Source: a virus
IMG/VR virus record: IMGVR_UViG_3300027850_000169
Location: 27,697 to 91,696 of that record
Length of the DNA: 64,000 nt
Strand: one strand, 5' to 3'
Below are positions 1-64,000 of this stretch, piece after piece. Numbering within the stretch: the stretch's first letter is position 1; each line of letters opens with the position of its first letter. Below the pieces are notes generated by a model. It did not search any database. It was not told the origin of the DNA and saw nothing but the letters and a program-made list of their open reading frames with translations. The position numbers were made by a program, and so were the translations under genes.

Positions 1-780
1 TTGATTCTGAGAGCTGAAACCCGTTTTGATATGCAGGTTTCGCCACTCCTGATAGTTGGGCTGACGCGGAGATTGACCACCGTAACGCTTAATTTTCTCC
101 ACTGCGTTTGCGTAGTCAACACTCAAAGTCTCCAATTGGAGCAAGGCTTGTTCGGCTGCTTCCATGCAACGCCTTTCTTGAGTGGCGTACTCTTGTTTTA
201 GAGCCATCCATTCTTCAGTTATTTGAGCCTCCCTTGCTTTGATAAACTCTACAGCTTTTAAAGCAGTTGCCGTTAATAGCTTAGGGTCTTTTCGCGCAAT
301 TCCTGCCTGTTTTGACTGAGGGTAGAAATTGACCCCTAGGGTTTTCCCGGTTGGGTCATAGTAGTCGAAACTTCCAAGTATTGTCGGACTTTCAGCTTGG
401 TACACCGCTACCGGAACCTTAAAGGCATCCGCCCAATTTCCTTGAGCCGGAGTGACAAAATCCAGTCTAGGGGCTTTCACTTTGGCTTCCCGTGCTGTTA
501 CACAACGATTACAACATTCATCGAAATACCCCTCTTCCGGTTCAATTTCGTTGCTAATCCAAAGTGCTTTAACTTTATCCCAGTCAAACGAGTCGGTGTC
601 CAAAATGAGCATACTTCGACAGAATCTACCGCCCGTATTAGGTTCTTCTGTTACCGTGCCATCTGTTTTGAAAAGTCCTCCCCGCTCTCGGTATACATCA
701 CCGGAGTGGACAATTTTTATCATCTTCTCGATTTCGTCTCTTGAGATTTCTAATTTCCCAAGATTTTTTTTATTGAACAT
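1..780 (-). CDS. Hypothetical protein, runs off the window edge (MFNKKNLGKLEISRDE...)
   Basis: Manual translation from ATG at 780 is open for 260 codons to position 1. It starts 5 bp after the CAP gene stop in the same operon and is missing from the ORF track. Confidence 0.75.
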   Translation of the reverse strand, partial: MFNKKNLGKLEISRDEIEKMIKIVHSGDVYRERGGLFKTDGTVTEEPNTGGRFCRSMLILDTDSFDWDKVKALWISNEIEPEEGYFDECCNRCVTAREAKVKAPRLDFVTPAQGNWADAFKVPVAVYQAESPTILGSFDYYDPTGKTLGVNFYPQSKQAGIARKDPKLLTATALKAVEFIKAREAQITEEWMALKQEYATQERRCMEAAEQALLQLETLSVDYANAVEKIKRYGGQSPRQPNYQEWRNLHIKTGFSSQNQ

Positions 781-785
781 TGCTG

Positions 786-1307
786 TTACGCTCCAAATAT
801 TTGAGTTGCAAAATAATTGATTCTTCCATCATCACCCTGGAGTCGTGAGACGGAAATACCAATTCCGGTATGCGTGAAATAAGGTTGAATCATTACTGTG
901 TGATGTCCTGGACTTTTTATCCAGCCAGGGACAATCAATGTGCGTTGCTCGGAAAATTGATAATCGTAACACTCTCCACCCGCTAAGTTTTCTCCGGCTC
1001 TCGCAAAAGATTTCATAACTTGCGGGCCCCTTTCCTCATTCCAACCATCATGAGTTAGGCGACTGCTTTTATTCATCCACCTACTATGATTAGTAGCAAT
1101 CTCGTTAAGCCTTGAATCCATTGTCAAAGGATTGAGTTTTCTACTCTTTCTGTAGTCATTGACCTCAATCAAGATTTGATTTTCAAGGCTCGAACCTGAG
1201 TCTATCCTTTGTCTGCTAGCGGTTTCAGTAGGTACTGATTCAGTGGTATTACCTTTTTTAACGATTGGCGGTGTCCAGACATCGACAATCCTTTGAAATA
1301 AATCCAT
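786..1307 (-). CDS. CAP/SCP (Cys-rich secretory) domain protein
   Basis: Motifs VNDYRK..L..L, A..HS..M, GENLA, W..SPGH, FTHTGIG. Confidence 0.9.
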   Translation of the reverse strand: MDLFQRIVDVWTPPIVKKGNTTESVPTETASRQRIDSGSSLENQILIEVNDYRKSRKLNPLTMDSRLNEIATNHSRWMNKSSRLTHDGWNEERGPQVMKSFARAGENLAGGECYDYQFSEQRTLIVPGWIKSPGHHTVMIQPYFTHTGIGISVSRLQGDDGRINYFATQIFGA

Positions 1308-1318
1308 TTGCTCTCCTG

Positions 1319-1684
1319 CTATTTAGAATTTGGCTTGACATCTTGCTTCAAGCACTCTTCTAGGTGCTTTGTTGTTAGCTCTGCGTTTAACCCAGTGAGA
1401 ACACCTGTCTTTTGCAGGAAGTCGTTATTTTCCACTTGCGTCATTACGGCTTTTTTCCGTACTAACTTCTGTCTTTTGAGCGCTAACGAGCTTGCCAAAA
1501 CTCCTATGGCAATAGCAAGCAACAGACTTGCCGTTTTAAGATTTGATGGCTTACCACCAAGGAATAGACTTCCTAACCACGCACCACCAGATATCGATAT
1601 TGCTACGGTTGTTTTGGTGGTTAGAGCGTTGAAATCTTTTTCGTTAAAAAGATTTCCCAAAAAATGTTCAGTTGTGTTTGACAT
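1319..1684 (-). CDS. Membrane protein (2 TM)
   Basis: Two hydrophobic segments; start MSNTT overlaps the upstream stop. Confidence 0.6.
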   Translation of the reverse strand: MSNTTEHFLGNLFNEKDFNALTTKTTVAISISGGAWLGSLFLGGKPSNLKTASLLLAIAIGVLASSLALKRQKLVRKKAVMTQVENNDFLQKTGVLTGLNAELTTKHLEECLKQDVKPNSK

Positions 1685-1938
1685 TAGGTTGCAATCCCTA
1701 CGATAAGTCCACAAGTGATACAAAACCAGAATCCGATAGAGTAGGCGATAACTTTATTGGCCGGAAAGCTCCACAACTCTGAGAACAGTGTAGGCATCAA
1801 GGTTGCCAAAAGATTTGAACAGATAACTAACCCTAGAATGATAATCCCTATATTGGCGGCTAGTAACTGAGATTTGATTGCATAAATTAGAAAGTTGGTC
1901 GAAACTAAAACGGTCAATCCTAATGCGAGTGGAAACAT
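1684..1938 (-). CDS. Small membrane protein (3 TM)
   Basis: Hydrophobic ORF from MFPLALG, tightly coupled to its neighbours. Confidence 0.6.
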   Translation of the reverse strand: MFPLALGLTVLVSTNFLIYAIKSQLLAANIGIIILGLVICSNLLATLMPTLFSELWSFPANKVIAYSIGFWFCITCGLIVGIAT

Positions 1939-1939
1939 T

Positions 1940-2374
1940 TTATTTCCTGTAAGGTAGTTGTAGAAAATTGCGAGATTGCTCAACTTGTTCGGGACGGCTA
2001 GATGGGCTATCCCCAGAGAGTAAAGCCGCATAATCAGGGAGAACTTGTGCTGCAACAGATTTGACTCGCTGCTCGGCTTCGTAATATCTTTGCGACTCGG
2101 TAACGACAACTTCTATGGTGTCTGCCGCTGCTACGGCTACATCAGTTGTTGCCCTAGCTTTTTCTGATACACCTTGAAGTTGGGCAATGGTAATGTCTGC
2201 TTTGGCTCGGAGAACCTGACTTTGTAGTCTCAGGTTCTCCACTGTTGGGTTCACGGCTTCCTGTAGTCTCTTTGTTTCACCCGCGAGTTCGTTTGTCTCT
2301 TCTTGAGTGTAGAGACGTATTTCGCCCAAACCGCCCAAGAGTTTATTGATTGCTACTGAGATGATGTTGCTCAT
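1940..2374 (-). CDS. Coiled-coil hypothetical protein
   Basis: Ala/Glu/Gln-rich helical sequence with coupled start and stop. Confidence 0.65.
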   Translation of the reverse strand: MSNIISVAINKLLGGLGEIRLYTQEETNELAGETKRLQEAVNPTVENLRLQSQVLRAKADITIAQLQGVSEKARATTDVAVAAADTIEVVVTESQRYYEAEQRVKSVAAQVLPDYAALLSGDSPSSRPEQVEQSRNFLQLPYRK

Positions 2375-2700
2375 TAGTTTACTCCTGTCGGTTTGGCGAG
2401 TCTTGGTAAACAGTGAAAATCAATCCAGCTAATAGCAGAAGTTTCTGCTTCGCCGACTGAAGAATAGAACTCATCTTCGCCCTCGCAGATTAAGTCGCTT
2501 TGATAGATACTCCATGTTGTTGTGTAGCTTTGGTCAATCTCCGTTCTGAGTTTGATTGAATAACCCTTGTACAAGGTTTCAATACATGAATCGTCATCGG
2601 GAAACTGGATATCACCTCGATTGACCAATTCACCAAAAACAGCATCGTACAAAGCGTTAAGAGGCTTACTTGGAATTAATTTGACAAGCTTGTTTAGCAT
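2374..2700 (-). CDS. Hypothetical protein (YxG..I....WID family, similar to 15212 and 17981)
   Basis: Operon position; shares a YKGYSI...EA...A..WID pattern with the other two ORFs. Confidence 0.6.
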   Translation of the reverse strand: MLNKLVKLIPSKPLNALYDAVFGELVNRGDIQFPDDDSCIETLYKGYSIKLRTEIDQSYTTTWSIYQSDLICEGEDEFYSSVGEAETSAISWIDFHCLPRLAKPTGVN

Positions 2701-2778
2701 TTGTTAGTTGTGTTAATTGACCGTTGCCGATATCCGGCAGACCTGCACACTCCGACTCCGAGGTGGTGTGCAAGAAGT

Positions 2779-3213
2779 TTATTTCTTTTTCCTTGCAATC
2801 TTCCATATCTGTGTGAAAGCGTATTTAATCCAACCGCCAACAAGGTAGAAGTAGAACCACAAAGGCTTATTACTTTCACTCCAACAATGAAGTAGATATC
2901 GAGCTTTCCAATGTTCTGAGTAAGGTAGTCGAAAGAACTCTGTACCCCCTGACTTCCGACCCATGTAAACATTAAACCTGTCGAAATGATTGTGCATCTT
3001 AACTTCTAACGCTCTCATGCTTGAGGTATGTACCAACTCTACCAACTCTAGCTTGCCCCAATCTTCCTCTAATTCGCGTTTTCGTAGGTGAATTGCGCGA
3101 CCAGTAAATCCGATTTTGTAGAAGCCTTTTGTGTCTTTAAAGATGTAGACACTGCCTGGCACATAATCATTGCGAACGCCATTGATATAGCGATTGCTAA
3201 GCTTCCTCACCAT
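2779..3213 (-). CDS. GIY-YIG family (T5orf172-like) protein
   Basis: GSVYIF..YKIGFT, LE..MH..F, G.TEFF. Confidence 0.85.
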   Translation of the reverse strand: MVRKLSNRYINGVRNDYVPGSVYIFKDTKGFYKIGFTGRAIHLRKRELEEDWGKLELVELVHTSSMRALEVKMHNHFDRFNVYMGRKSGGTEFFRLPYSEHWKARYLLHCWSESNKPLWFYFYLVGGWIKYAFTQIWKIARKKK

Positions 3214-5015
3214 GTCAACTCCTTATATTCTGCAAGTGCTGATTCGTAAGCTTTAGTCTTGCCTGGTCGTGCGTTCCATAACATCCAAATAATTTCGGTT
3301 TGATTGTGTTTCATTTCCTGTTTCAGTTTTTGAATTAGCTCAATTGCTTGATTTCTGCCGAGTTTCAAGGGCGTGAAATAAACAATATCCGAATTGGTGA
3401 AACCATTGTCAGATGGTTGTTTCATGCCTTGAGCGGTATCTGAAATCATTTCAGATTCGCCTAACTCCGGCTTAAGACCGAAAATCCGTTCCAGCCTCTC
3501 AATCTCACTCTCTTTGTCTGTCTTGATTTCAGTTTGCGACTCAATCAATTTCATTTCTTTAGGTTGTTCTAATTCAATTACAGCAGTATTTTGATGCTGC
3601 TGTTGATAGTACCTGACATCAGCTTGAAGGCAAACACTCGCTGGTTCCAATGTCGAAAAAATAATAGGACGTTCGCTGTGTTGCGAGATTGGTCTAAGCT
3701 TCTCGAATTCAGCAATCAATCTAACTCGAATATCCTTGTCACTGATGATGTGCTGACTTTGAATCATGTAGGACAAGACACCATAAGAATCATTCACTCC
3801 TTCATCAGTTGTATAGTAATTTCCTAGCCCAATTAGGTTGAAGTTTTGACGCGAGTTGTTGTCGGCTTTCATGCCAATTGCTTTTAGATTGAAACTTTGT
3901 AAATCTGCCCACAAGCAAACATTGAAGTCACGCCCATTGAGAACAATATCTACCAATTCAACTAAGTAGTTAGAGTCTTTAACGTCGGGATGAGCGGTTA
4001 ACTTCTCTAACGCTAAGCTGATGCTGAACCAGTCAGCCAGTAGTAGACGAACAGGTGATAGATTCTTCCTCTTTTCCTCGTCTAAGTGTCTGCGCTTGTC
4101 ATAGATACTCCATACATGGTGAATAGTATCGAGTGTTTTTTTGACTTGGTTGATGTCAAAGATTGTGACTCTTCCCTTCTCTTTCAACCCACAGAAACTA
4201 TCATTTTTCTGACTAACTACCCAGAACTCTGCGGACGGCTGTTTCTCTTTGAGTATTGAAATCAAAGCCGCTTGAGTAACGCTTTTACCGCCGCCTGTAC
4301 CTGCAATCAATAGCAGGGATTTTCTCGATAACGCTAGCTGATTAAGAATAGCTTTCGCTTTAGTTTCGGACGGATGCAACAAACCCGGTTCAAGCACTGG
4401 TTGGCTAGCAATTTCAGTCACCCCAAACGTGTCAACGATACCGTCAGTCAAGATACTTTTTTTTTCAGCCTCGTTTTCACTTACTGACGGCAAGGAAGCT
4501 TGTTGATTGACTGATTGAGTGTCAACGGCGGGTAATTGCTGTTGCTGGCGTGTTTCCGGCTCACTAGCGTACCAATTGCTAGCTTCTGCAAGTTCAATAA
4601 ACGCGCTTTCGAGGTCTTTCTGGTGTGCTGTAACAGTTGTTGTTTTGTTTGCCTCGCACAACTCCCGCTCTGTCTGAAGTTCGGACTCAGTGCGAATCTT
4701 GCGAACGCGCGTTGCTTTCTGGTATTCTTCTGCCTCTAGCTCGACTTCTGGGAGTCGATTAGAGACTATCAGGAATGCCATCACCGACAGAGGAACCGAA
4801 CCCATTAACAACAGAATGGCTAGAATTGTGTAGTTTGATGCAACTTTGGTGGCGGGCTTCTTGAGCGCTTTGTATTCGCGCTCTGTGACGATTTGCTCGG
4901 TACTGGTTAATTGATAGCGGGTTTGTTTGGGAACCATTGCACCGAGTATCATCAGCGCGTAAGCAGCCGTCACACAGCCAGAAAACATTGCTACTGCTTT
5001 GAGGTTCTTTTTCAT
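3207..5015 (-). CDS. Membrane-anchored FtsK/HerA-like P-loop ATPase
   Basis: Two N-terminal TM helices, a coiled coil, Walker A AGTGGGKS, Walker B-like RLLLADW, and a GR..NV..W...Q motif. Confidence 0.75.
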   Translation of the reverse strand: MKKNLKAVAMFSGCVTAAYALMILGAMVPKQTRYQLTSTEQIVTEREYKALKKPATKVASNYTILAILLLMGSVPLSVMAFLIVSNRLPEVELEAEEYQKATRVRKIRTESELQTERELCEANKTTTVTAHQKDLESAFIELAEASNWYASEPETRQQQQLPAVDTQSVNQQASLPSVSENEAEKKSILTDGIVDTFGVTEIASQPVLEPGLLHPSETKAKAILNQLALSRKSLLLIAGTGGGKSVTQAALISILKEKQPSAEFWVVSQKNDSFCGLKEKGRVTIFDINQVKKTLDTIHHVWSIYDKRRHLDEEKRKNLSPVRLLLADWFSISLALEKLTAHPDVKDSNYLVELVDIVLNGRDFNVCLWADLQSFNLKAIGMKADNNSRQNFNLIGLGNYYTTDEGVNDSYGVLSYMIQSQHIISDKDIRVRLIAEFEKLRPISQHSERPIIFSTLEPASVCLQADVRYYQQQHQNTAVIELEQPKEMKLIESQTEIKTDKESEIERLERIFGLKPELGESEMISDTAQGMKQPSDNGFTNSDIVYFTPLKLGRNQAIELIQKLKQEMKHNQTEIIWMLWNARPGKTKAYESALAEYKELTW

Positions 5016-5533
5016 CAGTAGCCCCTCTTTCTTTTGGGCAGGAAGCTACTAGCGAACTTAACGGCTGTAAGTAAACAAACAGCCAGGAAGCCGATAAGCA
5101 CTGTAACAGCCAACTGCTGATTCTTGGCGAGCCAATCCAACATTAGGTCGGAATTACTGATAGCAGCAGCGAAACCAGTTCCGACGCCACCAGCAAACAA
5201 TCGAAATTTGTCAAGTGTCTTGAGTTGCCCCCAAGCAAAGGCGAATATCAGCCCGACTCCGACTAACACTAATCCAAACAACGCCATGACGACAACAAAC
5301 CAGTTGATTGAGCGAAAGATTAGGAAAAGTAGTGATGCGCCGCTGATAAAGATGGTCAAACCCGCTAATTCCTGAGCGAGTAGCCATTGCTTTGTCACCC
5401 TTTTATAAAGGTCGTTTTCAATTGGAATAACATCGTTTTCTGCGTAATCTTCAGATACTACATCAATCACCTCGGCTGATTTGTAGGGGGTAATCGGAGT
5501 GTTTCCTTCCTCCCCCATTGGGTACATAAACAT
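5015..5533 (-). CDS. Multi-pass membrane protein
   Basis: About 4 hydrophobic helices. Confidence 0.7.
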   Translation of the reverse strand: MFMYPMGEEGNTPITPYKSAEVIDVVSEDYAENDVIPIENDLYKRVTKQWLLAQELAGLTIFISGASLLFLIFRSINWFVVVMALFGLVLVGVGLIFAFAWGQLKTLDKFRLFAGGVGTGFAAAISNSDLMLDWLAKNQQLAVTVLIGFLAVCLLTAVKFASSFLPKRKRGY

Positions 5534-5538
5534 TCCGA

Positions 5539-6168
5539 TTACCTCTTACTAAAAAGCTTTTCAAGCTTGGTTCTGGCTGCCGCTATCTTTTGGTCGTCTT
5601 CCGTTTCTTCTTTTACCTTGTCGGAAACTTGACTTTTGGTTTTCTCGACCTGACCGTCTGACTTCTCTCTCTTCCTTTTTGTAGCGTCAGCAGCTATTAA
5701 AAGACGGTTTTTGAAGTCTTGTGTTAGGTAATCCCTTTCTATATCTCCTTTTCCTTGAATAAACCCTTGTTCTTCTGTTAGTTGATGTTGCCAGGTGCGG
5801 TAATGTTCTTCATACTCTGTGCCTGCCAATAAGGAAGACATAATAAAGGCGTCTTCCTTTTTTTTGGTGGCGTACATGAGTTTAACCGCCTCGGCTCTTA
5901 AGCTTTCGATTTCTTCGTGTGACTCGCAGATAGTCGCAAGGTACTCAAAGAATTTATTAGCCATTTCAACTTGCAGCAAAGCTCCTTCTGACAGGGCTTT
6001 TGTTTGTGCCAGATTTTCGAGATTTAAAGCACCAATTAAACCAGGATTGATGCCAAACAATCGAACTAATGCTGGCGGAATCTTAACACCTGAAAGCCAT
6101 TGCGGGACATTAGCTAACGCAAGGTCTACGTCGTGAGCTTTTGCCAACTTCTTTTCAGCCTTAGCCAT
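5539..6168 (-). CDS. Coiled-coil hypothetical protein
   Basis: 209-aa ORF within the operon. Confidence 0.7.
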   Translation of the reverse strand: MAKAEKKLAKAHDVDLALANVPQWLSGVKIPPALVRLFGINPGLIGALNLENLAQTKALSEGALLQVEMANKFFEYLATICESHEEIESLRAEAVKLMYATKKKEDAFIMSSLLAGTEYEEHYRTWQHQLTEEQGFIQGKGDIERDYLTQDFKNRLLIAADATKRKREKSDGQVEKTKSQVSDKVKEETEDDQKIAAARTKLEKLFSKR

Positions 6169-6488
6169 TACTTGTTTCCAAACGATGAATTAGTTTTGCA
6201 AAACTCGTCAATCTTGGCTTGATTTTGCCGTAGGTTGAAACTAGCAACTATTCTTTCTTTTTCGGCTTCAGAAAGCGCTTTTTGATTGATAGCGTTCGTC
6301 GCTAAGTAGCCAGCAATTGCACCCGCAGCCAGCAAGCTTAACGCGCCTCCAAACACCAAGAATTGTTTACTGTTCGACGGTTCTGGGTGTTGATTGAAAT
6401 CCGATTGAGAACTGCTAACGACTACCGCTCCACCTGCGTTTAGATGCAGATTGGCTAGTTGTTGACGTTCTTTCGTAACTGTGTTCAT
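6168..6488 (-). CDS. Single-TM protein
   Basis: FLVFGGALSLLAAGAIAGYLA segment. Confidence 0.65.
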   Translation of the reverse strand: MNTVTKERQQLANLHLNAGGAVVVSSSQSDFNQHPEPSNSKQFLVFGGALSLLAAGAIAGYLATNAINQKALSEAEKERIVASFNLRQNQAKIDEFCKTNSSFGNK

Positions 6489-6814
6489 GAATTAACCTCT
6501 TTAAGTGTTGGCTCTCGGTCGTTGATTAACAATACTTGGCTTATGGCAATGTCGGTAATCCACCAATGGCTTTCTCTCTTGTCTGAAGGGTTGGAACCTT
6601 TTTCAATAATCCCCATACTCTTCAATTCGCTCAAAGTTACTGAAATGCTGTTTTCCGTGCGAAAACACCTCCTCGCTATTTCTTTGTTCGTACTAATACC
6701 GATTTCGTGAATCGCTATTAAAACCTTTTTCTCTCCTTGACTTAGGCGGTTTATTCGTCTCTTTGTTGCTAAATACTCTGCATGAGTCAATGTGATAGCC
6801 ATGTTTTTTAACAA
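6485..6814 (-). CDS. Winged-HTH transcriptional regulator (MarR-like)
   Basis: LS..E..VL, TNKEIA, S.TLSELK..GII, DKR wing. Confidence 0.75.
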   Translation of the reverse strand: MLKNMAITLTHAEYLATKRRINRLSQGEKKVLIAIHEIGISTNKEIARRCFRTENSISVTLSELKSMGIIEKGSNPSDKRESHWWITDIAISQVLLINDREPTLKEVNS

Positions 6815-6986
6815 TGTAAAAGTTCAAGAGAAAGAATGCGGTCATTTGCTAGAATACTATTAGAAACAATCCGAGAAAACAGTCGAATAATCTTGGTAAA
6901 CATTGGTTGATTTTCCGTGGTTAAACATTGATTGATTAGTATTAGGAGAATCAACCGAAACAGCAACTGATTCTCCCACCGATTGA

Positions 6987-7352
6987 CTACGCTACGTCTA
7001 TGACATCCGCAGCCGCAAGCATTTTTTTTGGGTCTGTCGAAGGCAGTTGGAAACGCGATTCATCTTCTAGTTCTGCAAGAGAGGTAGAAAATCCTTCAAG
7101 ATGTCCAAAAATTTCGTCTCCAATGTCGCCAAAATCTCCTCTTGAAATGTCGCCGATAGCGTCAGTAATTCCGCCTAAAACGTATGCCTTAGTGCTCCGC
7201 CGAACGTCGTTTCTAGCCTTGTCTAGTTGTGCCTGAATGTTGCCGACTCCGGCATTAGTATCAAGCGGTTTAGCTGCTTTACCCTTCCGACCGCCGCTAC
7301 GATTTGCAGATTTGGCTTGATTGATTGCTTCTTGTTCAGATTGAGTAGTCAT
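6987..7352 (-). CDS. Hypothetical protein
   Basis: ORF overlapping the upstream gene in the operon. Confidence 0.6.
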   Translation of the reverse strand: MTTQSEQEAINQAKSANRSGGRKGKAAKPLDTNAGVGNIQAQLDKARNDVRRSTKAYVLGGITDAIGDISRGDFGDIGDEIFGHLEGFSTSLAELEDESRFQLPSTDPKKMLAAADVIDVA

Positions 7353-7701
7353 TGAAGTAGTCCTCTATGGTTTGGATGATTGACTTGATTGCAGGTATTC
7401 GTCCGCGTTGCCTAACAGCTTGTCGGAATAGCCAGATAACCTGCGCTTCTTCCCGTGTAAACCCTTTTCGGCGACATCGAAAGGGCTTCTTTCTGTCTGG
7501 GAACATCTCAGTAAGTTGAGTTTCCCTTGTTACTTCTTCCAACTGAATCAACTCCAGCTTTCGGAGTGTCACCACATCCCGACGCAATTGCCCTAAAGAG
7601 ATACCCATCGTTGCAGCCATCAGATCAGTATTTAACCAGTCAATCTCGTCTGGAACTATTGCCGATAACGGTTTGAACTGGCTATGAACCTGGGCGTACA
7701 T
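7336..7701 (-). CDS. HTH DNA-binding protein
   Basis: LMAATMGISLGQLRRDV HTH-like segment. Confidence 0.6.
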   Translation of the reverse strand: MYAQVHSQFKPLSAIVPDEIDWLNTDLMAATMGISLGQLRRDVVTLRKLELIQLEEVTRETQLTEMFPDRKKPFRCRRKGFTREEAQVIWLFRQAVRQRGRIPAIKSIIQTIEDYFNDYSI

Positions 7702-7930
7702 GGTAGATTTCTAAGGTTGCTAAATGTTCATTATGTGCACGTTATTAGTTCGACAAATTTCTAATGAACTTGCAACGAACTTTTAACGAACATGAACACA
7801 CTGTAAAGGATACTGCGCGAAGTTGTCAAGGGGCAACGCAAACTATTTTTGTACTTTTGCTGAAACCCGCTAGACGACTAGGTTTTTCTGTGAGACACTT
7901 AAAGAAGTCGCGAAGTAGTAGAGCATTTCC

Positions 7931-8161
7931 ATGTCAAAAAAAGAAGACCCCACTTATTCACCACTGCGGGGTCACGTCCCGAAAGAACTGTATAAACGTT
8001 TCAAGGCGTATTGTGTTGAAGAAGAGATGAACAACTCCGAAGCACTGGAAAACGTACTCAAGTTTTATTTTGACTACCGAGAGAAGGTAGCACCTAAAAG
8101 CGAGATAGCGACAGAGTTTGAGAAGATTCAGAAAAAACGAACTAAGGGGAAAAGTGCATGA
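7931..8161 (+). CDS. Ribbon-helix-helix (CopG-like) regulator
   Basis: LRGHVPKELYKRFKAYC...NSEALE; divergent from the left operon. Confidence 0.75.
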   Translation: MSKKEDPTYSPLRGHVPKELYKRFKAYCVEEEMNNSEALENVLKFYFDYREKVAPKSEIATEFEKIQKKRTKGKSA

Positions 8162-8508
8162 TTGCCAAAAAATCAATTTCTATTAATACGGTTTTATTGA
8201 CATTACTGGCTTTATCGCTGGTCGGTTGTGGCGGCGAGAAAGGTAAAGCGATTCGGCAGAACGAGTATGGAGTAGATTGGCCGTTTACAGTGGAGGAAGG
8301 GAGGCTGTCTTGTGTCTGGTTTTCCGAACGTCGGCAAGTTGTGACGTTCATCGCACCAAACGGAACTGAATATGCGCTGAATGGTATTGCCCGTAGCTCA
8401 GGCTTTTTCCGACCTGTCGAACCAATCCACAAACCTGATCCAAGTAGCCCACGATTGTACAAAAGCTTGAACCCGGTGATTGCGAACGGGTTGAAGCTTT
8501 GTCCTTAA
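8158..8508 (+). CDS. DUF2511/YebY-like lipoprotein
   Basis: Lipobox LVGC; YG.DWPFTVEEG.L.C; YALNG; terminal LC. Confidence 0.75.
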   Translation: MIAKKSISINTVLLTLLALSLVGCGGEKGKAIRQNEYGVDWPFTVEEGRLSCVWFSERRQVVTFIAPNGTEYALNGIARSSGFFRPVEPIHKPDPSSPRLYKSLNPVIANGLKLCP

Positions 8509-8517
8509 GGTGTAGAA

Positions 8518-9265
8518 ATGGAAAAAATAAAGACAGACCTAAAAAAGCTGATTCTATCCCATCAAAGCCTCAGTCAACTCCAAAGACAGCGACAAGAGTA
8601 CATTGCCAATCAATTAGTTACAAGGAAACTAGCGGAATGCGGAAAGCTCAGCGACTTTAGTCCTGAGATGAAAGCGAGCGGGGACTTCAGTCCCCTTCAA
8701 TCTTTCTTAAATTTATTCCTCAAACTACGGAAAATTTCATTAATTGTGTTATACTGCAATAGTCAAGGTTAAACTCCTTTGCCATCGTGGAAAACAGGGA
8801 CTAAGACACACTTTTAGGCACAAACCGGGGGACAAAGAGCGACGATAACTCTATAAACAGTCAGGGGCTAAACAAAACAGTCCTAAATCCAGTAAACAAA
8901 ATAATTCTTTTTGTTAAGTAGGGTAGGGCATACCCGAACTCTAGGTCAATATCCTAGTACGCTTTTGGAGATAGACCCTCTGGAGTGACTGCGAATCAGG
9001 CTCGTTAATTGGTAGGTTTCTACGGTTAAAAAGTTTGAGTATTGCCGAAAGGACGCAACATTTAAAGGTCAGTCGCTGAATTAAGAATCTCAGTGGTTTT
9101 AACCCTGAGAGTGTCAACGTATTCTGTAAAGGCAAAAACCTAAAAACTGCACTTAGAGAAATTCATCAAACTTGCGGAGAGCGAAGCAAGCTTATCGCAG
9201 TTAAGGTGACGGAAGACTTGGCATTGCATCTCGCCAAGGTTGCGGCAATGCCTGACGAACCTTAG
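8518..9265 (+). pseudogene. 83-aa gene interrupted by a non-autonomous IS605-type element
   Basis: Removing 8622-9117 rejoins ...IANQLVT to VFCKGKNLK...MPDEP* in frame with no stop. Confidence 0.75.
8622..9117 (+). mobile_element. Protein-less IS200/IS605 derivative (MITE/PATE-like) retaining omegaRNA-like sequence
   Basis: Follows TTAC and ends in TCAA. Matching subterminal hairpins ctcag-cgactttagtc-ctgag and ctcag-tggttttaacc-ctgag. Excision restores the host ORF. Confidence 0.8.
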
Positions 9266-9285
9266 CTTGAACAAACAGGAAATCA

Positions 9286-9330
9286 ACAAAAACCACTCAC
9301 AGTCCCAACCGCTGTGGGTGGTTTTTGTTT
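9286..9330. terminator. Intrinsic (bidirectional) terminator
   Basis: acaaaaaccactcacag...ctgtgggtggtttttgt. Confidence 0.7.
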
Positions 9331-9459
9331 TGCCAGCCTTGTTATAGCAGAATCGAGCGCACCCGCTCGCGCGCGTATTATATGCAGCCAGCGCAAGCGT
9401 TAGCTACCTTGTCGCCACAGCAGCCGAAACGCTTACACCATATACGTTTCAAACACGCC

Positions 9460-9530
9460 AAAAAATACTTTTCCAAAACACTTGACAAACCTTTGCGGGT
9501 AGCCTATATTAGTTTACATAGCCACTAAAT
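9460..9530 (+). promoter_or_regulatory. Repeated early sigma70 promoter, copy 1
   Basis: AAAATACTTTT..TTGACA(9482)-17 bp with GGGTAGCC-TATATT. Confidence 0.85.
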
Positions 9531-9542
9531 CAAAGCAAGCAA

Positions 9543-10214
9543 ATGACTACACTCGCAGCAGCACTCAAAAAAGACCTCAAGCAAAATTTCAAAGATATTA
9601 AATTTTCAGTAACAACAAAGCGCAATGATGTCGGTGTCGCATGGGAGATGACTCTCGGCACAGCCGCAACCAAGCAAGCCGTTAAAGAGATTTGCAAAAA
9701 GCATGAAACGGTTCAATATCACGGCTCTTTGATAGACGATACCGCTTGGTCGTCTGGGACGGGTGTTTACTACCACCCCAGCTACACCCAAGAAATGAAA
9801 GATTCGGCAGTTGCCGGAGTTATTGACTACAACAAGTTCGCTGACGCTACTTGGGACGACAGATATGAACGATTTGTGCAGGCTGACGGCAAGGAACATC
9901 TTCGCGCAACCAAACTATTCTACTACTATGTAGAGAATGGCGTAGCGTCACAATTAATTGACGAATACGGTAACGAACCGTCAGACAAACGCTGGTATTA
10001 TGAAAAACTCAATACACCCGCACCGATTGAATTAGAGCCCGTTTTGCAACCCGAACCCGACTCCGCGCCCGATTGTATAAGCCTGGAAGAATGGGTTGCA
10101 ACAAAAAGTAAACGGAATCAGCTAGAAGAAGAATCGGCACTAAAATCTGAGATTTGGGAGCTTCAGCAACGACTGATAGCACTACAGTTGAAGCGCTCGA
10201 AGACTAACAGATAG
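9543..10214 (+). CDS. LPD29-like domain protein
   Basis: N-terminal AAALKKDLKQNF..IKFSV....V.W. Confidence 0.55.
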   Translation: MTTLAAALKKDLKQNFKDIKFSVTTKRNDVGVAWEMTLGTAATKQAVKEICKKHETVQYHGSLIDDTAWSSGTGVYYHPSYTQEMKDSAVAGVIDYNKFADATWDDRYERFVQADGKEHLRATKLFYYYVENGVASQLIDEYGNEPSDKRWYYEKLNTPAPIELEPVLQPEPDSAPDCISLEEWVATKSKRNQLEEESALKSEIWELQQRLIALQLKRSKTNR

Positions 10215-10296
10215 CACACAACTGGGAGGAACAATCCTCCCGTTATTTCGCCACAACAGCCGAAACGCTTACACCGCATACGTCTTTGACCACGCC

Positions 10297-10368
10297 AAAA
10301 AATACTTTTAGAAAACACTTGACAAACCTTTGCGGGTAGCCTATAGTAGTTTACATAGCCACTAAATT
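10297..10368 (+). promoter_or_regulatory. Repeated early promoter, copy 2
   Basis: TTGACA(10319)-aacctttgcgggtagcc-TATAGT; near-identical to copy 1. Confidence 0.85.
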
Positions 10369-10780
10369 GAAGCAAATGAAAAAACGCAGCCCCGTTGACA
10401 TCGACTTATTCCAGCATGAAAGCTTGATTCATAAGCTCAGTGAAAGTAATAGCGCATTTATCAAGTCCTCGGCTCCTTTCATCACAATCCCCGGTTTCTC
10501 TAGAGGTAACGATAAAATCGAGTTTGCAGTTGGCGACCTAGTGAAAGACGAAAAGCGGTCTTTCTATAAAACACCGATGACGTGGAAAGTTTTGGAAGTT
10601 TTCAGACAAAATGGATTTGTACACTATCAGTGCGAACTGGTGCTGACTCCTGCCGATTTAGCGGGAGGTGTTTGGAAGAAGAATGACCCACGAACCAAAA
10701 CGCGGCATTCTCAAAAAGACCTTGAATTGACAGAAAGAGTGACTCAAGCCAATTTTAACAAGTCTAAACCTCGCGCATAA
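10367..10780 (+). CDS. Hypothetical early protein
   Basis: ORF directly after the promoter (ATG probably 10376). Confidence 0.6.
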   Translation: MKQMKKRSPVDIDLFQHESLIHKLSESNSAFIKSSAPFITIPGFSRGNDKIEFAVGDLVKDEKRSFYKTPMTWKVLEVFRQNGFVHYQCELVLTPADLAGGVWKKNDPRTKTRHSQKDLELTERVTQANFNKSKPRA

Positions 10781-10820
10781 CGCACCACAGGGAGGATTAC
10801 TCCTCCCGTTATTTCGCCAC

Positions 10821-11126
10821 ATGAAAAAACACGAAATCCCTCTCCTTTTTTTTGAAACCAAAAGCGAATCAATCAGCGAAACTTGCAAATGTGAATTTTG
10901 CGGCAAAAAGATTCAATTCTATTTGCACAAGCGCTGGATTAGCGGAGTAAATTCAGACTACCACGTACAAGACGAGAGCGGACCACACCGCAATTGTTAC
11001 AGACCTACGGGATGGTCAAAGCTTGGAGTTAAAGCTATTCCCGACGGTTGGGAATACCGAGACTCAGACAATGATGACGATAGGGCCTGCTTTACTCAAA
11101 AGAAATACACCCAATTTTACAAGTAA
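10821..11126 (+). CDS. Hypothetical protein with CxxC
   Basis: CEFCG; member of the early operon. Confidence 0.6.
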   Translation: MKKHEIPLLFFETKSESISETCKCEFCGKKIQFYLHKRWISGVNSDYHVQDESGPHRNCYRPTGWSKLGVKAIPDGWEYRDSDNDDDRACFTQKKYTQFYK

Positions 11127-11179
11127 TACAACCGGGTCGCGCATGGTACACGCGAAACAGCAACTAACTGAGAAAAACA

Positions 11180-11407
11180 ATGAATAACGCCGAGCTAAAA
11201 ACTCTTATCGAACATTTCAAAGCTTACTGCCTCGAAAAAAGGGAAATTTTGCAATCAGTTCCAAACGAAAAATACCACCACTCAGTCATCTTAGACAAGA
11301 TGATTATGAACGAAGAAAAGAAGTTGAAAGGAGACGAACAGCTTACATACACAAGAAATCAAGCTTACTTTGAGGCGAAAATCCCTCAATATTTCTTGAA
11401 TAAGTAA
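11180..11407 (+). CDS. Hypothetical protein
   Basis: ORF between two intercistronic structure motifs. Confidence 0.6.
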   Translation: MNNAELKTLIEHFKAYCLEKREILQSVPNEKYHHSVILDKMIMNEEKKLKGDEQLTYTRNQAYFEAKIPQYFLNK

Positions 11408-11469
11408 ATTCACAGGGGTCGCGCATCCTACACGCGAAACGGCAAACCACTCAACACCAATAGAAAACA

Positions 11470-11802
11470 ATGATTTTCAAAGCAAAAGCAGAAATAGTTA
11501 AAGTGACCGAAGTTGAAGTAGCAGAAGTTGAAGCATCTGAAACAGCGAAGATATATAAACTTGGTCAAACCATGTTCTCGGAAGAATATTTTACACTGCC
11601 GTGTGCAGGTCATTGGCCATTAGTTTTTAAAAATAAAAAGGAATTCTTGAAAGCTACGGAATGCTATAAAGGCATCGGCCACATTCTTCAAGGTCAAGGT
11701 GGAAACTATTGGGCGTGGCCAGCATACTCAATCATCGGAAACTTATTCTCGACTAAGGCTGAGGCAATGAGCTACCTTGATGCTGTAAATTCTAGGCGCT
11801 AA
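11470..11802 (+). CDS. Hypothetical protein
   Basis: ORF between two intercistronic structure motifs. Confidence 0.6.
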   Translation: MIFKAKAEIVKVTEVEVAEVEASETAKIYKLGQTMFSEEYFTLPCAGHWPLVFKNKKEFLKATECYKGIGHILQGQGGNYWAWPAYSIIGNLFSTKAEAMSYLDAVNSRR

Positions 11803-11869
11803 CCTTTTTCGCCAATCTGCGGTACGGCTGAATAAAACCGCAAGAAAACCATATCAAAACCAAAATCAA

Positions 11870-12184
11870 ATGTCTATCTTCACAGATTTTATTGGAATAT
11901 ATTGCCTCATCCGCTCTAAGGATGCAGGTGTCTTTGCTGGCACTTTAATAGAGGTGGAGGGGGGCAATGCGCGAATTCAAAATGCTCGTCGGCTCTGGAA
12001 ATGGAAGGGGGCGTCGTCCCTTTCTGAATTGTCACAGAAAGGAGTGTTACATCCCGAGTCGTGTATGTTTCCTTGTGAAGTCCCAGAGATTCTAGTTTTG
12101 GGAATTATCGAGGTAATTCCCTGCTCTACAAAAGCAATAGATTCGATTGCCTCTGTACCAGAATGGTCGTCACATTGTCCTTAA
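11870..12184 (+). CDS. DUF6948-like phage protein
   Basis: IRS..AGVFAGTL, NARRLW.W.GA.SLSEL...G, EVIPC. Confidence 0.7.
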   Translation: MSIFTDFIGIYCLIRSKDAGVFAGTLIEVEGGNARIQNARRLWKWKGASSLSELSQKGVLHPESCMFPCEVPEILVLGIIEVIPCSTKAIDSIASVPEWSSHCP

Positions 12185-12233
12185 ATGGTATCAAATCAGA
12201 TTAGGTCAGATTAAGAGGAAAAGGACAAGGACA

Positions 12234-12311
12234 ATGAAAAACGACGGCTACGGCTACGGCTACAGCGACGGCTCCGGCTCCGGCGACGGCGACGGCTCCG
12301 GCTACGGCTAA
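12234..12311 (+). CDS. 25-aa Gly-X repeat peptide MKNDGYGYGYSDGSGSGDGDGSGYG
   Basis: AGGA RBS, ATG...TAA, GGC-NNC hexamer repeats; followed by the same post-stop structure as neighbouring genes. Confidence 0.6.
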   Translation: MKNDGYGYGYSDGSGSGDGDGSGYG

Positions 12312-12512
12312 CACAAAACGCCAATCTGCGGTACGGCTGAAAAGAACCGCAAGAACCATGACAAATAAAACCCCATGAACAAACCAGTTGTAGTTTATCA
12401 CCAAGTCAAGCCTGGTACTGACTGTCCTGACGGCATCTGTGCTGCGTGGGTAGTTTTAAAAGCAATTCAAGAGCAAGGCTGCAACAAATTTGAATTAGTT
12501 GGCGACAGCTAT

Positions 12513-12690
12513 TTGAACGACAAAGACTTTGACATCCTCACCGACCTGAAGGCACGGTGATTCCTAAGACTCACAACTTAGGTTTCTGCTTCATAGCACC
12601 AGCCTTAACAGATTTACTCTGTTCAGGTCTTACAGTCGCTCCACAGACTGACACGGCAAGCCCTGCCGCCAAAATATTCTTTGCTGCATT
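12513..12690 (-). ncRNA. Putative omegaRNA (tnpB 3' end + right end + ~16-nt flanking guide)
   Basis: Expected location for an IS605 omegaRNA; boundaries are approximate. Confidence 0.55.
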
Positions 12691-13828
12691 GATATCTCGG
12701 TCATGGTTTGTCCCACACTTAGGACACTCCCACTCTCGAATATTCAAAGGCAGCTTTTCCACAACGTGACCACAATGCCCACACATCTTAGAACTAGGAA
12801 ACCATCGGTCAATCTTGACAAAAGTACGACCATACCAGCCGCACTTGTATTGGAGTTGCCTGACCAGTTCCCCCCAGCTAGCATCACTGATAGCAAGGGC
12901 AAGTTTGTGGTTCTTGACCATATTCTTCACAACCAAATCCTCAACGGCGATGGTTTGGTTTTCACGCACCAGTCGAGTTGTCAGTTTGTGAAGAAAATCC
13001 TTTCTAGAGTCGCTAATTTCTTGGTGAACTCTAGCAACTTTAAGTCTAGCTTTGTGTCGATTGTTGCTACCTTTGACCTTGCGGGACAAACGCTTCTGGG
13101 CTTTCTTGAGCTTGCGACGTTTAGTTTTGAAGCATTTAGGGTTTGCAACTTTCTCGCCATTGCTCAGGGTAATCAAGCTAGTGATACCCAAATCCAAACC
13201 AATCTGATTAGTAGATTCTTGCCATGTTTCAATTTCAGTGTCAACCAACAAAGAAACAGTCCATCTTCCAGAGGGTGCAAGTTTTACTGTAATAGTAGAT
13301 GGCTCAGTATCAGGTGGAATCTCCCGACTCCATCTGATATCCAACGGCTCAATACACTTTGCTAAGTAAACTTGTCCATCTTTCCACTTGAAAGCGGACT
13401 TGGTAAATTCTGCATTGCCACCATTATGCTTTTTCTTGAAGTTAGGGTATTTTGCCCGACCCGCAAAGAAGTTAGTAAAGGCGGATTGCAGATGCCTCAA
13501 GCCCTGCTGTACTGGCACACAGCTAACTTCGTTGAGAAATTGCAAGTCTTCTTGCTTTTTCCACTCGGTCAACATCGCAGAAGTTTCAGTGTATCCGACT
13601 CGCTCTTGCCTTTCATACCAAGCCTCCGTTCTAAGAGCAAGGGCTTTGTTGTAGACTAAACGAGCGCAACCCATCGTTCTTCTCAGCAAGTTTTCTTGCT
13701 CAGGAGTTGGATAGAATCGGTACTTGAATGCTTTCTGTGTCATACTTCACAGTATAGCATCTATTTCGTGAAAGTGTAAACTTTAATATAAAGCCGTCCT
13801 AGAAGGACGGGGTTTCAGACCTATTTTT
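12529..13828 (-). mobile_element. IS200/IS605-family element, tnpB only (IS1341-like)
   Basis: Left end follows TTAC and has the hairpin ccgtccttctaggacgg. Right-end hairpin caccgtgccttcaggtcggtg ends at TCAA. No tnpA. Confidence 0.9.
12571..13743 (-). CDS. tnpB: TnpB RNA-guided endonuclease
   Basis: HTH start KAFKYRFYPT; RuvC GLDLG / AVEDL / DRDINAA; Zn finger CGHC..CPKC. Confidence 0.95.
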   Translation of the reverse strand: MTQKAFKYRFYPTPEQENLLRRTMGCARLVYNKALALRTEAWYERQERVGYTETSAMLTEWKKQEDLQFLNEVSCVPVQQGLRHLQSAFTNFFAGRAKYPNFKKKHNGGNAEFTKSAFKWKDGQVYLAKCIEPLDIRWSREIPPDTEPSTITVKLAPSGRWTVSLLVDTEIETWQESTNQIGLDLGITSLITLSNGEKVANPKCFKTKRRKLKKAQKRLSRKVKGSNNRHKARLKVARVHQEISDSRKDFLHKLTTRLVRENQTIAVEDLVVKNMVKNHKLALAISDASWGELVRQLQYKCGWYGRTFVKIDRWFPSSKMCGHCGHVVEKLPLNIREWECPKCGTNHDRDINAAKNILAAGLAVSVCGATVRPEQSKSVKAGAMKQKPKL

Positions 13829-14202
13829 GTAATGAATGGGATTGTGACTCAAGATACATAGAGATTGCTGGGGTCAAGGTTCCTTATTTCCCCTTGCCGC
13901 CTCACCTGTTTCGCTACTATTCGATGCTCGGAGCGATGGGTGCTACTCGTTATCACGAATACCCATTTGTGGTTGTCGTGACCGATGACCCACAGAAAGT
14001 TTCATTACGTTCGCGTCCTGACGGTGCTGATGTTTCCGAAATCGCGAAAAAGTTAGGAGGCGGTGGACATAAACACGCTGCTGGATTCTCTCTTTAGGTT
14101 GAGTTCTTTCTGAAGCTTAAAATGCCCGACATCAACGCGCGAGAAGCATTTCAAACTTCAGGAATTCCCCATCATAGCCGATAATTTATCAACCAAAGTA
14201 CC

Positions 14203-14847
14203 ATGAATTTGTATCAAATAAAGAAACAGTCAGCATGGCAAAAAGATTGCGAAAAAATCGCAACCTGGGCGGATTCGATTGGATTAGCTATTTTAAAAAT
14301 TACAGACCGGGAAATTTCCAATATTATGAAGAAAGATATTTCCGAAATCTATAATCTTTCTTTTCTCCCGAACCTATGGATAATAAAAGGAATTGCCGTA
14401 ATAAACAATCAGACGCACCCTGGGAGCTTACTGCACGATTTAGGACATCTTGCAGTAACTCCTAGTTGGCTGCGTCCGCACCTCAGTGAAAATCTTGACT
14501 GGGAGCAATCTCCTAAACTGGTTGAACTTGTAGAAAGTAAATGTGATGCTACGGCAGGGAAGGGGCTGAAGTTGCAGAACTGGAATGCCTTAATACATGG
14601 AGACGAGCAAGCTGCAATTGCATGGAGTTTTGTGGCGGCACAAGCCGCTGGGGTCGATAACTTCCTACCATTTGAAATAGGGTTTGACAATCCAGATAGT
14701 TCGACAGGTGAAGAATTGCACGATAGTTTATTAATGAGTGCGGCAACTGGTAATTGTTACCATGCTGGAATAGCTTCGTTGTATCACGGTGGAATGCTCA
14801 AAAATAAAGCTGATTTCCCCAGCCTGAGTAAGTGGATACAAGATTAA
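14203..14847 (+). CDS. Zincin-like hypothetical protein
   Basis: PG.LLHDLGHLAV ... E.AAIAWS. Confidence 0.55.
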   Translation: MNLYQIKKQSAWQKDCEKIATWADSIGLAILKITDREISNIMKKDISEIYNLSFLPNLWIIKGIAVINNQTHPGSLLHDLGHLAVTPSWLRPHLSENLDWEQSPKLVELVESKCDATAGKGLKLQNWNALIHGDEQAAIAWSFVAAQAAGVDNFLPFEIGFDNPDSSTGEELHDSLLMSAATGNCYHAGIASLYHGGMLKNKADFPSLSKWIQD

Positions 14848-15209
14848 TTGTACTTCAAAAACTCGCTAGCTACAGGTAGTAATTCATCAGTCAAAGCAAA
14901 ACAACTCAACATCTTCGCACTTGAAACTCTACTTTTATCGGTTCTAACATCGTAAACAAATCCACTTGTCGCCTGCGTAAATGCGCTTCTAATGTCAATC
15001 GTTCCCTGTTTCAGCCACTTCAACTTGGTCGGTGAAATAGCTGTGTAAAGCCACCTGTTGCCATCGTCTATTTCATCTACCCAAAGTCCAAGATAGTTTT
15101 GTTCGTCCTGATTTCGACAAGAGAAAAAGACGGGCTGATTATCGTATTGATTGAAAATATCTACATACTCAAGTTTACCAAGTCGAGTATTTTCGGGAAG
15201 GTAACTCAT
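14844..15209 (-). CDS. DUF6575-like protein
   Basis: YD.PVFFSC.N....YLGLWVDE.....WLY..IS. Confidence 0.55.
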   Translation of the reverse strand: MSYLPENTRLGKLEYVDIFNQYDNQPVFFSCRNQDEQNYLGLWVDEIDDGNRWLYTAISPTKLKWLKQGTIDIRSAFTQATSGFVYDVRTDKSRVSSAKMLSCFALTDELLPVASEFLKYN

Positions 15210-15211
15210 AA

Positions 15212-15475
15212 TTAATTGTACTTCAAAATCTCGTCAATAGTCTCTTGTGCCTTAATCACTGCCTCGGATTCAGTAGGATAATCTACAACGGGCAAGTCTC
15301 GTATTCGGCAAAATCCCTTAAAACCCTGTTCAGGATTACAACGATGCCAAACATAGAAATAATGCCCAATAACTACTGGCTCAGTTGAACCCCTAGCAAT
15401 TCTGTCTCGCGCCTCTTCAAAGGTCTTATTCGTTGTTATCTTGAAGCCCCTGTAATCGTGCCAAGTGTTAGTCAT
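15212..15475 (-). CDS. Hypothetical protein
   Basis: W.DYRGF...YPTESEA...A...ID. Confidence 0.6.
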   Translation of the reverse strand: MTNTWHDYRGFKITTNKTFEEARDRIARGSTEPVVIGHYFYVWHRCNPEQGFKGFCRIRDLPVVDYPTESEAVIKAQETIDEILKYN

Positions 15476-15478
15476 AAT

Positions 15479-15645
15479 TCAGTCCAAATTATCCACAATT
15501 GCATCAATTATACCCTGCGCCGTATCAAAAGCAATGCCCACATTCGGATACTCCTCTGATTCGTTTTTCAATCGTCGTTTGCGTCCCTTTTCCACGGGTA
15601 ACCAAAGTTGATACAGCCTCGATACTCTTGCCAAAGATTGCTCAA
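15479..15645 (-). pseudogene. Frameshifted paralog of 15212..15475
   Basis: Two frames read LSNLWQEYRGC... and ...EEYPNVGIAFDTAQGIIDAI. Confidence 0.4.
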
Positions 15646-15670
15646 GCTTGTTTCCTCTTATTCGAGGTTA

Positions 15671-16243
15671 TCAATTGCCCGAAGGTAGATTATTCTGAGC
15701 ATTTCTTGTTGCCATCTCGCGAACTATGTCAGTAGCGCGTCGGTATCCGGTACGCTGCTTAATCTTTTCGCTAGGTACTTGAACACCCATCATTTCTGCC
15801 TTTTCCCAATCCCGTGACCGCATATAAGCCAATTCCTGCTCTGTGGGCATGGTGACGGGAAGTTCGGTTAGAGTTAAAACGGATTGCTGAGCGACAGACT
15901 GCTTTGCTATTTTCTCGCACTCAAGAAAATACTTTCGGATTAGCTTACCTTGTTCTGTTTTGGCTATCATCCCAAACTCTCTTAAGCAGGTAGCCGTTAA
16001 GCAGTAAAAATGGCTAGAACGTCCAACAGGAGCCTTTTTAACCTGTTGGTTAATTTCATTCTGGCTGTTAGGGTCGCTTATCTTAAAGATGTAATCCACG
16101 CCCTCTTGAAAGTAAGATTCCAGTGTACTTAACGCCTTTTGCTTGGTTGAGTAACCGAGCCAAACCCACGCCTGATCCAAACCTACCGGAAACTCTTCAG
16201 CAGATTCTAGGAATGACTTTGCCAATTCAATGTTAAAATCCAT
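15671..16243 (-). CDS. Antirepressor-like DNA-binding protein (AntA/MSV199-like)
   Basis: LD.AW.WLGYS.K, EGVDY, GK.IRKYFLECEK. Confidence 0.75.
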   Translation of the reverse strand: MDFNIELAKSFLESAEEFPVGLDQAWVWLGYSTKQKALSTLESYFQEGVDYIFKISDPNSQNEINQQVKKAPVGRSSHFYCLTATCLREFGMIAKTEQGKLIRKYFLECEKIAKQSVAQQSVLTLTELPVTMPTEQELAYMRSRDWEKAEMMGVQVPSEKIKQRTGYRRATDIVREMATRNAQNNLPSGN

Positions 16244-16386
16244 GAGTGACCTCTGTTTTAGGCTACAGTCTCTGGAGTTTCGGTGCTATAACACCAGCTC
16301 GCGAGGGACATTTTAATTATACCATATTAGACAGCGCTCAAACTACCTATCCTGTTGCTGGCAGTAACTTGAGCGCGAGTCTGTCG

Positions 16387-17157
16387 CTACCAGTCTACGA
16401 CTTGCTCTTTTTCTACCGTTGGAGAATTCGCGGAACATTTCCCCGAACTAGAATTTACTTCGTAGTCGAATTCATCTTTTAGGATTATTTTCCGGTCTAA
16501 GACTCTCAACTTGTATTCTGCCGCCAGAGTTTGAGCGTTCTTCTCAATCCACAGGGAAACCAAGATTGGTTGTGTTGGCATTCTAGAAGCTGCTTCCAAG
16601 CAAAAATTTTCAAAAGTCTCTCTCTCTCGTTCTGAAGAGAGAGATGAAAGAAAAGTTGAAAGGAAATTTGAAGAAAAAGATGAAGAAGAATATGAAGAGT
16701 TCTCCAAACCCTTGCCCTGATTAGCTTCTGTTTTTTCTCCTGTCACGATGAAAGACGTGCTGTCTACAATCGTGGACTGGTCGTCTTGAATCGTGGATTC
16801 GGTGTCTACAATCGTGGACTGGTCGTCTTGAATCGTGGATTCGGTGTCTACAATCGTGGACTGGTCGTCTTCATCTGTAGACAAACTGGAATTGAGACTA
16901 ATGGAGAACTTTGTATTGGCGGGTGTTGACCAATTTATACTTCCTTCTGCTTTTAACTTGCTTAACGCTGAGTAGAAGGCAGCTCTACTAATCCCTAGCT
17001 TATCGGTAATCTCTTTTTGTGTTTCTTTGAGTACCCAGCCTTGCTTGAGTCGAATTTTCAGATAGAAGAGTAGAAGTCCTTTTGCCGTTAAATCGCCCTT
17101 TTGGTAGTGAGCGATTGCGCTAGTCAAAGTCACTTCGTAATGTTGTTGTCCTTTCAT
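16387..17157 (-). CDS. Replication initiator-like HTH protein
   Basis: N-terminal HTH (EITDKLGISRAAFYSALSKL) plus an internal tandem repeat; lambda-O-like layout. Confidence 0.65.
   Translation of the reverse strand: MKGQQHYEVTLTSAIAHYQKGDLTAKGLLLFYLKIRLKQGWVLKETQKEITDKLGISRAAFYSALSKLKAEGSINWSTPANTKFSISLNSSLSTDEDDQSTIVDTESTIQDDQSTIVDTESTIQDDQSTIVDSTSFIVTGEKTEANQGKGLENSSYSSSSFSSNFLSTFLSSLSSERERETFENFCLEAASRMPTQPILVSLWIEKNAQTLAAEYKLRVLDRKIILKDEFDYEVNSSSGKCSANSPTVEKEQVVDW
16761..16871. repeat. Iteron-like tandem repeat (42-bp unit x2.6; AATCGTGGA core x5 at 21-bp period), probable origin
   Basis: tgtctacaatcgtggactggtcgtcttgaatcgtggattcgg repeated; adjacent strand-biased purine tract at 16620-16700. 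Confidence 0.75.
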
Positions 17158-17255
17158 GGTTTTAAACCTTTATAAAGTTTGTAATGTTCAGAAACGGTGA
17201 GTATTTCAACGACAAAGTATTTGACAACAACAAAGTTATCTGTTAAGATGAACTT

Positions 17256-17388
17256 TGTTGTGTTATATCACAGTTGACCCAACCCGCTTGACAGCAGTTA
17301 AGGTTCTTGATTGACTCACACACTAGAAATAGTCAAAACAGCAATTAAACTCAAAAAGCAATTCGTTTGGTCGCGGGTTGCTTTTTGT
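17256..17388 (+). ncRNA. Candidate counter-transcript RNA antisense to the rep leader
   Basis: TTGACA(17221)-17 bp-TAAGAT with extended TG; terminator at 17352-17387; no ORF. Confidence 0.5.
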
Positions 17389-17463
17389 ATGTGAGCAGTC
17401 TCAAAGCGCTAGCTACGGGCAAAGACACGGTTCAACTGCTCAACACAAATTAAGTATATCACG

Positions 17464-17515
17464 ACTGAATCCCTGACTCAAGACATCGTGCAATGTCTTG
17501 AGTCAGGGATTCAGT
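17464..17515. repeat. Perfect inverted repeat with 23-bp arms
   Basis: actgaatccctgactcaagacat-cgtgca-atgtcttgagtcagggattcagt. Confidence 0.95.
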
Positions 17516-17547
17516 ATATAGCTTGCTTAAGCTAGACAATACACCAA

Positions 17548-17769
17548 CTACTTTATGTTATTCTTGGCGGCATATTGTTTCAATGTTTTGGCGCTAGCGT
17601 TTAGCACCAACCACTGTAACTCAGCCGCTTGTTCGTAGCTCATTAGTTCAGGATTCTTGCTTGCTGTCTCTGAAGGCTCTGTCGCTTTGCTTGCGTCAGA
17701 GATGCCAGCTCTAAAAGGAAAGCTTTTTGCTTTGGCTGGGTCTGGTTGTGATTGATTGGAGTTATTCAT
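17548..17769 (-). CDS. Hypothetical protein
   Basis: 73-aa ORF with an AT-rich upstream region. Confidence 0.5.
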   Translation of the reverse strand: MNNSNQSQPDPAKAKSFPFRAGISDASKATEPSETASKNPELMSYEQAAELQWLVLNASAKTLKQYAAKNNIK

Positions 17770-17980
17770 TGTTTGATTGTTTACACTATCAATAATTTTA
17801 TCACGATTGGGTCAGTTTGGAAATAGTTTGCACAAGACTCTTGACTTAGGTTAATCGTATTGCTAAGATTATTTAATAGTGCCGATGTCAACAACAATGC
17901 GCCAGTAGCGTTAGATTACTGGATAGCACAAAACCGCAGATTCAAAGACATTAACTTCTAGTGAAGGTCAATTTAAATCT

Positions 17981-18325
17981 ATGTTATCTGAAATGTTTCG
18001 GTTATTACCAACAGTTATACTTGCGGCTGTGAATAACGCTGCAATTGAAAACCTCAAGAGAAGAGGTCGCCTGTCTCTTTGTAACGCAACAAACGAAGTT
18101 TCTGTGTCTCAATACAAACTGTGTACTATTAAGGTTAATGCAATGAGAAACGAATACTACACGTGTAGTTACTCAATATATTTCGGTGACATCTTGTTAT
18201 CTGAGGGTGATTACTGTTTTAATACGGAAGAGTCAAGAATCGAGGCGCGGGGATGGATTGACAACCAAGAAGCCTTGGTTGACGGTAAATTGGAGAGGTT
18301 GAAACACAAGTTAAATTTAAAGTAA
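17981..18325 (+). CDS. Hypothetical protein (similar to 2374..2700)
   Basis: YK...I....YT.SYSIY...EARGWID. Confidence 0.55.
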   Translation: MLSEMFRLLPTVILAAVNNAAIENLKRRGRLSLCNATNEVSVSQYKLCTIKVNAMRNEYYTCSYSIYFGDILLSEGDYCFNTEESRIEARGWIDNQEALVDGKLERLKHKLNLK

Positions 18326-18345
18326 AACGTAGAACTCTATTTTTA

Positions 18346-18381
18346 CTTTTAATAGCTTTCGGAGGCGAAAGCTATTAAAAG
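18346..18381. terminator. Hairpin with 16-bp arms, probable terminator
   Basis: cttttaatagctttcg-gagg-cgaaagctattaaaag. Confidence 0.65.
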
Positions 18382-18552
18382 ACTAAACAAAACTGTTGAG
18401 CAGTCGGGACGTTTCTACGATTTCTTGTCGATTAAAAGGTGTTGAATTGATTCGGACAAAAGAGGCTGAACTCATTACACCCGGCGGGTTACAACGTGTT
18501 GCACTAATTTCAGAAGACATTATCACAGACTCTATAAAGCGAAAGCTATTCA

Positions 18553-18990
18553 ATGGTTAAGCAAGCTACCAACAACTTTAAAACAAAAATAGGAAAAATT
18601 ATGACTGTTACAAATGAGAGAAAAGAAGTTTTGTTTAAATATCTAGTAGAAGGTATTGATGCGGCTAATATTGTCCATAACCCTGTGAAGATAGTTACTC
18701 CTCAACAATTACATAACAACGTACTACTAAAACGTTATTATGAGAGGGGGACAAGTGAACTACTTTATTCTGATGATATCCATTTTCGTTCGATAGCTTG
18801 TAAAAAAAAGAAGAAAACAGAAACAGACGAAAAATTGTTTGCTAAAATTGTATCTGCTTATATCAAATGTCTAAAAGATGCTATACCTACTGGAGTAGAA
18901 TTATACTTAGTAAAAGAAGTACAATATCTTATGATACTTTCCCCTGATAGCAAGTTCTATCTATCAACTATCTTAGTGGCTCTTGATTAA
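18553..18990 (+). CDS. Hypothetical protein (AT-rich)
   Basis: ORF; probable ATG at 18601 after AGGA. Confidence 0.55.
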   Translation: MVKQATNNFKTKIGKIMTVTNERKEVLFKYLVEGIDAANIVHNPVKIVTPQQLHNNVLLKRYYERGTSELLYSDDIHFRSIACKKKKKTETDEKLFAKIVSAYIKCLKDAIPTGVELYLVKEVQYLMILSPDSKFYLSTILVALD

Positions 18991-19022
18991 TTAAAAGTAA
19001 AAATTTGTAATTGAGATTGTTT

Positions 19023-19361
19023 ATGACTAATCTAACAGAGTTTGACTTTAACACTCAACAAGTTCGAGTAATTACTATTGAAGGACTGCCTTGGTTTGTG
19101 GCTAATGACGTTTGCGTCATTTTAGGTCTTGAAAATGTTGGTCAAGCATTGAGCCGCTTAGATGAAGACAAGAAAAGTATTGCTTCTGTATACACCCTTG
19201 AAGGTAATCAAGATATGTCGGTAATTTCAGAGTCTGGAATGCTTGCCCTAGTTTCCTCAAATGGCAAACCAGATGCTAAAGAGTTCCGTAGATGGGCGGT
19301 AGATGTAGTCTTTCCGGTTGTATTCAGAACTGACAGTTATTCCCTTGAGTGGCTTGAGTGA
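19023..19361 (+). CDS. BRO-N domain protein
   Basis: FDFN..QVR...PWFVA.DVC..LG, ISESG, AK.FRRW. Confidence 0.9.
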   Translation: MTNLTEFDFNTQQVRVITIEGLPWFVANDVCVILGLENVGQALSRLDEDKKSIASVYTLEGNQDMSVISESGMLALVSSNGKPDAKEFRRWAVDVVFPVVFRTDSYSLEWLE

Positions 19362-19394
19362 ATGCAATTAATACGCTCAAATCTTACCTACTAA

Positions 19395-19423
19395 GAACCC
19401 GGCAGTCACACCGGGTTTTTTTT
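19395..19423 (+). terminator. Intrinsic terminator
   Basis: aacccgg-cagtcaca-ccgggtttttttt. Confidence 0.8.
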
Positions 19424-19463
19424 AATACTTGACGCATTCTAATTAACCTGCTATAATTAAATC

Positions 19464-19562
19464 AATCGATACATTTACAGCAATTGCGGTGAGTAGCGGT
19501 TTTAGTGTGTTGTTTTCATGTGAAGTGGTTTTTATCCCAAGCCTGCGAAAGCGGGTTTTTTT
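19464..19562 (+). ncRNA. Candidate multi-target antisense sRNA
   Basis: TTGACG(19429)-17 bp-TATAAT promoter; gcctgc-GAAA-gcgggt-T-run terminator; segments complementary to several early-gene 5' regions. Confidence 0.65.
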
Positions 19563-19576
19563 ATCAGAAAATTGGG

Positions 19577-19732
19577 TTGACAGGATTCGTATCTTCGATT
19601 AGAATAGACTTAACCGAACCACGAAAACTAAATAATATTCAATCTTTCCATAACACTTTTGCAATTGCGGGAGTCGATTTGCCGCAACCCAGCCTTGAAA
19701 ACTAGACGCACCAACGATTTCACACGTCGGCG
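19577..19732 (+). promoter_or_regulatory. CRISPR leader with promoter
   Basis: TTGACA-17 bp-TAGAAT; CCTTGAAAAC motif about 40 bp before repeat 1, resembling cyanobacterial leaders. Confidence 0.7.
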
Positions 19733-20875
19733 GTCGCAATCAACGCCACTCCCTACTAGGGATTGAAACTTGTAGCGTTGCTGGGTAACAGCCATCTGGT
19801 AAGGTCGCAATCAACGCCACTCCCTACTAGGGATTGAAACTCGCTCAAGCCCTCAATTTTCCCAGCCGTTCCTCGTCACAATCAACGCCACTCCCTACTA
19901 GGGATTGAAACTACGATTTAGCTTTCACGGCTGGCAACAATTTGTGTCACAATCAACGCCACTCCCTACTAGGGATTGAAACCTCGGATTTAAAGCAATT
20001 AATTCCTGTATCAATGGTCACAATCAACGCCACTCCCTACTAGGGATTGAAACCTCAAACATCGTTTTCATGACCAACAGCAATTTGTGTCGCAATCAAG
20101 CTCCACTCCCTACTAGGGATTGAAACGCCGATTTTGTATTCAATTCTGTCGTTAAATTGAGTCGCAATCAAGCTCCACTCCCTACTAGGGATTGAAACTC
20201 TTGCCAAACAGCAGATTCTCAAACTGCATCCCGGTCGCAATCAAGCTCCACTCCCTACTAGGGATTGAAACGCCCGATTCAGCAACTGCTGGCGCTTCTC
20301 CCTCGTCACAATCAAGCTCCACTCCCTACTAGGGATTGAAACCGCTGGGATGAAAGCGCTAGCCCCCTACTAGGGATTGAAACACAATCGAGCTAAGCCC
20401 CTACTAGGGATTGAAACCATGAGTGCAGAATAATCACAACCGACCGCTACTGCCGCAATCAAGCTAAACCTCTACTAGAGATTGAAACTGAGAAATTAAA
20501 AATGGCACAAAATACAACAATATCGCAATCAAACCAAACCCCTACTAGGGATTGAAACGCAATAAACCTAAACCCCTACTAGGGATTGAAACTTGCTCCT
20601 GTAGTCGGTGGCGGTGGAAGAAAGGCAGTCGCAATTGAGCTAAGCCCCTACTAGGGATTGAAACCTGATGTCAACTGTTCTTCACTAGCAGATACCGAGT
20701 CGCAATTGAGCTAAGCCCCTACTAGGGATTGAAACGCAATCAAAGTAAACCCTACTAGGGATTGAAACAAACGAGAGTGCGACTTTAAGATTTACCACAA
20801 TCTTGTCATAATCAAAGCAAACCCCTACTAGGGATTGAAGCGCAATAAACTCCACTCCCTACTAGGAATTAAAAC
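19733..20875 (+). CRISPR. CRISPR array: 19 repeat units (GTCGCAATCAACGCCACTCCCTACTAGGGATTGAAAC and variants), 13 spacers of 33-36 nt, one ~15-nt spacer, four spacerless junctions
   Basis: Repeats at 19733, 19804, 19875, 19946, 20017, 20089, 20161, 20234, 20305, ~20358, 20384, 20452, 20522, 20559, 20628, 20699, 20736, 20805, 20842. Confidence 0.97.
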
Positions 20876-20883
20876 GAAAGATT

Positions 20884-22719
20884 TCACCGGGATAATAAAT
20901 CTATCCTTTTTGTTTTTGCCTGTAACGCCCACTTAGACAAACCAATTGAAACTTCCTTCTGTAGAAGTTCAAGGCTTAATTCGCCCCATTTTTTCGCTTT
21001 CTTTGTTGCTACCAATCCTGCGAACAGTGCTAGTTCATCGTTGACCGCCGCATTGATATCACGGTGACACTTCCAGCCGCAGGTACATTCATACAATTTA
21101 ATTTTAGGGTCACTCATTGATGCCATCTTGTTTAGGCAGACTGGGCAAGTTTGCGAAGTGTAGGCAGCCGGATTTCTCAAAAAAGTACGTCCGTCACGTG
21201 CAGATTTCTGTTCTAGTTGTGCAATGAAATCGCCGTGTCCCGCGTCAGATAACGACTTTGCCAACCCAGTTTTTTGAGCTTTCCGGTTTTTCTTGTAGCC
21301 ACCTTTCTCTGTATCTTCTTGTGGCTTAGCTTGTGCTCGAAGATTTTGTGATTGCAGCCCGTTTTCACAGGAAATAAATTGATAGTTGGTTACAATCTCA
21401 GAGCTAAGCTTTTGGTTGAATCCCTTGCGTTGACGTTTAATCTTCTCGTGTAGTTTACTAATCCGATTCTGAATCTTTTTCTGTTCACTGGAAAGTGCTT
21501 GACAGTTCCACTTTAACTTTTGCCAGTACATCCCTCCGATTAGGGCAATACCTTCAGCTTCACTTTTGATTTCACAAAGCTTTTTGGCTTTGTCAGGCGA
21601 GCAATTAATAAGAGCTTTGATGTCTTTGTGTCGCCGTTCAGGATGATTTAACCAGAGAATCAGTCGGTGAGTCATTTTGTTAGCTAGTTCTTTCTGAAGC
21701 TCCGCTAATTTAATTTGAGCGTTCCGGTAGTAACGCGGATTTCCGTACTGCTTGCCGTTGCTTAAACTGATAAAGCTGTCTAGTCCAGGGTCGATTCCTA
21801 TCGACTTAGTTGTTTGTTTAATGCGTCGCCCCCGAACCAATTCGCCCGTTAGTTGGACATAGAAGCCTGAAGCGTATTGACATATTTTGAAGGCGGCAAT
21901 TTCTGGAATTGTGCCGTCTGGATTTTTCCACCGACGTGCTAGTCCTTTTAGCCGCAATTCACGAAGACCTGGTATACCTATTAGAGATTGAGAGTTTGCC
22001 TTGGGAACGATGACACCTTTTGGGTTGTTGTGAACCAGGGTTGCAACCTTGTCACGTCTGCGTTTAAACCGAGGCCGCCCCTTTTTTGCACCATTCTGAA
22101 CCCCGGCTCTTGACTTTGTGTACTCTTGCCAGCTAGTATCCAATCCAGCAAGAACTCCAGAGCGAAACTTGTACGGCATTTCTGTCATGAATTCGCGGTG
22201 TGCTGTTAGGTTGTTTCCTTTGATGACTTGACCTAACCCGCCCGCCTGTTGCAAACCCGGCTTAGAAATCAACGTTTCGCTGAAATCAACCGACAAAGGG
22301 CAACTGTAACCAGTAACCGACCCATGTTCTGAGTTCTGCCAGCCCCAAGATTCTTTCTTCTCTGCTGGCTGCGGAACTTTTACCCGCTTCAACTCTCGGA
22401 TATACCAATGAGACTTATCATCGTAAATGACACTGTAGGGCGCTTGGATTATTGACTTACCTTTGTCTTTTGAAACGATTGCACCTTCCTCATCTACAAA
22501 GTGACTCCAATACTTCCAAGGTAATCGACAGCATGGAGCGTACCCGCCACTCTCTTTACCATCTAAACCGTTCGTAGCTTTGTAGTAGTAATAATTTGTT
22601 TCAAAATCTTCTAAGGCTGACAATCCACAATTCCACACAGACTTAGAAATTTGCAACCACTTTTCTATTTTTTCTTTCTGTTCAAGAGATGGAAAACATT
22701 TAAATTCTAGTGTGAGCAT
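20884..22719 (-). CDS. TnpB-derived compact type V (Cas12-like) effector, ~611 aa
   Basis: RuvC-I GIDPG, RuvC-II SCENG, RuvC-III HRDINAA; Zn finger CPVC..CTCG; large insertions relative to TnpB; stop 8 bp from the array; probable start MLTLEFK (alternative 22764). Confidence 0.85.
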   Translation of the reverse strand: MLTLEFKCFPSLEQKEKIEKWLQISKSVWNCGLSALEDFETNYYYYKATNGLDGKESGGYAPCCRLPWKYWSHFVDEEGAIVSKDKGKSIIQAPYSVIYDDKSHWYIRELKRVKVPQPAEKKESWGWQNSEHGSVTGYSCPLSVDFSETLISKPGLQQAGGLGQVIKGNNLTAHREFMTEMPYKFRSGVLAGLDTSWQEYTKSRAGVQNGAKKGRPRFKRRRDKVATLVHNNPKGVIVPKANSQSLIGIPGLRELRLKGLARRWKNPDGTIPEIAAFKICQYASGFYVQLTGELVRGRRIKQTTKSIGIDPGLDSFISLSNGKQYGNPRYYRNAQIKLAELQKELANKMTHRLILWLNHPERRHKDIKALINCSPDKAKKLCEIKSEAEGIALIGGMYWQKLKWNCQALSSEQKKIQNRISKLHEKIKRQRKGFNQKLSSEIVTNYQFISCENGLQSQNLRAQAKPQEDTEKGGYKKNRKAQKTGLAKSLSDAGHGDFIAQLEQKSARDGRTFLRNPAAYTSQTCPVCLNKMASMSDPKIKLYECTCGWKCHRDINAAVNDELALFAGLVATKKAKKWGELSLELLQKEVSIGLSKWALQAKTKRIDLLSR

Positions 22720-22778
22720 AATTGAAAATCTTTTGCAAAGGGCTTTACAAACCCAGTATATCATGTTATCTTAGTAAT

Positions 22779-22962
22779 ATAAAGGTAGGGAGCTTTCACC
22801 CCATTACCTGTGAGCTTTGACTCAAGAAAGCGAGTGTAGCGAAAGCAGCTTGAAGCTAGTCGTAAGACAGCAATCCTGAAAAATCGAAAGATGCGGGGAA
22901 ACCCAAACAGGATAATTATCTAGTAGGGCAAAAGAGTGGGAGTAATCTCGCTCTTTTGTTTT
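22779..22962 (+). ncRNA. Candidate tracrRNA
   Basis: TTTACA-17 bp-TATCTT promoter; four GNRA-capped hairpins; anti-repeat segments TTTCA, CAATCC and CTAGTAGGG; terminal hairpin followed by a T run. Confidence 0.7.
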
Positions 22963-22995
22963 GGATTGAAACTGAAATTGAAATTGAAATTGAAT

Positions 22996-23027
22996 ATCTT
23001 GACAAGATTAACAGTATCGTTTATAAT
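22996..23027 (+). promoter_or_regulatory. Consensus sigma70 promoter with an ATCTT-N3-AAGAT palindrome over -35
   Basis: TTGACA(22999)-17 bp-TATAAT. Confidence 0.85.
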
Positions 23028-23055
23028 AGTAATATTTACCACTTCCTTCAATATC

Positions 23056-23652
23056 ATGCAATTACTCCTTAATAGCGACTCACCGCAATCCGAAATTGAG
23101 ATTAGCCAGCAGTTGCAACTATCTAATAGCGACTCACCGCAATCCGAAGGCATTGAAGAAATTAACTGGCAGTTGCAGCTAGCCAGCAAGGTACAAATCA
23201 AACGGTGTAGCAAATGTGGAGTTTTCTCCAAGCTGTATCAAAGTATCCCGCCAAAACGACTTGACGCTTGGTGCGATGACTGTTTTGTCAATACTCCAGC
23301 AATAGAACGCACTCGAAAAACCTCAGTCGGTGAACATTGGAAGTTGATACAGAAACAAGAAAAAGAAGCTCAAGAAAGAGCGGAATTGGTAGCACAGTTA
23401 CAGGCACAAAAGGAATTGCTAGCCGAAAAACGTGCTAAGGAGAGGAAGAATGCACCTAAAAAGTCAAAAAAGAAGACCGTAGAAGGCGCTTATTTGTTAG
23501 CCCTGGACTTTGGGGAGTTGAGCGTTGATGTAGAGGAAGACGAAGCACGGGACGCGATACTGGCACATGATGCACGACGGGCGTACATTGCACGAGCGCA
23601 AGATAGGACAATTTTTGATGAAGACTATTATGGCGAACGGAATGATGATTAG
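23056..23652 (+). CDS. Zn-ribbon/coiled-coil hypothetical protein with N-terminal tandem duplication
   Basis: CSKC..CDDC; NSDSPQSE occurs twice. Confidence 0.6.
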   Translation: MQLLLNSDSPQSEIEISQQLQLSNSDSPQSEGIEEINWQLQLASKVQIKRCSKCGVFSKLYQSIPPKRLDAWCDDCFVNTPAIERTRKTSVGEHWKLIQKQEKEAQERAELVAQLQAQKELLAEKRAKERKNAPKKSKKKTVEGAYLLALDFGELSVDVEEDEARDAILAHDARRAYIARAQDRTIFDEDYYGERNDD

Positions 23653-23849
23653 CCGTTCATCCACTGCGCCAATTTAACTAAATTGACTGGGCTCGGTGGC
23701 GTTCCTTGCGCCATCCGAACTCTAGTCCCGTGACTGAAAAGCGATAAACAGATAAAGCTCACTCGCTCCCGACAAGCGACCTAGAGCGCTGTCACCAGTT
23801 AAGCCCATCCACCGAAACCGTTACCCTGCATACGTTCCGAGCTTGTCGG

Positions 23850-23905
23850 AAAAATACTTTTACAAAACGCTTGACAATCCTAGTCGGGTAGCCTATAGTG
23901 ATAAC
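23850..23905 (+). promoter_or_regulatory. Repeated early promoter, copy 3
   Basis: TTGACA(23871)-atcctagtcgggtagcc-TATAGT. Confidence 0.85.
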
Positions 23906-23957
23906 AGTTGGGAAGCAAATCACTACCCGACACACCAAACTGAACCATGAAAATTAA

Positions 23958-24578
23958 ATGAACACTCAAACTAAACTTGCTCAAGTTGACGCAGAGATTG
24001 CCGAGTTGCAACCCAAGCTAGCGGAAGCGCAAGAGCGTCGGGAACTGCTAGCGTCAGTTAAGCCCGTCTGTGACGCTGCACTAACGGTAATTGATAAGGC
24101 TCTTGACAGGTTGTGTCTAGTCAGTTTATTTAATGAATTTGGATCAAAAGACATTGCCGCCTTCAAGGCAGCAATTGACACTAAATTCAAGTTTATGGAA
24201 GACGAAATTACCTTTCCTGAAATCAAAGCTCTGCAAGTTGTGAAAGTCAAATACATAAGTCTTTCCGACTCCACTAACAAAGCTGTTATCGGTGCATATT
24301 TTTCAGATAGACCCGTCCAACATAAACAACTACAGGTGATAATTCAAGAGTTACAGGCGATTGGAATAAAAGTTGGCAAACCTATTGCTAACCGTTCCGA
24401 CGTTAAAGGGTGGCCTCTCCGCTGGGGTCAAGACGAAGCTAGACTCTTCTGGACAGTTGGAGACGGTTGGGCAGTCGAAGCCCTAAAGTCAGGTGACAAG
24501 CTAAAAGGACAATGGGAAGGCTTCGACCTTGACCAGCAACTTGAGTGCAACGGCATTGACATCGACAACATTGACTAA
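23958..24578 (+). CDS. Hypothetical early protein
   Basis: 206-aa ORF after the promoter. Confidence 0.7.
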   Translation: MNTQTKLAQVDAEIAELQPKLAEAQERRELLASVKPVCDAALTVIDKALDRLCLVSLFNEFGSKDIAAFKAAIDTKFKFMEDEITFPEIKALQVVKVKYISLSDSTNKAVIGAYFSDRPVQHKQLQVIIQELQAIGIKVGKPIANRSDVKGWPLRWGQDEARLFWTVGDGWAVEALKSGDKLKGQWEGFDLDQQLECNGIDIDNID

Positions 24579-24648
24579 CTAATAGCAATCGGGGCTTAAT
24601 TAGCCCCGTTCAATTCTAACCACTTTCAAATTACCACACACTAAAACC

Positions 24649-25398
24649 ATGCAAGCTACGAAAACCACAACAAAGACCGAGCAATTCACAGGTACGGTTA
24701 CAGAAGCTAAGTTAGTAGAAGCGACCGTTTACGGTATTGACTACAGCGCCAATGAAAAATATGCCAAAGCGCTCAAAGTTACGTTGCAAGCCAATGACGG
24801 TCGGATGGTGCAGTTTTACTCCCCTAGCGTTACAGCTACTGTTAGTTGCCCCGCACGCTGTCCGATAGCGGTTGTAATCTGTGAAGAAAATGATTGGATT
24901 GAAAAAGTGCAGAGGCAGGGTGAACATAAGGTTGTCGGCGACACCCTTCAACCGAGATTGAAACTAGGCGACCTGGTGACAGTTACGGGCCGGGTAAAAG
25001 CGGCTTATAACAATAGCAAATCAGTCACAATTAACTACACTAAGCTTGTCGAACTGGTATCGTTTGGTGGACGACTACCCCAAAAAGAGTATCTCGCAAA
25101 TTCGGGTGATTTTCTTATAACTTACAACGCAAAAGGTGAGCGCGTCCGAGATGAACATAAAACCAACAACGGCGAGATTTGGAGTTACAAGCGCGTAATA
25201 AATGAAGCGCTAGAGAACGGTCACTCTTTTTCTATCCCCTTAGCGGAAATAGACTCCCTCAAGGATAACGCCGCCGACCCAGACGGTTATTGGCTCTATC
25301 AGTTGTTAGCCAGCCAAGAGACGTATTGCCTAGCCTGTTGGCTTGACAGTCGGAGGGAGAAGCCATTCATCAAGAAGCAAGCAACTGACATTCATTAA
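24649..25398 (+). CDS. Hypothetical protein (possible OB-fold N-terminus)
   Basis: FTGTVT...LKLGDLVTVTGRVK. Confidence 0.6.
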   Translation: MQATKTTTKTEQFTGTVTEAKLVEATVYGIDYSANEKYAKALKVTLQANDGRMVQFYSPSVTATVSCPARCPIAVVICEENDWIEKVQRQGEHKVVGDTLQPRLKLGDLVTVTGRVKAAYNNSKSVTINYTKLVELVSFGGRLPQKEYLANSGDFLITYNAKGERVRDEHKTNNGEIWSYKRVINEALENGHSFSIPLAEIDSLKDNAADPDGYWLYQLLASQETYCLACWLDSRREKPFIKKQATDIH

Positions 25399-25442
25399 TC
25401 CAATGGGGAGCAATCCCCTTTGTTCACTTACGCAACACCAGA

Positions 25443-26126
25443 ATGACGAAAGAATCAGAATCAGTAAAAATGAAATTACACTTAATACTATCAGGCAAGG
25501 AGTGTAATAAATCAGACTTCAAAAACCTCAAAGATTTAGCTCATCGTCGGTTTAGTGACGAGTTCAACGAAGCTATTTGCGATACGACTCTGTGCAATCT
25601 TAACCCTCCTTATTGGGCGTACTTAGAGTCTTGCGCTAAAAAACTAGAAAATAAGAAATTCAACAAAACTGAGAACAGTCAAGTTTTAGAAGTTCTTCGT
25701 TTGTGGGCGAAAATTATTCCTTTGTTTGAAGAAGTCGCCACACACATAGAAAATGTTCGCAAGGTAAGCGCAGTAAAAGCCCCGTCTCGAACGCTAGAGA
25801 ATACGGGAACTTGCGCGATATGCGCGCAGAACACCAAGCTGTCAACGGGAGGGAAAATAGTCAATCACGGGTACGAGGTTAAATGCCATCAGCACGTAGG
25901 AGGAAGCTGCTTTGGTGTGAATTACGCACCATTAGAAGTGTCATCAGAAGCACGTATTGAATATGTGAAGCATCTCAAAAAGCTTAAGATTGACTTAGAA
26001 AGTCGGGGCAAACTTGTCACGCCATTGTCCGTGGGAGAAAAATTAGTAACAGGAAATCTGAAAGGTGTAAATCGAGAGCTAGCGTTTTTTGAAAAACTTA
26101 TCACTAAAACTATGCAAGCGACCTAG
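25443..26126 (+). CDS. Hypothetical phage protein with Cys/His motif
   Basis: GTCAIC...IVNHGY...CFG. Confidence 0.65.
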   Translation: MTKESESVKMKLHLILSGKECNKSDFKNLKDLAHRRFSDEFNEAICDTTLCNLNPPYWAYLESCAKKLENKKFNKTENSQVLEVLRLWAKIIPLFEEVATHIENVRKVSAVKAPSRTLENTGTCAICAQNTKLSTGGKIVNHGYEVKCHQHVGGSCFGVNYAPLEVSSEARIEYVKHLKKLKIDLESRGKLVTPLSVGEKLVTGNLKGVNRELAFFEKLITKTMQAT

Positions 26127-26210
26127 AGTACCGTCGTCAACCGATTCAATCCACACAAGCTGGGGGAATTCAGTCCTCCAGCTTGTTAACACCTACTCAA
26201 CGCAACCAAG

Positions 26211-27827
26211 ATGACATTAACACCTCGAACAGTTCCAGAATTAATTGCAGAAATTGATATCCTTACCTCTGAAATTCAAGAATTGTATTTGCAGGGAAAT
26301 CCATTCGTTGTTGGATGGAGTGGAGGCAAAGATAGCACAACCGTGCTTCAACTTATATGGAATGCTATTAAGCGACTACCAAAAGAACAGCGCAAATACC
26401 CTCTTTATGTGATTACTAATGACACTTTAGTTGAAAATCCAATTATTTCCGCCCATGTTAGGAATGCTTTGAAGTTGATAGATGCGGCAGCAAAAGAGCA
26501 AAATATACCTGTTATGACTAAAATGACAACCCCTGAAATAAAGAATTCTTTTTGGGTTTGTTTAATTGGGAAAGGTTATGCCGCACCACGACAAGGGTTT
26601 CGTTGGTGTACTGACAAGCTTAAAATTAGACCCGCTGAAAAATTTATCAACGAAGTGGTTACAATCGAAGGTCAAATGATACTTGCTCTTGGTGTTCGAG
26701 AGGCTGAAAGTGCGACGCGAGCTGCGAGTATGGAAAAACAACGTGAATTTAAAGTAAGTGAAAGATTAAATAAGAATCAACTACACGTTGGTTCACTTAC
26801 TTACAGTCCAATTCGGAGTTGGCGCACGGATGAAGTCTGGCTTTATTTAATGCAGTACGAAAATCCTTGGGGATGCGACAACAAGGATTTGTTTGCAATA
26901 TATCGAGGCGCAACAGCGGATAACGAATGCCCTCTAGTTGTTGATGCTTCCACTCCTAGTTGCGGAAGTTCTCGTTTTGGTTGCTGGACGTGTACTCTTG
27001 TATCTAAAGACAAGTCTACAGAAGCAATGATTCAAAACGATGAAGACAAAGAATGGATGCAGGTTCTACTTGATATTCGCAATGAGTTAGATGTTCGTGA
27101 TGACGAAGGAAAACACGCTGACCATGACAAAAGAGACTGGAAAGGCAACTCAGGAAAAGTAAGGTTTTACACTAAATTTTACAATGCGAGGGAAGAAGAT
27201 AATTCTACTATGCTTAAGCCTGTTCCAGGGCCCTACATCAAATTTTGGCGAGAACACTGGCTGAGGCGAGTCTTGGAAGCACAAACTCAAATACGCAAAA
27301 CCGCACCAGAAGAAATGCGCGACATCACCTTAATCACCCCAGAAGAACTTAGCGAAATCCGCCGCATTTGGAGAGAAGAGAAACACGAATTTGACGATAG
27401 TTTGCCCCGGATTTACGAACAGGCTACAGGAGAGTCGTTTGCAGACATTTCTTGTACAGATGAACGAAACGCTTTGGGTAAAGAAGAATGGGATATCTTG
27501 TCTGAAATATGCGAAGAAGATGAAACGCATTTTCACTTGATAGCAAGCCTCCTCAACGAAACAAATAAAACACATTTAAAGACGCGCCGCAAAGATGTAT
27601 TCAAAGCATTGGAAAAATGCTTTGACGCTAATTCCCGCTCTATGGAGGAAGCGGTTGCAAGCAGTCATGAAAAAAACAAGTTGACCAAGACTGTTGAATC
27701 CGTAAAAAAAGAAGGTCTTGGCGAACTCAATAAAGTTAAACAAATGTTAAACAAAGATACTCCCAATAGCAAACAGCTTTCTTGGGCTGACGTTAAATTC
27801 GCACCGTCTGTCGAACAATTACAATAA
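26211..27827 (+). CDS. dndC: DNA phosphorothioation sulfurtransferase DndC (PAPS-reductase family)
   Basis: SGGKDS, DTLVENP, IGKGY.AP...FRWCT..LKI.P, GVR..ES..R, ECPLVVD.STPSCG.SRFGCW.C, PGPY. Confidence 0.9.
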   Translation: MTLTPRTVPELIAEIDILTSEIQELYLQGNPFVVGWSGGKDSTTVLQLIWNAIKRLPKEQRKYPLYVITNDTLVENPIISAHVRNALKLIDAAAKEQNIPVMTKMTTPEIKNSFWVCLIGKGYAAPRQGFRWCTDKLKIRPAEKFINEVVTIEGQMILALGVREAESATRAASMEKQREFKVSERLNKNQLHVGSLTYSPIRSWRTDEVWLYLMQYENPWGCDNKDLFAIYRGATADNECPLVVDASTPSCGSSRFGCWTCTLVSKDKSTEAMIQNDEDKEWMQVLLDIRNELDVRDDEGKHADHDKRDWKGNSGKVRFYTKFYNAREEDNSTMLKPVPGPYIKFWREHWLRRVLEAQTQIRKTAPEEMRDITLITPEELSEIRRIWREEKHEFDDSLPRIYEQATGESFADISCTDERNALGKEEWDILSEICEEDETHFHLIASLLNETNKTHLKTRRKDVFKALEKCFDANSRSMEEAVASSHEKNKLTKTVESVKKEGLGELNKVKQMLNKDTPNSKQLSWADVKFAPSVEQLQ

Positions 27828-27846
27828 AACACCTTGAAGACAAAAC

Positions 27847-27880
27847 AAACCCCGCAACTAGCTAGCTAGTTGCGGGGTTT
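27847..27880. terminator. Bidirectional terminator between convergent dndC and lysin
   Basis: Perfect palindrome aaaccccgcaactagct|agctagttgcggggttt. Confidence 0.85.
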
Positions 27881-27892
27881 TTGCGTACAGAT

Positions 27893-28489
27893 TTAAAGTC
27901 CTGTAGGCTTGCCGTTGACGCGAGTAAACACCCGTCCCCAGCCATCGCTCGGATTAGCCCAAAGTTCACGCATCAAGTCAAAGCTGTAGCGGTCATTCTT
28001 GCCAGTATAACCCCCAATGCTCCGATAGAAGTTCTGAGCGCCTTCGCGGACACCGTATGGGTCATTTATAATGATTTGCTTGGTGTTTTTATCGTATCCA
28101 ACTATGCAAACAATATGTCCTGAACTCTTGTAAATAAGCCCTGCTGGCATAGGCATATCTGCGTCAATGGAGGCGATTACATGGTCAATATTTAGCGACG
28201 TGCTGAAGTATGATTCCAGTTCTAGTTCTGCGAGTGCACGAGTGTTTGCGGTATGGTCTGTCGTATCCCCGAAAGTGTTCAATATGCGGCCATAATAAGA
28301 CTCTCCCTCGCTGTAACCTAAACGTTTCGCCGCATCAGTCAACGACTCTAATCCGTGACGCTTCAAAATGTAATTTGCAGCCATCGCATTCGATGTCATG
28401 CAGCACTGTCTCGAACCCGACCCAAACAAGTTAGAATCGTTATCATTTTGGTCAAAGTGGTCAACATTTAACAGCTTTTTAGTAGTCAT
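27893..28489 (-). CDS. C39-like cysteine peptidase, probable endolysin
   Basis: RQC..TS.AM, GHIV.IVGYD, INDPYG; last gene of the late operon. Confidence 0.75.
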   Translation of the reverse strand: MTTKKLLNVDHFDQNDNDSNLFGSGSRQCCMTSNAMAANYILKRHGLESLTDAAKRLGYSEGESYYGRILNTFGDTTDHTANTRALAELELESYFSTSLNIDHVIASIDADMPMPAGLIYKSSGHIVCIVGYDKNTKQIIINDPYGVREGAQNFYRSIGGYTGKNDRYSFDLMRELWANPSDGWGRVFTRVNGKPTGL

Positions 28490-28495
28490 AAATTC

Positions 28496-28711
28496 TCACG
28501 GTAATTGAACTTTTTTATGAATTCGTAGTTTAATTATTTTAATGATACAGAGAGTTCTTACTAGGTCAGCTTCAGCATTTTCCCTTAATCCATGTGCCGC
28601 CATTCCCGATATGTAACCATATTGAATCGACATATCTTCTAAAGCATACAGCAATTCTTGCAAGGTAGAATCTGGATTTTCCAATACTTGAGAAACTTGA
28701 TATTCTGGCAC
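28496..28711 (-). CDS. Hypothetical protein
   Basis: Small ORF in the lysis region. Confidence 0.45.
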   Translation of the reverse strand: MPEYQVSQVLENPDSTLQELLYALEDMSIQYGYISGMAAHGLRENAEADLVRTLCIIKIIKLRIHKKVQLP

Positions 28712-28746
28712 GTTCTTCAGAATTAAATCTGTAAAATTTTACGATT

Positions 28747-29166
28747 CTAATTATTGTTGTCAATGTCTTCTAATGAGCCATCTTTTACGGTGTTAGAATT
28801 TCTGAAAGTTGTTCCAGATACTACTATTGTCACCATAGTATTGATTGCAACTATCATCTGAGAGGGGATTTCGCGGTCTGCCCATATTAGAAAGTTGTAG
28901 TTGATAACCGCAGTTACCATAGCAAGGGCTAAGCCCATCAAAGCATAATCAATGGTTGATAGTTTTACTTTTGATTCTTGTTTAAGACCTGTCGCTTTGA
29001 ATACACTAGACATAACGCTTCCTCCGCCAAAACTACCAAGCAATGCGATTAAGTCTGTTGGGATTGTTTTATTTGTCCAGGTCAAAAGCATATAACTAAT
29101 TATTATCAATATAGCGCTTGTCGCCATAGTGACAATTACATAATCCGCTAAAAATAACTGCTTCAT
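28747..29166 (-). CDS. Holin-like membrane protein (internally duplicated 2-TM unit)
   Basis: DY....(TM)..W....IP repeated twice; upstream of the lysin. Confidence 0.6.
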   Translation of the reverse strand: MKQLFLADYVIVTMATSAILIIISYMLLTWTNKTIPTDLIALLGSFGGGSVMSSVFKATGLKQESKVKLSTIDYALMGLALAMVTAVINYNFLIWADREIPSQMIVAINTMVTIVVSGTTFRNSNTVKDGSLEDIDNNN

Positions 29167-29171
29167 TTATC

Positions 29172-29621
29172 TCAACCCTCATAAAAATCGGACTCGTTAA
29201 CTTGATTTAGTCGTCGTCTTTCTCTCTCCCATTTAAGCTTTTCTCTTAGTCCCTCTACTCGGTCTGCGGGTGAATCATATCCACCCGCGATGAAGTCACT
29301 AGCACCCATGACCGTTCCTAATAGTTCATGGACTAGAGCCATTTGCTGTTGAAGCGTTTCAATATTGTTGGCATTTGGTTCGACTCTGCGAAGAAGTTTG
29401 TTTACATTGTTCTGGTTTTCTTGAGTCTTCGTTTTCGCCACATAAACCAATTTGAAAAGTATTGCATAAGCACCTTCAAGTTTCCTAATTTTTTTCGACA
29501 GGAAAAGAAAAGCAACAATATTGATTGCACTTAATATGATAGACACATATAGCAATAGCTGTAAATAATTGCTATATAAATCAAGGTCAACGTTAGTCGC
29601 GTTCCAGCCAATAATTTCCAC
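29172..29621 (-). CDS. TM + coiled-coil protein (lysis region)
   Basis: One TM followed by heptads. Confidence 0.55.
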   Translation of the reverse strand: MEIIGWNATNVDLDLYSNYLQLLLYVSIILSAINIVAFLFLSKKIRKLEGAYAILFKLVYVAKTKTQENQNNVNKLLRRVEPNANNIETLQQQMALVHELLGTVMGASDFIAGGYDSPADRVEGLREKLKWERERRRLNQVNESDFYEG

Positions 29622-29683
29622 TGTAGTAATAGAGGTTTCAATGTAGTGAATCTAGATCAATTGTTTATGTATTTCACAAACCT

Positions 29684-30025
29684 TTATAACAACCTCCGTA
29701 AGTTTTCTGCAAACTTCCTTTCCCAATCAAACCGTCTCAACGCTTCCCAAGTCCAAGGTCTGCCCGGTCTACTGCTTCCATTCCGGTAAGTTACTCCTTC
29801 GTGGAGGTAGATTGCATAGTTAACACCCCATATATAATTAGCGAGAAACCTAGTAGGGAAAAGTGGTAGTTGACTAGCTCTGAATGCTCCTGTGTCCACG
29901 ATATCACCACTGTAATCTGGAAAAGCGCCAGGTTCAGAAATAACTTGCGTCATCTCCGCCCCAAACTGAAAAGAGGTTTGTTTAAAAGCTTGCTCGATTT
30001 TGTTTTCCAATTCTTGCAGTGACAT
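29684..30025 (-). CDS. HK97 gp10-like tail-completion/neck protein
   Basis: IVDTG.FRAS, YAIYLHEG, PGRPW. Confidence 0.75.
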   Translation of the reverse strand: MSLQELENKIEQAFKQTSFQFGAEMTQVISEPGAFPDYSGDIVDTGAFRASQLPLFPTRFLANYIWGVNYAIYLHEGVTYRNGSSRPGRPWTWEALRRFDWERKFAENLRRLL

Positions 30026-30390
30026 TAATCAATCTCCAAATAGCTGGTTGCCCAGCTTGGGACTTTTCCTTCTTTCGATAACTGAGAGAAGGTGTCAGAT
30101 ACATAGCCTGGAATTCCGGCATTCATTTCATCAAAACTTTCAAGCATTTTAGCGTAAGGGTTAAACCATTCAATCTTTGGGTTTTTAACTCCCTGAGAGG
30201 ACAAGGTTGCGACTCCTAGACCTGCGATTGGGATAGCACTTTGATTGGCATTCTCTAGTAAATGTTTATCAATCGCCCTCAAGGCTTGAAAGACTAAAGT
30301 TAATGGTTGATATGCAAAATTATCAGCATTAAATCGAGCATCATTGGGGAAATAGAATTGCAACTTCCACCAATATCCAGCCCAATCTAT
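30025..30390 (-). CDS. Tail assembly chaperone, -1 frameshift extension (gpT-like)
   Basis: The -1 frame is open from the A AAA AAA slippery site: IDWAGYWWKLQFYFP... Confidence 0.65.
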   Translation of the reverse strand: MDWAGYWWKLQFYFPNDARFNADNFAYQPLTLVFQALRAIDKHLLENANQSAIPIAGLGVATLSSQGVKNPKIEWFNPYAKMLESFDEMNAGIPGYVSDTFSQLSKEGKVPSWATSYLEID

Positions 30391-30845
30391 TTTTTTTCAG
30401 GCTTGGCCACAGCATCTATTTCAGCTTGCTGCTCTGGCGATGGAGGAACTTCTAGCTTGCGTTCTTTCCATCCACTTTTTTCATCAATCGTGAAATATTC
30501 ATAGATGGCATGAACTAACAACGATGACATCGGACGCTTGGCTTTACTACTTTTGGACGGCATAACCAAAACTTCTTCTTTCGACAAAAACTCGTTTGGC
30601 TTCTTGCCAGCCCGAAACTGCAAAAGTTGAGAAACAATTTCTGATTCAGCCGCGCTCATAGGTAGCTTTTGACCGTCCTTATCTTTTTCTGCGTTGAGGA
30701 TGTAAGTGTTAAGTAAATCTTCCTCAATCCAGGTTAAACTACCGTATTTTGGTAATATAATTTCATTGCCAATACCATCGGATACCGCGTGAGTGCCGGG
30801 GTCTTCTTGATAAGATTTGAACGGGAATAAGTTATCTTCTGGCAT
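30387..30845 (-). CDS. Tail assembly chaperone (gpG-like)
   Basis: Downstream of the tail tube gene; ends GAA AAA AAA TAG. Confidence 0.7.
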   Translation of the reverse strand: MPEDNLFPFKSYQEDPGTHAVSDGIGNEIILPKYGSLTWIEEDLLNTYILNAEKDKDGQKLPMSAAESEIVSQLLQFRAGKKPNEFLSKEEVLVMPSKSSKAKRPMSSLLVHAIYEYFTIDEKSGWKERKLEVPPSPEQQAEIDAVAKPEKK

Positions 30846-30848
30846 AAT

Positions 30849-31073
30849 TTAGTGATTGATTGGTAGCTCAATATTCAGATTCACAAGATTTAAACTGTCA
30901 GGTAATCGAACCGTTATTCGCTTGACAGAATCACCATCCTTCAAAATGCAAACGGTTCCTTGGATTTTGGTTTTTCTTACTAACAGAATTCCGACCTGTA
31001 CATTGCCCTCGGTAGCCCAACAATGACAAGCAAATACATCCAAGGAACGCAAGCACCTAAAAAATTGCCGCAT
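30849..31073 (-). CDS. Hypothetical protein
   Basis: Tightly packed in the tail operon. Confidence 0.5.
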   Translation of the reverse strand: MRQFFRCLRSLDVFACHCWATEGNVQVGILLVRKTKIQGTVCILKDGDSVKRITVRLPDSLNLVNLNIELPINH

Positions 31074-31077
31074 AAGC

Positions 31078-31776
31078 TTAAACAGCTACGGGAACTGGGT
31101 CTGTTTCAACTATCTTCCCAAGTAGGGTTATATCCATGTCTGCGTTGATGAACCCATCGTCCGGCGCGCCTTCCTTGATACCAGTACAAACGGCAGGGCC
31201 TTCAATACGGTCGCCTGCCGTATAGGCATCAGTAGGCGCGGGCATTTCGCGAATCAAATGAAATTCGCGGTCATTCTCAGCACACCATTTGATTGTTTTA
31301 TAGCCTGCATTCTTGAAATAATACAGACCAGGTAACGAGATTTTTTTCTCAACGCCTGTGATGATACCGTCTTGAGCGCCACCAGTATTAAACGTGGTCA
31401 CGCCAGAGAAGTTGTAACTCCGGTCAAGGTCGGCACTTTTTCTATCCCAAATATAGGTAGGGAATTCGGCAATTGCGCCAGTAGGAATTGCTTCAGGTAA
31501 AACTACAACAGTTAGGGAGGTTGCATTGGCCGCAGTAGTTGTATCAACTTGACAGAGAAATTCTTCGCCATCAGTTCCCACAAACATTAAGTATTGGCCT
31601 TTCTGGATAATCCCAGTCAATCCGGCGACTGTGATTGAAGTTGCACCCTTCGCGGCTGCCGTTGCCGTTAGCGTAGACTTTATGGGTTTTGTTCGTTTAC
31701 CTTTGGGAAGGACGGCAACATATATCTCGGTTGCCTTTCCTTCTACCGGAGCGTGAGAAGCCAGTCTTACAGCCAT
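31078..31776 (-). CDS. Major tail tube protein
   Basis: Size, position before the chaperones, beta-rich composition, inserted Ala/Thr-rich domain. Confidence 0.65.
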   Translation of the reverse strand: MAVRLASHAPVEGKATEIYVAVLPKGKRTKPIKSTLTATAAAKGATSITVAGLTGIIQKGQYLMFVGTDGEEFLCQVDTTTAANATSLTVVVLPEAIPTGAIAEFPTYIWDRKSADLDRSYNFSGVTTFNTGGAQDGIITGVEKKISLPGLYYFKNAGYKTIKWCAENDREFHLIREMPAPTDAYTAGDRIEGPAVCTGIKEGAPDDGFINADMDITLLGKIVETDPVPVAV

Positions 31777-31820
31777 TTACTTTAAGAATATTAACCGTAC
31801 TATTATTAGTATCAACAAAA

Positions 31821-32231
31821 TTACCTTTGCCAATTGATGACAGCAGATTCTTTCAAGTAAAACGATTGACTCTCAACTGTTTGCATAGACCCGTCAGCCA
31901 AGATTCGAGGCCCTATTCTTTGTACCAAGTCCCAAAGATTCGCAACTAATAAATCGTGAGCAAAGGTTGTATCTTTTGTCAAATTCCACTGATTCACAAC
32001 CAACCTACTTTCATGCTCAAGCAATGTTCCGCCCAACAAAAATCTAATATTGGTTGAAATGCGAGGGTAAATAACCACTTCCAATCCCGTGATATTTGTT
32101 CCGGGCTGTGGATAAGGCCTGTTTGAAGCGATAGCAATCGCGGGAACAGAAGTATTGTTAGCAAAAGTATAGACCCCTAATTCGCTTGCCAACACTTTGA
32201 TAATTCGTTCTCGCAATTTGCTATAATCCAT
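31821..32231 (-). CDS. Tail terminator-like protein
   Basis: Position before the tail tube gene; LG.YTF...PAI...GLEVVI. Confidence 0.5.
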   Translation of the reverse strand: MDYSKLRERIIKVLASELGVYTFANNTSVPAIAIASNRPYPQPGTNITGLEVVIYPRISTNIRFLLGGTLLEHESRLVVNQWNLTKDTTFAHDLLVANLWDLVQRIGPRILADGSMQTVESQSFYLKESAVINWQR

Positions 32232-32602
32232 TATTCAATGACCGAGGCTTCTATTTTAAGTTTACCTTCTTCTACTACAACGTCTTGAGTTCCAATTGAG
32301 CGCTGAATTCCGTAAATTAAGCTCAAGCCGCTTTCAAGGCTTTCGGTATCAGAACCAGCTATAACAAAAGTTGCACTTAACGAGTTTGTTCCGATTGTAG
32401 TTGTCATTGCAGCACCCGCAACCGTAAGAACTGCCGCAGAGTCAGGGTCTGTTATCAATTGTTTGGCCAAGAATTTTAACGTTGCACCTGTTTGGTTTGC
32501 GCCTTGGATGACAATTTGACAAAAATAATCTTTCCCCATTTTTAGCGATTGACCGTCAGCGTCTTCATCGTCAATTGTGAATCGAGAATAATTTTTAAGC
32601 AT
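32231..32602 (-). CDS. Virion structural protein (BppU-N-like beta domain)
   Basis: G.D......TGATLKF...DT..L....Y......EGK..I. Confidence 0.5.
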   Translation of the reverse strand: MLKNYSRFTIDDEDADGQSLKMGKDYFCQIVIQGANQTGATLKFLAKQLITDPDSAAVLTVAGAAMTTTIGTNSLSATFVIAGSDTESLESGLSLIYGIQRSIGTQDVVVEEGKLKIEASVIE

Positions 32603-32604
32603 CG

Positions 32605-33294
32605 TTAATCCTTGGCTAAAATAAGGGTTCCACTTGCAACATTAGCCCTTTGACTGATTGTGCTATTTTCAACTATTACCACAAAATCAAACTCTGACTC
32701 TGTACCAGAAAAAATAACTTGATTAGGGCGTAACTGCAAGGCTGCCAAAAGTAATATTTTCCCATCTCCCAAATCTTGAACAAAGTCAGTTATTATTCCA
32801 CCTGGCGCCCCGAACCTGGTTTTAGTCAAAATAACGACATCTGTTCCAGGTTGGTTGATTTTAAAAATTACTTGCAGTAATTCAACGGCTAAAACGGTTG
32901 TTTCTGTAAAGTTAATTGCTAAGCTGATTTGATGGGAATTACCCTGTCTTAGACTCTGCCGGTGCAAGTTTTTCCCAACACAAGAAATTGCCGCTGTGGG
33001 CGCTGGCGATTCGGGCCAAATAGCTAGACTACTGCAAACAGTTTCGGTTTCAGTATCAATCAAGCTTGCCGGAAAGTGTTTGATAAGCGCGGTAGCTTTA
33101 CCATTTGACTCCGTTCCTACCTCTCCTAACCATTGACTTGATAGAAACCATTTAAGACCTAGCTCGGTCGCCATAGATTCGGTCTCTGAAACTGTTGCAG
33201 CGTCAGGATAAATACGTTTCCTTAGTCCCGATGCTAATATTTCAACAGTTTCAGTTTCGGTTAGCGCTGGTGCAGCGGGGAAAAACTGGGGCAT
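32605..33294 (-). CDS. Probable virion structural protein
   Basis: Late operon; beta-rich C-terminal domain. Confidence 0.5.
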   Translation of the reverse strand: MPQFFPAAPALTETETVEILASGLRKRIYPDAATVSETESMATELGLKWFLSSQWLGEVGTESNGKATALIKHFPASLIDTETETVCSSLAIWPESPAPTAAISCVGKNLHRQSLRQGNSHQISLAINFTETTVLAVELLQVIFKINQPGTDVVILTKTRFGAPGGIITDFVQDLGDGKILLLAALQLRPNQVIFSGTESEFDFVVIVENSTISQRANVASGTLILAKD

Positions 33295-33342
33295 GATAAT
33301 AAACCAAGAATTTAAAAAGGCATTTCAACAATACCCTTTCGA

Positions 33343-34143
33343 TTATTTAAGTTGGAAAGTGAACGAACCCGCCTGTAGAATCATTTGCGCGTTAGTAGCC
33401 ATGTTTACGTTTGGAACAAGAGGGGCGCTAGCAAGATATGGCCCACCATCCTCTGAACCAAATAAAGCGACATGAGAAATATTACCTTGAGCGCTTGCAC
33501 TTATTGGAAATTGTAAGTTTAGAGCGGTTCCCAAACTACCATTTACGGCTGAGGTAAATGAAGTCTTATTATTGTTAAGTGCTTGCCTAACGTATTCAGC
33601 AGCGGCGGGTTCGATTCCGCTGGCGGTCGCCGTTGGCGCTGAACTCGTGTATCCCGCCCACAGAATTGGCTCAAGCGGCAAAGGTGTACCCAAGTAAAGG
33701 TAGTTCATAATCGCAGTTCGCCAGTATTGACTGTAGTGCGAAGTAGCTTTAAATCTATGGGTGATAACACCAGCAGGGATTATTAAACTATTTCGATTCT
33801 GAATAGTTAAAGACCCGTCTATCGGGATGAAAAGCAACGGGTTTCCGCCCACACTGGAATCGTAAATAGTCAAAGCGACTGGAGTTCCTTGGGCCCCGGA
33901 TGCTCTTGGCATTTCCAGGTCTGCAATATTAGTGACCGTGCCATCTACAGCTACGCTCCAAACGGTTGGAATAGCGCTAATTCGAGCGTAGTTAGCGCCA
34001 ACAGGTTCGGTTCCAAAACCGTTTGGAGCCGATGCTGTCATCGTGTACCCGATATGCTTGCTCGGTGGTGGAAAATTAATCCCACCGAGCAATGCGTCTT
34101 GGATTTTGTTAGCAAGCCAGCCTGATATCGTTCCGTTAGCCAT
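33343..34143 (-). CDS. Virion protein with two tandem Gp80-like domains
   Basis: GYT..AP....G.EP....Y.R...W/F..AV.G...D...GG repeated twice. Confidence 0.6.
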   Translation of the reverse strand: MANGTISGWLANKIQDALLGGINFPPPSKHIGYTMTASAPNGFGTEPVGANYARISAIPTVWSVAVDGTVTNIADLEMPRASGAQGTPVALTIYDSSVGGNPLLFIPIDGSLTIQNRNSLIIPAGVITHRFKATSHYSQYWRTAIMNYLYLGTPLPLEPILWAGYTSSAPTATASGIEPAAAEYVRQALNNNKTSFTSAVNGSLGTALNLQFPISASAQGNISHVALFGSEDGGPYLASAPLVPNVNMATNAQMILQAGSFTFQLK

Positions 34144-34348
34144 TGCCTTCTACCTCTTTTGGTGGCTTATTCTTTGCCTTGGATTCAAGCAAAAGTTGTT
34201 GCTGAGGTTCGGTGGGTAGATTGGGAGATATCGGGATTGCTTTTTCTTCAATCTTTGTGTGGAAAGCTTCGTCAAAATCCGTAGTTTCAATTAGTACAAA
34301 ATCTAACTCAGGACGGCGATTGTCTTTAACTTTGATTAGTTCAACCAT
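34136..34348 (-). CDS. Small head-associated protein
   Basis: Directly after the capsid gene; I...DFD...H motif. Confidence 0.55.
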   Translation of the reverse strand: MVELIKVKDNRRPELDFVLIETTDFDEAFHTKIEEKAIPISPNLPTEPQQQLLLESKAKNKPPKEVEGNG

Positions 34349-34359
34349 GATTTTGACCT

Positions 34360-35502
34360 TTACCCTAAGATTCTACAGGCACATTCGGGCCTGATAACAG
34401 CACATCCGTAGAGAACGTCGAAACAGAATTTTGTCTGTTTGTATTCGCGAGAAATCTCCAACCGCATTGTCATTCCCGACAGGTCATCGGTAAAAGATTC
34501 AATCCGATTTCCGATTGGGTCAATGTCTAACAATGGGCGAACAGCAAGCGCAAAGGAGTCTCGGTGGAAAGCCATGTTGACGACGTGACTAGCTACAACC
34601 GTGATAGCTGTACTCGCAGCGGGAGCAGTTTTTAGTGCTGGAGAAATTGGCCAACTTGTTAAGGTAGCGTCCTTTCCTACAACGTAGCCGTTCGGGTCGC
34701 CTGCAATCTTGAACAAATCACCTTCGGCAGGTGCGACTGTTGCACCAGAAACAGTTAAAGTTTTCACCCCAATCGTGTTGGCTGCGCCCGTCGTAACAAT
34801 CGTACCCGCAGCTTGGGTTACGTGAGTAAGGGAGTTTTGGGTCATGTACCAGTCAAAGCCAAGTTTTCGACCAATCATCCCCTCTTGAATTGTTGCAACA
34901 GAACCAGAGTCGGATGCAGAAATAAATTGAGGGAGTGAGGTTGCGTTTGCCTCAGCATCAACATCTAAGATAATTCGGCGGTCAGCCATTGGAGCAAGTT
35001 GTCGGTTCAGAACTTTTCTTGCTTCTTGTGCTGCACCCAACCCACGATGTGAGGCATAAGTTCCAGCTACTTCCGGTTGAAAAGGTGTTTGTCCAGCGGT
35101 TCCGGCGATACCTGGAATCTGTTTGTACAAACCCATAATTGACTTGTCAATCGAGTTCGCCAAACTACGAGCGGCTTCGAGAACTTGCAAATTTTGAAAT
35201 CCATCCATTACTTGAAGAAGGTCTTTGTCTGTCATCGCAAATTCAACCTTCTTCCACTGGTCAAGCTTTACTTGCACCATGCTCGGCGAAATTGCTGGAG
35301 CGGGGTAGGGGATGTGATTGGGAATTACATCTACGGCATCGCCCATGCTGGAAGGAATTGGAACATCGACAGTTGAACCGCGTTGCCTTGCGTCGGTGTC
35401 AAAGTTTCGATTAACGAGCGCACCCATGATTGAGTTTTCGCGCAACGCCACAATACCTTGGGCGAGAATTTTAGGGATTACTGCTTCTAAATTATTAGCC
35501 AC
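34360..35502 (-). CDS. Major capsid protein (P22 coat-like, HK97 fold)
   Basis: RG.TV..PIP, A...LA..ID, G.IG...GF....QN, AFHRD.FALA.RPL, DVLYG....RPE. Confidence 0.9.
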   Translation of the reverse strand: MANNLEAVIPKILAQGIVALRENSIMGALVNRNFDTDARQRGSTVDVPIPSSMGDAVDVIPNHIPYPAPAISPSMVQVKLDQWKKVEFAMTDKDLLQVMDGFQNLQVLEAARSLANSIDKSIMGLYKQIPGIAGTAGQTPFQPEVAGTYASHRGLGAAQEARKVLNRQLAPMADRRIILDVDAEANATSLPQFISASDSGSVATIQEGMIGRKLGFDWYMTQNSLTHVTQAAGTIVTTGAANTIGVKTLTVSGATVAPAEGDLFKIAGDPNGYVVGKDATLTSWPISPALKTAPAASTAITVVASHVVNMAFHRDSFALAVRPLLDIDPIGNRIESFTDDLSGMTMRLEISREYKQTKFCFDVLYGCAVIRPECACRILG

Positions 35503-35648
35503 TTTTTTGTAAATGAAGAGGGGAGTATTCAGCCGCGCTCCGAATCACTCGTAGAAGAAAGGCATCACGCCAACCTTGGGCTAACTTTATAGTCAACAAA
35601 AAAGCCGGAGACCGTCCGGCTTGTAAGATATTCAGCAAAAAGTTTTGA

Positions 35649-36422
35649 TTATCGGGTAATAATTGCCTTGCCAGAGGCAATATCATCCATACTGGCACGA
35701 CCATTTCGAGCTTGCTCTACTGAATAAACTTTAACCTGTTTTCCGTTTGAGCTAACCGTTGGAGTTGCACCCGTGCCAGAGTTGGTATTTTCAGGTTCAA
35801 ACAGCACGCCCGTCGAACCCTTTTTCAGTTCAATCATTTTTTCACCGATTGACTTCGGCCGTCCATCGCTATTCATCTCAGTATTTCCGACCGAATTGAG
35901 GAAGACAATTTTGCCGTCTTCTTCTAGCTTGATGCGTTTTTGAAGTACAGATAAAATCGTTTCAACAGGTGTAATGTCTTCCATGCCTTGTGCTGTCAAG
36001 TCAAAACTTGACTTTCTGCCACCAGCCTCAAAAAAAGCTTTTTCAATTGCTGTCGTTGTACGCAGATTGTTGATTTCATTTTTTAGCTCGGAAGCTTGTT
36101 TCCGAGCCATCTCTGTCTCTGTTAAGTATTGCTTTTTCGCTTTTTCGTACTCCCTTCGCATTAGCAAGTCTTGCTCTTCTCTTTCTTCATTAGCTAGTTT
36201 TAGCTTTTGGTATTTGTCTGGGTCAATAGCTTTGACTCTCTCCAACTGAGCCAAAAGCTCTTGTTCTTTGGCGGATTTTTCGTTAAGTAACTTTTGTATC
36301 GCTGCTTTTTCTTCTCTCTCTTTTCGCAGTGCTGACAGCAGACCGTCATTGTCTGGCGACTCGGCTCGTGTAGTAGCTTGCTCTGTGGCGGTTGTCGGTT
36401 CCGTTTCGATTTCTGGAGGCAT
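35649..36422 (-). CDS. Capsid scaffolding protein
   Basis: GL.SAL.KER, IDP.KY, long coiled coil, LF...SGTGA; upstream of the capsid gene. Confidence 0.8.
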   Translation of the reverse strand: MPPEIETEPTTATEQATTRAESPDNDGLLSALRKEREEKAAIQKLLNEKSAKEQELLAQLERVKAIDPDKYQKLKLANEEREEQDLLMRREYEKAKKQYLTETEMARKQASELKNEINNLRTTTAIEKAFFEAGGRKSSFDLTAQGMEDITPVETILSVLQKRIKLEEDGKIVFLNSVGNTEMNSDGRPKSIGEKMIELKKGSTGVLFEPENTNSGTGATPTVSSNGKQVKVYSVEQARNGRASMDDIASGKAIITR

Positions 36423-36463
36423 AAATGATTATAATAGAGACTTCAATCTTTATTATAATCACC

Positions 36464-37990
36464 ATGTCGCTTAAATTCAAGCATCAAGCCATCGAACAAG
36501 ACCCAGACTTGCCATCTTATTTGAGTGAAGAATACTTGAATCAGTTGCCGTTCTGGGAATTCGTAGCTGATATGTACGAAGGCAGAACGGCATGGCGCAT
36601 GGTTGACCCAGTTCGGAATGGCTCAAGTATGGTTCTTGACATCAATATGGGCGCAAGATATTTGCCCAGAGAAGAGGCTGAACCTGAAGAAGAGTATGCG
36701 AAGCGCCTGTCTCGAAGTTACTTTGACAGAAAGTTTGCAGATGCTATCGACAGTAGTGCCGGATTTTTGTCTCGCTTTTTATTGAATGATGATGTACACG
36801 AAAGTATTGAAACCAGTATCGAGAACGTTGACCTCTGTGGTAACAGTCTGGAGGTATTCTTGAAGGCAGCAGATATAAAAAGTCTGCGAGATGACCACTG
36901 CTTTGTCATGGTTGATTTTCCAAAGCGAAACACCGAAATAACTGACGCTTATACTGAATCAAAATACAAAACTCGCCCCTATTTTTTATTAATTGATGCT
37001 AGAGATGTTATTAACTGGAATACTGAAATTAAGAACAATAAAATGATGGTGACTCAAGCCACAGTTCGGGAAACTTTTGTTAGAAAAACTGGACGATACG
37101 GTAGTGAAAAAGCGACTCGATATCGAGTGTTAACCCCAGGCGCTTATGAGGTATATGAAATAGAAGAAACGGCGACGCGGACTGATTTAATTTTAGTTGA
37201 AGAAGGTACAACCACGCTAGATTTTGTACCGTTGATTCCCTATTGCTTGCTACCGAGAGATTCAGACTTTTTTACTGGCAGACCACCATTGTATGACATT
37301 GCAGAACTAAATTTAAAATTATACCAAAAGCAGTCTGAAAAAGATGAAGCGATGCACAAAGCGAATATGGCTATTTTGCAAATTCAAGAAATAAGTCCTC
37401 CTAAAGTGAGGTCTGACAAAGACGAAACTCGTGTTGCAACAATAGGGCCGAACACTTGTCTGTGGAACGTGAACGCTTCATTTGTTGAACCATCGGGTTC
37501 AGCACTAGGACATACACAAGCTGACATTGAAAAGCTAGAGCTAACTATTGAGAAAAAGACACTTGCTTTTCAAAGTGGATACGCTGCACCCCCTACGGCA
37601 ACAGAGATTGCGCGTGATTCAGCTACGGCACAAGCTAGTCTAGGCTCAATGGCTAGAGCTAAAGAAAGCATTGTGCAGCAACTTTTTGATACTTGGTGCT
37701 TGTACATGAATGCACCGGGCAAAGGTGGAACTATTAAAGTCAATAAAAAGATTGTTGAAGTTGGAATGAGTGAAGCAAAAGCCGGATTGTTATTACAAAT
37801 CCGTGCCGCTGGTGAGATTACTCGTCAAACATTCTTAGAAGAGTTACGCAAAGGTGAAGTGTTGAGCAAAGACCTTGATGTTGATGCCGAAGTTGAAGAA
37901 CTAGAGAGTAAAATGAAGCAAGAGATGACAACACAATTAAGTAAGGCGACGGCATTAGCAAATGACAACCCCGCAGCAATTTATCAGTAG
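36464..37990 (+). CDS. Portal protein (DUF4055-like)
   Basis: YLPR...E....Y..RL, NVDL.G.SL, VDFP, RPY, INW, PPL.D.A.LN. Confidence 0.85.
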   Translation: MSLKFKHQAIEQDPDLPSYLSEEYLNQLPFWEFVADMYEGRTAWRMVDPVRNGSSMVLDINMGARYLPREEAEPEEEYAKRLSRSYFDRKFADAIDSSAGFLSRFLLNDDVHESIETSIENVDLCGNSLEVFLKAADIKSLRDDHCFVMVDFPKRNTEITDAYTESKYKTRPYFLLIDARDVINWNTEIKNNKMMVTQATVRETFVRKTGRYGSEKATRYRVLTPGAYEVYEIEETATRTDLILVEEGTTTLDFVPLIPYCLLPRDSDFFTGRPPLYDIAELNLKLYQKQSEKDEAMHKANMAILQIQEISPPKVRSDKDETRVATIGPNTCLWNVNASFVEPSGSALGHTQADIEKLELTIEKKTLAFQSGYAAPPTATEIARDSATAQASLGSMARAKESIVQQLFDTWCLYMNAPGKGGTIKVNKKIVEVGMSEAKAGLLLQIRAAGEITRQTFLEELRKGEVLSKDLDVDAEVEELESKMKQEMTTQLSKATALANDNPAAIYQ

Positions 37991-38870
37991 ATTTGAAACG
38001 GTCACTAGCCAGCTAGAAAATAGAGCCGCAAATATATTAAACGAAGCGCTTGACTCTGCGTACAAAGAGATAGAAGCAGAACTCAGAAAGAAGTATCCAT
38101 CGTTGGCTAATTCTGGGTCTTTGATGGTTACCAAAGACTCAATACTGCGACTAGAAAAATTGAAAAGTGTTTTGCAACTTTTGAACCCCCAGTCTTCTCA
38201 AGAGTTGCAGGCTGAATTCCAAAAAATCTTACAATTAACAAATGAGGCTGGGGACACTTTAGCCACTCAGATAACACGAGCTAGAGCGGGTGAAGACTGG
38301 CAAGTTAAGCCAGGTGAAATCCCTATCGAAGCGGCTGGATTTGCGGCTGCTAATATGGTCGCACATCTCAATCGCTACTCTTCTGAGTTTGCTAGTCGGG
38401 CAACTGTTTTAGTTACTCAGGGCGTAATCCAAGGCTGGGGAACCGCCAAAGTTGCAAGCTTGCTTAGAAACGAACTTGGCATGAAAAAAGGTAGGGCCGA
38501 AGTAATCGCTCGAACAGAAGTGCTTAGCAGTTTTAATCAAGCCGTGGTAGCATCCTACGACAATTCAGGCATTGAGTATGTCCAAGTGATTGCCACAGGC
38601 GACTTGCGAACTTGCGGAACCTGTGTTGCTCGAAATTTAAAGGCATACCGAATTCGAGATGTCTCTGTACCGTTTCATCCGCGCTGTCGGTGTACCTTGA
38701 TGCCGTGGAGTCCCGATTGGAGTCAAAATGACTCGTGGATTAAGCGATTCAATGAAACTGTTCGGAATGAATTTACCGGAACGCTAAATAACGGGTTGAG
38801 CGCATTTGAGAAGATGAACGGCATTACCAGTCCGCCTGTTGCTGCATGGACTCCATCGGAATTAGACTAA
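37962..38870 (+). CDS. Minor head protein (Mu gpF / SPP1 gp7 family)
   Basis: RAE.IARTE, D.RTC..C, P.HPRCRC. Confidence 0.9.
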   Translation: MTTPQQFISRFETVTSQLENRAANILNEALDSAYKEIEAELRKKYPSLANSGSLMVTKDSILRLEKLKSVLQLLNPQSSQELQAEFQKILQLTNEAGDTLATQITRARAGEDWQVKPGEIPIEAAGFAAANMVAHLNRYSSEFASRATVLVTQGVIQGWGTAKVASLLRNELGMKKGRAEVIARTEVLSSFNQAVVASYDNSGIEYVQVIATGDLRTCGTCVARNLKAYRIRDVSVPFHPRCRCTLMPWSPDWSQNDSWIKRFNETVRNEFTGTLNNGLSAFEKMNGITSPPVAAWTPSELD

Positions 38871-38968
38871 TTTTATAATTACAACCTACTCGCAACTCGA
38901 TTTGTTTGAAAATTTCTGTTTTAATGAAAGTAGGTGTTTATATCACCTATTTTTTATTTTGTAAATGT

Positions 38969-39412
38969 ATGGCTTCGCCGTTTGAGTCGGTCGCTAACGC
39001 AAAATTATCGTTTCGTGTTCCATCTGCCGAGATGGCGCTTGATAATTATGGGAATCCAACACCCAAAATAACGTCTGTTGTAGTAATAGCCGTGCTTAAG
39101 TTGTCTCAAGACACGCGATTCCAGCGAACCCAAGAAGGAAGTCCGAACGCTATTTCCGGGGCGGCTCAGCTCATGGAAACGTGGAAAGGTTATCTTGTTG
39201 AGCCGTTGTTAATGCCTTCTGCAATCAAGCCAGGGATGCTAGCGGACGCAGAAATTGCCACAGGATTGCAAAACTCAAGTCTAGGAATCCCTGAATTATT
39301 AATTGAAAAAGGCGAGTTTCAACTGCTTCCAACGCCTCAAAGCCCGTATCTAATAGCAGCAGGTATTCAAGAAGTTACCCCCATTTCTGGAACATTTACG
39401 AGAATAAACTAA
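38969..39412 (+). CDS. Head-closure-like protein
   Basis: D.YGNP motif; position after the head genes. Confidence 0.5.
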   Translation: MASPFESVANAKLSFRVPSAEMALDNYGNPTPKITSVVVIAVLKLSQDTRFQRTQEGSPNAISGAAQLMETWKGYLVEPLLMPSAIKPGMLADAEIATGLQNSSLGIPELLIEKGEFQLLPTPQSPYLIAAGIQEVTPISGTFTRIN

Positions 39413-39816
39413 TGCAAGATTTACGACAAACGGCTAATAGAGTGCGAATGGCTCTCTATTTAGGAATTGAAATGTTTGATGAGGTTGTAATCGCTCTAGA
39501 AGTAGCCGAAAGTAAAAGCATATTTTTAATAGAAGAGGTTGAAAAAGATTTAACTCAATTAGAGAAACTTTCGACACAGCTAACTACTGAATTAAGCAGC
39601 CCTAACTCGGCACTTACCCAAGCAGATGTTTTGCGGTTTGCTGAAGGACAAAGAGCAAAAGGGATGATTATTCTGCAATACAACCTAATCCAAAAGTTGG
39701 CGAACACATTAGGGCTAAGACCAAACCTAGAAATTGTAGAAAATATTGCAGCAGCTATGGGCTTTGTTTTGGGGAATACTAATAATCTAATCTTTGGGCA
39801 AATTCAAAGAAGCTAA
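39412..39816 (+). CDS. Head-tail adaptor-like protein
   Basis: Helical; ADVL.F; C-terminal RS. Confidence 0.5.
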   Translation: MQDLRQTANRVRMALYLGIEMFDEVVIALEVAESKSIFLIEEVEKDLTQLEKLSTQLTTELSSPNSALTQADVLRFAEGQRAKGMIILQYNLIQKLANTLGLRPNLEIVENIAAAMGFVLGNTNNLIFGQIQRS

Positions 39817-40581
39817 ATGGCGATTACCTTTTACGACTACAAGACAAATCCGACAATTAAAATTCGCAATAAATTGGTAGAAGAAAATATCAATTTAGCT
39901 CGTTTTGTCGCACATAAAATTGCGTCAAGAGTGCCTATTCCTTACGAAGAATTAGAGCAAATTGCATCAATGGGATTGATTTTAGCGGTTGAGCGGTACG
40001 ACCCTACAATAGGTGCTAAATTTAGCACCTTTGCAATCCCCTTGATTACGGGACGGCTATTGAACTTCGTTAGAGACAGTTCTAATGTCATTCAATTGCC
40101 TCGAAAGTATCATGAAATACTTCAAAAAGGGAAGAGAATTCTCAGAGAATTAAGCGTATCTTTGGGGCGGACTCCCACTAAAAACGAGTTCTTTCAATCA
40201 CTTTTAAACCTTGGAGTTACTCAATCTGAGTTTTGCAAGGCTAAAAAAGCATATCAAGATTGTAGATACATATCCTGCTATGATACCGCAATCAGTGGTG
40301 TCTCAGATACGCTTAACTCGGAGGTTGAGCCAACTTATTCTTATAAATCGCGGGAATTGCAAGCTAACGAAACTCACATAGTAAATAGTAGGGAAAAGAA
40401 TGAGTTAATAGGTAAAATAAACAATATATTAAAAGTGGATATTGCCGATTTGAGCTATCAAGAAGCCGTAATCCGCTTGTACTTCTTTGAATATCTACCC
40501 GTCAATAAAATAATTGAATTGTTAGACCTGTCTAAAGTACAAGTATTTGAAGCTATAAAAGAGTGGTGTCGGTCTGTCTAG
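39817..40581 (+). CDS. Phage sigma70-family factor (SigF/FliA-like group 3)
   Basis: RNKLVE.N..LA, EL.Q....GLI.AVERYDP..G.KFSTFA, LGR.PT, region 4 HTH. Confidence 0.9.
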   Translation: MAITFYDYKTNPTIKIRNKLVEENINLARFVAHKIASRVPIPYEELEQIASMGLILAVERYDPTIGAKFSTFAIPLITGRLLNFVRDSSNVIQLPRKYHEILQKGKRILRELSVSLGRTPTKNEFFQSLLNLGVTQSEFCKAKKAYQDCRYISCYDTAISGVSDTLNSEVEPTYSYKSRELQANETHIVNSREKNELIGKINNILKVDIADLSYQEAVIRLYFFEYLPVNKIIELLDLSKVQVFEAIKEWCRSV

Positions 40582-40940
40582 GCTTTTAGTATCTGCTTGA
40601 ACGAATTGATATCTTTGGCTTTAAGAATACTTTTTGATTTTTCTTTTTTGTTCTGAATATTCGCCCAAGTTCTATGTTCTAACTCGCCCAAATCAAGAGA
40701 ATCATTGCTCAAGGTAGATTCTAATACACGTTTAAACTGGTCAACCTCAGATTCATTAAGCAATATATTAGCCAGTCGCCACGCCTTGCGAATAGTCTGC
40801 GGGTCTTCATTTCCAAAGTCCGCTAAGCTTGTGAAATCATTAGTGAAACTAGCTTTTAAAAATCGAATAGCCAATATTCCCGATTCCATTGTTTTAACTC
40901 TTGTAATATCCAATGCCTGTTTGATATCGAATAGGTTCAT
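40578..40940 (-). CDS. Hypothetical protein
   Basis: Overlaps the terminase 3' end. Confidence 0.5.
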   Translation of the reverse strand: MNLFDIKQALDITRVKTMESGILAIRFLKASFTNDFTSLADFGNEDPQTIRKAWRLANILLNESEVDQFKRVLESTLSNDSLDLGELEHRTWANIQNKKEKSKSILKAKDINSFKQILKA

Positions 40941-42303
40941 TTAGACAGAAATGTGCACCAGAAGCAGCATCGGTAATATCTTTGACTTTCCCATCAGGAA
41001 AATCGTGCATCCAGTTTAAAAATCTGTCATTCCACGAGGCTCGTAGAAGCTTGACTTTCCCCCTAAAAGTGTCAGTAGCCAAAGGCTTTGCACGTTTCAC
41101 CTTGTCTCCGAGTGGTCGGACACCTTCTGCATCAATGTCTGAGTGTAATCCCATTAGTAATTGTTTGATATGCTCCTCGTCGCGTTTTCCACTACTTCCC
41201 CCTTCCAACTCCCAACGGACTTTGCACCACAATCCGTCCTGTTGTGCGGTTGCTACCATTAGCTCGTCGCCGCCAACCGGCCCAACTTGTTCGGCGATAA
41301 CATCTACCACGTAATAAATATCGTCAACTAATCGCATTTTGACTCCGGCGGTATAGCAGGCGTTAGAACGAACGGCCGCCTCTGTTGCCGCCAAATCCCA
41401 AAACCTAACTTCTTCACCGCTGTAATCTAAACGCGGAACATCATCAACAATTTCAAACCAAGCGCGGTTAAATAGCTTACCCGACTCTTCCTTAACTTTC
41501 CAATTTCCGTAAAGTAGTCGAGCTTGGTCTACCGGATGCAAAGCCTGAAGATTTGCCAGATACTCCGGGTTCTGCTGCATCAAAATTTGATTGTCTTCGA
41601 TTTTAGCAGGGATGAAGGTAAAGCTTTTTGCCATTAAGCCAGGATATCTATTCTCAAGTTCATCTCTTGAGCTACCCCAAACAATCTCACCACTCTGCCG
41701 AACAAAGTAGCGAACGACTCCACTATGCTCTGTAATTGGGAACCCTTCGTCATCTAGCCACCAATCAATAAACCCTGCAATCCAAGAGTCGGCATCAGGG
41801 TTAGTTGTACAGCGAACATAGGGGCGGATTCCACAAGTTGAGCGGTTGCGACTGAACAGGTAAAAAATAGCCGACTCACTAAAATGGGTTAATTCATCTA
41901 TTAGCAAAAGCGGAATTTGACTACCTTGATACTTGTACTTAGCTTGCTCGTTTCCCAAATGTCCAAAGCCTATCTTTGCGCCACTAGAAAACAACCAATC
42001 AAGTGTACTTTTTTTGGGAGTCGCACCTAGCAGCGGATAGATATCTTCTGATGTATCCCAAAGCGCTCCTTCTTCGGTTATCTGAGCAAAACTTTGCCTG
42101 AACAAAACGGCTCCAAACTTTGGATTTCCTATATGACGCAAAGGTTCTAGCATTAAAGCGTAGCTTTTTCCTCCACCTGCCGCGCCACCGTAAATACAAA
42201 AATCTGCCGAGGTAGTTAAGAACGCTTCCTGTTGCCCTGACTGTGGCTTGAGTATTAAATCTGATGACTTGACGGGTAATTTCTTGTATTGTTTTACGGG
42301 CAT
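40894..42303 (-). CDS. terL: Terminase large subunit
   Basis: YGGAAGGGKS, LIDELTHF, TTNP, RFWDLAA, DK..RA, FP...D..DA. Confidence 0.95.
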   Translation of the reverse strand: MPVKQYKKLPVKSSDLILKPQSGQQEAFLTTSADFCIYGGAAGGGKSYALMLEPLRHIGNPKFGAVLFRQSFAQITEEGALWDTSEDIYPLLGATPKKSTLDWLFSSGAKIGFGHLGNEQAKYKYQGSQIPLLLIDELTHFSESAIFYLFSRNRSTCGIRPYVRCTTNPDADSWIAGFIDWWLDDEGFPITEHSGVVRYFVRQSGEIVWGSSRDELENRYPGLMAKSFTFIPAKIEDNQILMQQNPEYLANLQALHPVDQARLLYGNWKVKEESGKLFNRAWFEIVDDVPRLDYSGEEVRFWDLAATEAAVRSNACYTAGVKMRLVDDIYYVVDVIAEQVGPVGGDELMVATAQQDGLWCKVRWELEGGSSGKRDEEHIKQLLMGLHSDIDAEGVRPLGDKVKRAKPLATDTFRGKVKLLRASWNDRFLNWMHDFPDGKVKDITDAASGAHFCLNEPIRYQTGIGYYKS

Positions 42304-42311
42304 AGTCAGAC

Positions 42312-42749
42312 TTAATCTCGATTGTTTTCAGGAAGGTAAATAGACACAGTTTGTGGCCTATCTAAATTAATCTGTTGAGGAGCTTCTTCAGTCCTTTCTC
42401 TCATCCCGCAGCGAGTCTTCTCATACCAAATTATTGCCGTCATGTCACGGTCAACGGTTGCTTTTTCAAAAAGCACTTTAGCAACAGTTATCCTTGCTCT
42501 GGCTAAACCTTTGTCATAAGCTTCTTTAATAGTTGGGTTCCATTTTTTATTGCGGTATAAGGTTGATTCGGACACACCCAAAATCGCTGCCATATGCCCG
42601 ACAGGTAATCCGTAACCAGCCATTACGCCAATTGAGCGTAACTCTGCTTCTGTAAAGACTTTCTTGGGGCGGCCGCGAGAAGTTTCGGTTGGCTGCTCCT
42701 CCCCTGATTCTAAAGTTGATTCATCGTCAAAATCTACAGTCTCGGTCAT
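42312..42749 (-). CDS. terS: Terminase small subunit (HTH)
   Basis: GRP, MA.ILGVSESTLYR, TAIIW..KTR; upstream of terL. Confidence 0.8.
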   Translation of the reverse strand: MTETVDFDDESTLESGEEQPTETSRGRPKKVFTEAELRSIGVMAGYGLPVGHMAAILGVSESTLYRNKKWNPTIKEAYDKGLARARITVAKVLFEKATVDRDMTAIIWYEKTRCGMRERTEEAPQQINLDRPQTVSIYLPENNRD

Positions 42750-42924
42750 GGGGTTGCAATTGTTGATACTAAAATTAATGTCAACAATTAAAATATTATT
42801 TAGTTGTAGCTGTTTTCTATTGGTTTTCAAGTCTAATGCCGTTAAGAGTTAAAGGTTTTACTGGGTAAGCTGTCAACTCTCAACAATGACTATATTGTTA
42901 CAGGTCTATAGGGCACGGTTAACA

Positions 42925-43653
42925 ATGTTATTTAACGAGAAAACAGAAGAGAATTTACAGTGTGGGTTTAGTGGTACTCCTAAAGGTGGCTTTGGTGGCG
43001 GTGGAGGTAGTGCCGCAAGTAGCAAAAAAGCTAGTCCAGCGGCAGAATCCACTGGAACTCACGATGACATCCCCAATGTTCAAGAAGATGCACAGGGAGC
43101 GCGTCAAAAACTACAAGAGTTGACTGGACTTTCTGAGTCTGATGTCAGAGAAACAATGAAAGCCGTCATGGGTTATACGCAAGAAAGAAGTGCAGATATT
43201 AGAGACTTTCAATATGGCAGCACTAAAGATATGAGTCCCAAAGATATTGAAAGAGCCAAGCGTGAAGTTGAGGTACTCAACAAGTATATTGATAAAATGC
43301 CAAAATTCAAAGGCGACATATACAGAGGTAAAGATTTTGAAAGCCCAGAGAAGGCAGAAGCATTTTTAAACAAGCTGAAAACGTCCGACTATCAATTACC
43401 TGCCTTGTCTAGCTTTTCTAGCACGCCAAAAATCGCCGACAACTTTGCACGGTCACGAAGTAAAATGGGGATGAAAGGGAGAGTACCTATAGTTTTTGTT
43501 GTCGAAGGCAACAAAAGTGGTGCAAGTATTAGAAGCCTCTCAGAAAAGACGAAAGAAGACGAGGTTTTAGTGCCTAAAAATGTTAGATACAGGTTAAAAA
43601 AGGCGGCGTACCAAAAAGATGGAATTTGGTACGTTCCTTTAGCAGAATCCTAG
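42925..43653 (+). CDS. ADP-ribosyltransferase (R-S-E, VIP2/Alt-like) with N-terminal TEENLQCGFSGTPKGG leader
   Basis: IYRG, LSSFS, EDEVL. Confidence 0.85.
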   Translation: MLFNEKTEENLQCGFSGTPKGGFGGGGGSAASSKKASPAAESTGTHDDIPNVQEDAQGARQKLQELTGLSESDVRETMKAVMGYTQERSADIRDFQYGSTKDMSPKDIERAKREVEVLNKYIDKMPKFKGDIYRGKDFESPEKAEAFLNKLKTSDYQLPALSSFSSTPKIADNFARSRSKMGMKGRVPIVFVVEGNKSGASIRSLSEKTKEDEVLVPKNVRYRLKKAAYQKDGIWYVPLAES

Positions 43654-43656
43654 CAA

Positions 43657-43785
43657 CTATTTTTTCTTAGGTACTAGGTTGTCACGTCCTGGTTCGTCAA
43701 CAAATCGAGCAGCTCTTTTCTGGGCTTCTGTTTCACTTGTCTTTGGTTTCTTTCTCGCTGGCTTTGCTATTTTTTTAGTCGTCAT
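43657..43785 (-). CDS. 42-aa basic peptide convergent on the ART gene
   Basis: Manual translation MTTKKIAKPARKKPKTSETEAQKRAARFVDEPGRDNLVPKKK. Confidence 0.5.
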   Translation of the reverse strand: MTTKKIAKPARKKPKTSETEAQKRAARFVDEPGRDNLVPKKK

Positions 43786-43863
43786 ATTCTAAATTCCAAT
43801 GCGGTACAATTATTATCACCTAAATTAGTGATAGTATAGTTAATACAAACAAATTTAACAGCT

Positions 43864-45123
43864 ATGACTTTAGACGTTTATTGGGGAGGATTGTTTTATA
43901 ATTCGTGCGCGCCACTAGAGCTAAGTTTAAACTGGTGTACTCATAACTGCGCGTACTGTTTTGCAAATCTGAATCTACCAAACCGCAAAGTAGAAGCCAA
44001 ACAAATACTTAACTTTTTAACGAGTTACGAAAAACGCACAAGCTACGCGGCGTGGTTGTTACAGCGGGGTTATCCCGTAGTATTCTCCAGTCACGTCGAC
44101 CCATTTGCTGTTGCAAATGAAGATTTGAGCCTGAGCATTATTGAACTATTTGGACTCAAGGGAATTCCATTTATATTGCAAACCAAAGGCGGTCGGCGTG
44201 TTTATGACGCAATTGACATGATAGATACCCCGATAGTTTGGTATGTCAGTATTTCCACCTTGAACGAAGATATAGCTAAAAAAGTTGAACCGGGCGCGCC
44301 ACTAATTCACGAGCGACTGCGGATGATTGAAAAAGTTGTTGCCAAAGGTCATCAGGTGTGCGTAGGAATCAACCCTTGCGTCCCTGATTGGTTGCCCAAT
44401 CCTAGAGAAATGACAGATAGACTAAAAGATATAGGGGTATGGGGGGTAAACGTTAATCCAATGCACTTGAGTAGCACTCAGCTTAAAAATATGCCCGCCC
44501 GTGGGAAAACTGCGCTAGGAAAAGAAGTATTGCACCAAGCTCTTTACAGGAGTAAACACCCTGAAGTAACACAGCACTGTTTGACTACAAAAGACGCTGT
44601 AGTTCAATCGGGAATGGAAATAATAAGTAGTGGCCAAGGGACTCCCTCTCATTTTTTCAAACCTTATAAAGACTTGTACCCCATCAGGTTTCCACTGTAC
44701 CAAGATTTTGTTAATTTCTGCCACGAGACAAAAAAGGATGGAGACGCTATATATTATGAAGAATACTTGAGTTATTTTCTCCCTCAGCTTCCTGATATTG
44801 AACTCAAAACGTTAAATCAGCACGTTTACGCGACAACTTTAGGGGTAAGCTTGCACGGTAAAGGCCCCGACATCTATCAAAGTATTACAAACTACGAAAC
44901 GTTGCTTGAGAAAATTTGGCAGCACTATGAGATAAGTTTCTGTCCGGTACGTTTTGACTGTTTTTCTTGGGCAGCAGACTGGGAAATACAAGCAAATGGG
45001 GAAGAGGGATGGACTCAATATCTAGATGATAACGATAGACCTATATTGATTTTCAAGCCTAATTTCACCGAGGCTGAATGGTTTACTCAGTGGAGTCCAA
45101 CAGGTGACTCTAGTATTGTCTAG
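43864..45123 (+). CDS. Radical SAM enzyme (spore-photoproduct-lyase-like)
   Basis: CTHNCAYC (CxxxCxxC), DPF, LQTK, EPGAP....RL. Confidence 0.9.
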   Translation: MTLDVYWGGLFYNSCAPLELSLNWCTHNCAYCFANLNLPNRKVEAKQILNFLTSYEKRTSYAAWLLQRGYPVVFSSHVDPFAVANEDLSLSIIELFGLKGIPFILQTKGGRRVYDAIDMIDTPIVWYVSISTLNEDIAKKVEPGAPLIHERLRMIEKVVAKGHQVCVGINPCVPDWLPNPREMTDRLKDIGVWGVNVNPMHLSSTQLKNMPARGKTALGKEVLHQALYRSKHPEVTQHCLTTKDAVVQSGMEIISSGQGTPSHFFKPYKDLYPIRFPLYQDFVNFCHETKKDGDAIYYEEYLSYFLPQLPDIELKTLNQHVYATTLGVSLHGKGPDIYQSITNYETLLEKIWQHYEISFCPVRFDCFSWAADWEIQANGEEGWTQYLDDNDRPILIFKPNFTEAEWFTQWSPTGDSSIV

Positions 45124-45139
45124 AGGCAGGAGTAAGTCA

Positions 45140-45694
45140 ATGTTAAAATTCGACGAGCAAACAGAAGAAAATTTACAATGCGGGTTTAGTGGCACTCCTA
45201 AAGGCGGTTGGAGCGGCGGTGGTGGAGGCGGTGCGGCAAGTAGCAAAAAAGCTAGTGCCACCGCCGCAAAAGCTATTCAAAACAATCTAGTGCCCGCTAC
45301 ATCTCGTGGGGAACAGTTGCGAGCGAAGCTTGGTAATAATGCTGCGCTTGATAAACTTAATTCAAGGACTAGAGTTGCGGCAGGTTCTACGTCTTTAGAG
45401 CGAAATCTGGCCGCAAACGCTAACAAAAGAAACGTTGCAAAGACTTTATCTAGAGTGCGTGCAGTAGGTGCTGTACTTCGTGGAGAAATTGAAAGTAAAG
45501 CTACACAAAAGTCTATAGATAGACAAGCTAGGAAAAGAGGAACAGATTTAAACGTTAGTAGAAAGACGTTGTACGACCCTACTGGAAAAGATACGAATAG
45601 TTCATTTAAGAATGTTGTCACTGGCAGGTCTACAAAAGGGGGGGATTCCGAACAAAGACGAGCGGCTCAATCATCCAAAAGAAACAAAAGGTGA
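45140..45694 (+). CDS. Basic (Lys/Arg-rich) protein with the same N-terminal leader as the ART
   Basis: AGGAG RBS; MLKFDEQTEENLQCGFSGTPKGG... Confidence 0.8.
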   Translation: MLKFDEQTEENLQCGFSGTPKGGWSGGGGGGAASSKKASATAAKAIQNNLVPATSRGEQLRAKLGNNAALDKLNSRTRVAAGSTSLERNLAANANKRNVAKTLSRVRAVGAVLRGEIESKATQKSIDRQARKRGTDLNVSRKTLYDPTGKDTNSSFKNVVTGRSTKGGDSEQRRAAQSSKRNKR

Positions 45695-45758
45695 AAAGCG
45701 GTAAAAGCAAAAATATCCACGAAAAAGTAGAATTCTAGTAGTAAAAAACCTTTCACCA

Positions 45759-46418
45759 ATGAATCAAGAAACACTAGAAAATCCCATGCAATCCGTCGTA
45801 TTAGTTCCGCTAAGTGCGTTACACGAAGACCCCGCAAATGCCCGCCAAGGTAACGTTGAATCAATTGTTGATTCACTTAAAGAATTTGGCCAACATCGTC
45901 CTTGTGTAGTTCAAAAAAGTACCGGGCGAATCATTGCTGGCAATCATTTGTACAAAGCTGCGAAAGAGCTTGGATGGGAAAACATTGGAGTTTTTTACGT
46001 TGATGATGATGACAAAACAGCACTCCGACGCGGTATAGCTGATAATGCCACAGGCGACCAAGCGAGTTGGGATATTGAAACTTTAGCGGCGTTGATTCAA
46101 GAAGCTGGGGACAATATTCCTGGTGTTGACGATTTTTTACTTGATGAAATTGACGCGCTACTTGCAGACCCGGCAGAACCGGAGTTACCAGAGTCGAAAC
46201 CAGTCTATCCAATCGTTCCAAGGATGGCGGAGAGGTACGATTGCATAGTCATTGCTTCAACGAATGAGATGGATTACGCTTTCTTAAAAACCGTACTAAA
46301 ACTTGAAACCAACAAAAGTTTTAAAGGTAATCACGTTGGGCAAACACACATTATCAAAGCTGAAAAGTTTTGCCAATTGTGGAGAGCTAATAGTAAGCAG
46401 TTAAAAGGTGACGTTTAA
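45759..46418 (+). CDS. ParB/Srx-like N-terminal domain protein
   Basis: P.NAR, SL.EFGQ..P.VV, IIAGNH...AA..LG, IADN. Confidence 0.85.
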   Translation: MNQETLENPMQSVVLVPLSALHEDPANARQGNVESIVDSLKEFGQHRPCVVQKSTGRIIAGNHLYKAAKELGWENIGVFYVDDDDKTALRRGIADNATGDQASWDIETLAALIQEAGDNIPGVDDFLLDEIDALLADPAEPELPESKPVYPIVPRMAERYDCIVIASTNEMDYAFLKTVLKLETNKSFKGNHVGQTHIIKAEKFCQLWRANSKQLKGDV

Positions 46419-47104
46419 TGAGCCTTAAAATCATTATTCCCAGTAAAAACAAAGCATCGAGCGTTATCGCTCACAAGCTAGTTGAAGGTGGAACTTTGTG
46501 CGTTCCAGAATCTCAAGTTAGTGACTACCAAAGGTATAATTCAAACGTAGAAATCATTGGGTATCCTGACAGTATTGAGACTTTCGCTACTCGGAATAAA
46601 TGGATATTGGATAAATTTAATCACGTTTTTTTTATAAGTGACAATATTATCAATTGTTTAAAGCTGTGTGGAGTTAAGAGTGAATCAACAAAAGTAGAGC
46701 CAGAAAAGGTAACAGAGTTAATTTACAATGCTGATGATATCGCAACTCAACTAGGTACATATTTATTCGGATTTAGTGCTAATTGTGTTGCCGCCAGCTA
46801 CCACGGATTAAAGCCTTTTCGCAGCAGTGGAAGTATTGATGGCTATGCCTTTGGAGTGCGCTCAGGCTCGAAACTATTTTGGAACGACAACATCACTGAA
46901 GACTTGAATCAAATATGGCTGTCAGGGTTAAATGCACACTTTCATCGTTCTACATTTGTTGACGAGCGCTTTGGATTTAAGAAAGCTCAAACTTACGCGC
47001 ATATAGAAGGTAAAAAAACTAACGACTCTGAATTGCTCAAACATTATTTCGGTAACGCCGTCACTCAAAAGAAAGATAGGTTAGAGTTTGATTCACGATT
47101 TTAA
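46418..47104 (+). CDS. GT-A glycosyltransferase-like (TET/JBP-associated, GREB1-like)
   Basis: IIIPS, VPESQ...Y, RN.WILD, acidic motif degenerate (ISDN), ED. Confidence 0.65.
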   Translation: MSLKIIIPSKNKASSVIAHKLVEGGTLCVPESQVSDYQRYNSNVEIIGYPDSIETFATRNKWILDKFNHVFFISDNIINCLKLCGVKSESTKVEPEKVTELIYNADDIATQLGTYLFGFSANCVAASYHGLKPFRSSGSIDGYAFGVRSGSKLFWNDNITEDLNQIWLSGLNAHFHRSTFVDERFGFKKAQTYAHIEGKKTNDSELLKHYFGNAVTQKKDRLEFDSRF

Positions 47105-47524
47105 TTAAGTCTCCAAATCGGTTAATTGTTTTGCAACTTCCTCCAGTCTGCAAATTGTTATTACTTCCGGCGTGTTAACTCCAATATACTTCTTTTTAGG
47201 GCTTTTCCCACCCATTTTTCGATAGCCGTACCAATACCACAGAGCATTCTGTGGTTGCCTTCTAGCGGTAAAAGGTTTGCACCCTAGAGAAGACACGAAC
47301 CGAAAAGATGGAACCGATTGCAGCCAGTCCCTACCCTGTTCTGAGTCTAATTGAAAAATTGTTCCGTCTGGTAGCGTGACCGCACCCGCTGAGACTATGG
47401 CGATGGTTTGTTGCATAGTCCGTCCCCTTGAGTCGCGAGTAAAGGTTACGCCTGACTCTTGCGACTGCGAGGATTCTTTTTGCTGAAGTGACATTTTACT
47501 GATTTCCGTGTTTTCGTGTACCAT
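47105..47524 (-). CDS. Putative DNA-binding protein
   Basis: WL....SFRF, FTAR, YWYGYRK.GGK..KKYIG; start uncertain. Confidence 0.55.
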   Translation of the reverse strand: MVHENTEISKMSLQQKESSQSQESGVTFTRDSRGRTMQQTIAIVSAGAVTLPDGTIFQLDSEQGRDWLQSVPSFRFVSSLGCKPFTARRQPQNALWYWYGYRKMGGKSPKKKYIGVNTPEVITICRLEEVAKQLTDLET

Positions 47525-47834
47525 CTCTAGGCTACCACGCTGACCGGATTTTGGGAAGCCCCGATTTTGATGTGTCAGCATATTTAGTGAATCACACCCA
47601 CGCCCGCGAATATACGCTACCGTCACGCTATCTGTCAACCCCCTTGTGCCAGTTTCCTTGTAATCGTTACACCGCATACTTTTCAAGTCCTTGTGACAGT
47701 TTCTTTGCAAAAACGCTTGACACATCCCAAAATCTGTGGGATAGTAGTTTTAGTTGAAAAAACGAACCGCCAACAACCGCCTCACTACCGTTACTGTCCA
47801 CAACCGTTGCCCAGCATACGTCTCAAGCCTTCTC

Positions 47835-47895
47835 AAAAATACTTTTGAAAAACGCTTGACAAATCTCGGACAGTAGCCTATAGTAGTTACATAGC
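47835..47895 (+). promoter_or_regulatory. Repeated early promoter, copy 4 (a diverged copy lies at 47717)
   Basis: TTGACA(47856)-aatctcggacagtagcc-TATAGT. Confidence 0.8.
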
Positions 47896-47925
47896 CGAAA
47901 ACGAAACGAACCTTGAAAATCGAAT

Positions 47926-48306
47926 ATGAAGCCACGCACCCCTCGCGCCACATACCTGACCGCTACGGAAGCACATCAAATTATCGATAGCGCCATCAGC
48001 GAACTAAATGATTGGCAACTGACAGCCTACCTCGCAAGCGACACCACGTACTCTCTGATTTCGGGAATTCTCAAATTAGAAGCATTTGAAAGAAACGGCC
48101 TCCGCGCCCGATTGACGATTGAAGAAGTTCAAGAATTACTAAACTCAGTAATTACCGAGTTCAACGACCGCCAACTGAACGAATACCTCTACGCCAAAGA
48201 ACAAGAGAATTCTTGGGAATACCTCACATATTTCGGCTTCATAATCGACCCCCTCGTAAGAGGAACAGTGAAAATCGAACAACGCCTCAGAACTTTAACC
48301 GACTAA
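47926..48306 (+). CDS. Hypothetical protein with internal duplication
   Basis: LT..E...I..S.I.E.ND.QL..YL occurs twice. Confidence 0.65.
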   Translation: MKPRTPRATYLTATEAHQIIDSAISELNDWQLTAYLASDTTYSLISGILKLEAFERNGLRARLTIEEVQELLNSVITEFNDRQLNEYLYAKEQENSWEYLTYFGFIIDPLVRGTVKIEQRLRTLTD

Positions 48307-48374
48307 TTCATCGGGGGAGAAATCCCCCACTACCACTTCAGTCGCACACAATCACTTCACTCAAGGCAAAAATC

Positions 48375-48965
48375 ATGAACTTTACCAAAGCCATCAAAAC
48401 CGCTGCTATTGCAACCGCTGCTACTGTCGTTGCTATCGCAATCCTATCTCTGTACCCCAAGGATAAGCGCAATCAAGAAATAGAACGGGCCCGAAAGAGC
48501 GTGACAGAGCGTCGCACTCAAATCGAAAAACAGAAGGCGGAAATCGAAGCTGAATTGAAGGAACTCAAGGTAGTCAAACAAGCGGAAGAAACTCTGAGCA
48601 ATCTACACGAACCGGAACCGCTGCCGGAGTTGACAATCATTCCGAACCCTTGGGAGTTGAAGTCTAAGCTTGTCTCTGTCACCATAGAGACGCAACTACC
48701 GCTAGTACCGCAACCGCAACTTTGCCTCCCCCCGCTAAAGTCTACTCCACCCGTACCAGTTACCACTAAGAAAGAAAAAAGGAAGGCAATACCCAAACCT
48801 CCAAAAGTTACTCCAATTGTCCTCCCTGCACCGCTAAGCATTCCGCCTACAAACTACGACAAACTAGGTATTCGAGAGTTGAAGAAGCTAGCGTCAGGCA
48901 AGATTAAGAACTACGGAAAAATGAAAAAATCCGAACTAATAACGGCGCTTAATGCCAGTAGCTAG
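48375..48965 (+). CDS. TM/coiled-coil/Pro-rich protein with a C-terminal Rho-N-like domain
   Basis: LGIRELKKLA...IKNY.KMKKSELI.AL. Confidence 0.7.
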   Translation: MNFTKAIKTAAIATAATVVAIAILSLYPKDKRNQEIERARKSVTERRTQIEKQKAEIEAELKELKVVKQAEETLSNLHEPEPLPELTIIPNPWELKSKLVSVTIETQLPLVPQPQLCLPPLKSTPPVPVTTKKEKRKAIPKPPKVTPIVLPAPLSIPPTNYDKLGIRELKKLASGKIKNYGKMKKSELITALNASS

Positions 48966-49046
48966 CAAGTTAATCGAAGGGAGCGCAAAGTAATCCGCTC
49001 CCACACTACTCTAGTTGTTGCCTAGCATACGTTTCAAACCTCCTCA

Positions 49047-49105
49047 CAAAATACTTTCCCAAAACGCTTGACAAATTACTGGGTAGCCTATATGATAGTT
49101 TAGAG
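49047..49105 (+). promoter_or_regulatory. Repeated early promoter, copy 5
   Basis: TTGACA(49068)-aattactgggtagccta-TATGAT. Confidence 0.85.
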
Positions 49106-49136
49106 TCAAAAAAACGAACCACTTCAAAAACAAACC

Positions 49137-49862
49137 ATGAAAAACCTAAACTTCTCTCAGCTTAAAGCATTCGCAGCAGAAAGCAAAATTGTAGTTACCG
49201 GAGGCAAAAGAAAGAAAGAAACCTGGTTAAGCGCTTTAGTTGAAAACTCTATACCCACAGCAACTGCTTGTGAGTCACCTGCGCTCAATTCAGCAATCGC
49301 CCAATTAGATACCTTGCGCCAGCAGGAGGATGAGTTGTTTCAACGAGCCCTAGTCAATCCTCAAGCAGAAATGCTTGGACAATTTGAGACTATCTGGAAC
49401 GCTCGTAATATTATCCATATAAAGATGGAAAACGTCATGACACCCATGCCAACTGAACCTGTATCCGTGCAACCCCAAAAAGCACAAGAGGAGCTAACAA
49501 TCCCCACAACAGAATTAGCCAAACCTGGAAAAGAAACATCCTATACTTTGGAAGAGTTTCAAGCTATACCAAGTATCGCAAACTGGCGATATACGGGTGA
49601 AGTTTTCAAGCGCTACTGGGTTTGTAAAGGCGCGACGGGAAGGTATTCAACACTTCCCCAATCAGTTATCAATTGCTACGGGTTGACCCCACGCCAAGTG
49701 GAAATCTTGGAAGAAAAAATCCAAATCACTAGACCTAATGTCGTTGTTGAGCCAATGCCAGACGGAGGGTATGAAGATGAGCCTTGTTGGCACGATGTAG
49801 CGATGTCTCGCACGTCTGACGATTACGTCAGTAACAGAGAAATCATAATGGGACGGTACTAA
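49137..49862 (+). CDS. Hypothetical protein (N-terminal HeH-like)
   Basis: QLKAFA....I...G.KRKK.TW..AL. Confidence 0.6.
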   Translation: MKNLNFSQLKAFAAESKIVVTGGKRKKETWLSALVENSIPTATACESPALNSAIAQLDTLRQQEDELFQRALVNPQAEMLGQFETIWNARNIIHIKMENVMTPMPTEPVSVQPQKAQEELTIPTTELAKPGKETSYTLEEFQAIPSIANWRYTGEVFKRYWVCKGATGRYSTLPQSVINCYGLTPRQVEILEEKIQITRPNVVVEPMPDGGYEDEPCWHDVAMSRTSDDYVSNREIIMGRY

Positions 49863-49923
49863 GTCTGCGGGGGTCGCGCATCCGTCAAACGCGAAGCACG
49901 TATCAACCAGGAGAAAACGAACG

Positions 49924-50169
49924 ATGCCAGACGTAAAATCTTTCGCAACCACAGAAACACTGAACCTAGTCAACGCAGCCGCCATCAATCAAAAGCAATT
50001 ACTCCGGCTACAGTTGGCGGCTCAAATACTGTCGGGAATAATTACAGGCAATGATATCCTGTGGTGCACAGACCCCAACGCCTGCTATACTAACCACCAA
50101 GAAATGGCTGACAAAGCGCTGGGTTTTGCCGACTTACTACTTCAGAAAGTCACAGAGTCAGCCGACTAA
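49924..50169 (+). CDS. Hypothetical phage protein
   Basis: LR..LAAQIL.G...A..A...AD.LL; AGGAG RBS. Confidence 0.65.
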   Translation: MPDVKSFATTETLNLVNAAAINQKQLLRLQLAAQILSGIITGNDILWCTDPNACYTNHQEMADKALGFADLLLQKVTESAD

Positions 50170-50238
50170 ACCAGTCGGCTCAGAGGGGCGCGACTCACAC
50201 AACGCGCAAGCAACCACTAATCAACCACCAACACTGAC

Positions 50239-50586
50239 ATGACACACTCTAGAGACATCACAATTAACGGCATCAATTATCTAATTCGCGTCCAGAGTTA
50301 CAATTTTTTCAATCTAATAGAGCCGGGGTTAGGCTTAAATCTCATAACAAATATAGAAATCCTCGAAAGCGGATGGCTTTCTGTTGGATGTTTGCAAGGT
50401 TACTCTAGTTTAGACGATGATATTCCACTTATCTCAAAAAATACCGATGAAAATTACCACAAGAAAAAAGGAAACTTTCACAAAGAAGAAGGACGAGAAT
50501 TGGCGGTAGAATACTTACAGCGTTTGACGGATGCTCAATTGCTTCAATCAATCCAACGAACGTTTAACAACATGGCGAATATTTAG
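50239..50586 (+). CDS. Hypothetical protein
   Basis: Early operon ORF. Confidence 0.6.
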   Translation: MTHSRDITINGINYLIRVQSYNFFNLIEPGLGLNLITNIEILESGWLSVGCLQGYSSLDDDIPLISKNTDENYHKKKGNFHKEEGRELAVEYLQRLTDAQLLQSIQRTFNNMANI

Positions 50587-50736
50587 TCTAACAACATTTC
50601 TAATCTTTAAGCGCATCAGCGGGAGTTGCGCCCCGCACTAGGCAATAAAAATTACCCGGCGCTAGGATATCGCTATGTTAAAGAGGTGGTAGCGGCGCAA
50701 GGTAGTATTTGGGTCTACTTGGAGAAACTTTAACCG

Positions 50737-50940
50737 ATGACAATTAACAACTATAGAACTCGTGACAATCGTGGAGAGAATCACCCTCGTTCAGTCCTAA
50801 CCGAGGATGACGTTTGGGAGGTTATCAAGCTTCAATCTGAAGGATTTAGTATTCAATCAATTTGTCAAAAGTTTGGAGTGTCTAAAACTACGATTCATAA
50901 TGTGTTAACCGGAAAAACTTGGAAACATTTAAAAAGGTAG
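50737..50940 (+). CDS. Small HTH protein (HNH-associated type)
   Basis: RGE.HP.S.LTE.DV, KFGVS..TI..V..GKTWKH. Confidence 0.75.
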   Translation: MTINNYRTRDNRGENHPRSVLTEDDVWEVIKLQSEGFSIQSICQKFGVSKTTIHNVLTGKTWKHLKR

Positions 50941-50952
50941 ACATTGTTATTT

Positions 50953-51579
50953 TTAATACTTGAAACCGCATTCTGGACAAGTGCGTTTTTTTTGTGTAGA
51001 TTTGTCTTCATCTGTCAGGTCGTTATCTTTTGAGATGTTATCTTCACTCTTCATATTAGCAATATCTATCAAGAAATCAATATCATCCCCGTCAAATCCA
51101 ATCATCAACTCCTGAGCGTCTGCCAACTCTTGTAACTCATCCAGTAGGTCGTCATTGTACATCCGAGAGATATCAAGCGCGGTGAAGTCACCGCCAACCA
51201 TAGTCAGGGCGTTATCGTCAAGAGCATAGGCGCGAGCCTTGACTTCCGACTCAGAATCATTCCCGAACAACACCGGAACACACCAGTTACCGCTATCATC
51301 AATCGCAATCCCTTTCGGTGGATTCTCTCCATTGTGCTGCATCCATAATAATGCCTCAACCCGTCCGTTTCCGGCAACTACGCCACCAGCGCCACCGTTT
51401 AGCTTAGATTCCCACTTAATCGCCGATTTAAATCCATACTTTCGTAATGAGTCGGCAATTTTGCCAAGGTCGTGTTTTTTGAGATTTTTCTCAAATAATG
51501 TAGCTTCCGAGATTGGAACGTATTGAAAGGAAAGAAGTGAATCCATAAAGTGCTGATTGACTGTTGCAGATATTGTCAC
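50953..51579 (-). CDS. Second ParB/Srx-like protein with C-terminal CPECG
   Basis: N.KKHD, SL..YGF, VAGNGR.EAL, Y.L.DN. Confidence 0.75.
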   Translation of the reverse strand: MTISATVNQHFMDSLLSFQYVPISEATLFEKNLKKHDLGKIADSLRKYGFKSAIKWESKLNGGAGGVVAGNGRVEALLWMQHNGENPPKGIAIDDSGNWCVPVLFGNDSESEVKARAYALDDNALTMVGGDFTALDISRMYNDDLLDELQELADAQELMIGFDGDDIDFLIDIANMKSEDNISKDNDLTDEDKSTQKKRTCPECGFKY

Positions 51580-51667
51580 CAGTTTAGTAATAACTTGACA
51601 AATGTTGTTTATCTTGTTAAGATATTAACAACTAAGTCAAAAGAAGTTTTCAATAAGGAAAGAATCA

Positions 51668-51916
51668 ATGCTAGTTAGAGAGCTAATAGAATATCTCAAG
51701 CAATGCAACCCCAATGCCAGGCTTGCGCTGTCCGTAAACGAAGAAGAATGTACATCGGTAGACTTTCTCGACTACAGCACACAGTTCAATCGAGTCTGTT
51801 TGTACGAGTATGAGCCCACATCAAAGAGCCTGGCAGATTTAGCCAAGTCACAAGGTTCTCAGGTTGATTACAAAACCAGTCAGTTTGCAATTCTTTCTGA
51901 GTCGGTAGCAGTATAA
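51668..51916 (+). CDS. Hypothetical protein
   Basis: M.VRELIE.L...NP.A; promoter at 51595. Confidence 0.65.
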   Translation: MLVRELIEYLKQCNPNARLALSVNEEECTSVDFLDYSTQFNRVCLYEYEPTSKSLADLAKSQGSQVDYKTSQFAILSESVAV

Positions 51917-51998
51917 TTTATCTACTAAGCGCATTAACTTATTTCAGGTTAATGCGTTTAGCGTTTTAACCACTTCAAAAAGCAAAAAGGAAAAATCA

Positions 51999-52478
51999 AT
52001 GGGTGAACAAAAACGTCGGCAACTATTAGATGCTGATTACGGGAAGCCAACACAATTCTGCTACAAGTCTTACGCTGGCGGAGTTGTAGTCAAGCCCCTT
52101 AATCGTAAACCACCCGAAACAAATAATTTTCTAATCAAGGTAATGCCGCTTACAAAGATAGAAGAAGTGCCAGACTCGCTACTAAACCGAGCCACAAGAG
52201 AAGGCATTAAGTATGCAGACTTTTGTGCACCTGTAGTTGTAGGAAGTGTCACTTTGGAGGAGCTTTTTATTCCTCCTGTTATTGCAACAATATTTCCGTG
52301 CCTAGACAAAAAAGGAATGATTTCTGTAGATGCAATGTACGGTTGTGGCGTTAAAACTAACTCAGGCATCATGAGTATGCTGACGCTTGCCCTTGTCATC
52401 CCATTAGTCGAAGCAGAAATTAACTACCTTGTTGCCACAGCGTTTAAAAAGTTTCTTGAGGAGAGACCGCAAACTTGA
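51999..52478 (+). CDS. Hypothetical protein
   Basis: MGE.KRR..LD..YG start; AGGA RBS. Confidence 0.65.
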   Translation: MGEQKRRQLLDADYGKPTQFCYKSYAGGVVVKPLNRKPPETNNFLIKVMPLTKIEEVPDSLLNRATREGIKYADFCAPVVVGSVTLEELFIPPVIATIFPCLDKKGMISVDAMYGCGVKTNSGIMSMLTLALVIPLVEAEINYLVATAFKKFLEERPQT

Positions 52479-52583
52479 GCAAAGTCCAGGCTGTCGTACT
52501 TAGGCTGTTCGCGTACCAAAAATCACAATCAACCTAAGTATGATACTACCAGCAAAAACCCTCAAACGACTATATATCAACGA

Positions 52584-52702
52584 TTCAAGACTAAAACGCC
52601 TTAAGGTTTACTAACTCTTTATTTTCTTAAAGAAATTTCTATAGAAAAGAGTTAACAAAGAAAAAGAAATCCTGCACGTCTTTAAGGCGTTTTAGTCTTG
52701 AA
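52584..52702. repeat. 21-bp inverted repeat around an AT-rich core
   Basis: ttcaagactaaaacgccttaa ... ttaaggcgttttagtcttgaa. Confidence 0.85.
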
Positions 52703-52833
52703 AACCTTGAAACCCTTGCTGTGTATAGACTTCTGTAATATTACGGACACGCGGATTGTCAACAATTAGCTAGGAAAAAAAAATAGCAACATTTCTGAAC
52801 GACTATACCTTCGGGGCCCTTAGACCGACGACA

Positions 52834-53160
52834 TTGAAAGAAAGGCGGTTTAACTTTAACAATCAACAAATTCTAGTAATTACTGTTGATGGGGAGCCTT
52901 GGTTTGTAGCCAAGGATGTTTGTGCCATTTTGGATATTGCGAACTTTATGCAAGCCTTGCGTCATCTTGACGAAGGCAACGTAAAACTTATAAGTTTAAC
53001 CGATACGGTCGGGCGAGAACAGGTAACGTCAATAATTTCAAAATTTGGGATGTTTACCCTCGCACTGGCAAGTCGCGACCCTGGTATTGAAGTTTTTCGC
53101 AAGTGGCTGATAAACACGATAGGGAATTGGGAGACTCTAAACGGACAAGAGATAGAGTAA
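52834..53160 (+). CDS. BRO-N domain protein
   Basis: FNFN, DGEPWFVAKDVC.IL, FRKW. Confidence 0.85.
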   Translation: MKERRFNFNNQQILVITVDGEPWFVAKDVCAILDIANFMQALRHLDEGNVKLISLTDTVGREQVTSIISKFGMFTLALASRDPGIEVFRKWLINTIGNWETLNGQEIE

Positions 53161-53415
53161 GACACTTCGGTAGCATCAGTCAATGATTATTGCAGATAAA
53201 GCTGCTGAGGTTTTCGATAAATGGATTGTCAAAGAGTTTCCGTTAAACCAAAAATAGGAGGCATTAATAGGCTACAATTATTGCAGGCGAGAGTGCTTTG
53301 GGTTATCAACGCTTTTACCAGTCTTCGTTTTCTTAGTTTAGTCCGGTTCAATGTTCGCAAAAAAACCGCCCGCCCCTTCTTCAGAAGGACGGGCATTCAA
53401 GCAAAAAGTATTAAT

Positions 53416-54504
53416 ATGTCTACAAGTCTAACAAGGTTTCGCTCAAAAGTCAAGGCTATTTCCTGGAATTTCGCAAGACAACTCGACGGTTATACCCTCA
53501 AGCAAACCTTCACAATGCTAGGGATTTTGAATGAACTTCTTTACTGCGTGGCTGTCAACGCGAAGGTCGTCACTCGCGACGCAAAAGGCAAGATAATCTG
53601 GAATCACAAGAATCTGTCAGTGCTCTTAAACGCGCCTACAGTACAGACTCCAGCGACTTATGTTGCAGAATATTTAAAACTGTTTTGGGCGCGGCTAGCC
53701 TACTATTCTGTCAACGCTGTTATGCAGTTTCGGCAGATTTTGTCTCAGGAATTTCAACTCTTCACTCTGGAAAAACGAGACTGGTCTGATCCAAAAAACC
53801 GCCACCGCCAACCTAACCCGTGCGGAGGGATTGACGTAGTTCTGGCGCTACTGCTAGCGGAACAATGCGAGATTCGATTGAAGGAACACTACAAGCTGGA
53901 AGAGGTCGGCTTAGATTGGAGTCAAGAAATCGGCAACGGCAACTATCCGATGGTACGGGATGAGTCCAAATCTTTTCCTAAACACAAGGCGTTTGTTTTG
54001 GTTAAGTTGCACCGGATGATATTGGGTTCGGTAGTTGGCTATTGTCGGAATGATGACGACTTTGAACCTCAAGGTGAATTACTACCCTTAGCGGCACAAG
54101 CCATTGAAAATAAATACCTTGCACTACAGGCAGCGGGTACGCTAGACCAGGCAGAATCGAAACTGAATGAGTTGATGGGCGACAATCCTGACGCGGACGT
54201 ACAAGAATTGCTGGAAGAACCGATAGAGATTATCGAGACTGAGACGGTTCAGTCTGGCGGCTTTGCAGTTGTTGTCGGTCACGTTGCTAAGGTAATTCCG
54301 TTGGCGGCTGGCTTGATTCGTTGCTGTATGTGGGTACAGCCAGCGCCACGACCAAGGCGAGAGAAAGTATTGACCGTGCCGTGTTCGGTGTTAGAGCAAT
54401 CAGAGGCAGCGCTGACATGGTGGAGAGAACGGATTGAGAATTCTGGACTTTGGCTGTCTGAGATGGCTCCGACGTGGGTATGGGATGCCGTGCTGCCGTT
54501 TTAG
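53416..54504 (+). CDS. Hypothetical protein (possible replication/DNA-binding)
   Basis: Long ORF; probable start MSTSL (ORF open from 53221). Confidence 0.6.
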   Translation: MSTSLTRFRSKVKAISWNFARQLDGYTLKQTFTMLGILNELLYCVAVNAKVVTRDAKGKIIWNHKNLSVLLNAPTVQTPATYVAEYLKLFWARLAYYSVNAVMQFRQILSQEFQLFTLEKRDWSDPKNRHRQPNPCGGIDVVLALLLAEQCEIRLKEHYKLEEVGLDWSQEIGNGNYPMVRDESKSFPKHKAFVLVKLHRMILGSVVGYCRNDDDFEPQGELLPLAAQAIENKYLALQAAGTLDQAESKLNELMGDNPDADVQELLEEPIEIIETETVQSGGFAVVVGHVAKVIPLAAGLIRCCMWVQPAPRPRREKVLTVPCSVLEQSEAALTWWRERIENSGLWLSEMAPTWVWDAVLPF

Positions 54505-54590
54505 AATAACCACGCCCGCGATATATGCAATTTGTTTGAAGCCTAGTCGTTGTCTGCTGTTAACCAAGCAAAAGCTTTGCTGTGTATACT

Positions 54591-54674
54591 TTTGACAGAT
54601 TGTAGTAAAATACTTTTGCAAAACACTTGACAAACTATCGGGTAGCCTATATGATAGTTTACATAGTCAAGAAA
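54591..54674 (+). promoter_or_regulatory. Repeated early promoter, copy 6 (84 bp identical to 55300-55383)
   Basis: TTGACA(54627)-17 bp-TATGAT. Confidence 0.85.
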
Positions 54675-54690
54675 TCACTGAACTACAAAA

Positions 54691-55167
54691 ATGACACAAA
54701 TAAATATTAATGGCTACAACTTCCAAGTAGAACCATTTGTTCGCTACAAAGAGGATAGGTTGAGAGGAAGGTTGCTATTAACTTCTGGAGAGGCATTAGA
54801 ATCGGTTGAGATGGCGATTGTTAAAATAAGGAAGCGATTTCTAAATGTTGGCGAATTGGTAAGTATTCCAGTATCGGAAATCTGGGGATTTGTGTTAGAA
54901 CCCAATACTTTTAGCAATGTGTTGTCAACACTGATAACCTTGAGATTTGATCTAACTCAGGAAAACCTAGATATCCATAAAATTTATCATCTGTCCTTCA
55001 AGAAATATGAACAGGAGTTGATTAAGCCTGTCTTCAAGCTGAATGCAACAACTCGAAATCCTGTAAGCAAAAAACAAAAGTCTGCTTTGGAAGCTGCTCA
55101 AGACATTGCTTTATCAGAAATAGATTTTTGTCATGATCCAAATTTGAAAGATGTAAGAATTGTATAG
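54691..55167 (+). CDS. Hypothetical protein
   Basis: Single gene between direct promoter repeats. Confidence 0.65.
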   Translation: MTQININGYNFQVEPFVRYKEDRLRGRLLLTSGEALESVEMAIVKIRKRFLNVGELVSIPVSEIWGFVLEPNTFSNVLSTLITLRFDLTQENLDIHKIYHLSFKKYEQELIKPVFKLNATTRNPVSKKQKSALEAAQDIALSEIDFCHDPNLKDVRIV

Positions 55168-55299
55168 ATTCCTTCATCAATTAACGGGTAAAGTAAAACC
55201 AAACTAAGATTGACTTTACCCGTTTTCGCCAAACTATCGCACAATTTTTTTTGATATCTTGTGCGCTGTTGACCGAGTAAAAGCTTTACCGCGCATACG

Positions 55300-55383
55300 T
55301 TTGACAGATTGTAGTAAAATACTTTTGCAAAACACTTGACAAACTATCGGGTAGCCTATATGATAGTTTACATAGTCAAGAAA
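55300..55383 (+). promoter_or_regulatory. Repeated early promoter, copy 7
   Basis: TTGACA(55336)-17 bp-TATGAT. Confidence 0.85.
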
Positions 55384-55418
55384 CAAACCACTTCAAGCAA
55401 ACTAAAAAGGAAAAACAC

Positions 55419-55664
55419 ATGGTCACTTTAACCTCTTCCAAGACAGACACTACATGGACACTGGATATTGAGAGCGCAAAGCAGCTTGCAAAAGCATTGA
55501 AAGGTATCTCTACGGGTTCTTGGGAATATGCAACAGTGCTTCGCCCAATTCGACGCGCAATCAGGGCGAAGCACTCTGAAGCAATTCTCTCTACAGCAGG
55601 ATTCGGCACTTCAGCCGTAGCTCGAATGCTGGACGACTGTAGTATTAAATACAAGTGTAAATAA
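55419..55664 (+). CDS. Hypothetical protein
   Basis: AGGA RBS after the promoter. Confidence 0.65.
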   Translation: MVTLTSSKTDTTWTLDIESAKQLAKALKGISTGSWEYATVLRPIRRAIRAKHSEAILSTAGFGTSAVARMLDDCSIKYKCK

Positions 55665-55822
55665 TCAGTACCGCGTTCAGTGCTAAAGCAATCAGAAGCA
55701 GCGCTGGCATCGCAAAACCGCCCTACTCAAAAGCTAAACGGTCGATGACTAAAACTTGGTCAATGACCGCTAGACCCGCCCATTAGAGGCGATTTCACAT
55801 CAACGAACAGTTAGGAAAAAAC

Positions 55823-56236
55823 ATGGAATTCAAAGGAGTAGGAATAGTGTTCGTTAGAGAAAAAGATGTAGAAGTGGAAGTAGAGGGAAATTTCTACAAA
55901 TTATCAAAGAGTGATTGTCGGGAAATACTGAAAACGCGACAAGGATACAAGACAGTTAAAGAAGCTCTTAACGGGGCTGTGGTCAATGTTGTAATAACCA
56001 GAGGTTCAAAAATGGCGGCTTTATTCAATAGAGTAATGAATGATGATTCTTTGTATGAATACATAGTGGCACCTACGCGCTACGTCAAATTCATACATTC
56101 ATCAATGATGGATGCACCAGTTGAAGAAGAATTCATTCTTCTAGGGGGAGAATGGAGGACTATTGATTCTAACAGTCCATTTGCTAAGAATAAGTTCAAT
56201 GAGAATGAAATTTATTCTCCCATCTACTGGACATAA
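55823..56236 (+). CDS. Hypothetical protein
   Basis: AGGA RBS. Confidence 0.65.
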   Translation: MEFKGVGIVFVREKDVEVEVEGNFYKLSKSDCREILKTRQGYKTVKEALNGAVVNVVITRGSKMAALFNRVMNDDSLYEYIVAPTRYVKFIHSSMMDAPVEEEFILLGGEWRTIDSNSPFAKNKFNENEIYSPIYWT

Positions 56237-56295
56237 TTCTACAGGGGCTGCGCATCTTACACGCGAATTACCAACCCACTTACCGAGTATTTTTT

Positions 56296-56697
56296 ATGAA
56301 AACACCAAGGCTTCCCAGAACAACTCTTACTTACAACTTGATTCAAAGGTTTGAGGTACGGGACGGCGTACCTCGCCTAATGTCTAGCGACATCGCAGTC
56401 CTGGAAGGAGGCCATCATCTCCTATCCGTCGCAAAAGACTGGATGAAAGAGTTTACGAGCTTTCACATGAAGACAACCAAATATTACACTGGTTATCGCA
56501 AGGTAGCTTCAGCTAGTTCTAGGTATGAATTGATTTTGGCACAGCGAGGCGAAAGCCTACAAGTGTCATTTCCGCACAACGAGCGTATGATAGCTGAGGT
56601 TCAGCAAGACACTCTGTTCCCTTACGCATCAAGGACGAACGTGCATTCGTCCGAGGAATTAATTCAGTTGCTAGGAGCTCTTTTTTCCGGTAAGTAA
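56296..56697 (+). CDS. Hypothetical protein
   Basis: Operon ORF. Confidence 0.6.
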   Translation: MKTPRLPRTTLTYNLIQRFEVRDGVPRLMSSDIAVLEGGHHLLSVAKDWMKEFTSFHMKTTKYYTGYRKVASASSRYELILAQRGESLQVSFPHNERMIAEVQQDTLFPYASRTNVHSSEELIQLLGALFSGK

Positions 56698-56748
56698 ACA
56701 TGGCATTTGCGTCTGAAATGATTCGAGAACAAGTTGAAGCAACAAGAT

Positions 56749-56982
56749 TTACGGATTAATTGACAACAGCAGTTCCCGGATACTTTCAGCGGTAAGAGCG
56801 CGTCCTAGTCGCTCAATCACCTCTGAAAAACTCAGGTTATTCTCCACCGCCACCGCCTTAAATTTAGCGTGCGTCGCAGCGGTTAAGCCTACAGATAGAC
56901 TCTGCTTTTTTCCGCTGTATAGGCGTTCTTTCCCTCGGCCTTTACGAGTTCTTGTAGGTACGATTGCTTTCTCGGATGTCAT
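56749..56982 (-). CDS. Ribbon-helix-helix repressor
   Basis: KQSLSVGLT......F..VA...NLSFSEVIERL. Confidence 0.75.
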   Translation of the reverse strand: MTSEKAIVPTRTRKGRGKERLYSGKKQSLSVGLTAATHAKFKAVAVENNLSFSEVIERLGRALTAESIRELLLSINP

Positions 56983-57191
56983 AGCTTTTAATTTAGAGGA
57001 ATCTATCCAATTATCTTAGCAAGATTTAGGTCGCAGCACAAGGATATATGCTCGAACCGTTATAACGCAAGGCTTTCAGTCATCTACAAATTAATTTGTT
57101 CTAAACCTTGACAACCAATGTTTATCTTGCTAAGATAAACACATCGAACCAAAAACAAACACTAAAACCGAAAACCATTCAACTGAAACAA

Positions 57192-58319
57192 ATGGAAACT
57201 ACGAACCAAAACGAACTTGTACACTTGTCGCAGGCACTTACAGAGTCGGGAAGCTTAGCTCTTGGAGCTTTACCATTAGATTTAGGAATGAGCCAGCTTT
57301 CCGCTATGGAGAAAGACACGATTGTCTTAGCCGACGGGCGGCTAATTAAGTTGGCAGGAGGAGATGACGACATTGCAATCCTAGCAGCCGACAGAAATAT
57401 GCGGGTCAAGCAGACCCTCATCCACTTATACTTGTCGGGGACGAATTTAGCGACTACTAGAGACTACTTTGCGGAGGCTTACGGCTCCTCCAAAGAATTC
57501 TGGGACAAACTGACTAAGCTGACAGGATTCAGCAAGGCTAAGCTTGAAAATGAGATAAGAATTAGCCAAGGTTTCTCAAAAAAGGAGATTGAGTCTTTGG
57601 CGGAAGCCGGAGCCACACAGTCAACCGTTATTCGGCTGTTGAAAGCTTCACCAACAGTCAAAGAAGAAGTTATCGCCCAAGCAGAGCAAGGCCGCGTCAT
57701 TACTAGCGCTGTTGCTAGTGAGATTATGGAGTGGAATGAAGAAGAAGAAGACGAAGACGATGAAGACAATGTAGACAGAGAGCCGCTTCAAAACGCATCC
57801 AATCAAACAGGCGATTCAACAGGTAACAAATCGAAAGTCGAGAACACTTGTGTTGACATTTCGGCTACGGTTAGTTGTGAAGAAGTCCTTACCGAGGAAG
57901 ACTATACTTCAACCGTCAAGTTGTTAGAGGAAAGACTTCAAGGATTGTTGAATGCTATTGAAGCGGGTCGAAACCGGAGTTTCGCCATTCGGGGGCAGTC
58001 AATCAGGGAAGAACAGGCTATCGTTTTGGCTACCTTCTATAACATAAAGCTTCCTAGCACGAGAGCGGAAAAAGACGAACCCCACTGGATTACAGAGGCT
58101 AGAGAACTCTTACCCAAAGGGGTCGCAAAAGAGTTTAGACCCCTGTACATTATGGCGCTAGTAGATGGCTACTTAGGCTATATCCGTAGCGAACCAAGCA
58201 AACCTGCTATCTATCAGAGTTTTATTAAGTATCTCAAGGAGGACTCAAGAAAAGCTTGCCATAATCTTTTTGATGTAGGATTCGCTCAAGCGAAATTAGA
58301 AGCCGAGAGTGCCAAGTAG
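57192..58319 (+). CDS. Hypothetical protein with acidic linker
   Basis: Probable start METTNQ; EEEEDEDDED tract. Confidence 0.65.
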   Translation: METTNQNELVHLSQALTESGSLALGALPLDLGMSQLSAMEKDTIVLADGRLIKLAGGDDDIAILAADRNMRVKQTLIHLYLSGTNLATTRDYFAEAYGSSKEFWDKLTKLTGFSKAKLENEIRISQGFSKKEIESLAEAGATQSTVIRLLKASPTVKEEVIAQAEQGRVITSAVASEIMEWNEEEEDEDDEDNVDREPLQNASNQTGDSTGNKSKVENTCVDISATVSCEEVLTEEDYTSTVKLLEERLQGLLNAIEAGRNRSFAIRGQSIREEQAIVLATFYNIKLPSTRAEKDEPHWITEARELLPKGVAKEFRPLYIMALVDGYLGYIRSEPSKPAIYQSFIKYLKEDSRKACHNLFDVGFAQAKLEAESAK

Positions 58320-58368
58320 AGTTAACCGGGGCATCTTTGCCCTAATCACCATACATCAACAAGAAACC

Positions 58369-58638
58369 ATGAACATTAAAACCATTGCAGTTACCTACAG
58401 TCGCAAATTTAACTTAGGTAACTACAATTCAGCCGAATTAAGCGTCTCTTTGTGGAGTCAAATAGACCCAGAAGAAGATGAAGAGTGTTGCATTCTTATC
58501 TTGCAAGACAAAGCAAGAGAAGCGGTGCGCTCTGAATACAACAAAGTCAAAAATAATAGTGAACCCGTTGCTACCGTAAAAATAAACGGGGCACTTGTTG
58601 AAGATTACATCCCAGAGGGTGAAGAGTATGAAATTTAA
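58369..58638 (+). CDS. Conserved small phage protein
   Basis: I.V.Y.RK.NLGNY.S. Confidence 0.7.
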   Translation: MNIKTIAVTYSRKFNLGNYNSAELSVSLWSQIDPEEDEECCILILQDKAREAVRSEYNKVKNNSEPVATVKINGALVEDYIPEGEEYEI

Positions 58639-59032
58639 GACATTTTCCCCTGAATGGTTTTCGTCAGTCCCGATTTTTCAACCGGTAGACCCTCGATTCT
58701 GTCTAGCAACGTACTTTTCTGACGAAGTTGAACAAAATGGCGGATTCACAACAAAAAAGTACGTTGCCGACTTCCTTGAAAACGATGATTTAGAGTTCTT
58801 GTGCTGGTACGAAGATTATCAGATTCTTTATGATTGGAGTGAGCAAAGAGTAATGGTTAGCGGTTACGAGCAAGCTTGGGAGACTGAATCAATTAACCTA
58901 CACTTGATTGATGTAGGTAGCGCAAGATGGGAAACGGAAGATGTCGTAGTCAAACTAGCCAAGCTGTTTGTTGACGCTCTAGAAGCATCTAAACCTAGCA
59001 AAGGTCAACTAGAACTACAACTAATTTATTGA
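58628..59032 (+). CDS. Hypothetical protein
   Basis: Coupled ORF. Confidence 0.6.
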   Translation: MKFKTFSPEWFSSVPIFQPVDPRFCLATYFSDEVEQNGGFTTKKYVADFLENDDLEFLCWYEDYQILYDWSEQRVMVSGYEQAWETESINLHLIDVGSARWETEDVVVKLAKLFVDALEASKPSKGQLELQLIY

Positions 59033-59120
59033 TTCGATTGGCGACACCTGCCATTAAGTGCGTGTGGTTGACTAGCTATAGTTACAAACAAGCCCAAAAA
59101 CTAAACTCAAAAACAACCTC

Positions 59121-59873
59121 ATGCAAAACCCAATTATCATTGACGGATACGCATTCAGGATTCCCTTAGTCCCTAGTCGGTATCGCGCAAATTGTTCCCG
59201 TGAGTTCGGTATCTTTGTCACCGGAGAAACCAAGGGACTGAATAGTATGAAGGTCGAGCAAGCCGGTCTGGGACGCGGGAACTTTGTAGAAATGGCAATC
59301 TGTGCTATCGGTTCAAAAATCTTGACTTTTGAACCGAACTACAAGAACGAGCAATTTACTGAAATTTGGGGACTTCCAGTCTCAGGTGGAATGAAAACGC
59401 ACTTTTATGAAAAGTGTAGCGAACTAAGCACATTTCTGATTCACCGCCAATCCCAAGACAAGCTCAAAGGCTTGATTGAAAGTTTCAGTCAACAAGTCTT
59501 CAATTCTTGGGCTGAGGAAGGTATGCCCGGAAGTTACGATGAATACGCAGCCTCAATGGCTGCGGAACACTACTTCAACAACATTTTCCGTTTTGAGTTA
59601 ATGGCTGCTGAAAGTAAACTTTGGGGGGCTTACCATTATGTTGCAATTAGTGTCCGCCCCCCCACCAGTTCCCTAGACGAAGCCGCATTAAAGGCTTCAA
59701 GAAAGATTATGGAAGCGCAAAGTCAGGGCATTGTCTATTGCGTTGACCCTCGACTTGTCGAGAACGAGCAAACTTGTCTAGGTTCTTCCCCTGCGGAACA
59801 AGCCTTGCCGGAGTCTCGACAAGAAACGCTCCCAGAAGCCGTCAACGTCAAGCAACTTAAGGCTACTAAGTAA
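59121..59873 (+). CDS. Hypothetical protein (DNA metabolism region)
   Basis: 250-aa ORF. Confidence 0.65.
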   Translation: MQNPIIIDGYAFRIPLVPSRYRANCSREFGIFVTGETKGLNSMKVEQAGLGRGNFVEMAICAIGSKILTFEPNYKNEQFTEIWGLPVSGGMKTHFYEKCSELSTFLIHRQSQDKLKGLIESFSQQVFNSWAEEGMPGSYDEYAASMAAEHYFNNIFRFELMAAESKLWGAYHYVAISVRPPTSSLDEAALKASRKIMEAQSQGIVYCVDPRLVENEQTCLGSSPAEQALPESRQETLPEAVNVKQLKATK

Positions 59874-59921
59874 GAATTCATGGCTAGGTGCGAAATCACC
59901 TAGCCAACTACCTCAAAACGC

Positions 59922-60122
59922 ATGAAAAACCAACCGCTACCCGCCGCCGTACAAGAGCAAATTGACAGATTCTATCGCGACTATCCACTAAAGAAAGCCC
60001 AAGATTTAGCGGAACGGTATCAAAAATTAGTCCTCAGCGAAGGTTATCGCTCGGCAAGTTTAGAACGTACTGAAAGTCGCATGGTAGAACGCAGCAGACC
60101 ACGGCGCAGGGGCAAGCGATAA
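59922..60122 (+). CDS. Hypothetical protein
   Basis: Small basic ORF after a hairpin. Confidence 0.55.
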   Translation: MKNQPLPAAVQEQIDRFYRDYPLKKAQDLAERYQKLVLSEGYRSASLERTESRMVERSRPRRRGKR

Positions 60123-60229
60123 AAACACATAATAAGCCGTTAACAGACTGGCAAAAGTATTCGCTCCCAACCAGCTTTCTCTGTTTTAACTATGCTAAGC
60201 TATTGTCAGATTAACAAGGAATAGTAATC

Positions 60230-60439
60230 ATGTTTCTATCATGCAACGTCGAACTTCCGGCTTCTCCTACTTTGATTTTTTACGAATCAAGCGACACAGA
60301 AAAACCTCCAATTCCCGGTTCCGATAGAAGAAAATTCAGTGAGAGCGAAGCAATATTAAGACAGCATCGCTTATACCGTCCCAAGTTAGTTGATGTCGTT
60401 GTGCCAGGCACAACCCGCGTAGGCAAAACTTGGGTGTGA
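60230..60439 (+). CDS. Hypothetical protein
   Basis: AGGA RBS; coupled to the next gene. Confidence 0.5.
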   Translation: MFLSCNVELPASPTLIFYESSDTEKPPIPGSDRRKFSESEAILRQHRLYRPKLVDVVVPGTTRVGKTWV

Positions 60440-60440
60440 A

Positions 60441-60917
60441 ATGTATGATTTCCAACAACAGAAAGACTTAGGCTTGAAGGGAGAAGAAAGATTAGACTTT
60501 TTCTTCTCCCGCTGGTACGATATTAAGGAAGTTCCTTTTGAGCTTCAAAAAGAAGGCATTGATAGGTTTTATATTCCGAAACGTGGCGAAGTAACGTTTC
60601 CATGTTTGATAGAATATAAGACCGATTTTCACGATACGGGAAACGTATTCATTGAGACTCATTCTGTAATTAGACAAGGGCGACCAGATGTCCGAGGTTG
60701 GCTACATACTAGCAAAGCTGACTGGTTGATTTATTATTTAGTTTTGCATGAAACAGCTTTTGTTGTTGATTTTGGCAGGCTTAGAATATTTACACAAGAA
60801 TGGAAGAAAACCTGTCAGCGCAGAGATTGCAGAAATAAAGATTACAAAAGTTCTGGTTTGCTTGTGCCTATTCCAGTGTTCCAGTTAGCCTCTCACGCTA
60901 TTTTCAATATAAAATGA
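60441..60917 (+). CDS. PD-(D/E)xK nuclease-like protein
   Basis: G..GE, Q..GID, IEYKTD...TGN.FIE, GW...S.AD. Confidence 0.75.
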   Translation: MYDFQQQKDLGLKGEERLDFFFSRWYDIKEVPFELQKEGIDRFYIPKRGEVTFPCLIEYKTDFHDTGNVFIETHSVIRQGRPDVRGWLHTSKADWLIYYLVLHETAFVVDFGRLRIFTQEWKKTCQRRDCRNKDYKSSGLLVPIPVFQLASHAIFNIK

Positions 60918-61366
60918 AGCAACTGAGTCCCCGCATTATTGAAATCATACTACCACTACCACCGATGTCGCTGAACCCGTTTATGCGAACACACTGGGCA
61001 GCGCGAGAAAAACTTTTAAAGCCTTACAGGAAAATTGTCTCTGACAATCTCATTGGGATTGAGCCGTTTTTAAAAGTACATACCGAATGGGAGTGGACGA
61101 TATTTGGTAGTAGTAAAAAGTTTCTGAATAGAGATGCTTCAAATCTTTCGTCTGTAGGTGAAAAAGTTATTTCAGACGTTCTTGTGAAGTCTAAGATTTT
61201 TCAAGATGACTCAAATAGGTATATTCAAAATCCCATTCTTCATTGGGCTTTTAATGACAGCACGAAAGACCCTGAAGCTTACGGAACAGGAGAAGTGCTA
61301 TTACGCTTATCAGACGTTCCGCTTTACGGTGGTCAATTTATTAGAATGGAGGACGACAATGATTGA
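60914..61366 (+). CDS. RusA-like Holliday junction resolvase
   Basis: P.SLN, RD.SN, K.I.D.L....I..DD. Confidence 0.75.
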   Translation: MKQLSPRIIEIILPLPPMSLNPFMRTHWAAREKLLKPYRKIVSDNLIGIEPFLKVHTEWEWTIFGSSKKFLNRDASNLSSVGEKVISDVLVKSKIFQDDSNRYIQNPILHWAFNDSTKDPEAYGTGEVLLRLSDVPLYGGQFIRMEDDND

Positions 61367-61691
61367 CGACGACAATAACGAAATACAATCACTGATAACT
61401 CTCAATAGAGTGCTGTTTGGTGGTCGGCGAAAAATACGTTTATCTCAAAAAGAGTTAGCTGTTGAGCTTTCAGACCGTACACATCAAATAGACTACATCA
61501 CCTATTCAAAAATAGAAAACGCCCGAATAGATATTAGGTCTAGTGAATGGGATTGGCTTATACTAAAACTTAGTTATCAACTTCAAATTGACAAACTTTG
61601 GTTGCAAGCTATCCGCGAACAAACCGCTGTCAAACGTATATCGCCAAATAGCCCAACGTTGATTACTTACGCTCGACAACTTGGAGGTTGA
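61359..61691 (+). CDS. XRE-like HTH protein
   Basis: R....LSQKELA..L......YSKIEN. Confidence 0.7.
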   Translation: MIDDDNNEIQSLITLNRVLFGGRRKIRLSQKELAVELSDRTHQIDYITYSKIENARIDIRSSEWDWLILKLSYQLQIDKLWLQAIREQTAVKRISPNSPTLITYARQLGG

Positions 61692-61692
61692 T

Positions 61693-61980
61693 ATGCCAAA
61701 AATGAAAGTTATTCAAGCTGATGGTTCGTTCTCAATTGTTGAAGATGAAGCCTTCAAGAGAAAGCAAACCCTATCAGTTGGCAAGCCTCCTATGCCAAGG
61801 CAAAAAATGTTAGACACGGTTGTAAACGCGTTGCAGACCCAAAGCGGTCAGACAATAGAGCAATTAGTTGAATCAACCAAGATTCCCGTACACTATACGA
61901 GGAAATACTTGCTAGACCTTGAAAAGGACAAGAAAATAGTCCGAAGTAATTCAAGATATTACCTTGTTCACAATAGTTAA
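61693..61980 (+). CDS. Winged-helix protein
   Basis: TIEQLVE.T.I....RKYL.DLE....I. Confidence 0.6.
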   Translation: MPKMKVIQADGSFSIVEDEAFKRKQTLSVGKPPMPRQKMLDTVVNALQTQSGQTIEQLVESTKIPVHYTRKYLLDLEKDKKIVRSNSRYYLVHNS

Positions 61981-62531
61981 GGCTGCACTAATCCTGCTAT
62001 CAAAATAGGTATGCGATATTTTTCTATCAAGTCGTTCATCGCACTCAAATCCTCTTGTTGTAGAACATCGGCTAAAGCAGTCAGTATTTCATCTAGGCAA
62101 ACTTGCAGCGCTATCAAGTTCACGCTCCCAGAAACTGCACTAGATAGTGCTAGCGCAAAGTCTGTGTACGCCGCGTTAGCCTGCGTATTCTCGCCCGCTT
62201 GCTGTCGGGCGATGGCAAATATTTGAGTTGTGATTAATTCGTTGTAGAATCCCCTATAGTCGGGAGGGATAACTATTGTTCCGTCTGCGGGTGTTGATAA
62301 TTGCGTTGTCCTAGCATTAAACGCTACTGTGAAAATTGCATCTAATGCGTCTTGGATTTCTACTAAATCTAAAGTGACAGGATTGCTAATGTCGAATACT
62401 GCATCCAATTCTTCACCTCCTATTTGTAGAGATGTAGAAAAATAAACTGTGACTTTTCCACTGTCATACTCAAGTCTTGATATTCTGTCAATTTGAGTTT
62501 TGGTTGGGGTCAATTCGGTTTCTAGTTGCAT
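61977..62531 (-). CDS. Tail-fibre-associated hypothetical protein
   Basis: Downstream of the fibre gene; PDY.GFY..L motif. Confidence 0.55.
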   Translation of the reverse strand: MQLETELTPTKTQIDRISRLEYDSGKVTVYFSTSLQIGGEELDAVFDISNPVTLDLVEIQDALDAIFTVAFNARTTQLSTPADGTIVIPPDYRGFYNELITTQIFAIARQQAGENTQANAAYTDFALALSSAVSGSVNLIALQVCLDEILTALADVLQQEDLSAMNDLIEKYRIPILIAGLVQP

Positions 62532-62563
62532 TGATTTAAATTATAATTAAACTATTCTAATGT

Positions 62564-63526
62564 TTACAAGAAAGAAAACTCTTTCCAAGCAGCCCAGACA
62601 CCATTATTTTCTTGTCTCATCCATTTTCTATTGTTTACATAAAATTCTTGAACTCTATATAAATTTTGAGAACCTGTCCCAAACAATGTGTCAAATTGAT
62701 GAATCATTCCAGAATTAATAGGAACATTTAGATTGGTTGCACTTCCATCAAGCCACTTAGTCCCTGCAAATTGAGGATACACGAGATTATTCGCGTTTAC
62801 CGCAATAGCGCCACTTCTAGGTTCTAGTTCCCAAATGTTAGGAGCTTGCAATTTTGAAGCATTTAAAGTGCCACCTACCCCAGCACCTCCGGTAATCACA
62901 GAAGCTCCGGTTGTTGTCGATGTTGATGCTGTGGTATTAGTAATGATTAAAGGAGATGTTAAAGTTTTCGGCCCGCCAATTGTTTGAGCAGCAGTTAAGT
63001 CCACAAAATTCTGAGTAGCGCTACCCGTTCCCCCATTGGCAATAGGTAAAACTCCACTTATATGAGTAGTTAGCCCAACTTTCCCATAACTAGGCGCAAC
63101 TCCAACTCCTCCAGAGATTAAAGTATTTCCAGTAACGACATTTACTAACTTAGAAAGAGCAGTAGAAGTAGAAGCGAATAAAATATCTCCTATAGTGTAG
63201 TTAGATTGCCCACTACCTCCTAAAGAAGCAGGAAGAGTATTAATAACATCAGTAGTTAAACTTACTTGAGAAAGAGTAGTAATAGTACCATTACTTCTAA
63301 GAACTCTATTATTAGTTTGAGTTCCTACTAGACTATTTAAAGTTAGTCCATGAGGGTTTCCACTTGTTATCTGCGAGTGAGTATAAGCTAAGTCCCCGTA
63401 ATCTCCTCTAAATGCAGTAGTAGATGTAACTCCTAAAGTAAGAGAGGAGCCTCCTATTCCTAAATCATCAGAGGAAGAAGCAGGTTTAATAACTCCATCT
63501 TTAAGTATCAGTATTCGTGTTGACAT
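62564..63526 (-). CDS. Tail fibre-like protein with C-terminal knob-like domain
   Basis: Thr/Ser/Gly-rich; GNPH, LP...GGTG, QTI.G.KT, C-terminal W..WKE. Confidence 0.75.
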   Translation of the reverse strand: MSTRILILKDGVIKPASSSDDLGIGGSSLTLGVTSTTAFRGDYGDLAYTHSQITSGNPHGLTLNSLVGTQTNNRVLRSNGTITTLSQVSLTTDVINTLPASLGGSGQSNYTIGDILFASTSTALSKLVNVVTGNTLISGGVGVAPSYGKVGLTTHISGVLPIANGGTGSATQNFVDLTAAQTIGGPKTLTSPLIITNTTASTSTTTGASVITGGAGVGGTLNASKLQAPNIWELEPRSGAIAVNANNLVYPQFAGTKWLDGSATNLNVPINSGMIHQFDTLFGTGSQNLYRVQEFYVNNRKWMRQENNGVWAAWKEFSFL

Positions 63527-63704
63527 CTATCACTTTCTCTTCTTTATTTTCTAGTTCAGCTAACTTAGTCTCAGTTTTTTCTAACTCTTTCAATACTAAA
63601 TCTAGTTGAGCTTGTAAACTAATTCTCTCATTAAGATACTGGTTACATTGAGCTTGATAAATTTCTATTAGCTTTTGTAAATAATCATTAGGTTCTATCT
63701 GCAT
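63501..63704 (-). CDS. Small coiled-coil protein
   Basis: Heptad pattern. Confidence 0.55.
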   Translation of the reverse strand: MQIEPNDYLQKLIEIYQAQCNQYLNERISLQAQLDLVLKELEKTETKLAELENKEEKVIDVNTNTDT

Positions 63705-63960
63705 TATTTTCTCCTTGTTCTTGGTACATTTTCCATTGCATTCGATAACCTTCTAGCTTCCATAATTGTCCAAGAGCATCCTCATAACAAAGAAGTCTTC
63801 CAATATTCATGTCAAACTTCTCAGGATTAACTACTGCACTTCTTCCTGCTACAGTGAACCCACAAGGAAGTCTAAAAGAAATAATCATCTCTTTACTATG
63901 AAAAATTATTTCTTCTGTAGTAGAGTCTTCTAGTAGTTTAGTTAAATCTTCTTTTTTCAC
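63688..63960 (-). CDS. Phage Gp49/Gp66-family protein
   Basis: GFTV.G.SA.V.PE.FD..IG......A...LW.LEGY. Confidence 0.8.
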   Translation of the reverse strand: MKKEDLTKLLEDSTTEEIIFHSKEMIISFRLPCGFTVAGRSAVVNPEKFDMNIGRLLCYEDALGQLWKLEGYRMQWKMYQEQGENNADRT

Positions 63961-64000
63961 ACTATACTTATTATCTAAATGATGCTTTGATATCTCATCT

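Follow-up and report, generated by a model that had tools for sequence, protein, structure and literature searches.

Radical SAM (rSAM) maturases in RiPP systems, among them streptide (SuiB/StrB), SkfB and the sactipeptide enzymes, serve several leader-sharing precursors with a single enzyme. In phage T4, short N-terminal capsid targeting sequences (CTS) are common to Alt and the basic internal proteins (PMC9026906; PMC9958956). T4 Alt also belongs to the cargo types delivered from phage heads, together with MuF-fused effectors and P1 DdrB-type ParB, and ADP-ribosyltransferase (ART) and ParB are hub domains of the phage polyvalent proteins (PMC5512222). Among enzymes of phage DNA chemistry, thymine dioxygenases (5mYOX/TET-JBP) are activated by ParB-like proteins (PMC13229309), and gp53 of phage M6 is a rSAM isomerase, resembling spore photoproduct lyase (SPL), that acts on glycine-appended thymine in DNA (PMC8989533).

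The locus described here lies in a 64,000-nucleotide stretch (the window) of a 91.7-kb virus record and holds an rSAM gene between two genes that share an N-terminal tag. As in RiPP systems, the rSAM gene adjoins one to several genes with a conserved N-terminus and a variable remainder, and the stand-alone partners found in other phages measure only 32-45 aa. Unlike RiPP systems, full-size enzymes of 200-750 aa are among the phage clients, the conserved part is probably a site retained on the protein, the enzyme carries neither a SPASM/twitch domain nor a clear RiPP recognition element (RRE), and the locus belongs to the packaging module of a phage and includes a ParB-like gene. The tag resembles the T4 CTS of IPI-III and Alt in being a short N-terminal peptide common to an ART and small basic proteins, and in being portable, as the CTS is to foreign cargo (PMC9026906; PMC9958956). 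However, the CTS is 10-19 aa long, binds the scaffolding core and is cut by the prohead protease gp21 with no rSAM involved, whereas a Gly linker follows the window tag, which is linked in the genome to an rSAM gene across unrelated head types, and no prohead protease of the S78, S14 (ClpP-type) or S49 families was found in the genome of the window phage.

In the 5mYOX/TET-JBP hypermodification loci, too, a ParB-like gene accompanies the enzyme that alters the base, often together with a glycosyltransferase and adjacent to terminase (PMC13229309), and in the window ParB-like and TAGT-like genes follow the rSAM gene. The window genome contains no Tet_JBP domain, however, its enzyme is a radical SAM protein, and nothing in those loci corresponds to the tagged proteins. 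Structurally, the rSAM core is best matched by SPL, and M6 gp53 shows SPL-like enzymes at work in phage DNA chemistry; the window enzyme differs from them in an extra C-terminal domain of 215 aa, and its identity to SPL is 14-16%. The ART body matches MuF-fused ARTs, and NUDIX cargo in other phages fits the effector-type picture of MuF-fused polymorphic toxins and polyvalent proteins, but here the effector is a separate gene in which a short tag replaces the MuF fusion, and the phage's own MuF protein is effector-free.

A shared N-terminal tag on two unrelated proteins

The open reading frames of the locus (Table 1) lie where the first-pass annotation had placed them, and its account of the neighbourhood also stands: the rSAM gene lies between the tagged genes, the ParB-like gene and a weak TAGT-like gene follow, and terminase is divergent. 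The body of the ART resembles the ART portion of two MuF-fused 'minor head protein' families, PHROG 16619 (E 1e-24) and 595, and R-S-ExE-type motifs (YRG, SFSST and EDE) are visible in its translation. Orthologues of the Lys/Arg-rich protein lie directly 3' of the rSAM gene in three close relatives (L003, L005 and L006). The TAGT-like gene, whose membership of the module is uncertain, is kept after ParB in L005 and L006 and is split in a deletion relative (L045), in which the MuF gene and the tagged genes are missing.

Table 1. Genes of the locus and its packaging context, with positions in the window
Feature	Position	Strand	Evidence and remarks
Portal (context only)	36425-37990	+	PHROG 145 E 2e-82
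MuF-like minor head protein without effector domain (context only)	37962-38870	+	PHROG 115 and other MuF families
Terminase large subunit (TerL)	40894-42303	-	Terminase_6N E 7.5e-29; divergent from module
TerS-like HTH protein	42312-42830	-	Weak HTH matches; divergent from module
ART, tagged (tag 42925-43035)	42925-43653	+	Pfam ADPrib_exo_Tox E 8e-7, 29 bits, cut-off 23.4; probable start ATG 42925
Radical SAM enzyme (rSAM), 419 aa	43864-45123	+	Pfam Radical_SAM 35.8 bits; CX3CX2C at residues 25-32
Lys/Arg-rich protein, 184 aa, tagged (tag 45140-45256)	45140-45694	+	No family match in Pfam, PHROG or NCBIfam; begins 17 nt past rSAM stop; probable start ATG 45140, AGGAG 7 nt upstream
ParB-like protein (ParB N-terminal domain)	45759-46418	+	Pfam ParB_N 26.8 bits, cut-off 26.3; PHROG 620 E 4e-30
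Possible glycosyltransferase (TET-associated GT, TAGT, weak)	46418-47104	+	Pfam TAGT E 9e-5, 23 bits, below 27.5 cut-off

The N-terminal 37-39 residues of the ART and the Lys/Arg-rich protein align with 84% identity and have in common an identical 16-residue core, TEENLQCGFSGTPKGG, a Gly run and the block AASSKKAS. Outside the tag the two bodies do not align, which bears out the original observation of a near-identical N-terminus on two otherwise unrelated proteins. The copies of the 48-nucleotide core differ at six nucleotides, all synonymous, and the AASSKKAS block adds a single difference, also synonymous. Given about 21% synonymous sites, seven of seven would be expected by chance with a probability of about 2e-5; the peptide is therefore under selection and its identity is not just the result of recent DNA copying, in agreement with the earlier claim that the peptide rather than the DNA is conserved. 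Exactly two copies of the tag are present, both by a six-frame scan of the window and by a search of the whole virus record, and a tag profile search of 1.84 billion proteins returned only five real representatives, every one a small basic protein.

Fold and family of the radical SAM enzyme

The AF2 model of the rSAM (pLDDT 92) shows a helical plus beta-sheet C-terminal domain, for which only weak winged-helix-like matches were obtained (Z 4.5 or less). SPL is the best Foldseek match of the enzyme (TM 0.43-0.53), barely ahead of PFL-AE, SkfB and RlmN, and SuiB is also among the fold matches; the label 'SPL-like' given by the first-pass annotation is thus right in that SPL tops the list, but it holds only loosely. 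No match to an SPL family model was found at E 0.01 or better, and matches to the Rv2578c and PA0069 rSAM families were partial and far below cut-off. The nearest fold is that of a DNA repair enzyme, the SPASM/twitch domain of thioether-forming peptide maturases is absent by Pfam search, and no RRE is clear, features that sit uneasily with an enzyme acting on the tag. In the isolated-phage collection the rSAM gave only one weak partial match, to an uncultured 'Bacteriophage sp.' record (E 4e-6; 27.6% identity, with 37% of the query covered), and no similarity to M6 gp53 was seen there, assuming that M6 is included.

Recurrence of enzyme and tag across phages

At least 209 rSAM homologues were found. 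Those at 25-45% identity, at 79 viral and 18 genome loci, lie on viral contigs and on contigs from genomes of Cyanobacteria, Chloroflexota, Acidobacteria, Bacteroidota and Proteobacteria. A partner is recognisable at no fewer than 55 of 77 non-redundant rSAM loci, a count that, like the others given here, overstates the number of independent events because many loci are close relatives. The partner is either a conserved, stand-alone basic peptide of 32-45 aa or a larger protein (ART, NUDIX or ParB-like) with a clade-specific N-terminal motif, and its gene usually starts at the rSAM stop, within about 5 nt of it, or overlapping the rSAM 3' end. At the other 22 or so loci the partner is not recognisable, so that the enzyme may act there without a tagged protein, or partners were missed.

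The first-pass annotation had proposed that the tag is portable and had suggested looking for cargo swapping and for co-occurrence with this rSAM clade. Cargo sets do vary among close relatives, with two tagged ARTs and one tagged basic protein around the rSAM gene in L005, two tagged basic proteins in L003 and one in L006. In distant phages, equivalent tags head ART (four lineages), NUDIX and ParB_N domains, and these cargo types coincide with the known repertoire of head-delivered effectors (cf. PMC5512222). The distant rSAM homologues are bordered by genes with further N-terminal motifs in common: MASKGGSWKSG occurs in three copies (L010), MAAAGGSWKGG in seven on one contig (L015/L089/L090), MAASGGHWK in four (L009), MASSGGHW in three (L025) and NG(I/V)QYYGG usually in two (six contigs). 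Cys is not general at the conserved position, which is Trp, Tyr-Tyr or Phe in other clades, and in most clades the motif begins at Met1.

The linkage also holds in reverse. When IMG/VR was scanned with DNA patterns of the tags, the rSAM adjoined the tag in all 18 informative tag-bearing contigs (ENLQCG, 4/4; MAxxGGxWKxG, 3/3; QYYGG, 6/6; mini-peptide, 5/5). One tag class accompanies unrelated head and packaging sets, namely three Terminase_6 clusters and a lambda gpA terminase with a lambda-type portal, and the rSAM is therefore a steadier companion of the tag than any single terminase or portal type. Loci of one tag class group together on the rSAM tree, but relatedness alone would give this pattern, which therefore does not speak for co-evolution. 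The rSAM-tag cassette is located by terminase genes. A ParB-like gene accompanies the enzyme almost as regularly as the tag does: at 48 of 85 loci one lies within 400 nt of the rSAM gene in the same orientation.

The tag as a candidate handle and competing readings

Our best reading of these sequences, to which we give about an even chance, is that effector-type proteins carry, as the tag, a fused copy of the peptide that partners the enzyme, and that this copy is the handle by which the enzyme recognises or modifies them. The recurring unit in these phages is an rSAM gene with a short, basic and Gly-rich partner immediately 3' of it. In many lineages this partner is a peptide of its own; elsewhere its N-terminal part, or the whole peptide, heads ARTs, a NUDIX protein, ParB-like proteins and small basic proteins of DNA-binding type. 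The cyanophage module described here would have two clients, the ART and the Lys/Arg-rich protein. We infer that the rSAM binds the tag, possibly via its C-terminal winged-helix-like domain, and performs radical chemistry on the conserved reactive residue beside Gly (Cys here; Trp, Tyr-Tyr or Phe elsewhere). Such maturation would be required for the clients to be loaded into the virion or to act from it. The interpretation in the first-pass annotation, a portable tag that is modified by the enzyme or cleaved before Cys and routes cargo into the capsid, is partly supported: the portability of the tag, its linkage to this rSAM clade and the types of cargo speak for it, and the missing SPASM/twitch domain, the prohead protease families looked for without success, the Cys that is not general and the frequent ParB-like neighbour speak against its details.

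The main rival, which we consider less likely, is a division of labour in which the ParB-like protein and the rSAM, here with the TAGT-like protein, act on phage DNA ahead of packaging, modifying or repairing it, and the tag serves independently as a T4-CTS-like capsid-targeting signal that binds a component of the head interior and loads the internal proteins and the ART. Their adjacency would then reflect a ParB-to-terminase region favoured by DNA-modification and virion-accessory genes. The frequent ParB-like neighbour, together with the published ParB activators, points to DNA as the substrate and so counts against the tag as handle; these activators of phage thymine dioxygenases are established, in loci with glycosyltransferases and terminases (PMC13229309), and the SPL-like rSAM M6 gp53 tailors a DNA base modification (PMC8989533), so that a DNA-directed role of the enzyme stays alive. 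Also consistent with this division are SPL as the best fold match, the loci with no recognisable tagged partner, the T4 precedent of an N-terminus common to Alt and basic internal proteins, and the TAGT-like gene after ParB, which, with no Tet/JBP enzyme in the genome, would depend on a different enzyme to prepare its base. However, the TAGT match is under the Pfam cut-off; nor was gp53 similarity seen among isolated phages (if M6 is included), or a prohead protease of the three families for CTS processing in the genome. The division also leaves unexplained why the rSAM is next door in every informative tag-bearing contig, why rSAM stop codon and partner gene are typically coupled, and why one tag class stays with the enzyme across unrelated portal and terminase types.

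It is very improbable that the enzyme, with help from ParB on double-stranded DNA, attaches the tag to phage DNA by a covalent bond so that tethered cargo enters the host with the genome. Given the size of the portal channel, folded proteins of 20-80 kDa would not be expected to get through during packaging if attached to DNA, and of the known pathway that appends amino acids, neither a 5-hmU-forming enzyme nor a kinase or amino-acid transferase was seen in the window. The bond could form, for example, by addition of a thymine-methyl radical to the tag Cys, Trp or Tyr, or by reaction at a tag glycine. No other model gives a role to all three conserved partners (ParB, SPL-related rSAM and tag) at the packaging locus, and in every tag class one radical-reactive residue is retained beside Gly, namely C (ENLQCG, NxCQDG), W (GGxW), YY (QYYGG) or F (GGSF); M6 gp53, moreover, shows that an SPL-like enzyme can take hydrogen from thymine-attached glycine and generate a thymidyl-DNA radical (PMC8989533).

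Slimmest of all is the chance that the tag is a propeptide cut by a protease after the conserved Gln (ENLQ/CG, NGIQ/YY) to leave a Gly-rich basic N-terminus, the acidic leader only masking the basic body until assembly and the rSAM being unrelated: T4 CTS peptides are cleaved after targeting (PMC9026906), and in the two clades with an internal motif, the conserved C or Y is preceded by an acidic or Asn-rich stretch whose last residue is Gln, but the Met1 position of the motif in most clades leaves nothing to remove, L092 and L008 have C-Q in place of Q-C, the genome is without an S78, ClpP-type or S49 protease, the head module is of scaffold-plus-MuF type, and the linkage to the enzyme goes unexplained.

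With the tag read as a handle of the enzyme, the recurrence of the pairing in phages of several bacterial phyla suggests that enzyme and tag together form a module, not described before, for marking effector-type proteins of phages.

The tag in the window and its close relatives

As the first-pass annotation had proposed, the ADP-ribosyltransferase (ART) and the Lys/Arg-rich protein encoded around the radical SAM enzyme have a common N-terminus, a tag of 37-39 residues with 84% identity, followed by unrelated bodies. Within the tag, 16 core residues are identical between the two proteins, and a run of Gly and the segment AASSKKAS are also shared. The codon differences in the core are indeed synonymous, as are all 7/7 nucleotide differences in the core and AASSKKAS together (neutral probability ~2e-5). 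Exactly two copies of the tag occur in the whole 91.7-kb IMG/VR record, which is rated complete and of which the window covers bases 27697-91696. A tag profile searched against 1.84 billion representative proteins gave five real matches, all to small basic proteins of 128-184 aa.

Features of the window and of related loci (L numbers denote fetched loci or contigs carrying homologues of the radical SAM enzyme or tag matches)
Feature	Locus	Position	Strand	Match or copies
Sigma-70-type factor gene	window	39817-40581	+	PHROG 351, E 4e-24
ART, tagged	window	42925-43653	+	ADPrib_exo_Tox
Radical SAM enzyme	window	43864-45123	+	Pfam Radical_SAM
Lys/Arg-rich protein, 184 aa, tagged	window	45140-45694	+	
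ParB-like protein	window	45759-46418	+	
TET-associated-glycosyltransferase (TAGT)-like protein, weak match	window	46418-47104	+	TAGT 23 bits
Second ParB-like protein, C-terminal CxxC zinc-ribbon-like motif	window	50953-51579	-	
TerS-like and TerL genes	window	divergent from module	-	
Portal and MuF-like minor head protein	window	upstream of module		
Scaffold protein and major head protein	window		-	
ParB-like protein with tag-like N-terminus (MASQGWKKNKKG and similar)	L040	7222-7965		ParB_N E 3e-11
ParB-like protein with tag-like N-terminus	L041	7202-7966		
Stand-alone basic mini-peptide after the enzyme stop	L117	1423-1536		
Stand-alone basic mini-peptide after the enzyme stop	L116	623-748	-	
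Stand-alone basic mini-peptide after the enzyme stop	L043	5121-5216		
Stand-alone basic mini-peptide after the enzyme stop	L084	7203-7313		
Stand-alone basic mini-peptide after the enzyme stop	others			
Motif MASKGGSWKSG	L010 (sequence same as L107, Oculatella sp. LEGE 06141)			3 copies
Motif MAAAGGSWKGG	L015/L089/L090			7 copies, one contig
Motif MAASGGHWK	L009			4 copies
Motif MASSGGHW	L025			3 copies
Motif NG(I/V)QYYGG	six contigs			usually 2 copies, flanking the enzyme
Motif MASxAVRxK	L013			3 copies
AVAGSNGTAKG motif	L097			3 copies

The earlier suggestion that cargo is swapped behind the tag was borne out, as the sets of tagged genes differ among the close relatives L003, L005, and L006. 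L005, a 76-kb contig whose radical SAM enzyme is 72% identical to that of the window, encodes TerS, two tagged ARTs, the enzyme, a tagged basic protein, ParB, and a TAGT-like protein. L003 (enzyme 79% identical) carries no ART and has the enzyme followed by two tagged basic proteins, and the order in L006 is the enzyme, a single tagged basic protein, ParB, and a TAGT-like gene. The tag residues invariant across these relatives are (T)ENLQCG, the Gly run, and a KKAS-like segment. In the first tagged basic protein of L003 (4763-5209), part of the tag is repeated internally (..ETEENLQF, followed by DEETEENLQCG), which looks like the product of slippage, or of unequal recombination, among copies of the tag. 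In three deletion relatives (L044, L045, and L052), residues 1-111 of the enzyme are fused to the ParB C-terminus (L045:6106-7173), the tagged genes are absent, and the TAGT-like gene is broken into two parts; the MuF gene and the next 168-aa ORF are also missing between the portal and the following gene. The sigma-70-type factor gene, located between the head and terminase genes of the window, is kept in L003, L005, and L045.

In the nearest cyanobacterial clades (L092 and L008), the motif N-x-C-Q-D-G precedes a Gly run, apparently as a diverged version of the window tag. The PROSITE glycine-radical signature is R-[IVT]-[CSA]-G-Y, to which the LQCGFSG of the tag is similar. A glycyl-radical site was rejected as a general reading of the tag: L003 and L005 do not retain the aromatic residue that follows Gly, and an LQCGFSG-like pattern is missing from the other clades.

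Pairing of tags with the radical SAM enzyme across phages

At least 209 homologues of the enzyme, each of about 400 aa, were found, and 79 viral and 18 genome loci were fetched around such homologues. The genome hosts include Drouetiella, Oculatella, Chloroflexia, Blastocatellia, Chitinophaga, beta- and gammaproteobacteria, and Synergistetes. Among isolated phages (INPHARED), none carries this enzyme, and the one weak match is to a record of an uncultured 'Bacteriophage sp.'. A search for long fused forms of the enzyme (735-2095 aa) gave none, a negative that carries little weight, and literature searches yielded no description of a module of radical SAM enzyme and tag.

At many distant loci, the genes flanking the enzyme have common N-terminal motifs that differ from the window tag. 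Typically, the start codon of the partner gene falls on the stop codon of the enzyme, within ~5 nt of it, or inside the 3' end of the enzyme gene. On IMGVR_UViG_3300029288_000527 (L090:13-6531, L089:7914-8276), seven genes start with MAAAGG(S/A)WKGG, four of them in tandem after the enzyme; since the other three lie up to ~12 kb away, tagged genes need not adjoin the enzyme. At 10 loci or more, stand-alone partners of 32-45 aa lie directly 3' of the enzyme; these are likely missed by gene callers. This family of basic mini-peptides is conserved end to end (MAS-x-GG-x-W ... G-x-R-F ... GESRQ-x-A), and in L011 and L025 the tag of the long cargo resembles an entire mini-peptide that has been fused on. 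Other stand-alone partners are Gly/Arg-rich proteins of 45-80 aa with the N-terminus MAG. Altogether, a recognisable partner is present in at least 55 of the 77 non-redundant loci, with the calls in high-GC loci made by ORF inspection. Mapped on the enzyme tree, tag type changes 25 times, compared with 43.7 when shuffled; such clustering is expected when related sequences carry the same label and is therefore not taken to show co-evolution.

The reverse relationship was examined by scanning back-translated tag patterns against IMG/VR and counting real matches with enough flank. The proposed co-occurrence of the tag with this enzyme clade held: the enzyme adjoins the tag on all 18 informative contigs, many of which are mutually related, so that independent events are fewer than 18. 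The enzyme is adjacent to the ENLQCG pattern on 4/4 contigs (the window, L003, and the metagenome loci L005 and L006) and, in IMG/VR, to MAxxGGxWKxG on 3/3, to QYYGGNDP on 6/6, and to the mini-peptide pattern on 5/5; one more mini-peptide, that of L121, lies 193 nt from a contig end and was left out of the count. Matches in L004 (wrong frame of a high-GC phage), L085, and L088 were due to chance and were discarded. The linkage of tag and enzyme is two-way and often translationally coupled, and it holds across three Terminase_6 clusters and a lambda gpA terminase with a lambda-type portal. That it spans these head and packaging sets argues for the enzyme, not any one terminase or portal type, as the constant partner of the tag.

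The radical SAM enzyme and its possible substrates

The cluster motif CX3CX2C (C25, C29, and C32) is invariant in 31 homologues, and Radical_SAM, the sole Pfam domain found in the window enzyme, scores above its cut-off. The earlier description of the enzyme as similar to spore photoproduct lyase (SPL) fits loosely at best. SPL provides the best PDB matches of the AF2 model (pLDDT 92; Foldseek E 3e-6, TM 0.43-0.53 over ~285 columns), but PFL-activating enzyme, SkfB, and RlmN are nearly tied with it and SuiB is close behind. The CX3CX2C motif is common to the enzyme and SplB. The curated SPL family model gives no match in NCBIfam at E 0.01 or better; the only families returned are the uncharacterised Rv2578c, its intein variant, and the likewise uncharacterised PA0069, as partial matches that all fall far short of the cut-off (42.9 bits versus 430). 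A PDB sequence search with the enzyme gave no significant match. The SPL alignment leaves the C-terminal 215 aa uncovered, and this helical domain with a four-stranded sheet lacks a Cys-rich motif. Folded alone (pLDDT 89), it has weak matches (Z 4.5 or less), mostly to winged-helix domains, which may reflect peptide binding, as by a RiPP recognition element (RRE), or DNA binding, or may be meaningless. Unlike the SPASM/twitch RiPP maturases with their auxiliary-cluster domain, the enzyme has no SPASM/twitch domain detected by Pfam, yet it resembles RiPP maturases in its short adjacent partners with a conserved N-terminal segment.

Going beyond gene linkage, we infer with moderate confidence that the tag is the handle by which the enzyme recognises, and probably modifies, effector-type proteins. 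In every tag class one radical-reactive residue next to Gly is retained, be it Cys, Trp, Tyr-Tyr, or Phe, a suggestive hint at radical chemistry on the tag that is not counted as evidence.

It is possible, though rather unlikely, that the enzyme instead belongs to a DNA-directed cassette with ParB and that the tag is an independent capsid-targeting signal. The cassette usually lies beside TerS and TerL; at 48 of the 85 loci a co-oriented ParB-like gene lies within 400 nt of the enzyme, in most cases immediately upstream, the nearest fold is SPL, and about 22 of the 77 loci have no visible tagged partner. Activation of phage thymine dioxygenases by ParB-like proteins on double-stranded DNA has been shown, at loci where glycosyltransferases and terminases also occur (PMC13229309), while gp53 of phage M6, an SPL-like radical SAM enzyme, isomerises glycine-appended thymine in DNA (PMC8989533); these precedents keep a DNA-directed role plausible. 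The two-way linkage of tag and enzyme, persisting across different terminase and portal sets, argues against it. The window resembles the 5mYOX-ParB-GT cassette in having a ParB-like gene beside an enzyme near the terminase, but the enzyme of that cassette is an Fe(II)/2OG 5mYOX (Tet_JBP), and Tet_JBP has no match in the window genome at E 0.1 or better, the control itself giving a weak signal in one genome only. The TAGT-like product scores below the Pfam cut-off of 27.5 bits, and no C5 DNA methyltransferase match was found in the window genome although the TAGT-like gene is present. Unlike the window genome, L005 and L045 encode a C5 methyltransferase nearby; in L005 a C5 DNA methyltransferase gene adjoins the homologue of the second ParB-like protein. 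The first ParB-like protein of the window starts with MNQETLENPMQS (45759-45800), kept in L005 and L006; it faintly resembles the TEENLQC of the tag, a match that could be due to chance.

It is improbable that the ParB-like protein, the SPL-related enzyme, and the tag form one machine at the packaging locus, which would join the Cys, Trp, or Tyr of the tag (or a nearby Gly) covalently to phage DNA or a head component, so that tag-fused proteins would enter the capsid and be delivered with the genome. Covalent tethering of the tag to DNA, raised in the first-pass annotation, is taken as a reading of its own to be highly improbable. The tag is similar to the T4 capsid targeting sequence as a short N-terminus common to basic proteins and an ART, but T4-type sequences are removed by a cognate prohead protease, and neither Peptidase_S78, CLP_protease, nor Peptidase_S49 was found in the 91.7-kb record (the S77 control gave no signal), the head genes being scaffold, major head protein, and MuF. 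A T4-style targeting peptide that is cleaved off thus finds no support in this genome, which lacks a recognisable prohead protease, and prohead-protease cleavage of the tag was rejected. A simple cleaved propeptide is likewise taken to be highly improbable.

Cargo of the tag and implications

Tagged ARTs occur in four lineages (the window clade, L010, L025, and L011), other cargo includes a NUDIX protein (L011) and ParB_N proteins (L040 and L041), and the remaining tagged proteins are small and basic or have no family match. In the L040/L041 clade the tag-headed protein is itself ParB-like, so tag and ParB partner are fused into a single protein; in L042 and L078 of the same clade, the tag-like ParB protein lies upstream of the enzyme on the opposite strand. 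The window ART passes its Pfam family model (29 bits versus a cut-off of 23.4), and its YRG, SFSST, and EDE motifs correspond to the R, S-x-S, and ExE of the R-S-E class. Its body is similar to the ART part of MuF-fused 'minor head proteins' (PHROG 16619, E 1e-24), but in contrast to MuF-fused effectors, the ART and MuF genes of the window are separate, 4 kb apart. Phage 'polyvalent proteins', presumed to be packaged and injected and with T4 Alt as their prototype, have ART, ParB-type nuclease, and MuF as hub domains (PMC5512222); T4 Alt and basic internal proteins have common short N-terminal capsid targeting sequences (PMC9026906). Because the cargo domains match polyvalent-protein hubs, MuF-fused ARTs, and T4 Alt, the tagged clients look, by domain type, like virion-delivered proteins.

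Action on the tag or on DNA could be tested in culturable lysogens with the module, Oculatella sp. LEGE 06141 and Chitinophaga skermanii DSM 23857. If the enzyme acts on DNA with ParB, the module would be another of the uncharacterised ParB-radical SAM pairs at phage packaging loci, and the tag a candidate capsid-targeting signal beyond T4-like phages. A covalent-joining machine, if true, would be a radical-based, enzyme-installed form of cargo loading for phage effectors through a ~35-aa tag. If the enzyme acts on the tag, as in the reading we favour, phages would have a second, mechanistically different way of earmarking proteins, among them ARTs, NUDIX hydrolases, ParB-type nucleases, and DNA-coating peptides, with a radical SAM enzyme of a DNA-enzyme-like branch in place of a protease-processed targeting peptide. 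The tag would then provide a defined, portable handle of ~35 aa that reporter proteins could carry for direct tests, and a large, uncharacterised, COG1533-like radical SAM clade would gain a new class of substrate.
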